Below are positions 1 through 64,000 of a stretch of DNA of 64,000 nucleotides, piece by piece. The notes beneath the pieces were generated by a model that saw only the letters and a program-made list of their open reading frames with translations, was not told the origin of the DNA and ran no database searches. Source of the DNA: Microbotryum violaceum (Eukaryota); NCBI GenBank assembly GCA_001244265.2, contig CDLV01000007.1, positions 1,488,001-1,552,000 of the forward strand. Direction: 5' to 3'. Position 1 is the first letter of the stretch. Each line of letters opens with the position of its first letter. The translations under genes and the position numbers were made by a program.

Positions 1-208
1 ATGACCTAGGCGAGGTCTGACAGGGCGCGGGTTTGGCTCGGCTCATCGCATGCGATCGCTTCGGGCGCTGTCGTTTCGCTTACGGTGCACCGCTGGTGCT
101 GCTGCTGCTGTGAGGCGCCTCCGGTGGGAAACCATTCTCCAGTTCGCTCAGCGCCTTCGGGCCTACTACTGGCCCGGCCCATCAAAACCAATGTCACTCA
201 ATTAGGAC
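1..208 (+). ncRNA. Probable signal recognition particle (SRP/7SL) RNA, non-canonical basidiomycete type; the 5' few nt lie outside the window
   Basis: Rod-like pairing of the 5' and 3' parts: 5-9/202-206, 18-22/192-196, 23-31/173-180 and 63-70/149-156. These enclose two apical helices, 77-117 and GUGG-GAAA-CCAU at 124-135. A T9 run follows directly. The window start ATGACCTAGGCGAGGT resembles the fungal SRP 5' motif (S. pombe ...GTAATGGCTTGGTCGAAGT, recalled from memory). Confidence 0.55.
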
Positions 209-217
209 TTTTTTTTT
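209..217 (+). terminator. Pol III-type oligo(T) terminator
   Basis: T9 run immediately after the 3' strand of the terminal helix. Confidence 0.5.
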
Positions 218-1011
218 GAACCCGTCACGGTGGGCATGACTGCACAAGCCGAGCGGGGGAAAATGACTCGTGGTGATAAGCGACTCCTAGACTACATGAG
301 GTATGACCTCATACGGGAAGCGAAACCCCTCCTTCTCTCCTGTTCTCGGCGAAAAAGGTTCAACCGAAGCGGCGAAGCGAGCAAGCCCAACGTCATCTTC
401 CCGCCTTCGCCGACAGCCAGCTGCAGTGCCACAAAAACGCCCCGGCTGAAACCGACCGCTCGGGCATTTGAACCGTTGCATCTGACCTGATGAGTTTTTA
501 AGATTTAAGCACCCCTATCGTCGCACCATTAGGTACAGCTTCTGTCCTCTCCCGGAACTTGAAAGTGCTCGAACCCTTGCCACCGCCACTGCGTGTTTGC
601 TCCTTACCCGTCGCACACCCCGCCACCGGGAGGGGCTAGTGCAAACTCACGTGACCTATGGCGGATGACTCGGTGAGGCTGCACCCCGTTCGGTCTCAGA
701 GCACAACGTCAAAGCTTCAAAGTCTTCCGCACACGATGATCCACGGCCAGCAAGGTAACACGAAAGAACCGATCGAAGATTCCGACTTAGATCTGGCAGT
801 TTTCGTGTCGTACGTGAGCGAGGGTTCGAGTTGCTCGCTCTGTCTCAGCGCCGCCCTGGCGACTTGAACCAGTTTTGACCTCGATTTTGATCCCAATTTG
901 CTTTCCGCGCGGGCCGCGAACAGGTGAGACTCGACTGCCCTGGCAACCGTGGAGAGACGTTCGACCTCACGTTCGAACTTCGAGTTCACGCACCGCACCA
1001 CAACACAAAAC

Positions 1012-2246
1012 ATGTCGACTTATTTGGAAACGGTCAAGAGGGTACGATACTCGTTCACTTCAATTTCACTGCATTCATGCTGACGAACTGCCCCCGTCCA
1101 TCTGTACCACATGTTCCCTGCGTGCGCATGTGTGACGTCCGTCTCCGAACACGTCTCTCCACACGTCTATTCACAACCTCTTGAGTCGCTGGCATCTCAC
1201 CGCACCACCAGTCCTTCGTCGATGTCCCGACCCAACCGGGAGTTGACACTGTTGCCTTCTTGGAAGCCACAGAAGGATTGATCAAGATGTTCGGTACGTC
1301 GACCGTTGCAATGGACGGCGTACGGGCTTTCACACGCGACCCGACGTGTCACTTTGCACAAACGAGCGCGGGTGCGAGAACAGGACTTAAGGGGCACTGA
1401 TGATGGTATCCTGATGCAATTGGGCAGATCTCTTGGGAAACTCTGCGTTCGTCGTTGTGCAGAACGACATGAATGGTAACGTCAAGGTCAGTCTCGTCGC
1501 GGAATCCGACGCGGACCCCAGAACTCGGATCCGGGCTTGAGCTCAGACTCGGACTCAAGAATATGCTCACCCCTATATCTTTCACGTATGCTTCTCAGAA
1601 AATTCGAACGCGATACGAGGCCTTCCCCGAGCAATCCAAGACGTTGGAGGACTTGGTCAAGCACGAATCGACCGAGAAGAAGCGCATGGCCACCGAGGGG
1701 CTCTTGTGGCTGTTGCGGTCAGTATTATCGCCTTAATCGAGGACTATCGAGATCAAGAGCTGACGTCAGACTGGGACCTCGTTCACAGCGGCCTCAAGTT
1801 TACGCAAATCGCCCTGTCGCGCTCGCAAGCCAACAAGACGGAAGAACTGAACGCCTCGTTTGACGCGGCCTACACCAACACGCTCAAGCCGTATCACTCG
1901 TTCGTCGTCAAGCCCATCTTTGTCGTACGTACGGGTTCCGGTTCTGATGACCGGAGGGGCTGACTTGAAGAGAGCTGACTGGGACCCTTCCGGACTCGTC
2001 GCGTTCGCAGTTGGCGATGAAGGCATGCCCCTACCGCAAAGTGCGTCGCACCTACACCCACGCGGCCAAAAGCCAGCGGAAAATCTCCACGAAACTGATC
2101 TTGGAGGTGACGGGTCTCTTGCACAGGACTTCTACGCCAAGCTCGGGCCCCCCGGATCGGACGTCGATGGGCAATTGCTGGCGTGGCTCAACGCGTTGGA
2201 GAAGAGTATTACTCAGCTCGAGGCGTTTTATGCTGCGGGCAATTAG
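1012..2246 (+). CDS. Glycolipid transfer protein (GLTP/HET-C2 family), multi-exon
   Basis: Spliced: MSTYLETVKR|SFVDVP..VDTVAFLEATEGLIKMF|DLLGNSAFVVVQNDMNGNVK|KIRTRY..ATEGLLWLLR|GLKFT..AYTNTLKPYHSFVVKPIFV|LAMKACPYRK|DFYAKLG..FYAAGN*. Introns are GT-AG. Confidence 0.92.
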
Positions 2247-4110
2247 TGCGTCTTCGAGAGCTGAGACTGTACTGGGATGGAGTCTTGTGACTTGAACTGA
2301 TTCTAATTTCCGGGTTCGCGTATTCAGCGCCAAGGGGATGTAGCTTACCGAGTGGCACGAGTGGACGGGGACAAACAGCTCTCTTGATTGTATCAGTCGA
2401 AGGCGGATGACGATGTAGATGAGCGTTGTAGGTCGAAGGGCAATTGCAGCATGCAAAGAACCACATTATTGAATCTCAGCGTTGTCCTGGCCGAGCTGGG
2501 AATCGGCGAACCATGTTCCAGCGTAGGGCAGTAGGCGCAGTCTTGACGACGAAAGAGAACCCTGCGGAGTCGGGATCCCTTCGAGGCGGACTCGAGGGAA
2601 TTTGACGAGGTATCTGATGCTCAATGGCGTCCGGCGTCACTTTCTTTCACTTTAGTATGTAAAGTTGGGCTAGTGACGGGTGTGAGGGATGGTAAATCCG
2701 GATGGAACAGGCGTGCCGGTCGATTGGGCTCCTTGGATTCATCGTCGCTGACGCCATGCTCGTTCATCATGGGGTGGTGCCTGAGGACTTGGTGATCGAT
2801 TCGAAGTACAAGGCCAAGTAAGTGGGGCAAAACGAATGGGTCCTCATTTACCAGATGAAGACGGTGACAACGACTCCAAGTCTCCACGCCTGGATAAGGA
2901 ATTGTGTGGGAACTGATAGCCCGGCGTCGAGCGGAACCCATTGTCAGGCCTTCGAAGCCTCATCATCATCGAAGACAGGCCCGAGATTCAGGGAGGACTC
3001 AATTCGCTGGACTTCTTTACCGCGGTCGACAGCTGGCTGACATTTCTCGATTGGCCAAAGCCTTGCCAAAGGTGAGCGTGTGTCGGCTGGCTCATCCGAG
3101 GCTGCAGTCGACATTCGGGTGCAGACAATCTCGCCCCGGCTCAGGAGGTTTTGCGCAGCCTCTATTTTGGAGGATTCACGCGTGAGTACCGCCTTTTTAC
3201 CGTTACCGGAACTCAGCGACCATAACAGTGAGGGCTCTCTAAATTAAGCCTACAGAATATTCGGACACAGCACGACCTCGAGCTCTCCCGTGCTTGCACG
3301 TTATAGGACTCTGTTCGGACGAAGGCAAAACATCGCTGGAGAAAAGTCGCCACGCCGGCGGTCAGTTGGATCCTCAGGCGGCAGTCTACATGTTCGTTTC
3401 AAGGTATGGAACTTGGACGATGGTTCTGGATGACAACCCTCTTCAGTCCGCTCAAGTTCGCCACCCGACTCCTGAGGTACAACCCCGATTCTGCATACAG
3501 TGAAGAATTAGGAAAACGAGCGATGGAACCTCGAGTCTCAGGAACGTTGTTCGTTTTTCGTTAGGCCGTGGTTTAAGCCAGGTCGCCATTCCTGTTCCAA
3601 GGAATGCCATGGTTTAGAAAACGAAGCTGATCCCATCTTGTGGGCAGCTCCTCATCTGAGGCTGACCTTCCCGAACCAAGTTTCACACCCAACTTGGGTA
3701 CCCATTGCACCAGGTCGAAGCAGGACTAAGGAAGGAGGTCGACGTTATCGATCGGATCGTGCAGGAGGCGGAATAGTGCTTAGCTGTGCTGTGACGTTCG
3801 AACACGGGAGCCTCGAGTCGGATGACGAAACATGAGTAGCTTTTTTCCAACAACGGAGAATAAAGAATTGGGGGGAGAAAACATAGTACACGAGTGAAAG
3901 CTTAAAAGGAGGTCATGAGAGAGTTCTACGAATCAAAACTAGAAATTGTCGCATGCAGACGACCGAAAGCTTCGGGCCTTCCGTTTGTTGACGTGGAAGG
4001 TATACAACCCCATTGTGGGTTGGAAGAATGAAACAACCGATTAGGAGAAACAGAACCTCGATTTGAGGGAGGAAATTCGAAGGAGACAGAAACATTGCAA
4101 GCCACTAAAA

Positions 4111-6435
4111 TCACGACGGGCCACTCGGTCGACTGCGCCCAGTTTTGAGGTCCGTATTCGCGATCGCCCGAAGCAAATCCCTGGCATCCGGACCTGGAGT
4201 AGCCGTCGTCGTCGTCGACCCCGACCCAGAAGGAACCGCCAACCCCAATTGAGCGACCCCACCGACGACAGGCCCATTCGAAGCATCCTTATTCGTCGTC
4301 GTTGAAGCTGTTGACGCTAAGCCTCTTGTCGTTTCCAAACTGAGGGCACGATGGGCTTGTCGGATCCTCTCGTCGACAAAAGCGGAAGAGACGTTGGTGA
4401 ATTGCGTCAAGCGGTGGGTGAGGACGCGGAATTGAGCCAATTCGAACCGAACGTCCGAGAGCGAGGCCAAGGTTTCGTCTTCGATGACGTCGGAGGCTCG
4501 GCCCTTGCCCTTGTCCGATGGCGGGTTGGAGAGGATTGATGCGCCTAGCTCGAAGGCTTGTCCGATCGACGTCGGTGTTGGGGTCGAGAGGTCGAAGCTA
4601 AGGGAGGTCTCTTCGATCGTTGGGAGCTCCAGAGCACGCGCTTGAGCACGTCGATGGGCAAAGTCGTTGTAGATTGGTTCGAGCTCTTTCCGTCGCTCTT
4701 GCTCTTTGCCGATGCTGTGAAATGTCAATTCGCTGACGTCAGTCACGTGCTTTCAGGGCAACCGAGCTGACCTCGAAACACTCACGCATCGTGGTTGGCT
4801 TTGCATTCGATGAGTCGCGCCGTGTTGCTTTCGTTCTGAGGGTGTTGCGGCAACCCATCGTTTGCGGATGAATCACTGGTCCCAGGCTAGAAATGCATGA
4901 ACCGAGTCAGCTCTTGTGCGCCCACCCCGAAGCGGGCGCGTCCGCTACTCACCTGAAACGGCACCGAGACGTCGATACTCGAATCGCAAATCCCATTGAT
5001 GAACTGATCGATCGCTGCACTCGCACAGGCCCGCGAATTGGGTGAGACCGAGGTCGAGGCAAACACCCGATCGCGTTGCCGCTGGGACGTCCAAGACAAG
5101 ATGCTCCGCAGTCGTCGAGCCACGGGGTCTTCGGCGTTGGTTTGTCGATACAGTTTGTCATCGGGTACTGAAACATGAGGTGGGACTGCCGATAGAATGC
5201 ACTCGCATCTCATTAGTTTTCAGGCGTCTTGAGTCCGTTTCGAGCAAAGTGCGATGCTCACCTTCGAACCCTCCGCCAATACTACTCCCTCTCCGACCAC
5301 TTCCCTTCACACTGCTTCTTCGTACCGACATGCCCGGTGTCGCCGGTGTCGCGTCCCCCTGCCGAAACGCTCGGTTCTTGTTCTGCACGGGCGTCTCGGC
5401 GGCATGGATCGGCGCCAAATGCCCGACTGCTCGGTTCGGTGGAGACAGTCTTGATGTTGAAGCGATCGGAGCCGTTTCATCGACTCGCATGGACATGGCT
5501 GCTCGCGGCGCGTTCTACAAAGTGAGGACAGTGCGCAGACGAAGGTCCGTCAGCCTTCGCGTCGATCGACCTGCCTTCGTAAATACTACTGACTTTGGAC
5601 TTTGGCGCATTTGCACGCCCCTGTTTCAGTGCCCGACTCGTGGAAGGCGGGTTTTGAGGTGTGGGAGGGTTGGTTGTGAACGCGAACGGCTGGGCATCAT
5701 CGGTGGACGTGTTGCCGAGTGTATGCGCAAAGTTGGGCTTGGCCTTGGCCGCTTGAGTTTGCTGTGCCGCCGCTCGAGGCTGTTCGGAGAGGTGAAAGTG
5801 ATCCCAAGATTCAGTAAGTCTCCATGGCACACGCTCGCATCCCCGTGACTGACCACAAAGCCGGTCCGGGACGTCGAAGCGATCGCGTGGGAAGCTGAGC
5901 CGCCTTCGCCTCCTCCGATCTCCGGTGCATCAGTCCTTTGTCGTTTCCCTCTGGGTGATGTACGCGTCCCCGTCCTTGTAAAGGTACCCCACGCTGCATC
6001 TTTATTTTGGTCGGGGTGGTCACGGCCGTCCTCGTCCTCGTCGCGTGCTCGGGATTGAGGGACGACCTTGGCCCCTCTCGGTGGTGGTGGTGCTGCAGCA
6101 GCCAAGGCAGCGTGTTTGGACGGTGATACGGTCCGTTGTCTCGAGCTCGTGGTAGGCGGTGGTGGTGGAAGGGGTGAATCTCTGTTGGTGCCTTGACGTG
6201 CCGATCTCCGGGGTGATTCGATCGTCGCGTGGCCTGTGGTCGCTATTGCTGCGCCTCTTGATGTGCCCGTCGTCGTGGCGTTACTCCCCGTCGACTTGGC
6301 GTACTTGTTGTTGAATGGTGGTGGTGCACTGTCCGAGTCCGAGTCGTCGAGAGGCGCATCGTACAGATCCCGGTCGCGCACCTCGGACTTGCGACTCATC
6401 AACTTGGTCTGGCGCGCCGCTCGTGGAGCCGGCAT
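4111..6435 (-). CDS. DSN1: Kinetochore Mis12-complex subunit Dsn1/Mis13-like, multi-exon
   Basis: Disordered N-terminus, then ETPVQNKNRAFR..RRSSVKGSGRRGSSI and PHVSVPDDKLYRQTNAEDPVARRLRSILSW, typical of fungal Mis13/Dsn1. The C-terminus is DARDLLRAI. Confidence 0.75.
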
Positions 6436-7100
6436 GGTGGCAGGAATAGGTGGCGGTTGATTGGGCGAGAAAGTCTACTCTTGGTTTAGCTGGCAATGTC
6501 GTAGGCTCGCGGATGGCGTTATACAGAGCGCTTGTCGAGACGGGGAAACCTGCTGGTGCGGTTGAATGACGAAGGCTCGGGTGGGTGTCTCCAGGCTGGT
6601 GTTCGCGGATGCTTGCAGGTAATCACCACGATCGAAGAAAGGAATCTGTACAGAGCTTGACCCGAAGAAACACAATCGCGCGGTAATTTGAGGGGCTTCC
6701 CGACTGTCCGAGTTCATGCAAAGTCGAGTTGGTGGGTGGCAGCGGGGCAGGCGTCGCGTGAATGCATGCAGAGAGGGGAGGGCGGTGTGCCAGAAATCAA
6801 AACAAGCCGATCGGCCCGCGCGCGCGCTCGGACCTCTCACCTCACCCAAGATCGTCCGCGGCAACTGGCGCGCGCTCGTGAGTCGTCGATCGACCACGGA
6901 AGTGCATTGCATTTGACTGCCAGGATTGTATCTAGCGCTAACAAGAGCGCAGCTGTGACGTTTAAATTTCAGGTACGAGTAAGAAGGCGGCCGTGTGTTT
7001 GAGCAAGCGAGACTCGTTCCGAAATGATCAGCCCGAGATTTGAGACTCCAGCCACTGCATGCACTGCAGGCTCGGTGCAAGAGCTACCAATTTACGACAG

Positions 7101-8185
7101 CTGAAAAAACAAAAAAAATCCCCGAGTACCAGACGTTGGCACCGAAGAGTGGCCATATCTCATCCAACCCGTTCTAACCTTCGTGGACTACCAGCCTCCA
7201 GATTCGACGAGCGAAGGTTCGACTACGCGCGGAGGGAGTGTGCGGTCCGGTTCAATTGAACGTCACGGACATGGCTGAAGAGACACAAGGGAGAGGTGTG
7301 GCCGTGTGCACAAGAGAACCGTCTGCGCGCCCTAGTTAAAGAAACGCCTCCGGAAAGAAAGGTGGAACGATGTCGTTAAGGACAGACGTGCTGGCACTGC
7401 TGGAAGGTAGCGCACCGGCGGAACGTTCTGGGTCACGTCAAAGCCATCCCCTGCATGCCATTTCAACAGGCTTGAGCTGGGGGAGATGTAGGCAAGAACC
7501 AAACTAAAGCTCTGCCGACAACAAAAAAATGAGCGCGTGGAGTGCCACGAGCACAAGCTACAAGACATTATTGGGGAATTGTAAACTCACGCGACATCCG
7601 ATGACTGCGATCGATGAGTAAGGGCCGAGTGCTGTATGCCACCGCAAGGTGGACTTCAAGGGGGTTGACGGTAACATTCGTTGACATGCTTTGTAGCGAG
7701 GAGTACGACCAAGAGTGTGTGCCACCAACTTAAGTAAAGGTGGACTTCCGAGGTTGCCTCACGAGCTTGTGAGGACTTTGCTGCATCCCGAGACTTCCTT
7801 CTCTGCAAACGTTTCAAATGCAACCTTAGGTTTCACTTCTGATATTCTTTAGTCTGATTTCTGGCTGCTGGGTGCTGCTTGGCTCGGGCGACTTCACTTT
7901 GCTTGACACGCGAACCATTGGACTGACAACATGGTTCAGTCCTGGGTCGCGAGCTCCGCGCATGTGGTGAAGAGCTTGAGCTCCTGTCGAGTGCGACTTC
8001 ACTTTGATACACTCCGAGCAAGAATAGGAAGGGGACAGAAGTATTCCTGAATCACTTCTAGCACATCGCACGATATACGAAAAAAAATCGACGCTACTAA
8101 CGCCTCTTACGACCGTTCTACAGATCATTGCGAAATTCCAGCTCGGTCGACACGTGATAGACGACATTAATACTGGGAAACCTAC
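7101..8185 (-). ncRNA. Candidate ~1.1 kb structured RNA or structured long intron, unassigned
   Basis: Long-range end-to-end helix (8179-8145 with 7119-7169) rich in G-U pairs on the minus strand, several internal hairpins and a three-copy AAGU-CC..GG-CA stem motif. It begins at AG|GTAGGT and ends in U8-G-U6-CAG. No convincing ORF. Confidence 0.35.
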
Positions 8186-8263
8186 CTAATCGCGCCAACG
8201 ACGGGTCAACCAAGAAGCCAAAAAACACCCTGTATTGTAATAATTTGGACCTCCACCTGACCC

Positions 8264-8269
8264 TTTATA
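8264..8269 (-). promoter_or_regulatory. TATAAA box upstream of the candidate structured RNA
   Basis: tttata on the + strand, about 80 nt upstream of the donor-like site at 8185. Confidence 0.35.
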
Positions 8270-8707
8270 TCGTGGCCTTGAAAATCAGCAGCGGCCGTAT
8301 CGGGCTTTGGGGAAGCGCTTGCGCGTGCGCTTGAGGCTGCGCAAGTGCCACCCCCTCGACGAGGTTTCGCCGAATAACACAGGCCGAATCCACGACTCGA
8401 TCCCAGGCGCCCAGACAGCGCGTCCGCCAGTTAAGTTCAAACTTAATCAACAGTATCAACGTGTTGATATACGTTACAACTTATTAACCCAGCCCTACGC
8501 GTCAAACTGGAGTGGCGACTCAGCATGTCTCAGCATGGTCCTACTCAGACCCAAACTCTCCTATCTCTTTTAGTATTTAGATCGGGAAAACTACTGCTAT
8601 TTTCCGGTGTTTCTTGGCAGTCAAAGCAGTCAGTGAGCAGGGTCCTCTGCATCGGCCTTTCAGAGGAGCAATATCTTTCTGCTCTTGTTCTCATCTGACT
8701 GAACATC

Positions 8708-10405
8708 ATGAAAGGCGGATTGACCCGACGCAAAGTGAGTAGAGTAGTCGAGCACCGAGCGAATCTCTCGGCGCCAAAAGCTAGCTCAACGGAGCGAGAG
8801 GGTCCAAGCGCTCACCTCTTGCCTCTCGTCGTCATCAGTCATCGCATTTCCACGCCAACCGACACCCACCTTCCATATCCGGGTGGATTGAGGAAGGCTC
8901 TACTCCTTCTGCTGCTGTTAATTCGTCGTTAGGTGGTTCGTCGGATACCATGGGTGATGCGAGAGTGAGTTGCTGGTGAGGTGGAGGGACGCGTCGGAGG
9001 GCCGAGCTGACTTTTGCTTACTCGGGGGCGTGGTGATTACGGTCCATTCAGACAGCAATACATATGAACGCATCAGGTGCTGTTGGATCTCAACTATCCG
9101 TTCCCAACTTACCATCAGCGGGTACGTTTCCGCCACCCTGGACGGACGAAACCCTCCCCCACTCGTCCCCATCACCGGCTGGTCTTAATCATCCTCCGAC
9201 CCTCGCTCACAGGTTCTGCCCTAGGTGTAGCATTGGAGAACCTACGTGGTACGGTTGAAAAACGCATAGCAACGTTGCAATACCTCAAGCGAGCACATGG
9301 GGGGAAACTTTACTGGTTCAACGTCGGTCTTTCGGGGAATCGACGAACAATCGATGAGGCTGCAGCTGATATTGGTTCAAGTGTTTGACAGACGGTTTTA
9401 CTCACTCCGGAGTTGGTCAAGGCTCAATTCGAACACGGAAGAATGAGAGCACGGTATGTCCTTCGTCCTGCGCGATGGATGTTCTCATCGCTGAAACGGT
9501 CGCTCTTTCCCACCGTGATCACAGAACCACCCGTTTCGCCGTGTTAGGCATGTCCCTCTCCGCGATCCTCGACATCGCCCCAGCCCAAGACTTCCTCAAA
9601 AGCTTGCTCTCCCTCGTCCAAGAATTTGATAATGTACCTGATGATCGATTCGACAGGAATCGAAACGTGAGTTGAGGTCCAGGACTGGATGATCTCGTGC
9701 CCCGGAATTTGACATCTTCAATGGTTTTGCCTCGTCCATAGCCCAAGACGTTGTTTCGGGGTACAACGAGGAGTAGAAAAGGTATGTCGTTGGCCGGGTC
9801 GGATTTCATAGGATTGCAGGAAGGGAGCGACGCTTCAAATCTCTTTGTTCCCAATATCGTACGTCCTCGACCTCTCCGAGAATACCTATCCCTGATCATA
9901 CTGACACGATCGACTTTCTCGAACGCCATCTTCTAGCCTTTCGAACTCGACTACAATCAAGTCTTCATCACGACCTGCGATCTCCTCGTTGAGATCTACC
10001 AAAAAATACTCGCGCTGCTCGGTCCTTCATCGTCGGCAAGTGCGACACAAGCGACTGCTTCCTCGGGAGCTTCGACGACAAGCGCCTCGACGTCGAGTCG
10101 AATACTCACTTCTGGGAGTGAGAGGTCTTCTGCATCGCCTGGTTCGGGCTTGAGTCCTGCGTTGGCGGATGTGGTTGTCAAGACTGATGCGAGGTTGAAG
10201 GTGAGTTGGCCCACACGTGAAACTGAGGATGACCGACCTTTTTTCCTGCAACACTGATCCCTTCTATATGACATTGGCCCAGAAAATCATCGTCATGGTC
10301 TCGAAAGAATTCGACACGTGCGCCCGAGCGGCGATCAAGAACGAGTTGAACGCGTTGAGCGGAGGAGGAGACTGGGCTCAGTGGGGCGGAGATGAGGGGG
10401 CCTGA
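8708..10405 (+). CDS. Conserved hypothetical fungal protein, multi-exon
   Basis: Exons join via GT-AG introns: MKGGLTRRK|..LENLRGTVEKRIATLQYLKRAHGGKLYWFN|..RFAVLGMSLSAILDI..DFLKSLLSLVQEFD|..PFELDYNQVFITTCDLLVEIYQKI..VVVKTDARLK|KIIVMVSKEFD..GDEGA*. Confidence 0.8.
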
Positions 10406-10923
10406 GTTGGAGTGGCTTGAAGTGTGCATGTGTTTTCCTTGGCTGGGTTGAGCAGTGCTTGTGTTACCGAACGTGTTGTATTTCTTCATTTGACTCGCCG
10501 CTTCTTGGTGTATGTATGTCCGAGGCGCTTGAGCTGCGCAGGCGCGGGCGGCACAGCCTCCTCGGCTCGGGCGGTTCGGCAGGGCGAAGGTTTGATCGCG
10601 CCGAGAGTAGATACCTTGTAGCATTTTGAGAGCTTGATGAATTTCCTCTGCTCTGATGCTGTTCAGTTCTGGGAGCACGATGATCACTGTGCTGTGGAAC
10701 GAACTGACTTTGATAATCGGCAGCGAATTCAAGGATTCAGGAATCGATTGCCACGGTTTGCCTGCGCACACAAGACTCGCACAAGTTGGCCCGAAGCGGA
10801 CGAAATGCGACGCGTGTCACTCTGCGCTCGCTCACTGACTGTCGACTGACCTTGACCATCCATCATACACCACACCCACACCCCGCACCCTTCGAGCTAC
10901 CCATCGGTCTTACCACCCTCGCC

Positions 10924-10962
10924 ACATCGCACATCGCACATCGCCCATCGCCCATCGCACAT
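10924..10962. repeat. 7-bp tandem repeat (A/C)CATCGC, about 5.5 copies, in the VPS1 5' leader
   Basis: acatcgc acatcgc acatcgc ccatcgc ccatcgc acat. Confidence 0.85.
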
Positions 10963-11021
10963 AACCAAGCTCAGTGCACCACTCCCCTCTACGCTTCATC
11001 TCTTCCGACTTTTTGCCCGAC

Positions 11022-14000
11022 ATGGACGCGCATTTGATCGCGACGGTCAACAAGTTGCAGGACGCCTTCGCCTCGGCTGGCCTGACCTCGAACCCGGTCG
11101 ATCTGCCCCAGATTGCAGGTGAGTGACGTGGGGCAGGTTATGAGTGGGGGAGGCGCTCGGGGGGAGGCGCTCTGGGTCGGGTAGACGGTGCATCGTGATG
11201 GTGGCGGTGGCTGCCACTGACGGTCCCGACCCTGGTTCTCGTTCGGTTGCACTGACTCGACCCGACCTCTGATCTCCGTTTGCACTCGTGGCGCTCTGCC
11301 CCTTCTGTTGGGTCCGATGTGACATTCCGTTTTGACAGTGATTGGATCTCAGTCTTCGTACGTGTTCTCTCGTGTCATTGTCTTCCCTGGGTTGGTGCCA
11401 GCGTCCAAGATCGAGCCGAGCCGCTCATCCTGCCTGGTTCGTCCATGATTCCCTTCACCGCATACACACACATCTGCACCATCCCCACCATCCATCATCG
11501 TCGTCGCTCAAATGCGCTGCAGTGGAAAATCGTCCGTGCTCGAGGTGAGCTCAGTTCTTGCCGCTCTCCCGACAGGCCGATTTTCGAACGACGAAGGGCG
11601 CCGCCTCTGAAACTGACCATCCCATCCTCACCTCTTCATCTCCTCACAGAACATTGTCGGACGCGACTTTTTGCCTCGAGGAAGTGAGTCAGAGCCGAAC
11701 ATGGTGCTGTACGTTTGGACCGGTCGGGTGGCTCAACTTCCTCGCGCTCTTGTCCACAGCCGGTATCGTCACTCGACGACCTTTGGTGCTGCAGTTGATC
11801 AACCGACCTGCTACGGGAGGCAAGATCGTCAACGGTGGTCAGTGGGAACCCCAGTGCTTAGTGTTCATAGACGGGAAAGCTGATGATGCACTATCACATC
11901 CACAGTCGCCGAAGGATCGGCCGAGACGTCCGACAAGGCGTCCAACCCTGATGAGTGGGCAGAATTCGTACGTCACTCTTGCTCGTCGTCGACCCAACGA
12001 AGGCTAGCTAACGTCTCGCCTTTGCTCCGCACAGTTGCACAAACCGGGAGAGAAATACTACGATTTCAACAAGGTCCGGGACGAGATTGTCGCCGATACC
12101 GAGCTCAAGACGGGCAAAAATGCCGGTTAGTGGGCTTTCCTTCGGGCGCCTCACCGTGATGGTCGACTGATAAGAGTGGCTCCGCTCTTTTCAGGCATTT
12201 CGCCCCTCCCGATCGGTCTCCGAATCTTCTCGCCTCATGTCCTCACCCTCACTTTGATCGATTTGCCCGGTTTGACCAAGGTCGGTCTCGATGCCGTTCG
12301 TGCCGGGCTTTTGACCGCCGGGTGCTGAAACGGAACCCCATTCTTTCTCGACACAGGTGCCCGTCGGTGACCAACCGCGCGACATTGAGCGACAGATCCG
12401 AGAGATGCTGCTCAAGTTCATCATGAAGCCCAACTCGATCATCCTCGCCGTCACCGCGGCCAACACCGATTTGGCAAACTCGGACGGGCTCAAGCTCGCT
12501 CGTGACGTCGACCCCGAGGGCACGAGGACGATCGGTGTCTTGACCAAGGTCGATCTAATGTCAGTCTAGCGTCCGAGGGACTTGTGCGTCTGACCTGGCG
12601 GGCTGAGCTGAGGAGCGTCGAGTTTTTGATGCACGCCATAGGGACCAAGGTACGGATGTCGTCGACATTCTCGCCGGTCGCATCATCCCTCTCCGACTTG
12701 GTTACGTCCCCGTCGTCAACCGTGGTCAACGCGACATTGACCAAAAGCGACCGATCGCTGCGGCTCTGCAACACGAGAAGGAGTTCTTCGAGAACCACTC
12801 GTCGTACCGATCCAAGGCTTCCTATTGCGGTACACCGTACCTGACCAAACGCCTCAACACGATCCTCATGCACCACATCAAGAGCACATTGCCCGACATC
12901 AAGCAAAAGATCTCGCAGACGTTGAGCAAGTACGAGGCCGAGCTGGCGTCCCTCGGTGGCGCGATGGGCGACCAGAACAACGTGAGTGGATGGGATGGAA
13001 CAACGGTAGCCGGGCCGCCGGCGTGGGCATGCTACTGTCGCTGACCCACCTTGCTTTTCGACATTCACCTTGACAGGGCAATGTTATTCTGCAAATCATC
13101 ACCGAGTTCTGCGCCGAATTTCGCAACGCGATCGACGGTCACTCGGGTGACTTGTCCCTCAACGAGCTGTCCGGTGGTGCGCGTATCTCGTTCGTCTTCC
13201 ACGAACTCTACTCGAACGGCGTCAAGTCGCTCGATCCCTTTGACCAAGTCAAGGACGCCGATATCCGTACGATCTTGTACAACTCCTCCGGCTCGTCGCC
13301 GGCTTTGTTCGTCGGTACGGCCGCGTTTGAGGTCATTATCAAGCAACAGATCAAGCGTATTGAGGAACCGTCGCTCAAGTGCGCGAACCTCGTTTACGAT
13401 GAGCTCATGCGGATACTGAATCAGCTCCTGACCAAGAATGTGAGTTGTGACCGATTCTCCGTTGAACTGGGGGCAAGAGGGGCTGATGCTCGTCCTCATC
13501 ATCACAGGCCACCTTCAAACGATACCCGGCGCTGCGAGATCGCTTCTACTCGACCGTGCAGAACTTTTACCGCAAGTCGATGGTCCCGACCAACAAGCTC
13601 GTCACCGATCTCGTTTCGATGGAAGCGACCTACATCAACACCGGTCACCCCGACTTCATCTCGGGTCACAAAGCCATGGCGATCGTTGCCGATCGAATCG
13701 CCGCTGCGAAGCCGGCTCCTCCGACGCATGATCCCAAGTCGGGAAAAATGGCGCCGGGCACTTTGAACAATGGTCGTGATTTGGACGTTGACCTCAAGAA
13801 GGAAGAAGGGTTCTTTAATTCGTTCTGGCCGGGAGGGAAGAAACCCATCGTGCCGACGAACCGTAAAGGCGCTGCAGCGATGGATGCTCCCCCACCTATG
13901 TTGAGGGCTTCGGGCACCTTGTCCGAACGCGAAACGATGGAAACCGAAGTCATCAAACTGCTCATTAGCTCGTACTTCTCCCTCTCCAAGAGGACCTTGA

Positions 14001-14212
14001 TCGACATGGTGCCGAAAGCGATCATGCTCAATCTCGTCTTCCACGCCAAGGACGACTTGCAGAAGGAGTTGTTGGGCGAGTTGTACAAGACCGAGGTGAT
14101 TGATGATGTGCTCAAGGAGTCGGATCAAGTCGTCACGCGTCGTAAGGAGTGCGTCAAGATGATTGCGGCGCTGACCAAGGCCGAAGGGATCACGGCTAGT
14201 GTCGGGGTGTAG
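11022..14212 (+). CDS. VPS1: Dynamin-like GTPase Vps1, multi-exon
   Basis: [83 protein letters not shown]. The Vps1-type insert GFFNSFW and the [23 protein letters not shown] are present. Confidence 0.95.
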
Positions 14213-14300
14213 AAAGGATTGATTGAGTTCTTCTTTTCTGCTTCTGCTTACGACTACACCTTCTTCACTGCCTCTTCAAGCTCCTTGCCTTCTTTCCTTC

Positions 14301-14320
14301 TGTGTGTGTGTGTGTGTGTG
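14301..14320. repeat. (TG)10 microsatellite in the VPS1 3' region
   Basis: Direct reading. Confidence 0.95.
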
Positions 14321-14774
14321 TCTGTCTTCATATTTTCTCAAACCGATCGTATCCGAGAGAGAGACAAAGCCTTTATCTATTGGTCAAGATCATGCTACTT
14401 TGGACATTGCCCTCGTCCTTGGCATAGCAAATGGCCTGAAACCTTGACGGTGATGAGCTTTCGGCTACGACAACAGTGGCGTCGTTCAGAACAGCTTGGT
14501 CAGCCCAGATGTCGATATCATCTCACGTCGACTTGATTTTTTTTCTTCATCTTCACCCGTCATCTATTTTTGTTGCTTCCTTTTCCAACACAGTAAATCG
14601 TCGCTCCTGCTCTCTGAACCCCTTCTTTTGCAATTAGTGTTCGCAACCCTGAATTGATCGATGCAGGCTTAAGCGGGATATTCGGCTCTGGATCGATTCG
14701 GTGACCGGTATACAATGACAACATGGTGAATACTGTAATGGTCTCTAGCATGCGATCGTCGTGAAGCCGTTCCT

Positions 14775-15974
14775 TTACGCTTCCCTGGTTTGTTGTTGAA
14801 TCAATGCGACGACCTCGCGCGCGATCTTTTCAACGATCGGGAACGAAGGGATCGCCTTGTACCGGTCGACCAAATTCGTTCCTTTGATCGGTTGGGTATG
14901 ATCCTTTCCGGTGCCCGTCTGCATCCGTTCATCCCCTCCTTCCCTTGCCTTTGGCCCAACCGCTTCGCCCTTGCCCAACCCCAGCGGATCCTCCACCACG
15001 ACTCTGAGATCCTTGACCTGATCCAACAAACTGACCAGTTCTCGATCGATAGGGACCCTGCCCAAGAACCTACACCCTCCTCCCTCGCCCTCGACCAAAG
15101 ACTCCTTCTTCTCCTCCTGTTGTCGACAAAAATCTTCCGCACCACCTTGACCGAACACGCCGACGATTTCGGAACAGTGCGGGCACACGTATCCGGACAT
15201 GTTTTCGATCAAGCCTAGGAGCGGCAGTTCGGTACGACGGATGAAGGACAGTTCTTTGGAGACGTCGAGGAGGGCGAGCGCTTGAGGGGTCGAGACGAGG
15301 AGGGAGGATAGGGTGGGGAGAAGGAGCGCCTTCGGTAGTGGGGGCAGGAGCAGGGGTCTGAGGGATTCGAGCAGCGAGATGTGTTCGTCCGAGGTGCCTG
15401 AGGAGAAAGTTTGATGAGCCCGGCTGTCCTAGCTGAGCAGAGTAGTCGACTTTGCGCACCGCTTACCCGGTGGTGTGTCGATAATGAGATAATCCAACGT
15501 GCCCCACCTGACCTGCCCCAAGAACTGCTTGATCATGGCATTCTTCTTGGGGCCCCTCCACACGACCGATTCGGAAGCGTTGCTGAGCAAGAAGCCGATC
15601 GACATGGCCGCTAGATAACCTCCCTGACCGAACGCGGACGTATCCAAAGCCTGCCGCTTCGAGTTTGAACGCTCTCCGTCTTGAGGTTGCCTGAGATCGA
15701 GGTAGACGGGTATCCACCCATCCTCACTCGCATGAACGTCATGCCCCTGGAGCCCCAACATTCTCGGTAGACTAGGACCGGTGAGATCGACGTCGAGGAG
15801 TCCGATCTTGGCATTGGGCTCGAGGGAGAGGAGGGAAAGGGCAAGTTGTACGGACACGGACGATTTGCCGACGCCGCCTTTGCCGCTGAGGACGAGGATG
15901 ATGTGCTTGATGGTCGAGAGGCGACGGAGGAGGACCGCTTCGGGTGTGGAGGAAGGGGGAGGTCGAGGAGGCAT
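14775..15974 (-). CDS. CFD1: Cytosolic Fe-S cluster assembly factor Cfd1/NUBP2 (Mrp/NBP35 family)
   Basis: [60 protein letters not shown] and [12 protein letters not shown]. It lacks the N-terminal Cys cluster of Nbp35. Confidence 0.92.
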
Positions 15975-16259
15975 GGCGTGTACAGCAAGGGGGGGAGGAC
16001 AGAGTGTGTGGTGTGGTAATGAATACCTTGTCCTCTGCGTGTGGTTCTGACTGGTCCCGAGGGGAAGGTAATGTGCGGGTCAGGAATGGAGGAACGAAAA
16101 CGCTGACAAAGATGAACCCGGCTCGACTCGGTCGCGAATGCCCGCTGAGCGCTGGGCTCTGGCCTACGCTGGCTGGCTTCGGCTTCGCGCTGGCTTGCCC
16201 TCCGCTTCCCCCACACGGATCGCTTCTCGAGCCCAGAGTCGCCACCGTACTCATCGATC

Positions 16260-17080
16260 ATGGTAGGTGCCATCCCGTAGCAACAGCAACCGTCTAGGAG
16301 CAGTAACTGATCATAGCTCAGCCCTGACTCCCATAGCAACCCACGCTCTCTCTCGTCCCCGGAGCGTCGCACGCTTCCTCTGCCTCGATCGCCGACACCG
16401 CCAATTCGCAGGGTGTGCACGACACATTACGCCATGGCGTTCGATCACTCGCCGCCGATGTTGCACCCGCTCATCCCTTGCAGGCCAGGCTGGAGAATGT
16501 GAGCAGGGCTTGTTCTGAGGACGAGGACGAGGACGAGGACGGGGACGAGACAGACGCGTCATCCTCCTCGTCAGCCCAGTCAGCCTGTGGTGGCTGGCGG
16601 TGTCACAACGTTGGACACATTGAACTCGATCTCAATCTTATCCTCTGTTTTGCGCTCCACAGTGGGATGACCACCGAGAGATGCTGCAGTTGACGTTGCA
16701 GAGGCAAATGTTTGGCCTGCACATGCCCGTGCGACAGATGATGGAACGCTCCCTCGTCAAGCAGGTCAGTCACACACCACCAAAATCTACACTCCCCATG
16801 ACCTATGGAATTCATCCAGTATCGTATACCGCACAGTCTGTCGTGCCGCGATCGTTGGGAGGCTTCACCCGACCGTCGAATCTGCACCTCGACATCCTGC
16901 TCGGCAACGACGAACAGATCGATGTCGCCGATGTTCTACGAGGTGAGGAGGTAATTTTCGCTCGCACCTTACGACCGTCTCACTGACACTACTACCGCCT
17001 CGAGATACACAGACCGGGTCGAGACAGCCGACGTGGGTGATTTCCACCGAGCGATGGAGCAAAAGATGCTCAAGTCATAG
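16260..17080 (+). CDS. UMP1: Proteasome maturation factor Ump1, multi-exon with an ATG-only first coding exon
   Basis: ATG|QPTLSLVP..DTANSQGVHDTLRHG..HPLQARLEN|WDD..QRQMFGLHMPVRQMMERSLV|..SNLHLDILLGNDEQIDVADVL|..DFHRAMEQKMLKS*. Confidence 0.9.
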
Positions 17081-17587
17081 GCTACCCCTAGTGCCGTGTC
17101 TGTTTTCTTGTGTAATACCAGTGTACTTGACCCTTGCAGCATCACTGCTTCTTGAGTGAGATGTCCGACCTTGGTTGTAGTAAGCGGCGGAGGGGAGCTC
17201 GCACCTCGCACATCTCCGCCTACTATTAGAGCCCTCCTCTCCGCGGTTGGCCTAACCAGACGCCAGCTTGGGATAGCTGGTGATTCCGAAACAGTGCGGA
17301 GATGATCTGCGGTCAAAGCATCTGAACAAGCTCTCGTAGTTATTCACGGTGTTTTCGGAGTAAATCTCATCGGAGGTAAACAGCGCCCTCCGCCGCCTTA
17401 CGCCGCCCCCACTTCAGTGTGCAGCAGCGCTCGGTCGCTGCGGGCGAGGCTCCAGCTCGTGATCACCTGCCCTCCACCGACTCGTTGCTGTGTCTCTCGC
17501 GTTGGCTGACCACACGACGCCACTCCTTGATCGACCAACCTCATCACCGTCCGTGGTCAACTTGCCGATCGCCTTACCGACTCGACG

Positions 17588-20500
17588 ATGAATCGCTCGG
17601 CGGGGTCAGTCGCCCTGCCCCGTCTGGATCCTCCCCACCCGGCAGCATCGTCGCCATCGGCGGTGGCAGTGGCCTCCCATCCGATTGCCATCGACCTCGT
17701 CGGCTCTCCACCCCCCAAGCCGAGCCATAGTTCTCACACCGGATTGCCAACCCCCTCTTCATTACCTGCTCAGCCAGTGCGTTCGCACCGGTGTGTTGTT
17801 CAGCCGCCACAGCTTCCCTCATATCGTCCCTCGGACTCGGGTGGGTCGCTCCAGGTTATCTCGGTGGATGGCCGATCACGCTCTCGCTCACGCTCTCGCC
17901 CTCGCGCCTCCGTCACCGCCGCCGTCACCGCCGCCGCCACCGCCACCACCACCACGGCCGACGACAATGGTGCAGCCGCACGGCCCGCCGCGCCGACAAC
18001 CCCACCGAGTTCTTCGGATGAATCGACGCTCGACGACGATCTGGCCAGTTTACCAGGTGCCTTGTTCGTAATGGAAGATCTGGATCTGGAACTCGCCTCA
18101 ACGTCATCGTCGTCATCGTCTTCAATGCCACACCCATTCGACCGCGCCCAGCCGCCGCCTGCAGCTCCTCCGAGTTCAGGCAGTCCAGGAGCTCGAGCCG
18201 CCTCGGTGACGGTGGCGCCTCGCACGTTTGGTCGGGCCCCTGATGGTCCTGCTGCGACATATGAACGACTCACGGGTCCAGATCGCTCGTCGGGGTCAGT
18301 TCTCTCTGAGACATGGTCTCCGTGGGAAGGGAGTGGCGCCTCGCTTGCTTCCCACGGCTCGTCCTTGCGTGAAAACTGACCCAGGCTTATAACTCGGACA
18401 CAGCTCGACGACACGAGTCTCGGCCGATGCAACCTCGCCCTCAGCCACGTCGTCGTCCACTTTGTCGTCATCTTACCCTTACCCAAGTCCTCGCTCGGCT
18501 CCGACACCCTCGGCCTTTTCGTCCAACATTGTTATCCGACGCACCCATCGAGCTCGCTACAGCCCACACGTCGAGCCGGCCCCTGCCTCGATGCAAGTCC
18601 AAGTCACTCCTAGCCGAGGCAGGCACCCTGCGGCGATCCCCTTGGCCACCTCGGATGTCGCATCCCGGCCGGCTACACCCTCGATTTCGGTCAAACGTGC
18701 CTATGACGAGGTGTCCCCGACGACGGGCTCGACACCTCCTGCGATGCACGTGGATGCCGAAATGCACGACGCCAACGACGAAAGTGCCGCGCCCGGACGC
18801 TCGCCGTCTCCCTGTTCCGGCTTGGACGACTCGGCAAACATGGCTCCGCCGCCTGCCTGGCACACGTTCGAAAGTCAGCGCGCCAGCGTCAGTGGGCGCT
18901 CGTCGACGTTCAGCCTCGACTCGAGTCAAACCGGTCGCAACAGTCCAGCGACGCTCAGGAGGCGAACACCAATTTCGACCTCAATCAGTCCGGTACGCCC
19001 GGCGCCGACGGTCACATCGGGACATGCTTACCTGGATCCGTACGATGAGGTGGGATTGGATCGATTGGGAATCTCGCGGGATCGATCGAAGCGCCGTCGT
19101 TCGGCGACAATCCCTCACTCGGAAGGGTCCGAGCGCTCGACTCCTTCGACCTCCACGGCTCCGGCCACCTCAGGGACAGCAGGTACGACATTCGCCCCCG
19201 CCTTGGGCCGTTATGTGCCACGGCCGATTCCCATCGACCCCGTTCTAGTCGCGGAGCCGTGGCCCGTACCACCCAGCGTGACCGTGCGCGGGGCTGCGGC
19301 TGCATCGCCAGCCTCCTCAACTTTGGCAACGTCGTCCAGCCAGACGATGTCATTCCGAGAAGAGCTCGAGTCGCAATTCTCGAACTTACGGCCCTCGGTG
19401 ACGCTGAGCATGCCCAGCAGTACCATCCCTACAATTGCAGCAAGAACTACTGCGACAGATGCAAGTTCTTCGGAGCCATCACCACGACGCTCGGTCGGTG
19501 GCTTCACTCGATTCTGGCAAGCCGGCAACCCTACTGGTCCCACGCCCATCTCGTCGAATGCGTCGACGATGGCAACGAGTTCGGCGGTCACCATACCCGT
19601 GACGGCTGGAGCTCGCGACTGGTCAACGACGCCACCGACGTTGTCTCTGCGCACACGAGCTGCGAGGTCGTCGACCTTTCCTCAGACTTTGCCTTCGTCC
19701 ACCGCACCGAGTCAGGTCATGGATTATCGATGGATGGTCGATGACCTATCCTCTACCCGTGCCCACGCCGCAGATTTGCCGGACTCGACGACGACCTATG
19801 CTCGAGAGGTGCTGCAACGAGCGACGGAGCGCCTGGAACGAGCCGAAGCGACCATGTCCCGCGTGTTCGGTGCGACGACGCCATCGACCCTCGAAGAACG
19901 AATCCTCGCACGTCGGCAGTCGCGCCTCAACTTCCACCTCAGCCCTCCGGCTGGCACCGAATCGTCGGGGGAGGACACCGAGATGAATCTCGATCGAACG
20001 ACGAGGGCGGCATCGGAAGGGATCTGGGCATCGAGTCCGTCTGTTGGGGAAGGTAGCTCGTCCGGTGGAAGTAGTGCGACGGCACCCGCATCGGCGAACT
20101 CGCCGACGACCACGACCTCGAGGACGCGATACTTTTTGACGAATCTTCGAGCGAGACGACCGAGATTGGCGCGCAACTCGACGGGTGTGCCTTCGCCCGA
20201 GGTCATGTCGAGCGAAAGGGAAAGGGATGGGTGGCTTGACGATTTGCGCGATGAGGGAGCCGTGTCGACGTCCGAAGTATCGGTCGTCGCGCCTGCCCTG
20301 TGGGGTGAGGAGCAGTCGCAATCACCACAGCATCTTGATGTTGCCCATGCTGGTGCGATTGATTCCGCTCCATCATCAATGGCGCCGAGGCGGATGCGAG
20401 GCCCGACCGAACGAGCGAACGAGCGCTGGCGACTAGGCCAAGCCCCCGTCACGGCCCAAACAACGACTACGAACGTGACCGCTAGTGCCAGCGGTCTAAA

Positions 20501-22672
20501 CACTCCTTCTCTTGTCAGAGAATCGTACCGAGTGGACCCCCATTCCTCCACGACGCATACTCTTGGTCAACGGGCCGCCGTCGCTACCGAGGGGCCGACG
20601 AGGACCTTGCCATGGCGTAGCATGGATTTCCGTTCCACCATCACCGCACCTCGCACGACGGAGAATGGGACCAGTGGGGGCGATCTTGCGAGCGAGATCC
20701 GTCGACGCTACAACACACTTCGAGAAGCCGAATCGACGATCCCAACTCCTGTTCGACCAGTCGACCCCGAAGTCACGCCTTGGGAGGACGCGAGATTGAG
20801 CGATCTTTCTGAGGATTCTACCGTCAGTGGCGGATCGACCTTGCCTCGACCCGAGCGAGTGGCCCCTTTCGCATTGACGCCTCGCTTCGCGCCGCCGCGA
20901 CATCGACCTGCGCGAGGTCTTGACCTGTCATTGATGACCCCATCGCTCGACTCGGGCAACGATTCGAGGGAAGTTGAAGCGCTCGAAGCTCGTGCGGCTG
21001 CAGCTCTGCGACCCTCTGCGCTGCCTCCGATGTTATCGAGTGGAAGTATGGGTCGACGACCGACCCATGGCTCGAACGAAACACGCCCTGATGATTTGCC
21101 TCGCTTCGATCCGTTTGGCTTGGACGCGGTCGATACCGCGACCGGCTCTCGCTCGAATCGACCCGCGCTTTTAGCTGCGATGCGAGCGTCGAGCCAACTT
21201 GCACAGGGGACGACTGCGCATCGCTCGAGGACGAGTCTAGCCGACGCGTTGACGCGCTACGATGCGGCTCGACTTGCTGACGAGAGGGAGCAGGATGATC
21301 TGCGACAACGACGAGCCGAAGAAGGCGCGATCGATGATAACGCGCGGCGCTACGTCATCGAGGAGACTGAATGGGAACGCGAAGACGACGACGATGACGA
21401 CCCAGGTAGCGATGTCGATATGGAGCTTTGGCGTCCTGATGTGCGAAGGACGTTCAGCGAGGAGGTTGCGGCGGATCGAAGTCGTTGGGTTCGTGCTGAG
21501 ATGGAGGCCAGTGCCGAGAGTGAGCAACGGGCGCGCCAGGCGCAGGAGAGGTTGCGGGCGAGGTCCGAGGCGTTGGCCGCTTTGAGGAGGGACCGCGGGC
21601 AGATGCGCCATTTGATGGGGAATTTGACCGCTCCTCTCACGAGTGGGCTCTCGGGTCCTAGCATCACCAGAACGACCACAACCACAACCACGACTTCGGC
21701 TTCGCCCCCGACTTCGACGACGACCGTCAATACCGCCAGCGTTGGTGCTGCTCGTGACGCCGGAGATCAAGCGACATCTCGATCTCCTGGCACGCGCCGA
21801 CGTGGCCTGAGTGATTTTTTCAGAGGCGTCGGCGCGACGGCCCATTTTGGTACGAGCCTGTTCGATGATGACTCGCTACTCGCCTTCTTTGGCCGCGACT
21901 CGGTCGCTCTCGATCCGCGAAACTACTTGGTGAGTCAGCTTCGAATTATCTTGGCAGTTACACTCTCGGTCAACTGATCTAGATTCTCGATACTGAGCTA
22001 CAGGCGGACGACCTCTTTGACTCGTCATATGATGCCCTGCTCCGCCTTTCTGAACAACTCGGCGACGTGGTCAAGCCCAAGGGTGTCCCGGAGGACAAGC
22101 TCGCCGCGTTGAGGACGTTCAAGTACAAGGCCTGGCCGATGCCGGAGCGTAGGGAGGCTTCGAGGTCACCTTCGATGACCACGACTATATCCACTGTCCC
22201 TGTTGCCTCGACAAGTACTTCACGTCCGTTTGGGTCGACAATGGTCGATCCAGTGCTCGTCCCTGCATTGGCGCGCAAAGGTGTGGAGAAGGAGGAGCGC
22301 TGCTCGGTCTGTTTGATGGTCAGTAGTCTCTGATTTTCTTACTTGGAGCATGGGACTGCGTACTGAAGAACTTTAGTTATATCTGACGTCAGGATTACGA
22401 TGACGACGACGAGTGCATGCTCGGCATGTGCGCGCATGGGTTCCATCGCGAGTGCTTGCTGGTCAGTGTTCCCTCCAGCTTCGTTTTAGCTACTGCGGAG
22501 GGCTGACACTCATCATCTGTTCCACCTCTTCCCTTATAGGCCTGGCTCAAAGAACACGGTACATGCCCGTAAGTAAAACAAGTGACGAGAGAGCACGTTT
22601 CTGAGCTTAGAGAATCTGACGCCGTTCATCCCTTCTTGCCCGCGCAGTGTCTGTCGCCGAGATCATGCTTGA
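17588..22672 (+). CDS. Large low-complexity protein with a C-terminal RING-H2 domain (putative E3 ubiquitin ligase)
   Basis: Long Ser/Thr/Pro-rich ORFs 17588-18379 and 18462-21977 join through an intron at about 18295-18403. Then DPRNYL|..SYDALLRLSEQLGDV..CSVCLM|DYDDDDECMLGMCAHGFHRECLL|AWLKEHGTCP|VCRRDHA*. Confidence 0.85.
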
Positions 22673-24102
22673 GTATTCGAGGCGCGCCGAGACCGGGGTT
22701 GGTTGGGTTTTTTTTTTTACATAGCTACACATAGCACTTTCCTTTTCTCTGTTCATGGTTCATCTCTTCCATTGATTTGCTTGGTACCTTCCCTCGCTCT
22801 CGCACAAACACTCAAAGATCATAGACACATTTTCACCTACACATAGACTAGACGATGAGAAACCCACTTCGTATATTCTAACAGACCAGTTGGGATGAGC
22901 TCTCGAGGATGATAACACTTGATTTCGTAAACACCAAGTCAAATTGATCAAGTGGAGGTAACGGTAACGCCCAGTATTGGCTTAAGTAAACCACTAGAGG
23001 CACTTTTGCGAGATCCAGTGCCAGATCTGACCAGGCTTCAGACTCCTTTCATGGTACCAATTCCCCGCAAAGGGCCGATTCTCAAACCTCGGTTAGGCGT
23101 CATGTCAAGTCGAATAAGTCAGCGTATCATACGTGGCGGCATTTTGGCAAGTATTGGCTGGCATCTACGTAAACGGAGAACGAGGGCACTAGTCGACAAC
23201 AAAAGAAAAGAGGAATTGATCGAGCGGAGTCGGGTATGCGAAATGGGGGACCGATACGCGAGAGGTAGAATGGGTGGGACCCAGAAGGAAGAAACAGAAA
23301 TGTGGTACAGACGAAGACTTTTTGTGGCCGCAGAGAGGTGGCGATAAGTTGTTGTGTTGAGAACGTACTAGTGGGATCGATTGAACAAGCAGACCGGTTT
23401 GCGGGGTGGGATCGCAGTCAAGGTTACGGTCGGCGGGAAGACCTGCCAAAGGACAAACGGTGCGTGAGGGGTTTCGGTAGGGAAGGGAAGAGCCACTCGG
23501 TGGTCCGGATGACCTGGCCGGCTTACAACGTAATAGACAACACCGTCCGTCGGGAGCGGGGCGGGGGCGTACTTATCATAATCGGTCCGGGAGCTCTCAA
23601 AGTGAGCTTCCTAAGTGTCTACACCATGTATGCATGTTGCTTTGCTCCTTATTCCACGAACTCCCGGTATACTTCATTATCTGGCAGCTCCGTCTTGACA
23701 TGTTAAACCTCAAGTGAAAGGAAGCAAGTCCTCATCAACCTGGTATGCTTAAGCAGCACCCAATTAGATTGACCACTCGTGTCCTGCACGTCGCACAAAG
23801 GCCGTCGAGCTGGCCTGGACCCCAAGTTCCTAACGCCGATGAAGATTTTTCTGACGGGGGAAGATGGAGCTGAACGGGGTAGGTGTGTGTACATTTACAA
23901 CAAGACGTGAATCCCGTTGCAACAAGAAAACAGGTCGATGGGATCCCGAGGCCCGTTACCGAGGCCGGGTGAATCTACTGAATGGAGGAGAGGGCGTGAT
24001 TAAAAGGTGGGCGCGGCACAAATAAAGGGTATACAAGTTGGTTATGTAATGTCGGGTGTCCAATCGTGGTCGACGATTTCGATGTGAGCCATCACTATAG
24101 GG

Positions 24103-24790
24103 TCACGGCGTCTGTGTCGAGCCCATCGAGCCAGCCTTGGCCGCGGCGATGACATTCGCGGCGTTGTAGCCTTCACTTCCGGTGATGTACCACTTGACGC
24201 GCTCTTGGATCAGTCGTAGTCGTGCGGGCAGATATCGCGCCACGGCGATGTAGAAGAAGAGCATGAAGATGAGGGCGATCGAGTCTATGGGCGTTGTTAC
24301 AAGCCACCGTCAGCGTTAGTCGGAGGCAGTTGGGTGGTTTCCTTGTCTGCGGATGAATGACGTACGGAGCAGGATCTTTTCCCACTGAGTGGTGTTCAGT
24401 CGAGAACGAAAATCAGCCGAATGCCAAAACACGGAGCGAGCAGCCGGCGCAGGTGAACGAACGTACGGTCTCGAACATGCTCATCGCCAACGTCCCCTCG
24501 TACCACATGATCCAGCTCCTGATGTAGCCGATCTTCTTGGGGTTCCTCCTCGAATGGTGGGGGATCTCGACCGAGGACACGGAGGCGATCTTGGACGTGG
24601 CGCCCATGCTGGCGACCGCTTGTCGCGAGGATTGGGGCGTGGGCGTGGGCGCGTTGCTGTTGCTGTTGCTGTTGCTGGTCGACCTGGACGACGACGACGA
24701 GCGCGAGTCGGCTTGCTGCTCTTCTTGCGCCTGACCGGGTTTGGACGGGGTCGAGGTGGTCGATGAGCTGTTGCGCTTCTTGCTGCCCAT
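24103..24790 (-). CDS. Serine palmitoyltransferase small subunit-like protein (SPTss/DUF3317 type) with a low-complexity N-terminal extension
   Basis: IRSWIMWYEGTLAMSMFET|WEKILL|HSIALIFMLFFYIAVARYLPARL..VKWYITG. The middle exon is 19 nt (24366-24384). Confidence 0.75.
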
Positions 24791-25053
24791 CGAAAACCCG
24801 TTGCGGTAGGCAAGCCAAAAACGAGCTTGTAGACGCCGGGCGGTCGTGCAGCGTGGAGGCAGATCTAAGAGCGTGACGTGCAGGCAGTTGCCGATTCCAG
24901 AGCCTCGGCTGACAAGATCCCGATTTGGCAAGATGGGTGGCAATCGTGCATTCCGGGTCATACTCATGGGGATCTCATTTCGTCTGCTTACCGAATTCGT
25001 CAAAAAAAAAAATGTGCTACTCAGACTGTACCGTCACACTCAAGCCATAGTCT

Positions 25054-25990
25054 TTAAGGGTTCTCGCACTAAAAGAGAGGAGAGCAGGAAGTTCCAGCAT
25101 GATCGAGCAGAAATGGTGCATGTGCATCATTCGTCAGCGGGTGCCTTCCTTTCAACCCCCCCCCCCCCCCCTTTCTTTTTCCTTTTTCTAAATCACTGAC
25201 CAAAAAGTAGTTGAACCCGATCAACTCAAGCCCGTTCTGTTGCGCAAAGTCGGCGACTTTGAAAGTGCGACGCTCGGGTCGTTCGTTGCCCTGGATGTGC
25301 GATTGTTCGGCCATCGGCAAAATCGTTTGGGTTTGTTTGTACAACGCAAAGCAGTAACGGTGAGGACTGGTAGGAGCAATGTGGGATTCGGCCGCAGCCC
25401 GAAATCAGAGCTTCACCTTTCTCTGACAACGTCCTGTAAACTTACCCAGTTCCCTGACCCGGACTAGGAGGAGCCCACGGCGTAAGCGGCTCTTCGATCA
25501 CGGTCACCTCGGTCGATTCGGGCTTCACTTTGAGACCACCTTGGATGAGATGTCGCCAAGGACCGAATTTTTGGTCCTCGCGTGAGGGCGCATCGGGGTC
25601 GAAGCTCAGGACTGCATAGGTCAAGTCCGTGTCCTGTGTGTTCGAGTCATGGCGGAGTCCGGCAAGCGCGAGCGTAGTACGTCGAGCAAGGGGGAGAGCA
25701 CAAGCTGGGGTTTAGTCCACCTTTCGTACATGTTGGCCAAACGATCTGTTGGAGTGACTGACCTCTGTGACGAACGAAATGACGGGTGTCTCCTTGGTCT
25801 CGGCAGGGGTCAACTCGTTGCCCAACTGAGCCGACACCCCCGTCGAAGAAAAGCTGACTTGGAGCAACACCTGAGGTCGAAACGACGACGGGAAGTAAGG
25901 CGTACCCAGTAGTTCCGCCTTTTCGAGTCTGTGTAAGAGAATGCGAGGAGGTGTCAGTCACGGTGCGCACTCATCTGCGGAGGATGACAT
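25054..25990 (-). CDS. Phosphatidylethanolamine-binding protein (PEBP/Tfs1/RKIP family)
   Basis: YAVLSFDPDAPSRED..PWRH..PPSPGQGTG|..RYCFALYKQ..RRTFKVADFAQQNGLELIGFNYFL|CENP*. Confidence 0.9.
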
Positions 25991-26305
25991 TAGAGGTTGG
26001 TTCGGGGAATGATGACGTCGAGTCTCGGCGTGTAGGGGTCGCCACTGCAGGGAGTGAGATGGGACGGAGGAGACAGGTAGACGTCTCTGATCAAATGGGC
26101 ACTTACGCCGAGTGTACAGTCTTGAGTGGTCCGTTCATAATGTGTGGTGTTGTAGGTTAGAAGAAGGAGGGAAAGAGGGAGAGACAGTTCTGTGGTCATC
26201 TCGCCGGCCCGAGCTCGCCGTCTTGGCGTGTTCGATCACACCTCCTTCTCCCCACCTCACCCGCCGCCGTTGACGGGCAACCCACAAAATATGACACCGA
26301 AATAG

Positions 26306-28322
26306 ATGCCCGTCCCTACGTCGCTGCTGCTCGCGTTCGCAACCTTTTGGGTCGTCATCAATTACGTTCGCCTCACTCGGCGCCCTCGGTCAGCTTCAGC
26401 CTCGTCTGCGGTTGAGTTGCAGCCTCTGTCCTTGCACGCCTCGACGACCACCTTCAACGATGTGCCTCGTCTCTTGCTCAAGACCTTTCGTCGTCGGCCA
26501 GAAGGAGGATCGCGTGTGCTTGCGTTGTATTGGGATCTCGCGACCTTGGTCGTTGTGTTCGGCCTGGTCGTTGTTCAGCTCGTTCTCGCAACCGCGGCGT
26601 GCAAGGGCGTCTATGCACTACTCCAACTCTACGCAACCTCGCAACCGGACCCAATTACCTCATTGGGTGTCGTTCAGGGTCTCATCAAGCGCGCAACACA
26701 GCAATTGCAGCCCCCACCCTCGGAATCGCTGCTGCTCCAGCCGATCGTGAGCATGACCAGACCACGTGATCAATATTTTTGCCTGTAGCCCCTAACGCGC
26801 GGGTTGATCTTCAGATCCCTGGCCTCACGCACTCGTACGACTCGTTGCCGCTTGTTCTCGTCGCTCTCTTCTCTTCCCAAGTCTTTCACGAGCTTGGTCA
26901 TGCTCTAGCAGCGGCATCGTACGTCTTGTCCTAACCTTGCTGCCCAAATCCGACTCCCTGACACCACTTTCTATGTCCCTCGAGCAGTGAATCCATCCCG
27001 CTGCTCTCAATCGGCTTCCACTTAAATCTCATTGTCCCCACATTCTACGTCGAGCTGCCCTCGTCGACCACATCCCACTCCCCTGTGACGAGCTCGACGA
27101 CCGATCTTCGGATCGCCGCTGCAGGCGTATGGCATAATTTGCTCCTCGTCGGAATCACGTGGCTTATCAGCTTGAATGGACTGGGATGGGGAAGCCTTTT
27201 TACGAGGGTGTTCTATGAGTCGGTAGAAGGAGGCGTGCTCGTGACGGAGGTTGATCTGGTAGGTCTGTTTTTTTTTTCGGGGCATCTTTCGAATCGTCCA
27301 GTTCCCGGCCATCCTGACCTTTCCTTCCTTCCTTCCGGCCAGACATCGCCTCTTTATGAACTTCTGCAACCGCGAATCAAGATCACTCATCTTGACGATC
27401 TCGAATTGGACTCGTCATCATCACCTTCGGCCCTCTGGGCAGACTATCTCTCATCCGAACCCAGCACTTCGACAAGTTCATCCTACAACTCTCTAGGGTG
27501 GTGTCTCGACGCGACCCTCTTCAACCCGCCGGATCAAGCACTTCCCTCCTGTTGCACACCGGCATCGACCCAGACCGATCAACTGTGCTTCCAACACGGT
27601 GCTTCGGAAGTCTCGTACGCATGCTTGGAACCTTCGTCCATCTTCTCCCCTCCGTCCAAGAAGCAAGGTCCTACCCGATGTCTGGACGATCGAGGGTGTA
27701 GTCTGACTGCTCAGAAGTGTACGAGCCTGGAGAGCGACCAACACATTCTACGCATCGGAGTGGAAGACACTCTTTCTCCTGATGGGATTACCAAAATTCT
27801 CATCTACCAAGGTCCGAGAATGGCAGTATTGCACCAAGGTAAGCCCAAACCTGAACCCTCGTACAAATATGACGACTCAGCTATCCTCTCGATACCCACA
27901 CGAAAGCAGTATCTGTCACGACCGACCTCCCTCGAACGCGCCTCATCCCTCTCCTGTATCTCCGCACGATCGAACGCTTCTATTCCCACCTCCTAGGCCT
28001 CAGTCTAGCCCTGGCTTTCTTCAACTTACTCCCTCTACCTTACTTGGATGGACAAGTGCTTTGGTCGACCGTTTGGACTCTGATGAGAGGATTTGAAGAA
28101 GTGGGAGATAGGATGGAAGTGGGGGAGATGGGGAAAAAGGAAGGGGTGATGAGAGGTAGGGGTATTTTGGATCGGTCGATTGAGGGGATGAGGAAGTTCG
28201 GCTGGCTACGTAAGTTGGCGGAGAGAGAAGAAAGGGTGGAGAGGTTGTTGAGGAGGTGGACCATGGTGATGGGTGGGCTAACGATGGGGACGGGAGTGTG
28301 GGTCGTTTTCATTGGGTCCTGA
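26306..28322 (+). CDS. Site-2 protease (peptidase M50, S2P/MBTPS2-like)
   Basis: IPGLT..QVFHELGHALAA (HExxH), LRIAAAGVWHNLL, a Cys-rich luminal region and SLALAFFNLLPLPYLDG (NxxPxxxLDG). Confidence 0.9.
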
Positions 28323-28538
28323 GGAAGCGCTTGATTGTCCAAACTTTTACTAATTTCGTCTTACAAAGTTGTTGCATTCACGTGATCCTCTTTATGAGCG
28401 GGGCAGTGAGGTACCCATTCAAGTGGAGACACTAAGCTCTAGTATTAACTTGCGCTCAATGCGGAACGACTAAGCCGAGTTGAGGACACGGAAGACTAAT
28501 CAACAAATCTTACAAGTTTACCTCGACAATGCACAAAT

Positions 28539-30336
28539 TCAAGCTGTCTCCGTGGCCCTCCTCACCCCACGACCCAATCCCAAAGGCAACCCACTTCCCT
28601 CCAACAAGCTCCTCCTAACCTTTCCCCCGAACCTCCTCACATCCGCCCGACCCGTAGCGCTCAACCTCCCCGCCTGCAACCTCACCAAATTTAAACTAGG
28701 TCCCAAGACTTGGGCTTTTAGAATATCGTTCTCGTCCCTTTGTAACCAGTTTTGGGCTCCGAGGGGTAAGAGGTCCCGACGGGCTTGGAGGAAGAAATCG
28801 CGGACTTCTCGCTCGAGATGACGGCGGGAATGGGAGGGGAGAGGTCGAGTTGATGCGATTGGGTTCGGGAGAGGAGTGCGTACGTGGAGGAAAGGGCGAG
28901 GACTCGAGAGGTAGGACGAGGCGAGAGAGACCAGCTTGGGTCGTTGAGCAACAACTTTGCTTGCGGTGAGGGCTTCAGCTTTTGTGGCGTCGGTGATTGA
29001 GGTGCGGGATTGGTCGACAGCGCTAGTCGCGGTTGCAGGCACCATCGCAACCGAACGAGCCTTTTTACTCCTCTTTAGCATCCCCACTAGAGCCGAAGAA
29101 AACCATAACACGTGCAAAGGGGCGGCGAGGATCACCCCAACCAGAGGGATATACGTCGGATCGACTATATCGAGACCGGACGAGTATGCGACACCATGTT
29201 TGGACGCGTAAACAGCGATGAGGATGACGTGGTAGAGAATGCGGGTCAGGAAGAACAGGGAAGTGAAGACGAGGTCGGATCGTGTGCGCGGGACAAGCAT
29301 GGACAGTGCAAGAACGGCGGTAGGTAGCTGCGAACGAAGGTCAGGGGTCAGGTCAGAGTCTCCGCGAAAGGCGTCGCGAAGGTCATGACTCACCTCCATC
29401 ATAGCGGCACCACAAAATAATGTGACAGATGTCCCGTCTATGAGCGGAGGCATGCGTCAGGTCCTTGAGGGCAAATCAACCGATCTTGGCAGCGTGCGAG
29501 GCTTACCGATATACAAAGCCGAGCAGGATGGTGTAGGCGATGTGATGGATCCAACCGGTAAGCAGGGTGACTTGTTGACGGTAACGTATGCTTCCAATGA
29601 GGAGATCCTAGATTTTTTGAGAAAGGCGAGAGCAGTGGGAATATTGTGCCGAGTAGCGAGCAAGCATAGAAGACTCCTGTTAGCTTCAACGAATCGGAGG
29701 CCACGGCTATCCCGCCCACCTGTGAGCTTCAAAGCAAATGAGCTCACCGTGTTCAAATACGCCACAAAAAAAGCGACCACGGCTCGAGCCAACGCCTCTC
29801 GTCGCTGAACGTAGCGGGGGTCAAGACCATGGCGAAGCAAGTCGTAGTTGAACGGGATCGAGGCGATAGTCATGATGAACGCCGCGGTTCCTGTCAGGAC
29901 CCAAGATCGCTGTTTACCTGACCATGGGGATCAGAAGAAGAGATGAATCAGCGACATTGTAAGTCAAATCTGAAGCGCTGTCCGTAAAGCGATTGGGGTG
30001 ACGCCACCCACTGATGCCAGCCCGAGGCCGCGCCGACCTGTTTCGGTGGGGCGGCCTGAGGAAGCGCGTGCCACCTTACTGCTCGCGCGCTCGCACTCCT
30101 AACCCGGCGGTCACTGCAGAAAGTGCATGAGAGCACGTCAACTCACTCTGAGCTATCCTCAAGCTTCGTTCCTTATCTCCAAAAGCCTCATTGGGTGTAG
30201 AATCGAATCCGAACGCGTAAACGACCGCATAGTACCAGAACGTGAGTGAAAGCACCGACACGACGTAGCAAACGCTGAAGTACGCCCAGCGCGAATCGAG
30301 TGCGAGTTCGACGAGGGGTGACATCGCTGATGACAT
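28539..30336 (-). CDS. TLC (TRAM/LAG1/CLN8) domain membrane protein
   Basis: QRSWVLT, FFVAYL, LLTGWIHHIAY, MME|LPTAVLAL..RSDLVFTSLFFLTRILYH, LHVLWF. Confidence 0.8.
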
Positions 30337-30615
30337 GGCGAAGGGTGGGGTGAATAAGGGATCCGCTGTGTAAGGAGTAATAAAGGCGTGAATGCGGGTG
30401 TGCACGCCTAACTCAAGAATTGCACGAGGTGAGGTGGGGAAGCACGAGACGGCTTTGGTCCGAAGGTATTCGAGCACGTGCGCATATCGCAGATCCCAGT
30501 CACGTGACCGTCTCTCCCTCTCACCAGCCTCGAGTCCGCTTCCCATCTTCCGCAGTGTCTCTATAACACCCTCAAGAATCTAGTACGACAAGAAGAGAAC
30601 CCTGCAACACGCCTC

Positions 30616-33233
30616 TCAAAGTTTGGCCTTGACTTTGAGTTCCAACTCAGGATGGTTGATGAAGAACTTGAGGCATTCGGGATCCTCGGCCGAACTGAGA
30701 TTCAACGACTCGTATTTGGCGCCATTGACCAACTTCTTGACGGGGATTTCGAGCCTCTTGCCATTACCCGTGTAAGGTACTTTGGGACAATGGATCATCA
30801 CAGCAGGGACATGGCGTGTGGAACGTTGGGTGCGGACGTTGTCGTTGATGCGCTTGCGCAACTCCGGGGTCAAGTTTCCCTGCTTGGGCAAAACGAAGAG
30901 AACAACGCGTTCGTCACCATCGGGGAGTTTCTGACCAACAGCGATGCAGTCCTCGACGATGTCCCGCATCTCTTCGACAACTGAGTAAAGCTCCGCACTT
31001 CCGAAACGAACACCGGCAGGGTTCAACACGCCGTCACTTCGTCCAAAGACGGTGCACCCGCCCGTAACGCTATGTAATTCGATCCAATCACCCTGGGTCC
31101 AGCAGATGGGGTTCTTGTACGTCTCAAAGTAGGACGCTCGGTAGCGCTTGTCGCCTTCATCGTTCCAGAAACCGAGGGGCATGTTGGGGAACGGCTTCAG
31201 GATGCACATCTCTCCTTGTGCGTCGATAATGGGCTTGCCGTTGTCATCGAGGGCGTGCAGGTCCATGCCCAATCCAGGGGCTTGGATCTCGGCGTGGTAC
31301 ACAGGCAAGGAAGGAACACCACCCACGAACCTGGAGTCATGGACGTGCCAAAGGATGGGTCAGCGGATGGAATTCCGGGGATGTTGAAAAGCTTCGCACA
31401 TACAGATTGCAAATGTCCGTTCCTCCAGTACCGTTGTTGATGAAGACCTTGGGACCGACATTGTCGCGAACCCAGTCGTACAACTCGGCCTTAAGTACCG
31501 ACCCAGCGGTAGCGATAACCTTCAAAGACTTCAGCGAATGATGCTCTTTGGGGAGGTAGTTGTTGTTATCGAGCGTCTGTAGGAAGCGCGGGGAGATGCC
31601 CAAGTGGGTGCATTTATACTCGTCCACCAGGGAGAAGAGGATACCGAGAGGAGCGAGAGGCGATCCGTCGTAGGCGATCATCGTGCAGCCGTTCATAAGC
31701 GTGCTGAGCGCGTAGTTCCACATCATCCATCCGAGGGTCGAGAATTGCAAGAAGACGGCGTCGGCGCTCATGTTGTTGTGGCACGAACTAAAGCGGACGA
31801 GAGAAGAACAGATCAGCAGCCACCTGAACACAGTTTGCTACATGGGTAGAACTTACTTTGTCATCTTCTGCGACAAGACCATACCGCCGATAGTGTGAAC
31901 AATGGCCTTGGGCTTGCCCGTCGTTCCAGACGAGTACAGCACAAAGATCGGAGCCATGGCGTCCATCCTCGTGAACTGGATCTCGGCCGGCGCTCCCTCA
32001 CCTGCTTTGATGACCTCATGGTAGTGTGCCCAGGACCGACCGTGAGTGTTTTTCGGAAACGGGACCTTCGAAATTCGGTCCTTTTCGAGTTGGCCGACCA
32101 TGACGACGTGCATGACTGTCGGTAGACCTTCGAGAAGCTCAAGCAGCTTGGGGATGACGTCGATTGATTTGCCATTGTAGCGATAATGATCACCGGTTAT
32201 GAGCACTTTGGGCTCGATCTGAGTGACAAAAGCGGTTTTGAACAGGATGAGTCAGCCGGGAGCTCTGGGATAGATGGTTCTCAACAATAATATCCACCTG
32301 AGTGAATCGTTCCAACACGGCCTTGACACCAAATTCCGAAGGACAACTACTCCATACCGCGCCAAGGGAAGCAGCCGCCAAAGTCATGACGATGACCTCG
32401 ACATTCGAAGGCGAGAAAGCCACAACCCGATCGCCCGCAACGACGCCCATGGCTTTGAGCGAATGCGCCAACTTGCGCACCTCTTGGTACAGCTCTTCAT
32501 AGGTCATCGTGCGCAAATGTGTTGATTCGAGATACTTTGGGGAGGAAGAAGGGACCGAAGGTTCAGCGACCGAAATGATGGCTTTGGCTGTCTTTGATCG
32601 GGCATTAGAATGGGCCATGAGAGTATTTTCAGCGTAGTTCATCTTGGCTTGGATCAAGCGCGGGTTCACGCGGTCCATAGGTTGCGACGAATCGAAGAGC
32701 AATTTTCTGTACCATACGACGAAGAAAGCCGGGTCAACTCCTGAGCTTTTCGATCCTGCTTCGGGTTCGGTCGCCCGGTATGTAGGTGGGGTAGTAGAAG
32801 CCCAACAAGCGCTAGGTGAACGCACTCTTTCTCTCCCACGATACCGGTAAAGTCCCACATGTCGGCTGTGTACGTAAAAAGAAGAAGAAGAAAAAGTCAA
32901 CTCTTATAGTCATACCTAATCTCTACAGCCACGACGAGGTCGACCCGATCGACCGCCCGAAGTGCTTTCATCATTATTTTTCGTGACTTAAACTCCGTAG
33001 GTAACGCCGACGAATGAACATCCCCCCTTCAAACTGGATCAAAAACAACGAAGGTAGAATGACTGACTCCAGAACTCGTTCAAATCCTCCAACGACCACG
33101 CGTGCAGTTCCCAATAGTCGCCGAGGTGCAATCCTCGCTTCTTGTTGACATAGCGCCGGAACTGCGAGTCCAATGTCGCTTCGGCTTCCTTGGCCGTCGG
33201 GCGGTAGAAGATCGTTCGTGGCGAAGGGGGCAT
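30616..33233 (-). CDS. Acetoacetyl-CoA synthetase (AMP-forming), C-terminal -AKL
   Basis: DYWELHAWS..EFW, MNYAEN, SLGAVWSSCPSEFG, LYSSGTTGKPKAIVH, GWMMWN, TGGTDIC, WTQGD, GRSDGVLNPAGVRFGSAELY and GKRLEIPVK. Confidence 0.93.
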
Positions 33234-33716
33234 AGTGACCTTGTCTTGTTTTGGTCCGTAGTGGTGCGAGTCAAGTACGATGGAAGGGAGTAAGACAACT
33301 CTGGGCAAGTGCGGGGTCGCGATTGAGCGCTGAGCCGCGCACACTCGGCCAGACATTGCCGGACACTGCAGCTCCCACTCGGAACCTCTCGGAACCGGAG
33401 GACGGCATAGCTTTCTTGCGGAGCCGGCGCGAATATATCGGCGATCGCCATTCCGCCGGTCGAGCCAAGAGCATCAGAGATCCGACCGAGCGAGCATAAC
33501 TACATTTTACTTCAGAAAGACTCGATCTGCTAACTGCGGTCCGTAGCTCTGTGATATGCGAGGTGCCGTCACCGGAGCATTGCCGAGCTGAGCTCCAGTT
33601 CATGTGGGGGTGAGCCCGGCGACATTCATCGATGACCCCCAAAAATCGGCCGAGCACTTCACTTGATCTTGTATGCATTACAAGGTCATAACCTCACCCG
33701 TCCACGCTCTCATCGC

Positions 33717-36623
33717 TCAACCCCAATCTGCAATTAGCTGCAATCGATGCGCCACATTGGTCGGGAAACCTGAGAACCAAAGGAATTCCCAAAGTTAGGA
33801 TCCGCAAGGCGGCAACTCAACTCGACGTCTCGGGTCTTCAAGGGACTCACGGAATTCAGTAGCAAGGAACGGCTCGAACTCCGCTAGGATCTCTCGAATC
33901 CCTTCCCTCAAAGCTGTAGGTATGCGCATTGACGCCGCAGACACGGTCAGCACAAAGAAGCACCTAATTGTGAGGCTGCGGGCTCATCTTCACCTACCTA
34001 ATTGGACCTGCCCAATCGATTCCGAGATTCTCGTCTGTAGCTGCTCCTTCGCATTTTCACTACTGCTTGCCTCCGCGGTGCTTGACAGACTGGAAGCGAG
34101 GACGTCCAATGTGTTGAGGTAGAGGACGAAAGCCTCGAGCACGCGTGGGATGTCGCGTTGCGCGACGCCGTACGTGTCTTCCTTCAGTGAAGCGCATAAG
34201 AGATTGGAGAGAGCTGTGTAGGGAAATTGTGTAAGTAATGCAGCGCACACACGACGACGATGAAGCGCATCGGGTGCACTCACCATGTATCGCACACACG
34301 ACCTCTCTCCTCCTTGCAACGCACACGTCCACCACATGTGTCGACAGCGTCGTGAACATCGACCCTTGCCAAGGCGTGGGGATCCAAGAGCTCAACCTCG
34401 CTTCCAAAGACTTGGAAGCGCTACTCGTCGTCGATGAGAGCGTTCCCGAAACGGCGGAAGCAACTGATGACCCCGCTACAGAGATCGACGACGTCGCAGC
34501 TGTCGTCGGCGTTTGGAAGATGGAAGGCACTCGAGAAGGAGTTGTTGATGTAGACAAGGAAGAAGAGGTCGTCAAAACGCCCGTCGATCTAGCCGTAGGT
34601 GCTGGTGCTGAGGATGGTCCAGCGAGAGTATCAAGGAAAGTCTTCTTCGTCGGCTGGAAGACGTTCTCGTTGCGTACGGGGACGCTCGAGCCGGAATGAC
34701 TTGAAGTCAGAGTCGAGGTTGATGGACTCGATGTTGTGGACGGCGGGCCTGCAAGACCGAGTTTTTATCGTCAGCCTGTGTAAATGGCGCCTACCGCAGC
34801 ACCACACAAACTCACTCTGCACCTTGCCTCTCCCCTTTGCCCTTTGCAACTCCTTCCCGATCAGCAACAAGCACTCCCTCGAGATCTCGGCCCAGGCTCC
34901 TCTTTGAGAATTGTCGGCTTTGATGTCGGTGAAGATGGCCTTTCTCCTCTCTGGACTCGTCAGGGTGATGTTCTCGAGCTCGAGGAAGGCGAATTGCTTT
35001 GATGAAAACCCGACAGGGAAGGATCAGTCGATTGGCTAGACCACTTGTCGACACTCATGCGTCTCACCTGATAGTATGCATCCGTATTCCGAAGACCCGA
35101 CAAGAGACATTGGTTGGGGTTGACCGAGAAATGTGAGATGTTGAGGGGCTAAGAATCCAGGCAGACAAAAGCGGATTGATGAGATGACTCCCAAAAGCCG
35201 AGACTTCTACCCGCGATAGACTCACTTGACTCGCATACACGTCGAAGCAGACGTGAGCCGCTTCCCAGACACCAAAGACGAGCAGTGAGCTCATCAGCGA
35301 CCGACTGGCAAGGGTGAGCGAAAAGGCTGCATTGTGCTTGAGGAGCGAGTAGAGGTACGGTCTGTAGCGCAAGTGATGATGATGTGAGTCGAGCAACCCC
35401 CCTGCCAAAACATCGTTGTAGTCCATCTACCGACCTTGCCCAAGGTCCAGCAAAGTTAACGACGAGGAACTTGAGCACTGGCCGGCGCAGGACGATGTAG
35501 CTCGAATAGAACAGGGCGTTGCTTATGAGGACGGAGCGCATAACGGTGGGGAGTCTAGCTTGAGCTCTTATCGCCAATCGCTGCGGGATAGGACGCTGTG
35601 TGAAACGAGATCACAAGTATGAACTTGTTGACTTCTGCACCGCGACCACGACTGTTGGACCCCTACTGACCGCCGATCCATCATCAAACTGAACCCTCGA
35701 CTTTGAGTTGACGGCGTGGTCGAAGGTTGCACAGGCAGCGAGGGTGAGATGCAACAGCAGCAACAGTATCCGCCGTTCATTAATTTGGTACGCATCACGA
35801 CTGATGAAGGGTGATAGCATGGGTCAGACCAATGCTCAGGCATCTTTCGCAGCGGAAAACGCTGACCGACCCAGAGTGATAAAACAACCATCCGAGCCGC
35901 GGTTCGCGGGATGTATAGCTCGTGCACCACACGTAGGAGAAGTGAATGGGTGCAACGGCGAGGAGGTAGACGATCAAGGTCGTGACGGCATCCGGCCGTC
36001 GCAGCGACTCGAGTTGAGCGAATGGGGTCGAAGCTGATGGGATCCCGGCTGTGGAGAAGCAGATCGGGTGCTATAGAGGTCAGGACTGGAGCAATATACC
36101 CATAAGAGTACCGGGTGTTTGAGACTGACTGCTGATGGTGCTCTTGCGATGTATGAAGAGCGGGAGTGCACCGAAGAAGACGACGGGGGAGAAGAGCAAC
36201 ACCGGACCAAAGTTGACGAGCGAGCCTGCGAACAAAACGAAAATGATAGTGAGCACATGACGCGGGCAGCTCTTCCTCTCCTGACAGACCTGGCAGTTGT
36301 TTGGGATCAAACACGGCGAGCAAGAGCAAACAGTAGGCCGCGAAGCCGGTCAGGCCAAACATGTTGCGTAGCCGCCTCTGTAACACGATCTGCTATCGAA
36401 CGGAGAGATTAGTACAGGGTCGGCGAGGGATTGAAGAAGAGCGAAGTTCGCCACAACTCGCCTTGCAAAATACGACATAGTGCTGAGACGGCGGCAGGGA
36501 CGAGGACGACGCTGGTCTGGACGTGAGCAGCTCGGACACACTTCGCGTCGGAGGGGCGACCGTGTTGCTCCCCGTCGTCGAGTCGAAGCGAGGAGCAAAC
36601 ACGTTCGTCTGGACGACGCTCAT
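33717..36623 (-). CDS. NDC1: Nucleoporin Ndc1, multi-exon
   Basis: Multi-TM N-half with INER. Conserved C-terminal ALSNLLCASLKEDTYGVAQRDIPRVLEAF and LREGIREILAEF..RFPTNVAHRLQLIADWG*. Confidence 0.8.
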
Positions 36624-37700
36624 CCTGCGCAGATGCCCAATCGAGGTGGGAGGGGACGGGCGGTGGAAAGCGAGCGTGCAAGATCGAGCTCAAGCTGAGC
36701 GCCGAGTGCACCGCACCACAACGTTGAACGTTGAGCCACGTCTAATACCCACGTCAGCCTACGTTGGCCTGCGTTGACCTATATACGTCGTATTAGTACG
36801 AGCCGCTCGGAGCGAGATGTTAAGCGCGTCACTGCCGAGTAAATCCCACGATTTTTGGGTGAAATCAACCGTACCCGCATTTTTTAGGAGGTTTAGAGTG
36901 GGGTTAGGATACTTTCTACAACGTCACATGATGCCAGGGAAAGACTGACCATGAGAAATAGATGTGCTGAAAATGATTGGGCTGTCGAGGTTTTGCAGTG
37001 GCGCGTGGCCCTGCCCTGCCGGGGTCACGCCGCGTCCTGAGCTGTCCTGCTGAGCTCGAGCGCTGGATCGCTCTGGAGCGTGCTGGCATGCATGCTGGCG
37101 CTCATGCGCTCATGCAAGGAAGGACCCGGGAAAGCTCAGCCCAATGTGCGTCTCGGAGATTTGTACTTTTCGGGCCCATTTATGCCTTGTGATATGCTAC
37201 ATGACGTGGTTTTTCATGGTAGAGTAACTTTTTCAACACAACCCAATAATCTGGTCTTACACCGGAATACATACACCCCTTATATAGGGATATTCGGTGT
37301 GCATGAAATCGGCCTAAAAACGGGGGTTTTCGAGACGCACCTTCGGCTGAGCTTTCCCGGGTCCTCTCATGCATGCTCATGACCTCCACTTGACGGCGGT
37401 GGGTGCGATCGCAGTCGCTCTCTCACGCTCGCCCTCCACTGTTGCCCCTGTGCCCACAGCTGCCGTCCAATCCGCGTCTGGATCTGCGCTCGCTCTAGCC
37501 GTCTGAAGTCACTCGATCCGTTGGACCAACTGAACTCACTCGTTGGACTCGGAACCTCGATCGATCCTACTTCAAGCACTTGAGCCCACCGACGCCGTCC
37601 CGCCGCACGCCTGGCGCCTCTCGCGCTTGCCTCCACTCATTGGCAGTTCCGACTCCAGCGCGTCAGTCACCGCGGCCGACGACGACCATCCCGGTGCACC

Positions 37701-40628
37701 ATGCCATCGACGAGCGCACGAGATGGCGACAACAAGAACTTTGCATGTCCCGATGTGAGTTGCCAGAACCATAAAGCTATGTGCAGTGATTGGCCGCGGT
37801 GTGCGCGGGATTCGGTGGACCTGGCAGCATGCATCGAGCCGTCGCCTGGCTCGCTCTGGGCGTCAACTCGAAAGCTTACACACCCTTCATCTCCTCGATA
37901 GTGCGATAAGACCTTCTCCAGGCGGGAATATGTAAATCGACATGCCCGCTTGGCTCACGAAGGAGCAAGGCCGTTCCTGTGCGACGCATGCGACACCTCG
38001 TTCGCTCGATCGTAAGTTCCGCTCGAGCTCTGTAAGAGCCGCCGCCGAGTCTTGGAGCACCAATCTGCGGCTTGGCTACAGCTTAATCTTATCTCGGTAG
38101 CGCGTGTGGCCGCAGTCGACTCACGCTCGCGTTCTTTCCATCTTGTCCACAGTGACATCCTCAAGCGACACAAGACGACCTGTACCGTCATCAAACAACT
38201 CGAGCATGGCGCTGACCCGAACGATCTCGGCGAAGGTGGCGACGGCGCTGCGGTTGATCCGACTCCTCCACCCAAAAAGCGAGCTCGCCGCCAGCTCAAC
38301 AAGTCCGTCCTCCAGAGCACCCACAATGCCCACAAGTCGACAGCGAACTCTTCTTCGGAACGTCCCGTGATGTCGACGTCCGGATCCCCAATCGAAACTC
38401 CGTCGCCGATCACGGTCGCGGTCACAGCACCAGCACTGACGAGACATGCCGACTTGGCCGGGATAATAAAGTACACAGGCGATGTCGCCTTCGCCGACTA
38501 TGCTCCACCGAGCGTGTCGACCTCGTCGTGCTCGTCGTCTCTCTCGACTACAGCCACACCGTTCGGTATGTCGTCCTCCGATCTATCTCCCTTATCCTCC
38601 TGCGGTACATCATCCGGTTCCTCGGCGACGTCCCCGCAGACGCCCTCGATGTCGACTCCAGCGAGCTCGAGTTCAAGCTTCACCCAGCCCCACGTCCACA
38701 TCCCCTTATTTGGTCCGCCGCAACCGACTACCGCTATGGCGGCTTCAGCACTTTCGAGCATGTACCTCAACCCAACCCAATCGGCCTCAGCGAACCAGAC
38801 CCTGGCGCCTGGCTTCTTCCGCGCCTCGCCTTTCACCCAGGACGAAATCCTCGCCTCGGAGGTACTCGAGGACCTACTGCGCTCACCGCCGCCCCATCAC
38901 GGCACCTCCCCCGGTGGATATTTCTCCCAGTCGATCGACTTCATTCAACAGAGCAAGTCGTGTGCCGAGTCGCAACAACAGCCCCTGGCGACCGCGCTAG
39001 TCACGACACCGAGTTGGCTCGGCGACAAGTCGATGACGACGACCGAATCGGCCGAAGCGAACGACTCTTCAGGCGCTTTGGTTGGAGGGATAGGATGGGA
39101 GTATGGTGGCGTACCGATCGATCCGCTGAATAGCATCGAGTTCTCACCCGAGGCGCAAGGTTTAGCCGACTACTTCAATAAGGGTGGCGTGGGAGGTATT
39201 TCGGCGCTCGACCTAGGTTTCTACCACGAGCCGGGCCTGTGGGACCTTGCCAAGATGGAGCAGCCCGTACCGCACACCGACCGCGACCTCCAGTTCTACG
39301 TCCCTGCCCATAAGTTTTGTCTCGTGTACCTTCAACCGTGGAACGTGCCCCCAATCGCTCGACTGTCGCAATTTGCTGCGAAAGCCGCCGACGAGTTCCT
39401 GCCGACGGTCCCCGTGCTCCACGCGGGAACGACCAAGCTCTCTGAGGCGCCCGTGGCGGTGACCTTTGCCTTGACCGTCGTTGGTGCCGCTTACGCTTCC
39501 GATGGGCAAGGCTTCTCGAACGAAATGCTCGTCGAGAAGCGCACCTTCATCGTGCGCTCCTTCAACAAAGCCGATGCGACGGAGGAGAGCCGTTTCACGT
39601 TTTTGCAGTCACTTCTGCTCTACCAGTTGCTCGGCCTCTTCCATCGAGATCAAGAGCAAAGGTTGCTCGCCAACACCTTCCACTCGGCTCTTATCCTAAT
39701 GGTCCGCGAGCTCAACCTTCCAACGCACATTCGGCGGACCGTTCTTCCACTCGTGAGCGCGACCGCGATGGGCCACGAGTTGGACGAAGCTTGGAAGACG
39801 TGGGTCGAGCTCGAGACGCGTCGTCGCGTAACCTTCAGCTGCTTCCTCTGCGACCTCGAAACCGCCACGAGCTTCTCCTGCGCACCTCTACTCCCTTTTT
39901 CGGAACTCGACAGCAACCTCCCCTCTCGCGACAAAATTTGGAACGCACAGAACGCGATCGCATGGCGAGATGCGCAACAGGAACCGGCACCAACAATCAA
40001 CTTCCTCCAAGCGATCCGAGCGCTCATCGCCCCTTCCGAACCCTCTCCTTGCTCACCCGAAGGACGCTTACTCGCAGATCTCAAGCACCTCAGCTCGTTC
40101 CCGCTTTTGATCCTTTCGAGAACCCTGTCCTTCTTGCAACACAAGACGGAAGAAGCCATGAAGCAAGTCGATCCGTTCCGCAGTCTCATCAGTGGTTTCG
40201 GACTCCTCGACGATCGAGAATCCGCGAATCGGGACGTGTTGGCTCGAATTGCGCGAGGAAGAGCATGGTTGAGGTCCTTACCCGGTGGAGTCAAGCGTGG
40301 AGGAGGTGAAGGATGGTTCGAGGACGTCATGCCGACCTCTGCCAAGAGCGCGACTAGAAGGGAGGAAACCGCCACCGCGATGAAGAACAACCAGCCTTCC
40401 ATTTTTGACGACATCGATTCCATCAATCATACGGCTTTGTTCACGGACTATGCGTCAAATCCACGTTTTACTGCAACGGCATCGGCTGCAAACGCGAGTT
40501 TGAGGCTCGAGCCTATCCCTTTGTATCTCAAAGACGAGGCGTGCAAGACCAAGATTGAGAAGCTCACGACTAAACGCGCCAAAGCGCTCGCAGCCGACTT
40601 GCCTCCGGGGTGGATGCCCAACTTTTAG
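37701..40628 (+). CDS. C2H2 zinc-finger transcription factor with a fungal-specific TF (middle homology) domain
   Basis: FACPD|CDKTFSRREYVNRHARLAH..PFLCDACDTSFARS|DILKRHKTTC. Later FLPTVPVLHAGT, WKTWVELETRRRV..FLCD and LPSRDKIWNA. Confidence 0.88.
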
Positions 40629-40771
40629 GAGGGCTCAGACGACGATATCTTTTCACTGCTCTCCTAGTCTTCTTCGATGTGATCCAGATACATTGCTGTT
40701 GTAGGTGTGGAATCGGTTCGTTTCAAAACGTGTTGCGTTATTATCACCACTATATTCCCTCCCCCCCCCCG

Positions 40772-41992
40772 TCACTCCTCTGTCTTCGATGGCCTTGGCT
40801 CGACGTAGGAGACGTCAACTCTTTTTCGGGGATGTCGAGCCTTGACCCATTCGACCCTCCTCAAGAAACTCCAAGGCTGCGAATCATCCTGCAGCGCCAA
40901 CGAGTCGTCGTAGCTATCGATCTCGTACTCGATCCTCACGCCGCGCGAGTCGAACCATTGTTTCGAAAGAGGTTGAGGGAACTGGTCTTTTTCAGCGGGG
41001 TCTTGGCATCCAATAGGGAGGAAGATGGTTTCGAGGTTCGTTAAAGAGACTAGTTGAAGGAAGTCGACTATGTCTTCGACGTTGACGGAACGGTCGAAGC
41101 GGAGGTAGCGGATCGTGGTTGGGAGAGAAGGGAAATCATCGCTCCAGTCGTGGTCTTTTAAGAACTTACCCTCGAGGTTCAGAAACAATAAACCGTTCGG
41201 GTAGATGAAAGGGACGCGCAGGTCCGAAGCGGGAGAAAGCATCCGTAGTCGCGGGAATACGGCATCATCGTTTTCGTCGGAGTAGAGGTCCGGATTCAGC
41301 TCGTCGAAGATCTGCGCCAGGACTTCGGCCGAGTCAACGTAGAGCACCTCGAGGCGGTGGTCTTGGAACATGATCGCGTGGGTCGATGCGGCGATATCAA
41401 CGTCTTTAATGATGAGGGTTTCGAGTCGTTGTAGTGAGGGTTTCACGATGGGAAATTGGAAGTCGATGAGATGGGCGGGAAAACCGAGCGTCAAGTCGAC
41501 GCAGTCGAGTGTTCGGAGATCTGTCCCGACGGACGCAAGCCAGGTCAGCACCCTAAGACATCACGGTATAGTCATATACGTACTGGAAAGGCCTGGAATT
41601 TGTCTGAGATCCACGTCTTTCAAAGCGGCCAACCAGAGCTCTTGCAACTGCGCGCCACATCTCGCGAGGACCTCGTCAAATCGGTGGGGAGGGGTCCTCA
41701 TCGACGTCCCACCTCCTATCCGCAACGTCTGTACGAATCTTGTTCGAGCTTCCGACTTGGTGCTCTTGGTCAAATAATACTCCAGCCAAAGATTCGTGGT
41801 GGTTTCGTCACGCAACACGACATGTCGTTGCAGTTCGGTTTGAGCCCAGTCGGTCCAAACTCGAGCGACGAGCGCGACCGAGCGCAAGGTGGTGGACGTC
41901 TCCTGGAACGACGACCACGACGGCTCCGGCAACCAGCGTAGCAAGATGCGCTGTATAAGTTCGGTTGGGAGGCTGACACCATGGGATGACAT
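40772..41992 (-). pseudogene. F-box-like / LRR-like lineage-specific gene, possibly disrupted
   Basis: N-terminal SLPTELIQRIL..TLRSVALVARVWTDWAQTEL. The two ORFs (41561-41992 and 40772-41551) are joined only by a 31-nt GT-AG gap that gives an immediate stop. Confidence 0.5.
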
Positions 41993-43554
41993 GCTCTTTG
42001 AACACTTTTTCCCGAGGTGGGAACGCGGCTTTTCGTTCAGTGTGCGTTCATGCCTTGCGATCTAAACGAACGACCACGACGGAGTCGACGTCAACGAGGA
42101 CGGCCGTCCCGATGATGTCAGTAGCAAGCACGGCTCCTTCGCGCAACCAGAAACAGCACCTGCCAGCTGACAGAGTGGGGTGCAGGGATAGACCGACCTT
42201 GTGGGGGGGTTGTTCGGGGGGTAGTAAAGTACGATCCTTTCCGGGATTCTCCTGTAGCTCACTATGGTTGGGCATGTGGCCAAACTTGACACGGAATCCG
42301 CGCTGCCCCGCGCCCCCACCAGCTGCTTTGCGAACCGACCCGTGGCGCTGGCAAGCGTCATAAAACTTCGGGTTCGCGGTGGTCGGCAAGATGGTCGAAT
42401 CAACTTTCGTGAGTCTACAGGTGTCAGCTGGGAGATTGAGAGTTGAAGAGGGGATCCGACTGAGCGAAACTCGATTCAATGCTTTTGTTTCACCTGAGGG
42501 GCTCGGCCTGAGGTTTTAAGTTCAACGCCGTGACCTAGTAATTATAATTCCAACGTTGAACTCCGGCATTCCCACTGCAGAGCATACCGGAAGGTAGACC
42601 CCCCGGGCTGTGCAGTTCAAAAACTCCACATCTCTTGTCTCTAGTTGGAGATGTAAGCAGGCACTAAATAGCTACCTAGGTAGCTGTGGGATTCCCCTTT
42701 TCGTCCACGGCAAACGAACGCCGACGGCTGTGCCTCGCGCTGGCGCCGCCCACTCCACCCCTGGCCTAGCTGTGACGCCGCAAGGCGATGATCCCACTCC
42801 GAGTCTCGGAGCGTGCCAAACCTGCCTGATAGGTCGTTTCCGCGCCTCCCAGCCTTCTGAGCTGCACCTAGAGGTCTATCAGTCGTCCGTCCGCACCACT
42901 ACTACTAGCTACTGTCGGCACCCGGGTGTTCGACCCTCCGATCGAGTCCGACTCGAAGGAGCCTGCAGACGTCACTCGCTCACAACATGCCGCGGGGATG
43001 TGTAATCCAACCTCCGCAGTCCGTCCGGCACAAATCTAAGACTCCGGGTCTTCCCCACGAGTCTGCGCCTGATGGCACATAGGTAATAGATCTACCTAAA
43101 AGCGACTAACGAGGACGTCCAACGAGCTGGACACAGGGAACTATTTGGCTACTATGGTTAGCAAAGCGGTCGATCAAAGATGATATGAAAATGACAAGGG
43201 AAAACGAGACCGAGTACGAGAACGAAACACGCAGAAAGAGAGAACCAGCTAAGATGCTGTATCGGATCCTAGAAGTTGTCTACCTTAAGAACAAGAAGCG
43301 AACTTCCCTCCGACGCCAGGACACTCCAATCCCTCCGGGCCAGCTCCCTCCTCTTTTCCGACACTCGGCCCTCCGATTACGCCATACTTCGTCCTGATCA
43401 CGCCATACTTCGTCCTGAACTTTTATCCGCTCATGTGGCGCTAGGCCGAGTTAGCCGAATCTGCACTTCCCGACTAGGCGACTCCAGCCCGATCCCCGAG
43501 ACCACCGAATTAGCCGTCGCCCGCATGACCCGAGGACTCTGATTCAGCCGACGA

Positions 43555-43760
43555 GATCAGGAGTCCCGTCTCATTTCCGACATTGCTGCACGCGACGGGA
43601 TCCCGAGTTCCACAACGATCAGGAGTCCCATCTCATTTCTGACATCAGGAGTCTCATTTCCGACTTCAGGAGTCTCATTTCCGACTTCAGGAGTCTCATT
43701 TCCGACTTCAGGAGTCTCATTTCCGACTTTGCTGCACGCGACGGGATCCCGAGTACCACA
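43555..43760. repeat. Nested minisatellite: a 62-bp unit duplicated, the second copy carrying 4 tandem 21-bp units
   Basis: CAGGAGTCTCATTTCCGACTT at 43646, 43667, 43688 and 43709. The flanking TGCTGCACGCGACGGGATCCCGAGT occurs twice. Confidence 0.95.
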
Positions 43761-45777
43761 CTACTGCCGCGGCAGATGTAATTTCCTTGGACTGCAACTC
43801 TGCTACTACGCCGTTTTAGTCCACCATTCAAATCCGTGGTGCAAGCGCATCTCGATACGTGCACTCCAAAACTCCAAAACACCAAGGGGACCACTAGGCG
43901 AGGATCGAATCGTCAGCCCGCCTCGCCCGTTGTCAAGGGCCGGCGAGCACGATCGATCCATCGATCGATCAAGGGTCAAAGCAAAGAATCACTGGGTAAG
44001 ATCAAATGCAAGCGGTGTTGTGGACCGGGAACAACCTCAGTGACATGCCGTAGGCGCCATTCAACACTCCTCGACGAGTGGATAGGCTGATGGCAAGCCG
44101 TGACGCCGTGAAAGACGGGAAGCGAGAGATCGCAGTGAGAGGGGAGAGGTGGTGCGGGGTAAGATGATGGAGGTGGTGTGGTGAAAGACGGAGGCGAGAC
44201 GGGTGAACACGAGACGAGTCAGTCCGACCATACGCCACACGAACACGATCGCTAGCTAGATGGTTACTCACACTTTTGACAGTGGGAGGGATCGAATGAC
44301 AGACTCTACCACATCACAAAGGCCACCGTTTCGTATCCTCCTGAAAAGGGGGGCGATGTCGGCAAGAATAAGTGGTGCGAAAAGTGCAGAACGCGTTGAC
44401 GAGAAGGAAAGAAAGAGAGATAGAGAGGCAACAAGCTCAAGGTGTTCGCTGACTTGGGTGCGGGGCGTGCGCTTGGCAGAATGAGTCATCTCATCGATAT
44501 GACGCCACGCTGTGACTTCAAGCTTCCGATCTTCTCCACCTCTGCTGACTGCGGCCACGAGCGGCCGAGCGCGCCGAAAATCTGAACGGACAGGGGACCG
44601 TGCACCCCACATCGAGGCCAACGATCCACCCCTCGGAAAGACCGGATAACTGGTCGATCAAGCTCGGTCAAGTCTCAGCAAGTAAATTGAGCTACAGGGA
44701 TCACCCCAGGGTTGACATCGCCGCGATCGATACAGGGATTGTCGCTCCAGCAGCTTTGTCCGAGTTGGGACGACTCCGAACTCCGAGCCAGCCGCGAAGC
44801 CGGGTTGCGGGGCCGGCTTCACGCGAGAGCTCGAGGCTGTCATGCAAGTAGGGTGACACCCAAATACAAAGTGATATTGAAAGAAGAAAAGATACTTTTT
44901 TCACATGTACGTCGAACCATTGTTCATCAGAAAACTGGCGGGTTCTCGCTGCCTAGATCGTTGACGCTCAAGCTCCCCACTGTGGAGCACTGCGGTCTTC
45001 CGGAAGGAGGCCGCAGCCTAGTTGACCAGACTAAGATTGAGAGCAAAAATAATGAATATGGGGTACAGGCTATTTTACGGTACGATTTGAAATATTATGA
45101 TGCATCTTCTCGCATTACTCTGAGCTCGAATGTCCTTTTGCTGGACTTGCCCTCGTTTGCTTTTCGGCTCGGAGCGAGCTAGTAGGCAGCGTGGCCTTCT
45201 CAACCACCCTCGGTTCTTCGTCTTCTGCACCTGCATCTTGCACCTTGCGCCTTACACCTACACACCGCATACTCGATGACGGTCAAACATGGCCACGACT
45301 TCCTCGGTTACGCTTTAGGCGTCGTTGCAGACGCCCTTCTCTCTCGGGAGACGAACCTGAGCAGCGCGCTGGTTTCCTCGTCGGCAAGATCGATGGCAAG
45401 TCACTTCCTCAGAGCCCCTTCGCAGCCCATAACTACTCCGGGTCGATTTGCCGAGTAAAACCTAGCTGACCCTCTACGCCGTCGATCACTGAGCTCCACT
45501 CAGTCGCCATCATCGACGGCTCTACCGCGTTCAAACATCAATGCAAAGCCGCGACGGGCCGCGCGAAAAACAACGAGCCAAAGCGAGGTCACTTGGATCC
45601 GCCTTGCCGTCGCTGCAATGATCTCCTCGAGTTGTCGAATGATCGCATTGAGGAACAGCGGTAGAGCCGTCGATGATGGCGACTGAGTGGCCGCAAACCC
45701 TCTCGAGCCCTGCTGCAACATTACATCACCTCTCTCGCTAAATATCACTGTGCAAACGGCTTTGGAGAGTCGAAACT

Positions 45778-45867
45778 CTTCAAGCCCATCTTCGGTCCGG
45801 CGAACGTCAAAGCCATTCCCAGAGGTAGTCCCACGACGTAGTAAGAAATGAGGTTGAGCACGGCGCC
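45778..45867 (-). pseudogene. Isolated fragment of a MATE-family efflux transporter
   Basis: GAVLNLISYYVVGLPLGMALTFAGPKMGLK matches the C-terminal TM motif of eukaryotic MATE proteins. No other MATE exons were recognised. Confidence 0.6.
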
Positions 45868-46084
45868 TAAAGGTGCTCTAGTCGTTACGAGCTGGCGGTC
45901 ACTGGAATGCTCAGGCGTTTTGTGAGGCAGGAACGAAAACTTGCATAATGCGTTTGACATAATACACCTAGACTATACATAACCGTATAATATAGTGAAC
46001 GTGGGGAAAGAGCTGCCTTTTGAAAATCCCTAAAAATTTTGAGCCACCTGGGGTCAAATCACTGATGGAGACGAGAGATCCGAA

Positions 46085-48398
46085 TCAAACCGTACGCTTG
46101 GCGAGCTCTTCCGAAGTCAGATCGTTTTCGTGGTGCTCAACACCCGGCTTCTCGGCAGAGTAGGTCGATTGGCCGGCCATCATGTCGGCGCCACCGTCGA
46201 CGTGGTTCTTTCCGCCGAAGATGACATCCATCTCCTCGAGCTTGACCCCCCTGGTCTCGGGCAGCACGAAGATGCAGAAGATGGCTAATCCGACGTTGAT
46301 ACCGGCGAAGAGGTAGAAGGCTCGGAAACCTGCCTTGGCGAGGAATTGCGGGAAGAACTGATTCATGATGATGTTGGCGACGTTCTGGGTTTGCGTAGCG
46401 GCGCCGACAGCGTAGATGCGAACATTGAACGAGAAGACTTCGGAGGTCCAAATCCAGACGGTGGCTCCCCAGGATGGCTTGTCTGAAATACGGGACAGGA
46501 AAGCCGCAGAACATCAGCCCGAAGGTTACCAGGTGAGCTACTAGTCAGGTAGAAAGAAATTCACAGAAGAAGATGAACAAGAAGAGGAGGAAGACGATGG
46601 AGACGCCGACGGGGAGCGTCTTGCTGTCGTGCTTGGCGCCAATGAAGGGGGTTTCGCTACCGACAACAGCGACGATGAGCATGCAGAGAGCTTGACCGAT
46701 GGCACCGATGGTAAGCAGACCCTTGCGACCGAGTCGTTCGATGAAGAAGACAGCGGTCAAAGTGAAGACAATACCGAAGGTGGCGTTGAGGGCGTTGATG
46801 AGGGCGACGGTCGAGAGGTTGGTAAAGACCTTCTTGTACACAGCGGTCGAGTAAGAAACGAGCGAGCCCTGTCCAGTAAGCTGTTGTCCGGCGTTAATGA
46901 TGAGGGCGAAGATGAATCGGCGGCGGAGCGACTTGTCGGTCCACAGGAGCTTGTAAGCCGAGTAGAAACCGGTACTCTTGAGTTCGTTCTGCTCGAACTC
47001 GAGCGCCTCGCGGATCTCAAGAAGCTCAGACTCGATCTCTTCCTCGGTGTCACGGATACGGCGAAGGGCCCTGCGGGCATCGTCAACGCGACCCTTCTCG
47101 GCCAACCAACGGGGACTCTCGCAGACGAGAGGCATGGTGATCAAGAGGATGACGGGGCAGACGAGCTGGAAGATGAGGACCAGTTTCCAGTCCCATTCGC
47201 CGAGCTTGGCAGTGTGCTTGGAGGTCGCGTAGTTGATCCAGAAAGCCACGAACGCGCCGACCGAGTAGAAGAGTTGCCAGAAACCGAGGAGGCGGCCACG
47301 GACGTGAGGGCGAGTCACTTCCGAAACGTAGACGGGGCCGTTGGGGAGAGCCAAACCTTGACCGAGACCGACGATGAAGCGTCCACCGAGGAAGGCCTAA
47401 GGTGGGAGTGGTGGAAGGGAGAGGGAAAATTAGCGAGCCTGTCTCGACAGGAGTGCAGTTCGGAAGTCGGTGCGCCGGGCAAACTTACGTTGAGGTGACC
47501 ACGGGGAGCGAAAGTTTGCACGAAGGTGGCAACGATGACCAGCAAGGCACCAAGCATGATGGGGACACGGCGACCATAACGCGACGAGACCCAGGGAGCG
47601 GCGAAGAAACTGTGCAGCAAGAAACTCGAAGAGGGTGAGCATGGGCACTGGTCGCAAGTGGCACGGGCCGTGCTTGGGCGGGTCGATGGACGCGGGCCGA
47701 GGGCGGTGAAACTCACCCAGACACGATGTTACCTGATGGATGGATAAGGCACAGGGGGCTGGTAGTTAGCAGCGTGTTCTCATACAAGATAATGACCCAA
47801 TGCTGCTATATCACTCACCAACAACGTAAACACTGTTGATCGTTCTGCAGATAGAGAATGACACGTCGGGATAATTTCAACAGTAGTTAGCTGAAGGTTC
47901 GGCGCCGAGAAGCTCGCTTGGCCTCTGAATGGGTCGAGAAACGTGCGACATACCCGATTTGAGAAGGCGTAGGCTTGTTGAAGTAGGCGACCCAGTGCTT
48001 CGAGCCCTGGACGGCGTTGAAAGTCGAAGCGTCGTACTGTAGGGGAGGGGGTGGGCAACCACGAGATAGGTTCAAGGAGCTGAACATCAGCCACTGATTG
48101 CCCGCTCACGGCGCCGAGGGACGTTTCCGACGCCTAAATTTAGGCGTGTCCAGTCACACGGCAGAAGGGCATGACTCACGCCGTACAAGATCATGGCCAT
48201 GCAGGCAGCAATACCATAGCACTGTAGAAGGCGAGGGAAGAGGTGTGTCAGTAACCATGAACTACAGAACGGGGCGAGAGCGAGCCTTCGCGAGCGAGCC
48301 AGGAGCCCCGAAATCGGTCTCGCGTCTCGTGCCCGGCGGTGACGGGGCGACGGGTGACCACGACTGACCCAGTTGGTGACGGTAGTCTTGGAAGGCAT
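46085..48398 (-). CDS. MFS sugar-porter family transporter, multi-exon
   Basis: LYG|YDASTFN, SRYGRR, GRFIVGLG, PVYVSEV..RGRL, ESPRWL, QQLTGQ, ERLGRK, PSWGATVWIWTSEVF and LPETRGVKLEEMDVIF. Confidence 0.93.
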
Positions 48399-50399
48399 GG
48401 TTGGATCCTTGAGAGAAGACTTGAGTAGTTGACGACGAGGTGAGACGAGATTGATGACCTTCGATGTGGGGAAAGGATGCCTTCACGTGGAGTTCGGTGT
48501 GGAGTAAAAAGGAAAGAAGGAGGGGAGGGATTCGCTTGTCTCATGCATCTCATGTTTGATCGGCCCCGTGCTGGCCGGCAGACCACACGCAGCGCACAAG
48601 GATAGCGGAGCCCCGGATCTTGCGGCCCGGTGCCGCCGCATCCTCGCCGCCGGTCCCTGGCCAAATTGGCCCGGCCGGTATCCCGCCACAGCGTCCGCCA
48701 ATCGTAGACGCGTCCCAAAGCACTCAAGTGACCACATGGCCCGTGATTGCCAACCCTTGCACCAAGGAGCATCGGGCCCGGCCCCGGCCAGTATTGCGAC
48801 TCACGACGCGGACGACCGCCCTTCCCCCGAACCTGGGGCAACGCCAGCTGCTGCGTGACTCTAATCTTGAGCTTGGAACGTCGCTCCCCTCACGCAAGGC
48901 GGTCGATCATGCTGCAGCATGATTCGGCGTAAATGCGTACCTGGGGTAAAGATGGCAGGTAGTTGGACTGATGATCCGAGCTTTAATTACCAAGTTAGTG
49001 GTGAAGAGTAGATCCCTTCGAACTACCAGAACACGCTAGGGTAGGTTGATCAGGGGCTCTAACGACAGCTAACGAATGTCCACTAATGATTGCTCCTCCC
49101 GGCAAAACGGAATGGAAAATTAAATAGAGGTGCGCCCGCTGCCGTGGCAGTAGTAAGACGCGGACCCCGGAGCACCGGTGCGGTCAGCGGTGCTCACGGC
49201 GCGCCCAGCCGCGTTTTTCGCCGGCGCCAAAATCGCTTTCAGGATAAGTAATGGCCACTTTGGGGAGGTCTGGGGGAAGGTCTTGGGCATACCGCTGGTC
49301 GCTAGACAGGGCGTGGCATCCGAGTCATCGGCTAAAGGGATCATCGATCAAAGCGACCATTGAGCTCCAACCCCTTCCCCATTGTATCTTCGATCCCCCG
49401 TTCCATAGGGGACCCCAAGCACGCTGACGCATCACTATGCATCACTTTTGACTCTTGCAACCCCACCCCCACTCGATGCGAAACCGGCCCAGATAGTCGC
49501 CGTCGCTGCCAGCAGCCGCTCGGCTTCCGATGTCGCCTCTGCATATGTGTGCATACGTGTGCATGCACGTGCACATGAGTGCAAACCCATGCATAATTGG
49601 TTTACGTCTCATTCACGCGTCTCTGCAAGACATTGCACAGCTATGCACTCTCCTGTGCTCTCGGATCGAATCGATCATCCTCCGCGACCTGAGGTCGCGA
49701 AACCCCTTCCATCGCCCAACGTCGAGTGCACGTCGAGTCGAGGCGAAGTAGGAGCACGGCGAGGACCACAGTCCACGATAAGTGATCAACGAGACAGTTG
49801 ACGGTATGGAGCGTCACGACAGAGTGAGATTACCTACCCAGACGCGCAGTTACGCAACCTTGGTGTAGTTAGACCCGAAAAACTATTATGTGGCCCTCGA
49901 CCGCTGAGCCGCTGATCTACCTCCGAGTAAAAAACGCCTACTTGATCACAGCTGCTTTGTTCTGGAGTAAACAGGAATTCCTCTTCATTTTGGCTCCCTC
50001 GATGTCTCGTGTCGAGGCTCTCGGGTGAAGCCGCATCGGAGTTCGCAGTGAATCGCGGTGGCAGCGAGGTCGCCCCAGCTCGGGCAAGCTGCTGGAACAA
50101 CAAACACCTGTATCAATCGGGCCAACCTCGACTCTGAGGTGATCTTTAGAGCCCAACCTATATGCTGAAATTTGCACGCTTGATGAGGGGTGGATCGCTG
50201 ACCTCGATATTGGGTGCGCGGTCCCCTGTCCGTAATGTCGCTTCGGATCCGCTCCGCGCCCTGCTCGACGCTCGGCAGAAGTGGAAAGATCAGAAGCGGT
50301 GGCGTCATTGATATGACTCATCCGCTCACGCCCGACCGTGACCACCCCCAAGTCAGCCACCACATCGCACACGTCTTTTCTCTTTCTCCTCCTTTCTCC

Positions 50400-51200
50400 G
50401 TCGCCCTGACTCTGCACTGTGGGCCTAGCGAACGCCAGAATTCCGGGACCATCTTCAACCACCTGTTCCTCAAGCTTTAGCAATGATGGTCCAACTAAAG
50501 TAGTATCTCCAGATGCCGTGAGTGTTTCCCTTCTTGCTCTGGCTCGATCGTCGGACATCGACCGGTTCTTGATCCACTGATGGGGCTCGGACTCATGCTG
50601 ATCCTGATCCTGAGCCGGCCGCTACATGATCACCTTGACCCTCCACCGCCTCGTAAGGGTCATCATCTTCATCTTCATCCCCAATCACATCACTTTCAAA
50701 CTGGCTCGTACAACCCCCTGCTCGAGAAGTATTCAGCTTGTCTTCGTTGCTGTCCGCGCAGGTCGATCGGGTGGCGGTCGCACAGAGGAGGTCGCCTCGA
50801 GCTTCCTCGATCTGATGGTGCTCGCCACTCGGCGACTTGGTGACTGACATTGCCACATGTTTGTTGATCTGCACTGGATGGCGCTGGACCTTTCTCTTAT
50901 GGAGAAAGACCACGCTCTGATCCGCTTTTCGAATGCGGATCTGAACGTGGTTGAAAAGAAGTGAGAGTGATCGACTTTGATAAGCCCTCAAGCTTGCAAG
51001 CCTGAGCTGACCCACTTCGCGCTTCCAAACTTGTATTCTAGATTTTGAATAAGGGATGACGGGCGTTGGAGCATCAGGTGGACATGTCAAGTGTAGGATG
51101 TTCTGGGCTGTTCTGCTGGTGAAGTTCACAAGACGTCGAAGTATGATAAGAGAGCTCGTGCGACGTTCCCCTCCGGCCTTCGGTCGCACAGGGCCCCGAG
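50400..51200 (-). other. Degenerate coding relic, possibly DNA-transposon derived
   Basis: Open stretch with an acidic tract (DEDEDDDP) continuing past stops into HGIWRYYF, weakly like a BED-finger start. Boundaries are approximate. Confidence 0.25.
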
Positions 51201-51562
51201 TCCACTAGGACCCGACCTCGGTCGATCATCGATCATCACCATCAATATTCGTCATCGTCGTGCACTGTCGTCATCATGTGCTGACTATTGCATACTTCTC
51301 TGATGTACATCAAGTCATACCTCGACCTTCTCTGAGTACTGGGTGGATCATCATATGGGGATTCTTTCCAGTGAGTCCTAAAGCATGCTTGACTTTTTAT
51401 TTATTTGATAGACTTCATTAACAGCATAATTATATTAATACCTAGAAATCTTCGGAAAAGTCGGAGGGAATGCTGTTACGCACACTGGCAGAAGCCAGTA
51501 GTGTAGGACTCATTGACCCTGAACCAGGATCAACCATACCCACTAAAACCCCCTTTGGTGTC

Positions 51563-54500
51563 TCACAGAGACACTAGGCGACCCTTGGACTCCTGGATAG
51601 AGGCTCGAAGCCCCTCGAACTCCGTTTCGGTGATCGGTTCCAAAAGATCCGACGAGAATCGACGACGGCGACAGAGCTTCCAGATCGAGTGAAAGAAGAG
51701 GACTCGTAGTTCGACAAGTCGACGTTCCGAGCGAGACACGACCGGGCATACAAAGTCTACAAAGACTGGGTGGGGGGTCGGGGACAGAGCAGACCAGAGG
51801 CGCCGGGCAAATGGGCAGCCGACCGCGAGGTGGGCCAGGCACTCGGGTGCTTCCGAGAGGCACATCATACAGGAGGCAGATCGATTGTTGGGGTGCGGGC
51901 TGGTTGGGGAGGCGACTCGGCTGCCCGGATGGAGGGACCCCAGGGAGAGAAGGTGGCCGGTATCCTCGGCGTCCGAGCGAACCCGGCGAACCTTGCGCAA
52001 AGCCTTCCACCAAGCGTTCCAGCGTTGCTCAGGCAGATCGAATACCTTCTGGTGTCCATTGGGGAAGATAGGGGGGAAGATGAAGACTTGGTGGCGTTTG
52101 GACGCGTTCACAAACGAAGACGGGGTCATCACCTCGCCATCGGGCCCTCGAAAAAGCGTCGGGTTTACCGAAAGTTGTATTCCGTGGCCCGCTGGGAAGA
52201 AGAGTCCGTGCGTCGCCCATTGCTCGAGGTTCTGGCTCTTGGAGAGTTCCAGGGGATTGAGCGTGGTCACCAACGCCCAGGCTTCGAAGTATCGGACCCA
52301 ACGAGCAGGAAGAAGTTTTGTCGTTTTTCTCACCGCATGGTCCCACTTTGGGGGAGGATGGCAAAAGTAAGCCCACCAGATCCAAATCCAAGGGCAACGA
52401 TGCTGGTTGGGGGCCGGTCTGGACAAGGTGAAAGGGGTTGGTTCGTTTGGTGCCCGGAGGCGGATGCGGATGTCGAAGAGGTGGCGTGTGAAGCAGCCGT
52501 CCGGGGCCCGGAGCTGGAAGACCCACTTCGCGTGATCGATTGCTAGATGCCGAGGCAGATCAATCAAACCGAAGCCGCCGTGATCGAGAGGGGTGCAGAG
52601 GCGCGACCGGGAGACCTTCGGACGTCGCTGAGTACCATCCGAAGCTCGACCGTGAATGGCGAGCATGGCGGCCTCCTCGATCTCCTTGACAACGCTCTTG
52701 GGGGCGGGAAGGAATCGGCTGTAGTACAAGATCTTTGTGTAGCAGTAGATGTTGATGATCGAACACTTGGCTGCATATGGGAGATCGTACATCGGAACTG
52801 AGCGTATCCGAGCGACGGTCGAGGCCTTGACGTCTTCCCAGCCCGCATCCTCGGCGATCTCCACCCCGACCTGAATACCAAGGTAGCGAAACTGCGAATC
52901 GCTGAGACGCCAGGTCCCGAGATCTGGGGCGATCGGTCGATCCCGAAAAGCTCCAATGGGGTAGAGGAAAGATTTGGCGTTGCTGAGCTTGCTGGCACTT
53001 GCCCGTTCGTAAAGCTCGATCGCCCGATTGAGGTGGTCGAGGTCCGAGAGGTTGTGGAGTGCGCAGCAAGCGTCGTCGGCAAAAAGGAGTTCGCGAACGT
53101 TTTGGAGGCCCGCAATATCGATGCCCTTGACTCTCAATCGAATCTGACAGGCAAAACCTTCGATCGCCAGGACGAAGAGAGACGGAGCCAAAGGATCACC
53201 TTGCCGAACGCCCGACAGGATGTCGAAAGTGGCAGAGAGCCAACCGTTGAGGAAGATCGAGGCAGATTGGTTGGTGTAGGTCGCTCGGTACCATTGGCGG
53301 GCTTTGGGGCCGAGGCCAACGGCGCAGAGGACTGCATCAAGGTACGGGTGGGAAAGACGATCGTAAGCCTTTTCAAAGTCCATCACCGCTAGCATGCCAG
53401 ACACGGGTGTTGAGCCCGGAAGTCCAGGGTCCATGAGACATTGGACCTCAGCGATGTTCGTGCCGATCCAACGGTTCGGAACAAAGCCACGTTGGGTTGG
53501 GCCGATCAGGGACTCGAGCAAGGGAGCGAGGCGCTGGTTGTGGGCTTGCGAGATGATGTGCTCGTCCGCATTGATGAGCGATATGGGGCGTTTGTTCGAA
53601 AGCTGATCCCTCTCGCCGCGTTTGTGGATGAGATGGATGTGGGCGGTGTTGCGGGGAAGAGGTCCAGGCTGACGGGCCTCGGTGGGGATCGAGTTGATGA
53701 CGTCTCGAAGAATCGGGCCAGTGGCCGGCCACGTAGCGCGATAAAACTCAACCGGGAGGCCGTCAGGCCCTGGCGAAGAGTTCGACTTACACGCCGCTTG
53801 AGCCTTTGTCATCTCCTCCAACGGGTACGCTTCCTCGAGCTTGAGTGAGTCCGCGGGGAGAGGCGAGTTGAAGCGAGGCCGTCGATGATCGCCTTCAGGG
53901 TCGCGTCATCGATGGGGCGGTCCTCATAGACCCGCTCGAAGTAGTCGCTGGCCGCTCCAAGCATCAAATCAGGGTCAGAATGAACAACATCGTTGACCGT
54001 GAGCGAAGGGATCAGGTCGGATGCTCGCACTTTGCGCAGGCGGATGAAGATGGAAGAGGCACCCGCCAGAGATGGGTCGAGGCGGGACCGCAGGGCCGCG
54101 CCGTAGCGCGAGTGGTCAGCCCTCTCTTGCTCCGACCCGCCACGACGGAACTGAGCGAACGTCCGGGCCAGAGCCTGCAGCTCGGGCAGCAGGCGGTGTT
54201 TGGTGGACGTCCAAGCTGCTGGTGGATCGTTGGGCGTCTGGAGGAGGGCTTTGTTGTAAAGGGTGCGGACAATGGAGGTGAGGTACTCGCAGGTCGCGTC
54301 GCCCTCGATCACGTGCAAACCCAGCTTGAATTTGCCCGGACCGATGTCGATTACGCCCGGCACTTGGAACCGTGCCACAACCATTGAGTGCGTCGATTTG
54401 AGGACAGGAGCCCAAATTTTGTGATCATGGAAGAGGTCGACCCAATCAGGCGAAACATAGATGCGGTCAAGGCGACGGCACGTGCCGGGCGCTGAGCGAT

Positions 54501-55137
54501 TCGTCGTGGCTCGTCCTTTGGGATGATGGAGCCGATAGGCGTCGAAAAGATTGTTGGCCGTGGCAAGGTCGCGCATCTCCTGACCCCCATAATTCGTTCC
54601 GTTTTGGTTCTCCGAATCGAGGGGCTGGGACTCAACACAATTCCAGTCCCCCCCGACTAGGAGCGCAGGCGGCAAGGGTTCGTCACGTACAACTTGTCGG
54701 AGGGCGGTGCTGAGGTGTGAGAGGTAGCGTTGTTTGTCTGGCTTGTCGGAGGAAGGCGCGTATATTGATACAAGCCGGACTTTTGAATCACCCACACAAA
54801 AGGTGGCGTCGGTGACTCGGTCCGGGAAAGAGAAAGAGGCACGAAGAGTGTTTGGAGGCGACTCGGGATCAGAAGTAATGACCACGGAGTCGCTCTTCCA
54901 AAGTATGGCAGTGTTGTTGAAAGGAGTGAAAAGAGCGGAGAGCTTTAAGTCTTTGCACTCCTGAGTCCGCTGGGCCACCCTTTCGGGGGAAGGTCGGCCA
55001 GTTTCGCTCAGGAGAAAGACGTCGGCGTTATGGGAGCGGAGATTGGAGAAAAGAGAGGCACGCTTACGGTCTTCATTGATTGACTGCACGTTGGCAGCAA
55101 CAAAAGACACGTTTGGGATTTTAGTTGTGCTCATCAT
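51563..55137 (-). pseudogene. LINE ORF2 (AP endonuclease + reverse transcriptase + C-terminal Zn finger) split by one frameshift
   Basis: APE: AANVQSIN, LSET, SIYAP, GGDWN, RLDRIY, STH. RT: SPGPDGLPVEFY, RPISLIN, DFEKAYD, GVRQGDPLAPSLF, LFADD, YLGI. Zn: CMMC..ECLAHL..GC. The frame breaks at 53855-53858. Confidence 0.92.
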
Positions 55138-56554
55138 CTTGGTCCATAGCGTCTTCCACGTCCTTAGGAGGTGCTTCTTGGTCTTCGGCTTCTTCGTCGG
55201 CCTCGTCGTCGGTGTCGGCGTCATCGGGTCGGGCTTTGGGCGCGGCTGAGGGCAACGGCGTGGGCGAAGACGGCTCGGGGCTCGGCTCGGAGGCTTCGAG
55301 GGCAGGCGCAGTGGGAGGGGCTTCACGAATGGCTGGCTTGGAGAGGGCGGCAATCGACTTGGATCGAGTTATGATCGACTTTGGCGTGGCCGGAGGAGGG
55401 CTTGGGGATGGAGAGGTGGTCTCTGAGCTGGGGGACTCGGAGGATTTTTCAACGAGGGAGTAGGCAATTCCCTGATTGGAGGCAGGCTGGGGGGCAGGAG
55501 GAGTGGCAGTTTTGCAAGGGAAACTGAAGGAGAACTCGGGGCGGGCATTCTTCGACAGAGAATCGGGCTGAGCTCTGTTGGACAGGTCTTCAGTCTGGGC
55601 AGCCAGATCCTGTTCCACTCGACGTTTTTTGGTCGTGCGGTCGTGGGCGGAGGCCGGGGAGATCGACTTGGACACGGCGGCGGGGGCGGCGGTGGTAACG
55701 GTGGAGGCTTGCGGGGCACGTGACGTGGGGGGTCCCTGGGGGCTCGACGCATGACGGGCCGGGCAGTGCTGGGTGGCGTGCGAGGTGCTCGCGCAGGACT
55801 TGCACGCCGGGGCGACGGGGCAATCCTTACGGACGTGAGCCGCGGAACGGCAGAAGACGCAGTGGCGCATGCCACCGGTGATCCTCAGTGGGATTCGCTC
55901 AGTGACACCGTCACGAGCAATAGAAAGTGAGGCAGGGGGCAGAACATCTACATCCTTAAGGGCAAGGATAAAGTCGTACACCCCAGAGATGTGTTTCGTC
56001 TTTCCAATGTATTGGATGCGACGACGGAGGACCGTGCCATAGGCAGCGATCTGCTCATCGAATAGGCAGAGGCCCTCGGAGTCGGAGAAAAAGCCCGTAA
56101 GGGTGCATTGTACAACACCTCCTCTAGTAGAGCTGTACAGCTTCTCGACTTTGCACAGAGTCTTGCCAACAGTGAGGCCGTTGGCCACCAGGGTGTCGAG
56201 ATCGGCGGCCTTGGGAAAGCGGAGGCCGCGCTGACCCTTGATGACGCATGGCATTGCGCCGGTAAGGCCAGGGTAGTATTTGTCAAGCGCGAGGAGGACT
56301 TGCTCGACCGAGGTTGAGGGTGGGGTGTTGATGATGACACAATTCTCGATGTTGTGCATCAGTGGATGGGCGGCGACGGCAGTCAAGGCGTTGGCGGTGG
56401 CGTTTCCGTGCTTCGCAGCGGAGTGGGCGCCGACCGCGGCGGAGTATGATTTGGTGGTGGTGGCGGGGGCTTGGCCGGGAGGATCGGGAGGGTCAGGGCG
56501 AAGAGGTGGTATAGCAGCATGGCTGGCGTTGTTGGTGTTGTTGTTGTTGTCCAT
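55121..56554 (-). CDS. LINE ORF1 (gag-like nucleic-acid-binding protein)
   Basis: KSYSAAV motif, two CCHC knuckles CVFCRSAAHVRKDC and CKSCASTSHATQHC, and an acidic tail. Confidence 0.88.
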   Translation of the reverse strand: MDNNNNTNNASHAAIPPLRPDPPDPPGQAPATTTKSYSAAVGAHSAAKHGNATANALTAVAAHPLMHNIENCVIINTPPSTSVEQVLLALDKYYPGLTGAMPCVIKGQRGLRFPKAADLDTLVANGLTVGKTLCKVEKLYSSTRGGVVQCTLTGFFSDSEGLCLFDEQIAAYGTVLRRRIQYIGKTKHISGVYDFILALKDVDVLPPASLSIARDGVTERIPLRITGGMRHCVFCRSAAHVRKDCPVAPACKSCASTSHATQHCPARHASSPQGPPTSRAPQASTVTTAAPAAVSKSISPASAHDRTTKKRRVEQDLAAQTEDLSNRAQPDSLSKNARPEFSFSFPCKTATPPAPQPASNQGIAYSLVEKSSESPSSETTSPSPSPPPATPKSIITRSKSIAALSKPAIREAPPTAPALEASEPSPEPSSPTPLPSAAPKARPDDADTDDEADEEAEDQEAPPKDVEDAMDQDDEHN

Positions 56555-57553
56555 CCAATAGGAGTTTCCTTTTTCAAGTCGGCCAAATCGGCGTGAAAAA
56601 ATTACTTGACCCTTTTTTGTCCATAGATCTCATCTCATTTTGTCTTATTAGACTTTTAATTAACGGGCCAGGCGCCTCCGATTGGCCGTCGAGCGGCATC
56701 CGGTTCGGTCTTCCACCTTGCTTGTTGCCGATCGCCTCCAACAGTTCGGTACCTATTCGCTCAACCCTATACGATATTTCTGCCAAGACACGACAATTAC
56801 TTTCTGTCTAGTTTGAGTCCTAGCTTTCATACTAAAGACCTACCGCATGGTCAAGCCGCCAACACCATCTGTTTGAGCTGCCCAGAAAACCCGGGACATA
56901 CAAGCCGTGAGATTTCGGCGAGGGAGCAGGCCAAGAAGAGGCGGCCCTATGACTACTGCTAGACCCTCCGGGATAGACACCGTGTAGAGCATTTATACGC
57001 GCCCCATGTAGAGCAGTATTCATCAACGCCGACTTGAGTCTGCCACCACTCGAGACTCGAGCTCAGGCACAAGCACCGCTTGGGTTTCCAGGCTATCACA
57101 CGACGCCTGGTCCGGCATGGTACGCTACTAGTAAGTAAGTGAAACAAAATTCTTCATCGAGAAAGAAGAGGTTTGCTCCCTTCTACTGTATGTACCTCAA
57201 CTGAGACTATCAGCGCAGCCTAAAAAGAGAGCGACGGCACCGCGACCGGGTCCCGACGTGATTTTAGAGTTCTTCGAGCCGAGTGGAGGCCGCAGACGTC
57301 CCTTCGATTGTGGGTCCCGGGATTCACCCACTTGTGTGCGCAAATGGGTCATCACCTGTTTACGTGACGTTTATACTCCTATACTTCAAGCTAAGCTATT
57401 GACTCAGTTTATGAGGTAGGCCGTTGCGCCGACAGCAATGAATGGACAAAGGGACGTGAGAAGAAAAACCTCGGGCGGGGCGACTTCTAAATTTCAGTTG
57501 GGAAGGAAAGGACAGTAAAGGCAAGTTTTATAAGAATCGACTAGACAAGATCT

Positions 57554-60500
57554 CTACAGCAACACCTTGTTGAGGGGCGAGACGACAAAGTGGCCCGCCT
57601 TCTTGTAGGCATCGACGACTTGCTGCGATTTGGCGGCGACATCTGTTCGGGGAGATGGCACGAGCCCGTCGGCATGAATACAGCGCGTGCAGGTCAACCG
57701 GGCCGGTCGCGCCACTCACTCTCGCCCGTGATGCCAAACTTCTCGTAAACCTTAAGATAGGGACCCGAAGCACCGAAGGTGTTGATACCGATCGACTCGT
57801 GAGCGTATTTCGACCATCCAAGAGTCTGCAGAAGGACAGCAATGAGTACACTCTTCGTTGTCAGCGCCGCGCTCAAAACGGAAGCCACAGCCGGACCGAA
57901 CGCGCGAGCGACGGCGGTAAGCGGACTCACGGTGTAAGCCTCGACCGAGACGACGGGGGCACCGTCGGGGAAGACCGAGAGCCTATAGTCCTTGGACTGT
58001 TGGTCGAAAATCTCCCAGCACGGCAAAGAGACGACGCGGACCTTGAGGCCGCTCTTCTCGAGGGCCTTTGCGGCTTCGACGATGATTGAGACCTCGGAGC
58101 CGGTGGAAACGAGGGTCAGATCGGCATCAGCCGCATCATGGAGAACGTAGCCACCCTTGTTGGCCTTCTCAAGAGACGATCCCTCGAGTTGGGGAAGGTT
58201 TTGGCGGGACAAGCTAGGGGCAGTGACAAGGAGCATAGTGGTTCGATGGGCTGGGATTAGCGTCGTTTCGGCTCAGTGTCGCTTCTCGCCCGACTCACGC
58301 AATGATGGACGGGGTGTGGGTCGAGGTCAAAGCCATGTAGTAAGCGGCGGAGGTCTCGTTACCGTCAGCAGGGCGCCAGACCTGGATGCAAAAACGGTTG
58401 ATTGTCAGCACCTGATCTTAGTCGCATTGCGTGCGGAGCAGCGGTAGACCCACATTGCAGTTAGGGAGAGCCCTGAAGTGGGCAACGGTCTCGATAGGCT
58501 GGTGAGTAGGTCCATCCTCGCCGAGGCCGATACTGTGTAGGAACGAGGTCAAAAAATTGAGCATTGAGCGGAAGAGACTAGAGAAAGGACTCGAGATCGC
58601 AGGCCTCACGAGTCGTGCGTGGCGATCCAAACGACGCGGAGGTGCGAAAGAGCCGCGAGACGGACGGCACCAGCGGCGTAGGAGACGAAGTTGAGGAAAG
58701 TACCAGCGGCGGGGATGATGAAGTTGGGGCTGTTTGTGTGTTCTCAATAAAACAAGATCAGCTGTACTTCCAGTCCAGGGCAGCGTCAATCGCCCATGCC
58801 CAAGGGATGCGCCAACGGACCCGAATGCGGCAAGACCGTTCATGATGGCACCCATGCCATGCTCCCGAACACCATATCGGAGGTAGCGTCCCGAGAAGTC
58901 GCCGAGACCGTTCTCCTTGGGCTGGAAGTCAACAGCGTTGGACCAGCGAGTCTGAACGGTGTAGGAGTTTCTATAGGGTCAGCTCGCCGTGTTATATGCC
59001 CCAAGCATCGATTAGAGCAGAGGTAATTCGCCCTACTAAGTTGGAGGGGGTAAGATCGGCAGATCCGGACATCAACTCGGGAATCGCAACCGAAAGCTTG
59101 CCGAGGAGCGTCTCAGACAGCTTGCGCGAGGCGACAGCGGCGTCGGAGGGGGTGAAGGTGGGGAGGGCCTTCTCCCAACCGTCAGGCAGTTTTCCCGCAA
59201 TGCGGCGCTTGATATCGGCAGCCTCCTCGGGATACTTGCTCGAATACCCGTCGAACATTTTCTGCCATGCGGCCTCGGTCTTGGCACCCTTCTCGCCCAC
59301 GGCGCCGTAGATTTTCTTCGTGGCCTCGGGGACTGCGAAGAACTCCTCGGGGTTGAAACCAAACTTTTGCTTGATGTTGATCGTGTCGTCCTTCTTGAGG
59401 GGGTTACCGTGGACACCGTGAGTGCCTTGGTCCTTGGAGCCATAGCCGATCGTGGTCTTCATCTGGATAAGCGTCGGCTTCGAGGTCTCCTTCTTGGCGG
59501 CCTCGATGGCCTCGAAGATGTCGGTGAAGCCATCGTCACCATTGCTCACGACGAGGACCTGCCAGTCGTACGACTCGAACCGCTTGGCGACGTTCTCAGT
59601 AAAGGCGATGGCGGTGTCACCGTCGATCGAGATGTGGTTGTCATCGTAGACGGCGATGAGATTGGCGAGCTTGAGGTGACCAGCGAGCGAAGCGGCTTCA
59701 CTCGAGATACCTTCCATCAAGCAACCGTCACCGGTGAACATGTAGCTGAGCCGCAGAAAAGATCAAGGTCTAAGTCAATCTGGCAATTCGGCGGACGCCA
59801 AGAGTGGCAGCTTCTTCCACAATTAGGCTTACGTGTAGTTATCAAAGATGGGGAAGCCATCCTTGTTGAAGGTGGCGCCGAGGTGGGCCTGGGCGATCGC
59901 GAGCCCGACAGCGTTGGCGAAACCTGAGAAAAGCACACACAAAGTCCGATTTTGTCAATACGGATTTTCTTCGGGCGTGGCGCATCGGTGCTCACCTTGG
60001 CCAAGAGGACCGGTAGTGACCTCGATACCCTCGGTGACGCCGACTTCGGGGTGACCAGGAGTGATGCTGTCGAGTTGACGGAACTGATTAGGACAAGGGA
60101 CACGAGATCAGTTACTGTTACTACTCAAGCCCCCCCCCCCCCACCTAGGACGACAGAAACGGGAAACGGTAAAGGAACCTACGCTCTTGAGGTCGTCGAT
60201 CGTGACCTTGTAGCCGAGCAAGTGGAGGAGAACGTATTGCAAGGCGCAAGCGTGACCGTTGGAGAGGACAAACCGATCACGGTTGACCCAATGAGGGTTC
60301 TTGGGGTTCAAATTCATTACTCGCGCTGGAGGTGGAAGTGAGGGCGGAAATGCGCTCGACGTTGAGCGGTACACGATGACACGCCACCTGCGCGATTCTC
60401 CTTTGGCTCACAGAAAAGGACATGGGCAGCAACGGCCATTCCCATGGGAGCACCAGGCTGTGTGAGACAAAACAGGTCGACGTCTTCAAGTGTCAGCTTC

Positions 60501-61000
60501 ACTTCTTTCGGGGTTCAGATTCTCCGGGCTTCGGGGCGGTTGCCGGGGAGATCGCACGGAGAGGCTTACGTGACCCGAGTTAGCCTGTTACCGAGTAACG
60601 AGTGTAGCGTGTCAAGAGAGAGATGATATCGAGGTTCAAATCAGCGAAAAGAAACAATACGGATGGGCGAGAGCTAGCATCCGCGGCCCAAACGTCTACA
60701 CGAGGATGCGGATCCCGCTGATAAACCGACCTTGTTGACCGTACTGTCAGATCGTAGCGCATGGTACTTGGTCAGTTACATTCAAACGTCGCAATTTGTA
60801 GGGTTTCCCCCCATCGAGGCGAGCCAAATAGGGTCCCATCTCGGGCAGACGAGCGACCGAGGCTGAGCGACCCACGGTCGCACGTCGCGGGAGGCAGGGG
60901 AGCGATAGAGGTGCACTCACTCGAGCGCAAGGGTGCGGATCGTGTTGACGGCGGTGGTGTCATCGTCGGTAAAGTTGGAGCCAAGGAGATCGGAAGACAT
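57554..61000 (-). CDS. TKL1: Transketolase, multi-exon
   Basis: [102 protein letters not shown] and FGASGP. Confidence 0.97.
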
Positions 61001-61330
61001 GGTGGATAGTCTGCGTCCGTTGAAGGCGGGACAGTGGCGAGAGTGACGAAAAGGCGACGATGGCGACGACGACCGCAACGACGACCACGACGACCAGTGA
61101 GACCGAATGACCGAGGGTCAACGAGAGTGCGGTTGGGAGTGCAGTGACGTCGAGATTCCAAGATGCATCACACGACAGCCATGCAAGAGTGGTGGAAAAT
61201 GATACGTCAGCTTGGGAAGCCATCTGGCAATGAGTAGCTGCGATGATGCTCACCTTTGTTGTGCAACGAAAAGAGTGGGTGGGGGAGGGGAGGGGAGTAA
61301 GGGCGCTTGGCTCGAGCGCACCTCTAAGCG

Positions 61331-61477
61331 GCGGGCTACGGCGGGAGGCGGCGGGAGACTGCGGGAGACGGCGGGAGTACGGCGGGCCGCTCCAGGCCGC
61401 TCCTGGCCGCTCAGGCGGTCAGGCCCGCTCAGGGCGGCTCCAGAATTCCAGAAGGCTCCAGGCTGCTCCAGGCCGCC
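61331..61477. repeat. GC-rich 10-bp-period repeat array upstream of TKL1
   Basis: GCGGG at 61331, 61341, 61351, 61361, 61371 and 61382, followed by degenerate TCCAGGCCGC units. Confidence 0.85.
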
Positions 61478-61658
61478 TCGTCTTGATCAGCCAGCAGCCG
61501 CGGGTGGGCGAAAGGGCAATGCCACTGGGCGGGCTGTAAGATATGCGCCTCTGATTTGCATAGATTACAGCCTGTCGTTCTTGACCACTAGACTAACAGC
61601 AAGTCGTAACTAGAACTCGGCAGTTCTAGCTACTCAGAGGCTAGTTATAGGGCTGTTC

Positions 61659-62903
61659 ATGGCTCGACCGTACACCATCCGTCGCATCCGCCGGGTCCTG
61701 AACGCTCGGGCTCAAGGGACCACCGCAGCCGGACGATCTCAGGAGCTTCTGGAAGGCGGTCAACTCGTAGGCACTGACGGCGAGGGAGAGGGAAGTTCGG
61801 TTCAAGCTGATTCTCCGCTTCACCCCGACGCGCAAGCTGCAACAACAACAAAACCACGACACTTCTCCCGCCTGCCTCGTCTGCGAAGCGCCAGTGGACG
61901 ACACCGACCACTTCTTTTTCGGCTGCGTTGACTCGCGGAACGTCTGGGTCGCGGCAAGGGGCGGGCTCTGCGACGCACTCGGGTGCGAACGATTGAGGAC
62001 GACCAGTACACGACACTGCATCGGCTCTTTTGGCCTCCCCAAGCTCAAGGCCAAGCTCAGCGAACAGGAAGGGGCGGGCAGGACGATCGAGATCTTCACG
62101 GAAATGGTTTTGGAAATGATCAGCAGTGGGAGATGGAGGATGCAGAAGCACGGGACGAGGATGGAAAGCGTGGAGAGGAAGAGAGTGGTACTGGAGGAGA
62201 GGATGAAGTTGAGAGCGGGAGGAGCAAGGGGCGGACGAGGGCAGTAGAGGCTGGGTTCGATTTCCCCCCCCACCATCCCACACACACACACCAAATCACA
62301 CTTCCTCTTTCAAAACTGTATACTAAATATCTTGCTTTCATCTTTCATCTATTACAGGTCTGCCTTCGTTCCTCATGGACCGGCTCGCGATTTGGGATTG
62401 ACTCGACGGTGGCTCGCGCTCTTTGGCTTCGGGGTTCTGAGTCAAGGGAGGGATCAGCAGACACAGGCAGAAAGTCGGCTTTGAGGGGCCAGGGACTGCT
62501 GAGGTGGAGGTTTTGAGGGGCCTCCACCGCGTCTTGTTGTGACCGAGCATAGACTTGGGACTTCGCGGGTCAGGGTAGCTGCGCAGTCGCTCTCTTGTCT
62601 TTGTCTCGACCGAGTTGGGACGTGACGGCGGGGTGGGTCTCTTGTCGTTAGTAAATCGTTTTATTACTCTTTATCTTTCTCTCTCTCTCTCCTTCTCTCT
62701 CTCATTCGTCTCCTGGGGGGGAGCAACCGCTTGGCTGGGGCACTTGAATCCCAAGTATTGGATTGGTGGACACCGGCCCGTTTCTCGCATCTTGCGGGCG
62801 GTTTGTGTTATCATCGTCGACTTCCATTTAGTTTTTCCGTAGGCCAATCAGGGGGAACAGGAATTGGGGGCAATATGACGAACAGTTTCTACAAAAAAAT
62901 AAA
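61659..62903 (+). mobile_element. 5'-truncated degenerate LINE (ORF2 C-terminal Zn-finger region plus putative 3' UTR and A-rich tail)
   Basis: FWKAVNS*ALTAREREVRFKLILRFTPT..CLVCEAPVDDTDHFFFGCVDSRNVW, with a stop at 61768-61770 and frameshifts. ACAAAAAAATAAA lies at 62891-62903. Both boundaries are tentative. Confidence 0.7.
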
Positions 62904-62985
62904 TCTGTAAGGCATCCCCTTACACCCTCCCCTTTTTGACCAAGTGTCAACGGAGATCCCTTTCGCGGGGATATAAGCAGGCTTG

Positions 62986-64000
62986 CCCAAGGGTTAGTTA
63001 ACTACTGGAAATCCGCGCAACCGCAGTTGACCGTGGTTGGACGATTGCGCCGAAGTTAACCGCAGTTCAACCGCGGGCATCGCGGTCGGACCGCAGTGCC
63101 CGCGGTTGCGCGGATTACCAACTGCGGTTGCAACTGCACGAGGTCGCCAACTTGGGAATGCTCCATTACGCCCTGCAATTCTCAGTTGGCTCGCAGACTA
63201 AGGAGAACAGCCTGACTTTGAGACCTTATCTAGTGCAGCAAACAACTCGTGATATAGTCTGGGACCGCTTTCGTACCAGCAATTCAAGGAACCCGAGTTC
63301 GAGCGACTGACGGCGCTCACCATCCGAATGTTTGCGGCGATGAAGACATCGCGGTCCCAGGTCACGCAAGATGAAAAGTTCCCGTTCGATTGCTTTCCAT
63401 TTTTTCCTTTTCTCGGCTAAGGGCCTGACAATCACACCCTCCACTCTCGCGAGGTACGGCCGAGACAACAGCTGCGCACGAGTCATGCGAACGATCGCGT
63501 CGGAGGACAACGTCATGGAGTGCCTGCGTGCCTTCGAGTCCAAGTCGCCGACGAGGATATTGATGAAAGTTCTGCCACTGTTGATACCAATCAGATGCAT
63601 ATAATCCAATGGTAGGAACGTGGAGTAAGCATCCTTGAACAGGTCAAGCGCCTCGATCGGAGCTTCGCCTGATATCCCCGTACGACGCCGCAGCGATTCG
63701 AGCTTGGTCGGGTGTCATTTCATTGCTTTAACCACCCGACGGTAGTGCCTGTAGTTGCGCTCGTTATCCAGTCGAACGTCCCGTCCACAGGGGTTTGGAA
63801 TGTCGTGGCGGTGTCGACAAGCCCAGCCCACTCGGGATGGTCGAGCACCGATACGATCACTCCCTCGTCGTTTTCGAGCAGTTTTGCACGAGGAACACAG
63901 AACAGCAGATAGCCTTTGGTGTTTCCAGGTGCGTAATGAGGTATGCTGATGATTGAGTAGATCAAGCACGAAGCGAGGCCTCTTGCTCCCACAAGGTTTC
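62986..64000 (-). mobile_element. End of a degenerate CMC (CACTA/Mirage/Chapaev-type) DNA transposon
   Basis: Terminus CCCAA fits the CMCWR consensus. Subterminal AACCGCAGTT-type repeats occur in both orientations at 63006-63130. The minus-strand transposase motif RRTGISGEAPIEALDLF..FLPLDYMHLIG has a stop upstream. Confidence 0.6.

Follow-up and report, generated by a model that had tools for sequence, protein, structure and literature searches.

The interval described here (7101-8269) is part of a ~2-kb gap (6724 to 8708, 1983 nt) between a minus-strand DSN1/Mis13-like gene and a divergent plus-strand gene. In the available part of the source on M. lychnidis-dioicae, the mean intergenic length of that species is given as 502 nt (PMC4469406); the gap is approximately four times as long as this mean and thus has room for an unannotated unit. 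Throughout, "the window" refers to the whole 64-kb stretch of DNA that was analysed. RNA evidence consisted of contigs from public sequencing runs, 10 of which contain part or all of the interval; the contigs of four of these runs were examined over positions 5600-9600, and the strand of the RNA was inferred from splice signals. Run X10 contains spliced RNA: the five segments skipped by its contigs have GT..AG or CT..AC at their ends, and leaving them out restores an open frame that matches annotated proteins of relatives.

Genes and features at the locus

The mRNA of the DSN1-like gene was recovered from X10 as one 3403-nt contig that ends at 6724; an intron of 74 nt (5780-5853, with plus-strand ends CT..AC) is spliced out of it. 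The assignment of this minus-strand gene comes from a weak match to the Mis13/DSN1 profile (E 4e-4; 20.2 bits, under the 23.5-bit cutoff). On the other side of the gap, the plus-strand mRNA was represented by a 967-nt X10 contig that begins at 8893 and from which four GT..AG introns of 69-91 nt had been removed. With these introns taken out, a single open frame runs from the ATG at 8950 and matches annotated proteins of relatives, whose own models of this gene begin further up, at the ATG at 8708. One exon of the gene was 100% identical to the hypothetical protein MVLG_05616, and every match of its exon in the Protein Atlas scored < 0.9. A proposed 30-nt intron at 9782-9811 was rejected as coding, as annotated relatives retain its 10 residues. 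Exon pieces of the neighbouring genes were also searched against Pfam, and that search returned no credible match. Elsewhere in the window we observed a piece of a Vps1-type dynamin (GED and Dynamin_M domains) with 99% identity to M. lychnidis-dioicae and 98% identity to M. silenes-dioicae. Together with the MVLG_05616 match, these identities place the genome in an anther-smut fungus of the genus Microbotryum and not in Ustilago.

The features of the gap and of its plus-strand neighbour were as follows.

8708/8950-10406, plus strand: divergent spliced gene, counterpart of MVLG_05616, defined by an X10 contig and by the annotation of relatives.
8264-8269, minus strand: TATAAA, a possible core promoter of a minus-strand unit; the annotated ATG of the divergent gene (8708) is 439 nt away.
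8145-8185, minus strand: donor-like AG/GTAGGT (G of the GT at 8185) together with the 5' arm of a proposed end helix; present in the sequence, with pairing not above chance.
7803-7927, minus strand: candidate upstream intron of 125 nt with the donor GTCAGT at 7927, one of three donor-like sites 5' of the exon (8185, 8101 and 7927).
7803-7850, minus strand: 3' splice site (AG at 7804-7803) with its upstream tract; the context ends ...GTTTGCAG directly 5' of 7802.
7591-7802, minus strand: internal exon of 212 nt that appears in contigs as a closed (back-spliced) circle, with the back-joint in X10, X2 and X3.
7716-7748, minus strand: hairpin module 1, which repeats module 2 but has a longer loop; the same 12-nt and 11-nt blocks were found by alignment.
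7633-7657, minus strand: hairpin module 2, a 5-bp CCACC/GGUGG stem with flanks shared with module 1; repeat blocks of 12 nt (100%) and 11 nt (91%).
7585-7590, minus strand: 5' splice site GTGAGT directly after the exon, which fits GTNNGT, the pattern of all five donors that the RNA contigs revealed.
7512-7590, minus strand: candidate downstream intron of 79 nt, a length within the range of 69-91 nt; its acceptor ends ...TTGTTGTCGGCAG, with 11/15 pyrimidines.
7101-7169, minus strand: 3' arm of the proposed end helix and a U-rich run ending in CAG (7119-7101), a putative acceptor or Sm site; an X10 contig passes 7101 unspliced.
7087-7348, strand not given by the contig: low-depth contig of X10 (262 nt, depth 3), continuous across 7101.

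An internal exon probably occurs as a closed 212-nt circle

A back-joint leading from 7802 to 7591 (back 212 nt) was present in three of the four examined runs, which belong to two studies (X10, X2 and X3, with X2 and X3 presumed to be RNA). The word depth at the joint was 39.3 in X10, 35.6 in X2 and 21.2 in X3. Each of these runs contained one 242-nt contig over 7591-7802 in which 30 nt were repeated at both ends (212 + 30); the three contigs were opened at different points of the cycle, and none had flanking sequence attached. We take a contig of this length to be a closed cycle of 212 31-letter words, on the assumption that the assembler prints a cycle with such an overlap. The joint showed no microhomology ('both' = 0), and its shorter sides measured 100, 58 and 94 nt. 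The window itself is colinear across 7591-7802, and the DNA-like run X1 has no cover of these positions.

On the minus strand, the genome reads ...CAG/exon/GTGAGT around this segment, and its plus-strand borders carry no splice signals. By simple arithmetic, AG and GTNNGT would stand at exactly both borders by chance in approximately 1/4096 cases per strand. All five introns that were seen in RNA contigs measured 69-91 nt and had donors of the form GTNNGT. Moreover, TTGAAAC, located 12-18 nt upstream of the exon start, is similar to the CTGAAAC of an intron seen in RNA. Since closed contigs join 7802 to 7591 and the borders read CAG/ and /GTGAGT, the segment is read as an internal exon back-spliced into a 212-nt circle. 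At contig level, this is the signature of an exonic circRNA from the minus strand, in which the spliceosome has joined the tail of the exon (7802 to 7591) to its head. The circle neither begins with GT nor ends with AG, and it is thus not an intron circle.

Cover of the surrounding stretch differed among runs. In X10, positions 6725-7086, 7349-7590 and 7803-8892 had no cover among the pieces listed, which is neutral as evidence, and the low-depth contig at 7087-7348 could be pre-RNA or DNA carry-over. In X2 and X3, both of which are filed under another organism label, the circle was the sole contig on the 4-kb stretch among the pieces listed.

As a side observation, finding the circle as the sole listed contig in X2 and X3 is not obviously expected of a mere low-level by-product.

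The circular exon shows no coding signal and contains a duplicated hairpin module

The longest ATG-initiated ORF of the circle, which crosses the junction, encodes 77 aa, and 136 of 1000 shuffles had one as long or longer. Three stops were counted over all frames, a number equalled or undercut in 93/1000 shuffles. In the wider interval, a search for homologues of a 113-aa ORF was empty and gave no credible Pfam match, and a 78-aa ORF had only four weak multi-stretch matches (best E 9e-5). GC content was 0.51-0.53, compared with 0.62 for the DSN1-like exon. The ORF and stop figures of the circle are unremarkable, and the exon carries no coding signal. An ORF that would span the circular exon and the next exon was discarded, as it vanishes with the acceptor at 7512 or at 7504.

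The exon does hold a degenerate internal duplication, consisting of the two hairpin modules listed above, which was noticed post hoc. Also found post hoc was a cluster of GAAGTC: five of the window's 41 sites for this motif lie on the minus strand within 7652-8000, where 0.22 would be expected by arithmetic. The duplicated module and the motif cluster could indicate a function. When folded as a circle, the exon had a minimum free energy (MFE) of -42.7, whereas its shuffles averaged -51.2 ± 4.5; of these 300 shuffles, 295 folded as well or better (z +1.86). Searches of the locus revealed no tandem repeats and no inverted repeat elements. A transposon relic was rejected, as blastn of the 64-kb window found no second copy. 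A metagenome scan for relatives of the locus produced one match (L001, 2450 nt), which had 62% identity over 26 residues; with 564 nt of sequence upstream of the match, it fell short of the syntenic region.

A proposed non-coding host unit with short candidate introns

The exon borders imply flanking introns, for which the candidates listed above can be proposed. Downstream, the 79-nt candidate has an alternative acceptor at 7477. Upstream, the candidate donor GTCAGT at 7927 is identical to the donor of the DSN1-like intron that was seen in RNA. A search for a clear CTRAY branch motif in either candidate flanking intron found none, and among the joints listed no RNA junction used any of these candidate sites. 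The best reading of the locus is that of an unannotated non-coding minus-strand transcription unit in the gap, with the exonic circRNA as its accumulating product. TATAAA, a possible core promoter of this unit, lies 439 nt from the divergent start, a position that points to a promoter region shared by two divergent transcripts; the linear host is predicted to start near 8235.

A different layout had been put forward in a preliminary description of this DNA, in which a 1085-nt intron (8185-7101), perhaps in the leader of DSN1, was held together by paired ends. This proposal fared poorly, as the introns seen in RNA measure 69-91 nt, the X10 contig is unspliced at 7101 and the DSN1-like contig ends at 6724. 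The same description had remarked on the lack of a canonical CTRAC branch point, and we likewise found no CTRAY-like motif within 60 nt upstream of 7101. The predicted joint 8186 to 7100 was absent from the joints listed; contigs drop rare forms, and its absence is therefore neutral as evidence.

Folding and pairing of the ends are at chance level or below

Each sequence motif named in the preliminary description was read back at its coordinates on the minus strand, including the two pairs of arms (8179-8164 with 7136-7119, and 8159-8145 with 7169-7156), and short hairpins do exist at 7173-7183/7212-7222, 7920-7942 and 8037-8059. The larger claim, of a structured RNA of ~1.1 kb with paired ends, was not borne out: fold energy and arm pairing were at chance or worse. 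The MFE of the minus strand of 7101-8190 was -322.4 kcal/mol, compared with -337.7 ± 7.3 in 42 dinucleotide shuffles, none of which had a higher energy (z +2.11); for the same segment read on the plus strand, z was +0.87. The description had itself named a fold energy no better than that of dinucleotide shuffles as grounds for abandoning the idea, and this is what was found. The structured RNA with paired ends is rejected on this ground, although the signals listed for it do exist in the sequence.

The two proposed arms form a duplex of -25.6 kcal/mol. In a scan of the flanks (1530 pairs of 50-nt windows), the proposed arms were outside the 12 best pairs; the best pair reached -34.9, and of 29 shuffled pairs of flanks, 27 did as well or better. 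RNAduplex on the full-length flanks gave a result that 181/200 shuffles equalled, a comparison that is uninformative because whole lengths were paired. The MFE fold of 7101-8190 does not contain the proposed end helix, and the Boltzmann ensemble contains an expected 2.9 base pairs between the arms. The long-range helix, the Sm-like tail and the telomerase analogy are not needed for anything that was observed.

Telomerase RNA and other known families

A comparison with telomerase RNA requires the telomere repeat, which for M. lychnidis-dioicae is TTAGGG in the available part of the source (PMC4469406). Any template of at least 8 nt for TTAGGG must include CCCTAA or TAACCC, and neither word occurs on either strand of 7000-8300, in agreement with the earlier remark that a template was absent. 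The TAACCC closest to this stretch, at 8485 of the plus strand, is outside any repeat context. In the Ustilaginales, the telomerase template is UAACCCUAA according to the parts available of two sources (PMC9564094, PMC10035886). The best match to TAACCCTAA at the locus has 2 mismatches, and 74 such matches were counted in the window against 71.4 expected, which is chance level. That frame of reference is in any case inapplicable, because the genome is that of Microbotryum.

Rfam returned 0 matches at gathering thresholds over the 64 kb; sub-threshold, five matches fell in 6000-9500 with E values of 1-5.6, far under the gathering scores. A host of box C/D snoRNAs was considered and rejected: the C box has the consensus RUGAUGA, none of the window's 33 RTGATGA sites lies in 7000-8300, and no snoRNA family reached threshold. 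The telomerase-like RNA of the preliminary description was therefore given up, as it has no TTAGGG template and no Rfam match, and it folds worse than 42/42 shuffles. From the broader proposal of a stable minus-strand lncRNA, a spliced non-coding RNA with a stable 212-nt product stands; telomerase RNA, pairing of the ends and an intron of 1 kb are not supported.

Origin of the circle and competing explanations

We consider it probable that a non-coding minus-strand unit lies in the gap, and that its exon 7802 to 7591 is made into an exonic circRNA as a by-product of splicing. The linear host would be a low-level divergent transcript from a promoter region that it may have in common with the plus-strand gene. 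During its splicing, the spliceosome would join the end of the exon to its own start without pairing of the flanking RNA, whether in a direct back-splicing step over short introns or, as in S. pombe, when a lariat that contains the exon is spliced again, and the circle would then accumulate as it has no ends for exonucleases. With flank complementarity at chance and short introns, an animal-style mechanism of intron pairing is not indicated. The step from 8185 to 7101 may be one possible exon-skipping event that feeds the lariat route. Most circRNAs are splicing by-products and, on such priors, this circle is most likely a by-product without sequence-specific function.

That exon-skipping event could also be the main route, in which case joining of the 8185 donor to the 7101 acceptor, helped by pairing of the ends, would yield a 1085-nt lariat that is re-spliced internally to release the circle. 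The donor GTAGGT fits GTNNGT, among the candidate acceptors the one at 7101 has the most pyrimidine-rich tract (14/15), the arms can pair at the energy given above, and a lariat route is established in S. pombe in the part of the source available (PMC4479058). However, this pairing is at chance, no CTRAY-like motif lies within 60 nt 5' of 7101, the introns seen are far shorter (69-91 nt), a contig passes 7101 unspliced, and nearer donors (7927, 8101) and acceptors (7512, 7477) are available, so that we hold this route to be quite unlikely. We assign a similarly low probability to the proposal that the exons are alternative leader exons of the DSN1/Mis13-like gene, with the circle as a side product of leader splicing. 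That gene is directly downstream on the same strand, and no terminator or poly(A) site is defined in between; its 3403-nt mRNA contig, however, ends at 6724 with no AG before it (contigs cannot show true starts), and no contig among the pieces listed connects the DSN1-like mRNA with 7591 or with anywhere else in the interval.

A functional circle is unlikely too, even if several of the observations would suit it. Here the locus would be a dedicated circRNA gene whose linear RNA is a short-lived precursor, and the 212-nt circle, with its two GAAGUCCACC...GGUGGCA hairpin modules, would be an abundant and stable regulatory platform or sponge for a protein or small RNA. In three runs from two studies the circle closes with no branches retained, it is the sole contig on the 4-kb stretch in X2 and X3 (among the pieces listed), the hairpin module is duplicated with near-identical flanks of 12 nt and 11 nt, and five minus-strand GAAGTC sites fall within 350 nt where 0.22 are expected. 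If this were true, the circle would be abundant enough to assemble alone in runs under another organism label. Set against these points, the circle is less structured than its shuffles (z +1.86; 295/300), the motif cluster was chosen post hoc, and circRNAs in general are mostly by-products of splicing. It is very unlikely that the back-joint arose with no circle at all, through trans-splicing of two precursors, a tandem duplication in DNA, or an artefact of reverse transcription or assembly. Contigs cannot tell a circle from a tandem repeat of the exon, and X2 and X3 are presumed rather than proven RNA; yet the joint falls exactly at canonical splice sites without microhomology and recurs in two studies, and the contigs are exactly 212 + 30 nt long without flanks, whereas a DNA duplication would carry flanks and ignore exon borders. 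We regard it as extremely improbable that the interval encodes a telomerase RNA or another long, highly structured stable ncRNA. The stretch is long and ORF-poor and has a TATA box and U-rich runs, but it contains no permutation of a 1.5-repeat TTAGGG template, Rfam is empty, and the fold is weaker than in all 42 shuffles.

Relation to known circular and non-coding RNAs

The exonic circRNA proposed here has its closest parallels in other fungi. Circles of S. pombe arise from lariats that contain the exon, with no inverted repeats involved, and circularisation is more efficient for longer exons, as described in the part of the source that was available (Barrett, Wang and Salzman 2015, PMC4479058). 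Like the S. pombe mrps16 circle of that source, the Microbotryum circle consists of a single internal exon joined at canonical splice sites, in a fungus whose introns are short, and the locus has no notable flank complementarity. At 212 nt the exon is longer than the internal exons of the neighbouring gene (61-143 nt), which is in line with the preference for longer exons in S. pombe (PMC4479058, in the same part). In contrast to mrps16, which that account gives as a protein-coding host (PMC4479058), the host in Microbotryum is an unannotated non-coding unit. Animal circRNAs with complementary flanking introns, to the extent that the same source covers them (PMC4479058), resemble the paired flanks of the preliminary description; unlike in those, the flanks here pair no better than shuffles (27/29) and hold no inverted repeat elements.

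Among basidiomycetes, 15 of the 73 circRNAs of C. neoformans are intergenic, and their mean read counts exceed those of the exonic ones, in the part of the report available (PMC5867839). The Microbotryum circle is likewise a basidiomycete circle outside annotated genes, but it is known from closed contigs, whereas CIRI junction counts and outward PCR were used in C. neoformans according to that part (PMC5867839). Compared with the intergenic circRNAs of C. neoformans, splice signals define a proper exon in Microbotryum. We take Microbotryum to belong to the Pucciniomycotina, a subphylum different from that of C. neoformans.

The locus shares with the telomerase RNA of Ustilago maydis, as far as the available parts of the two sources describe it (PMC9564094, PMC10035886), the character of a ~1.2-kb fungal non-coding locus processed from a Pol II transcript. 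It differs from that RNA in that UAACCCUAA is absent, no Emi1-like ORF lies upstream on the same strand, and there is no excess of structure. The telomerase-like lncRNA reading is thereby replaced by a concrete molecule with RNA evidence at contig level.

We found no circRNA of Microbotryum in the full-text literature; the locus might already be listed in supplementary material, such as the PMC4469406 tables of genes and ncRNAs or the circRNA lists of other papers. CircRNAs are established in fungi, including basidiomycetes, and the present one is the first for Microbotryum in the literature found and not a new kind of element. It supplies a spliced non-coding unit, missing from the annotation, in a fungus that is a well-studied model for plant castration and for how mating-type chromosomes evolve. 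As its exon and introns are short and its flanks do not pair, it also offers a compact natural test case for exon circularisation in fungi. In terms of method, self-closing contigs in assemblies of public runs flagged a circRNA without recourse to raw reads.

Genes flanking the interval

Transcribed features of the two flanking genes, from RNA contigs and annotation.
5780–5853, minus strand: intron of the DSN1/Mis13-like gene, 74 nt (RNA contig)
6436–6724, minus strand: leader of the DSN1/Mis13-like gene, at least 289 nt (RNA contig)
8708–10406, plus strand: gene equal to hypothetical protein MVLG_05616

The plus-strand gene was conserved across Microbotryomycetes, and its product was without any Pfam family. 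Four introns were borne out by an RNA contig, which began at 8893. The annotated Microbotryum models begin at ATG 8708 and include an additional exon; by contrast, the start codon of the Leucosporidium homologue corresponds to ATG 8950. Therefore, judged from this comparison of gene models, the annotated N-terminal extension may be over-predicted.

On the other side of the interval, the leader of the DSN1/Mis13-like gene, at no less than the length listed, exceeded the mean 5′ UTR of 183 nt given for M. lychnidis-dioicae (PMC4469406). Palindromic alternating CG runs were present at 6813–6834 and 6868–6878, approximately 100–150 nt upstream of where the DSN1-like mRNA contig ends, and may represent a promoter element. 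A search with the DSN1-like protein also matched a 2450-nt metagenome contig (L001), which encodes a Mis13-like stretch at 565–642 with 62% identity to the window's protein over 26 residues and presumably derives from a related basidiomycete yeast.

Motif frequencies

Telomere-like hexamers were scarce over the whole window, with CCCTAA found 4 times (14.05 expected) and TAACCC 5 times (13.5 expected); each count was equalled or exceeded in 100 of 100 shuffles. RTGATGA was over-represented (33 occurrences in the whole window cf. 17.15 expected), a number reached by 0 of 100 shuffles. Several of these sites overlap in tandem within coding regions, so the excess probably has a codon-related or repeat-related origin.

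In a 350-nt stretch (7652–8000) overlapping the 212-nt exon of the probable circular RNA (7591–7802), the minus strand carried five GAAGTC sites, cf. 0.22 predicted by the window-wide rate. A perfect direct repeat of 14 nt (7888–7901 and 7993–8006, spacing 105 nt) was observed inside the putative upstream intron.
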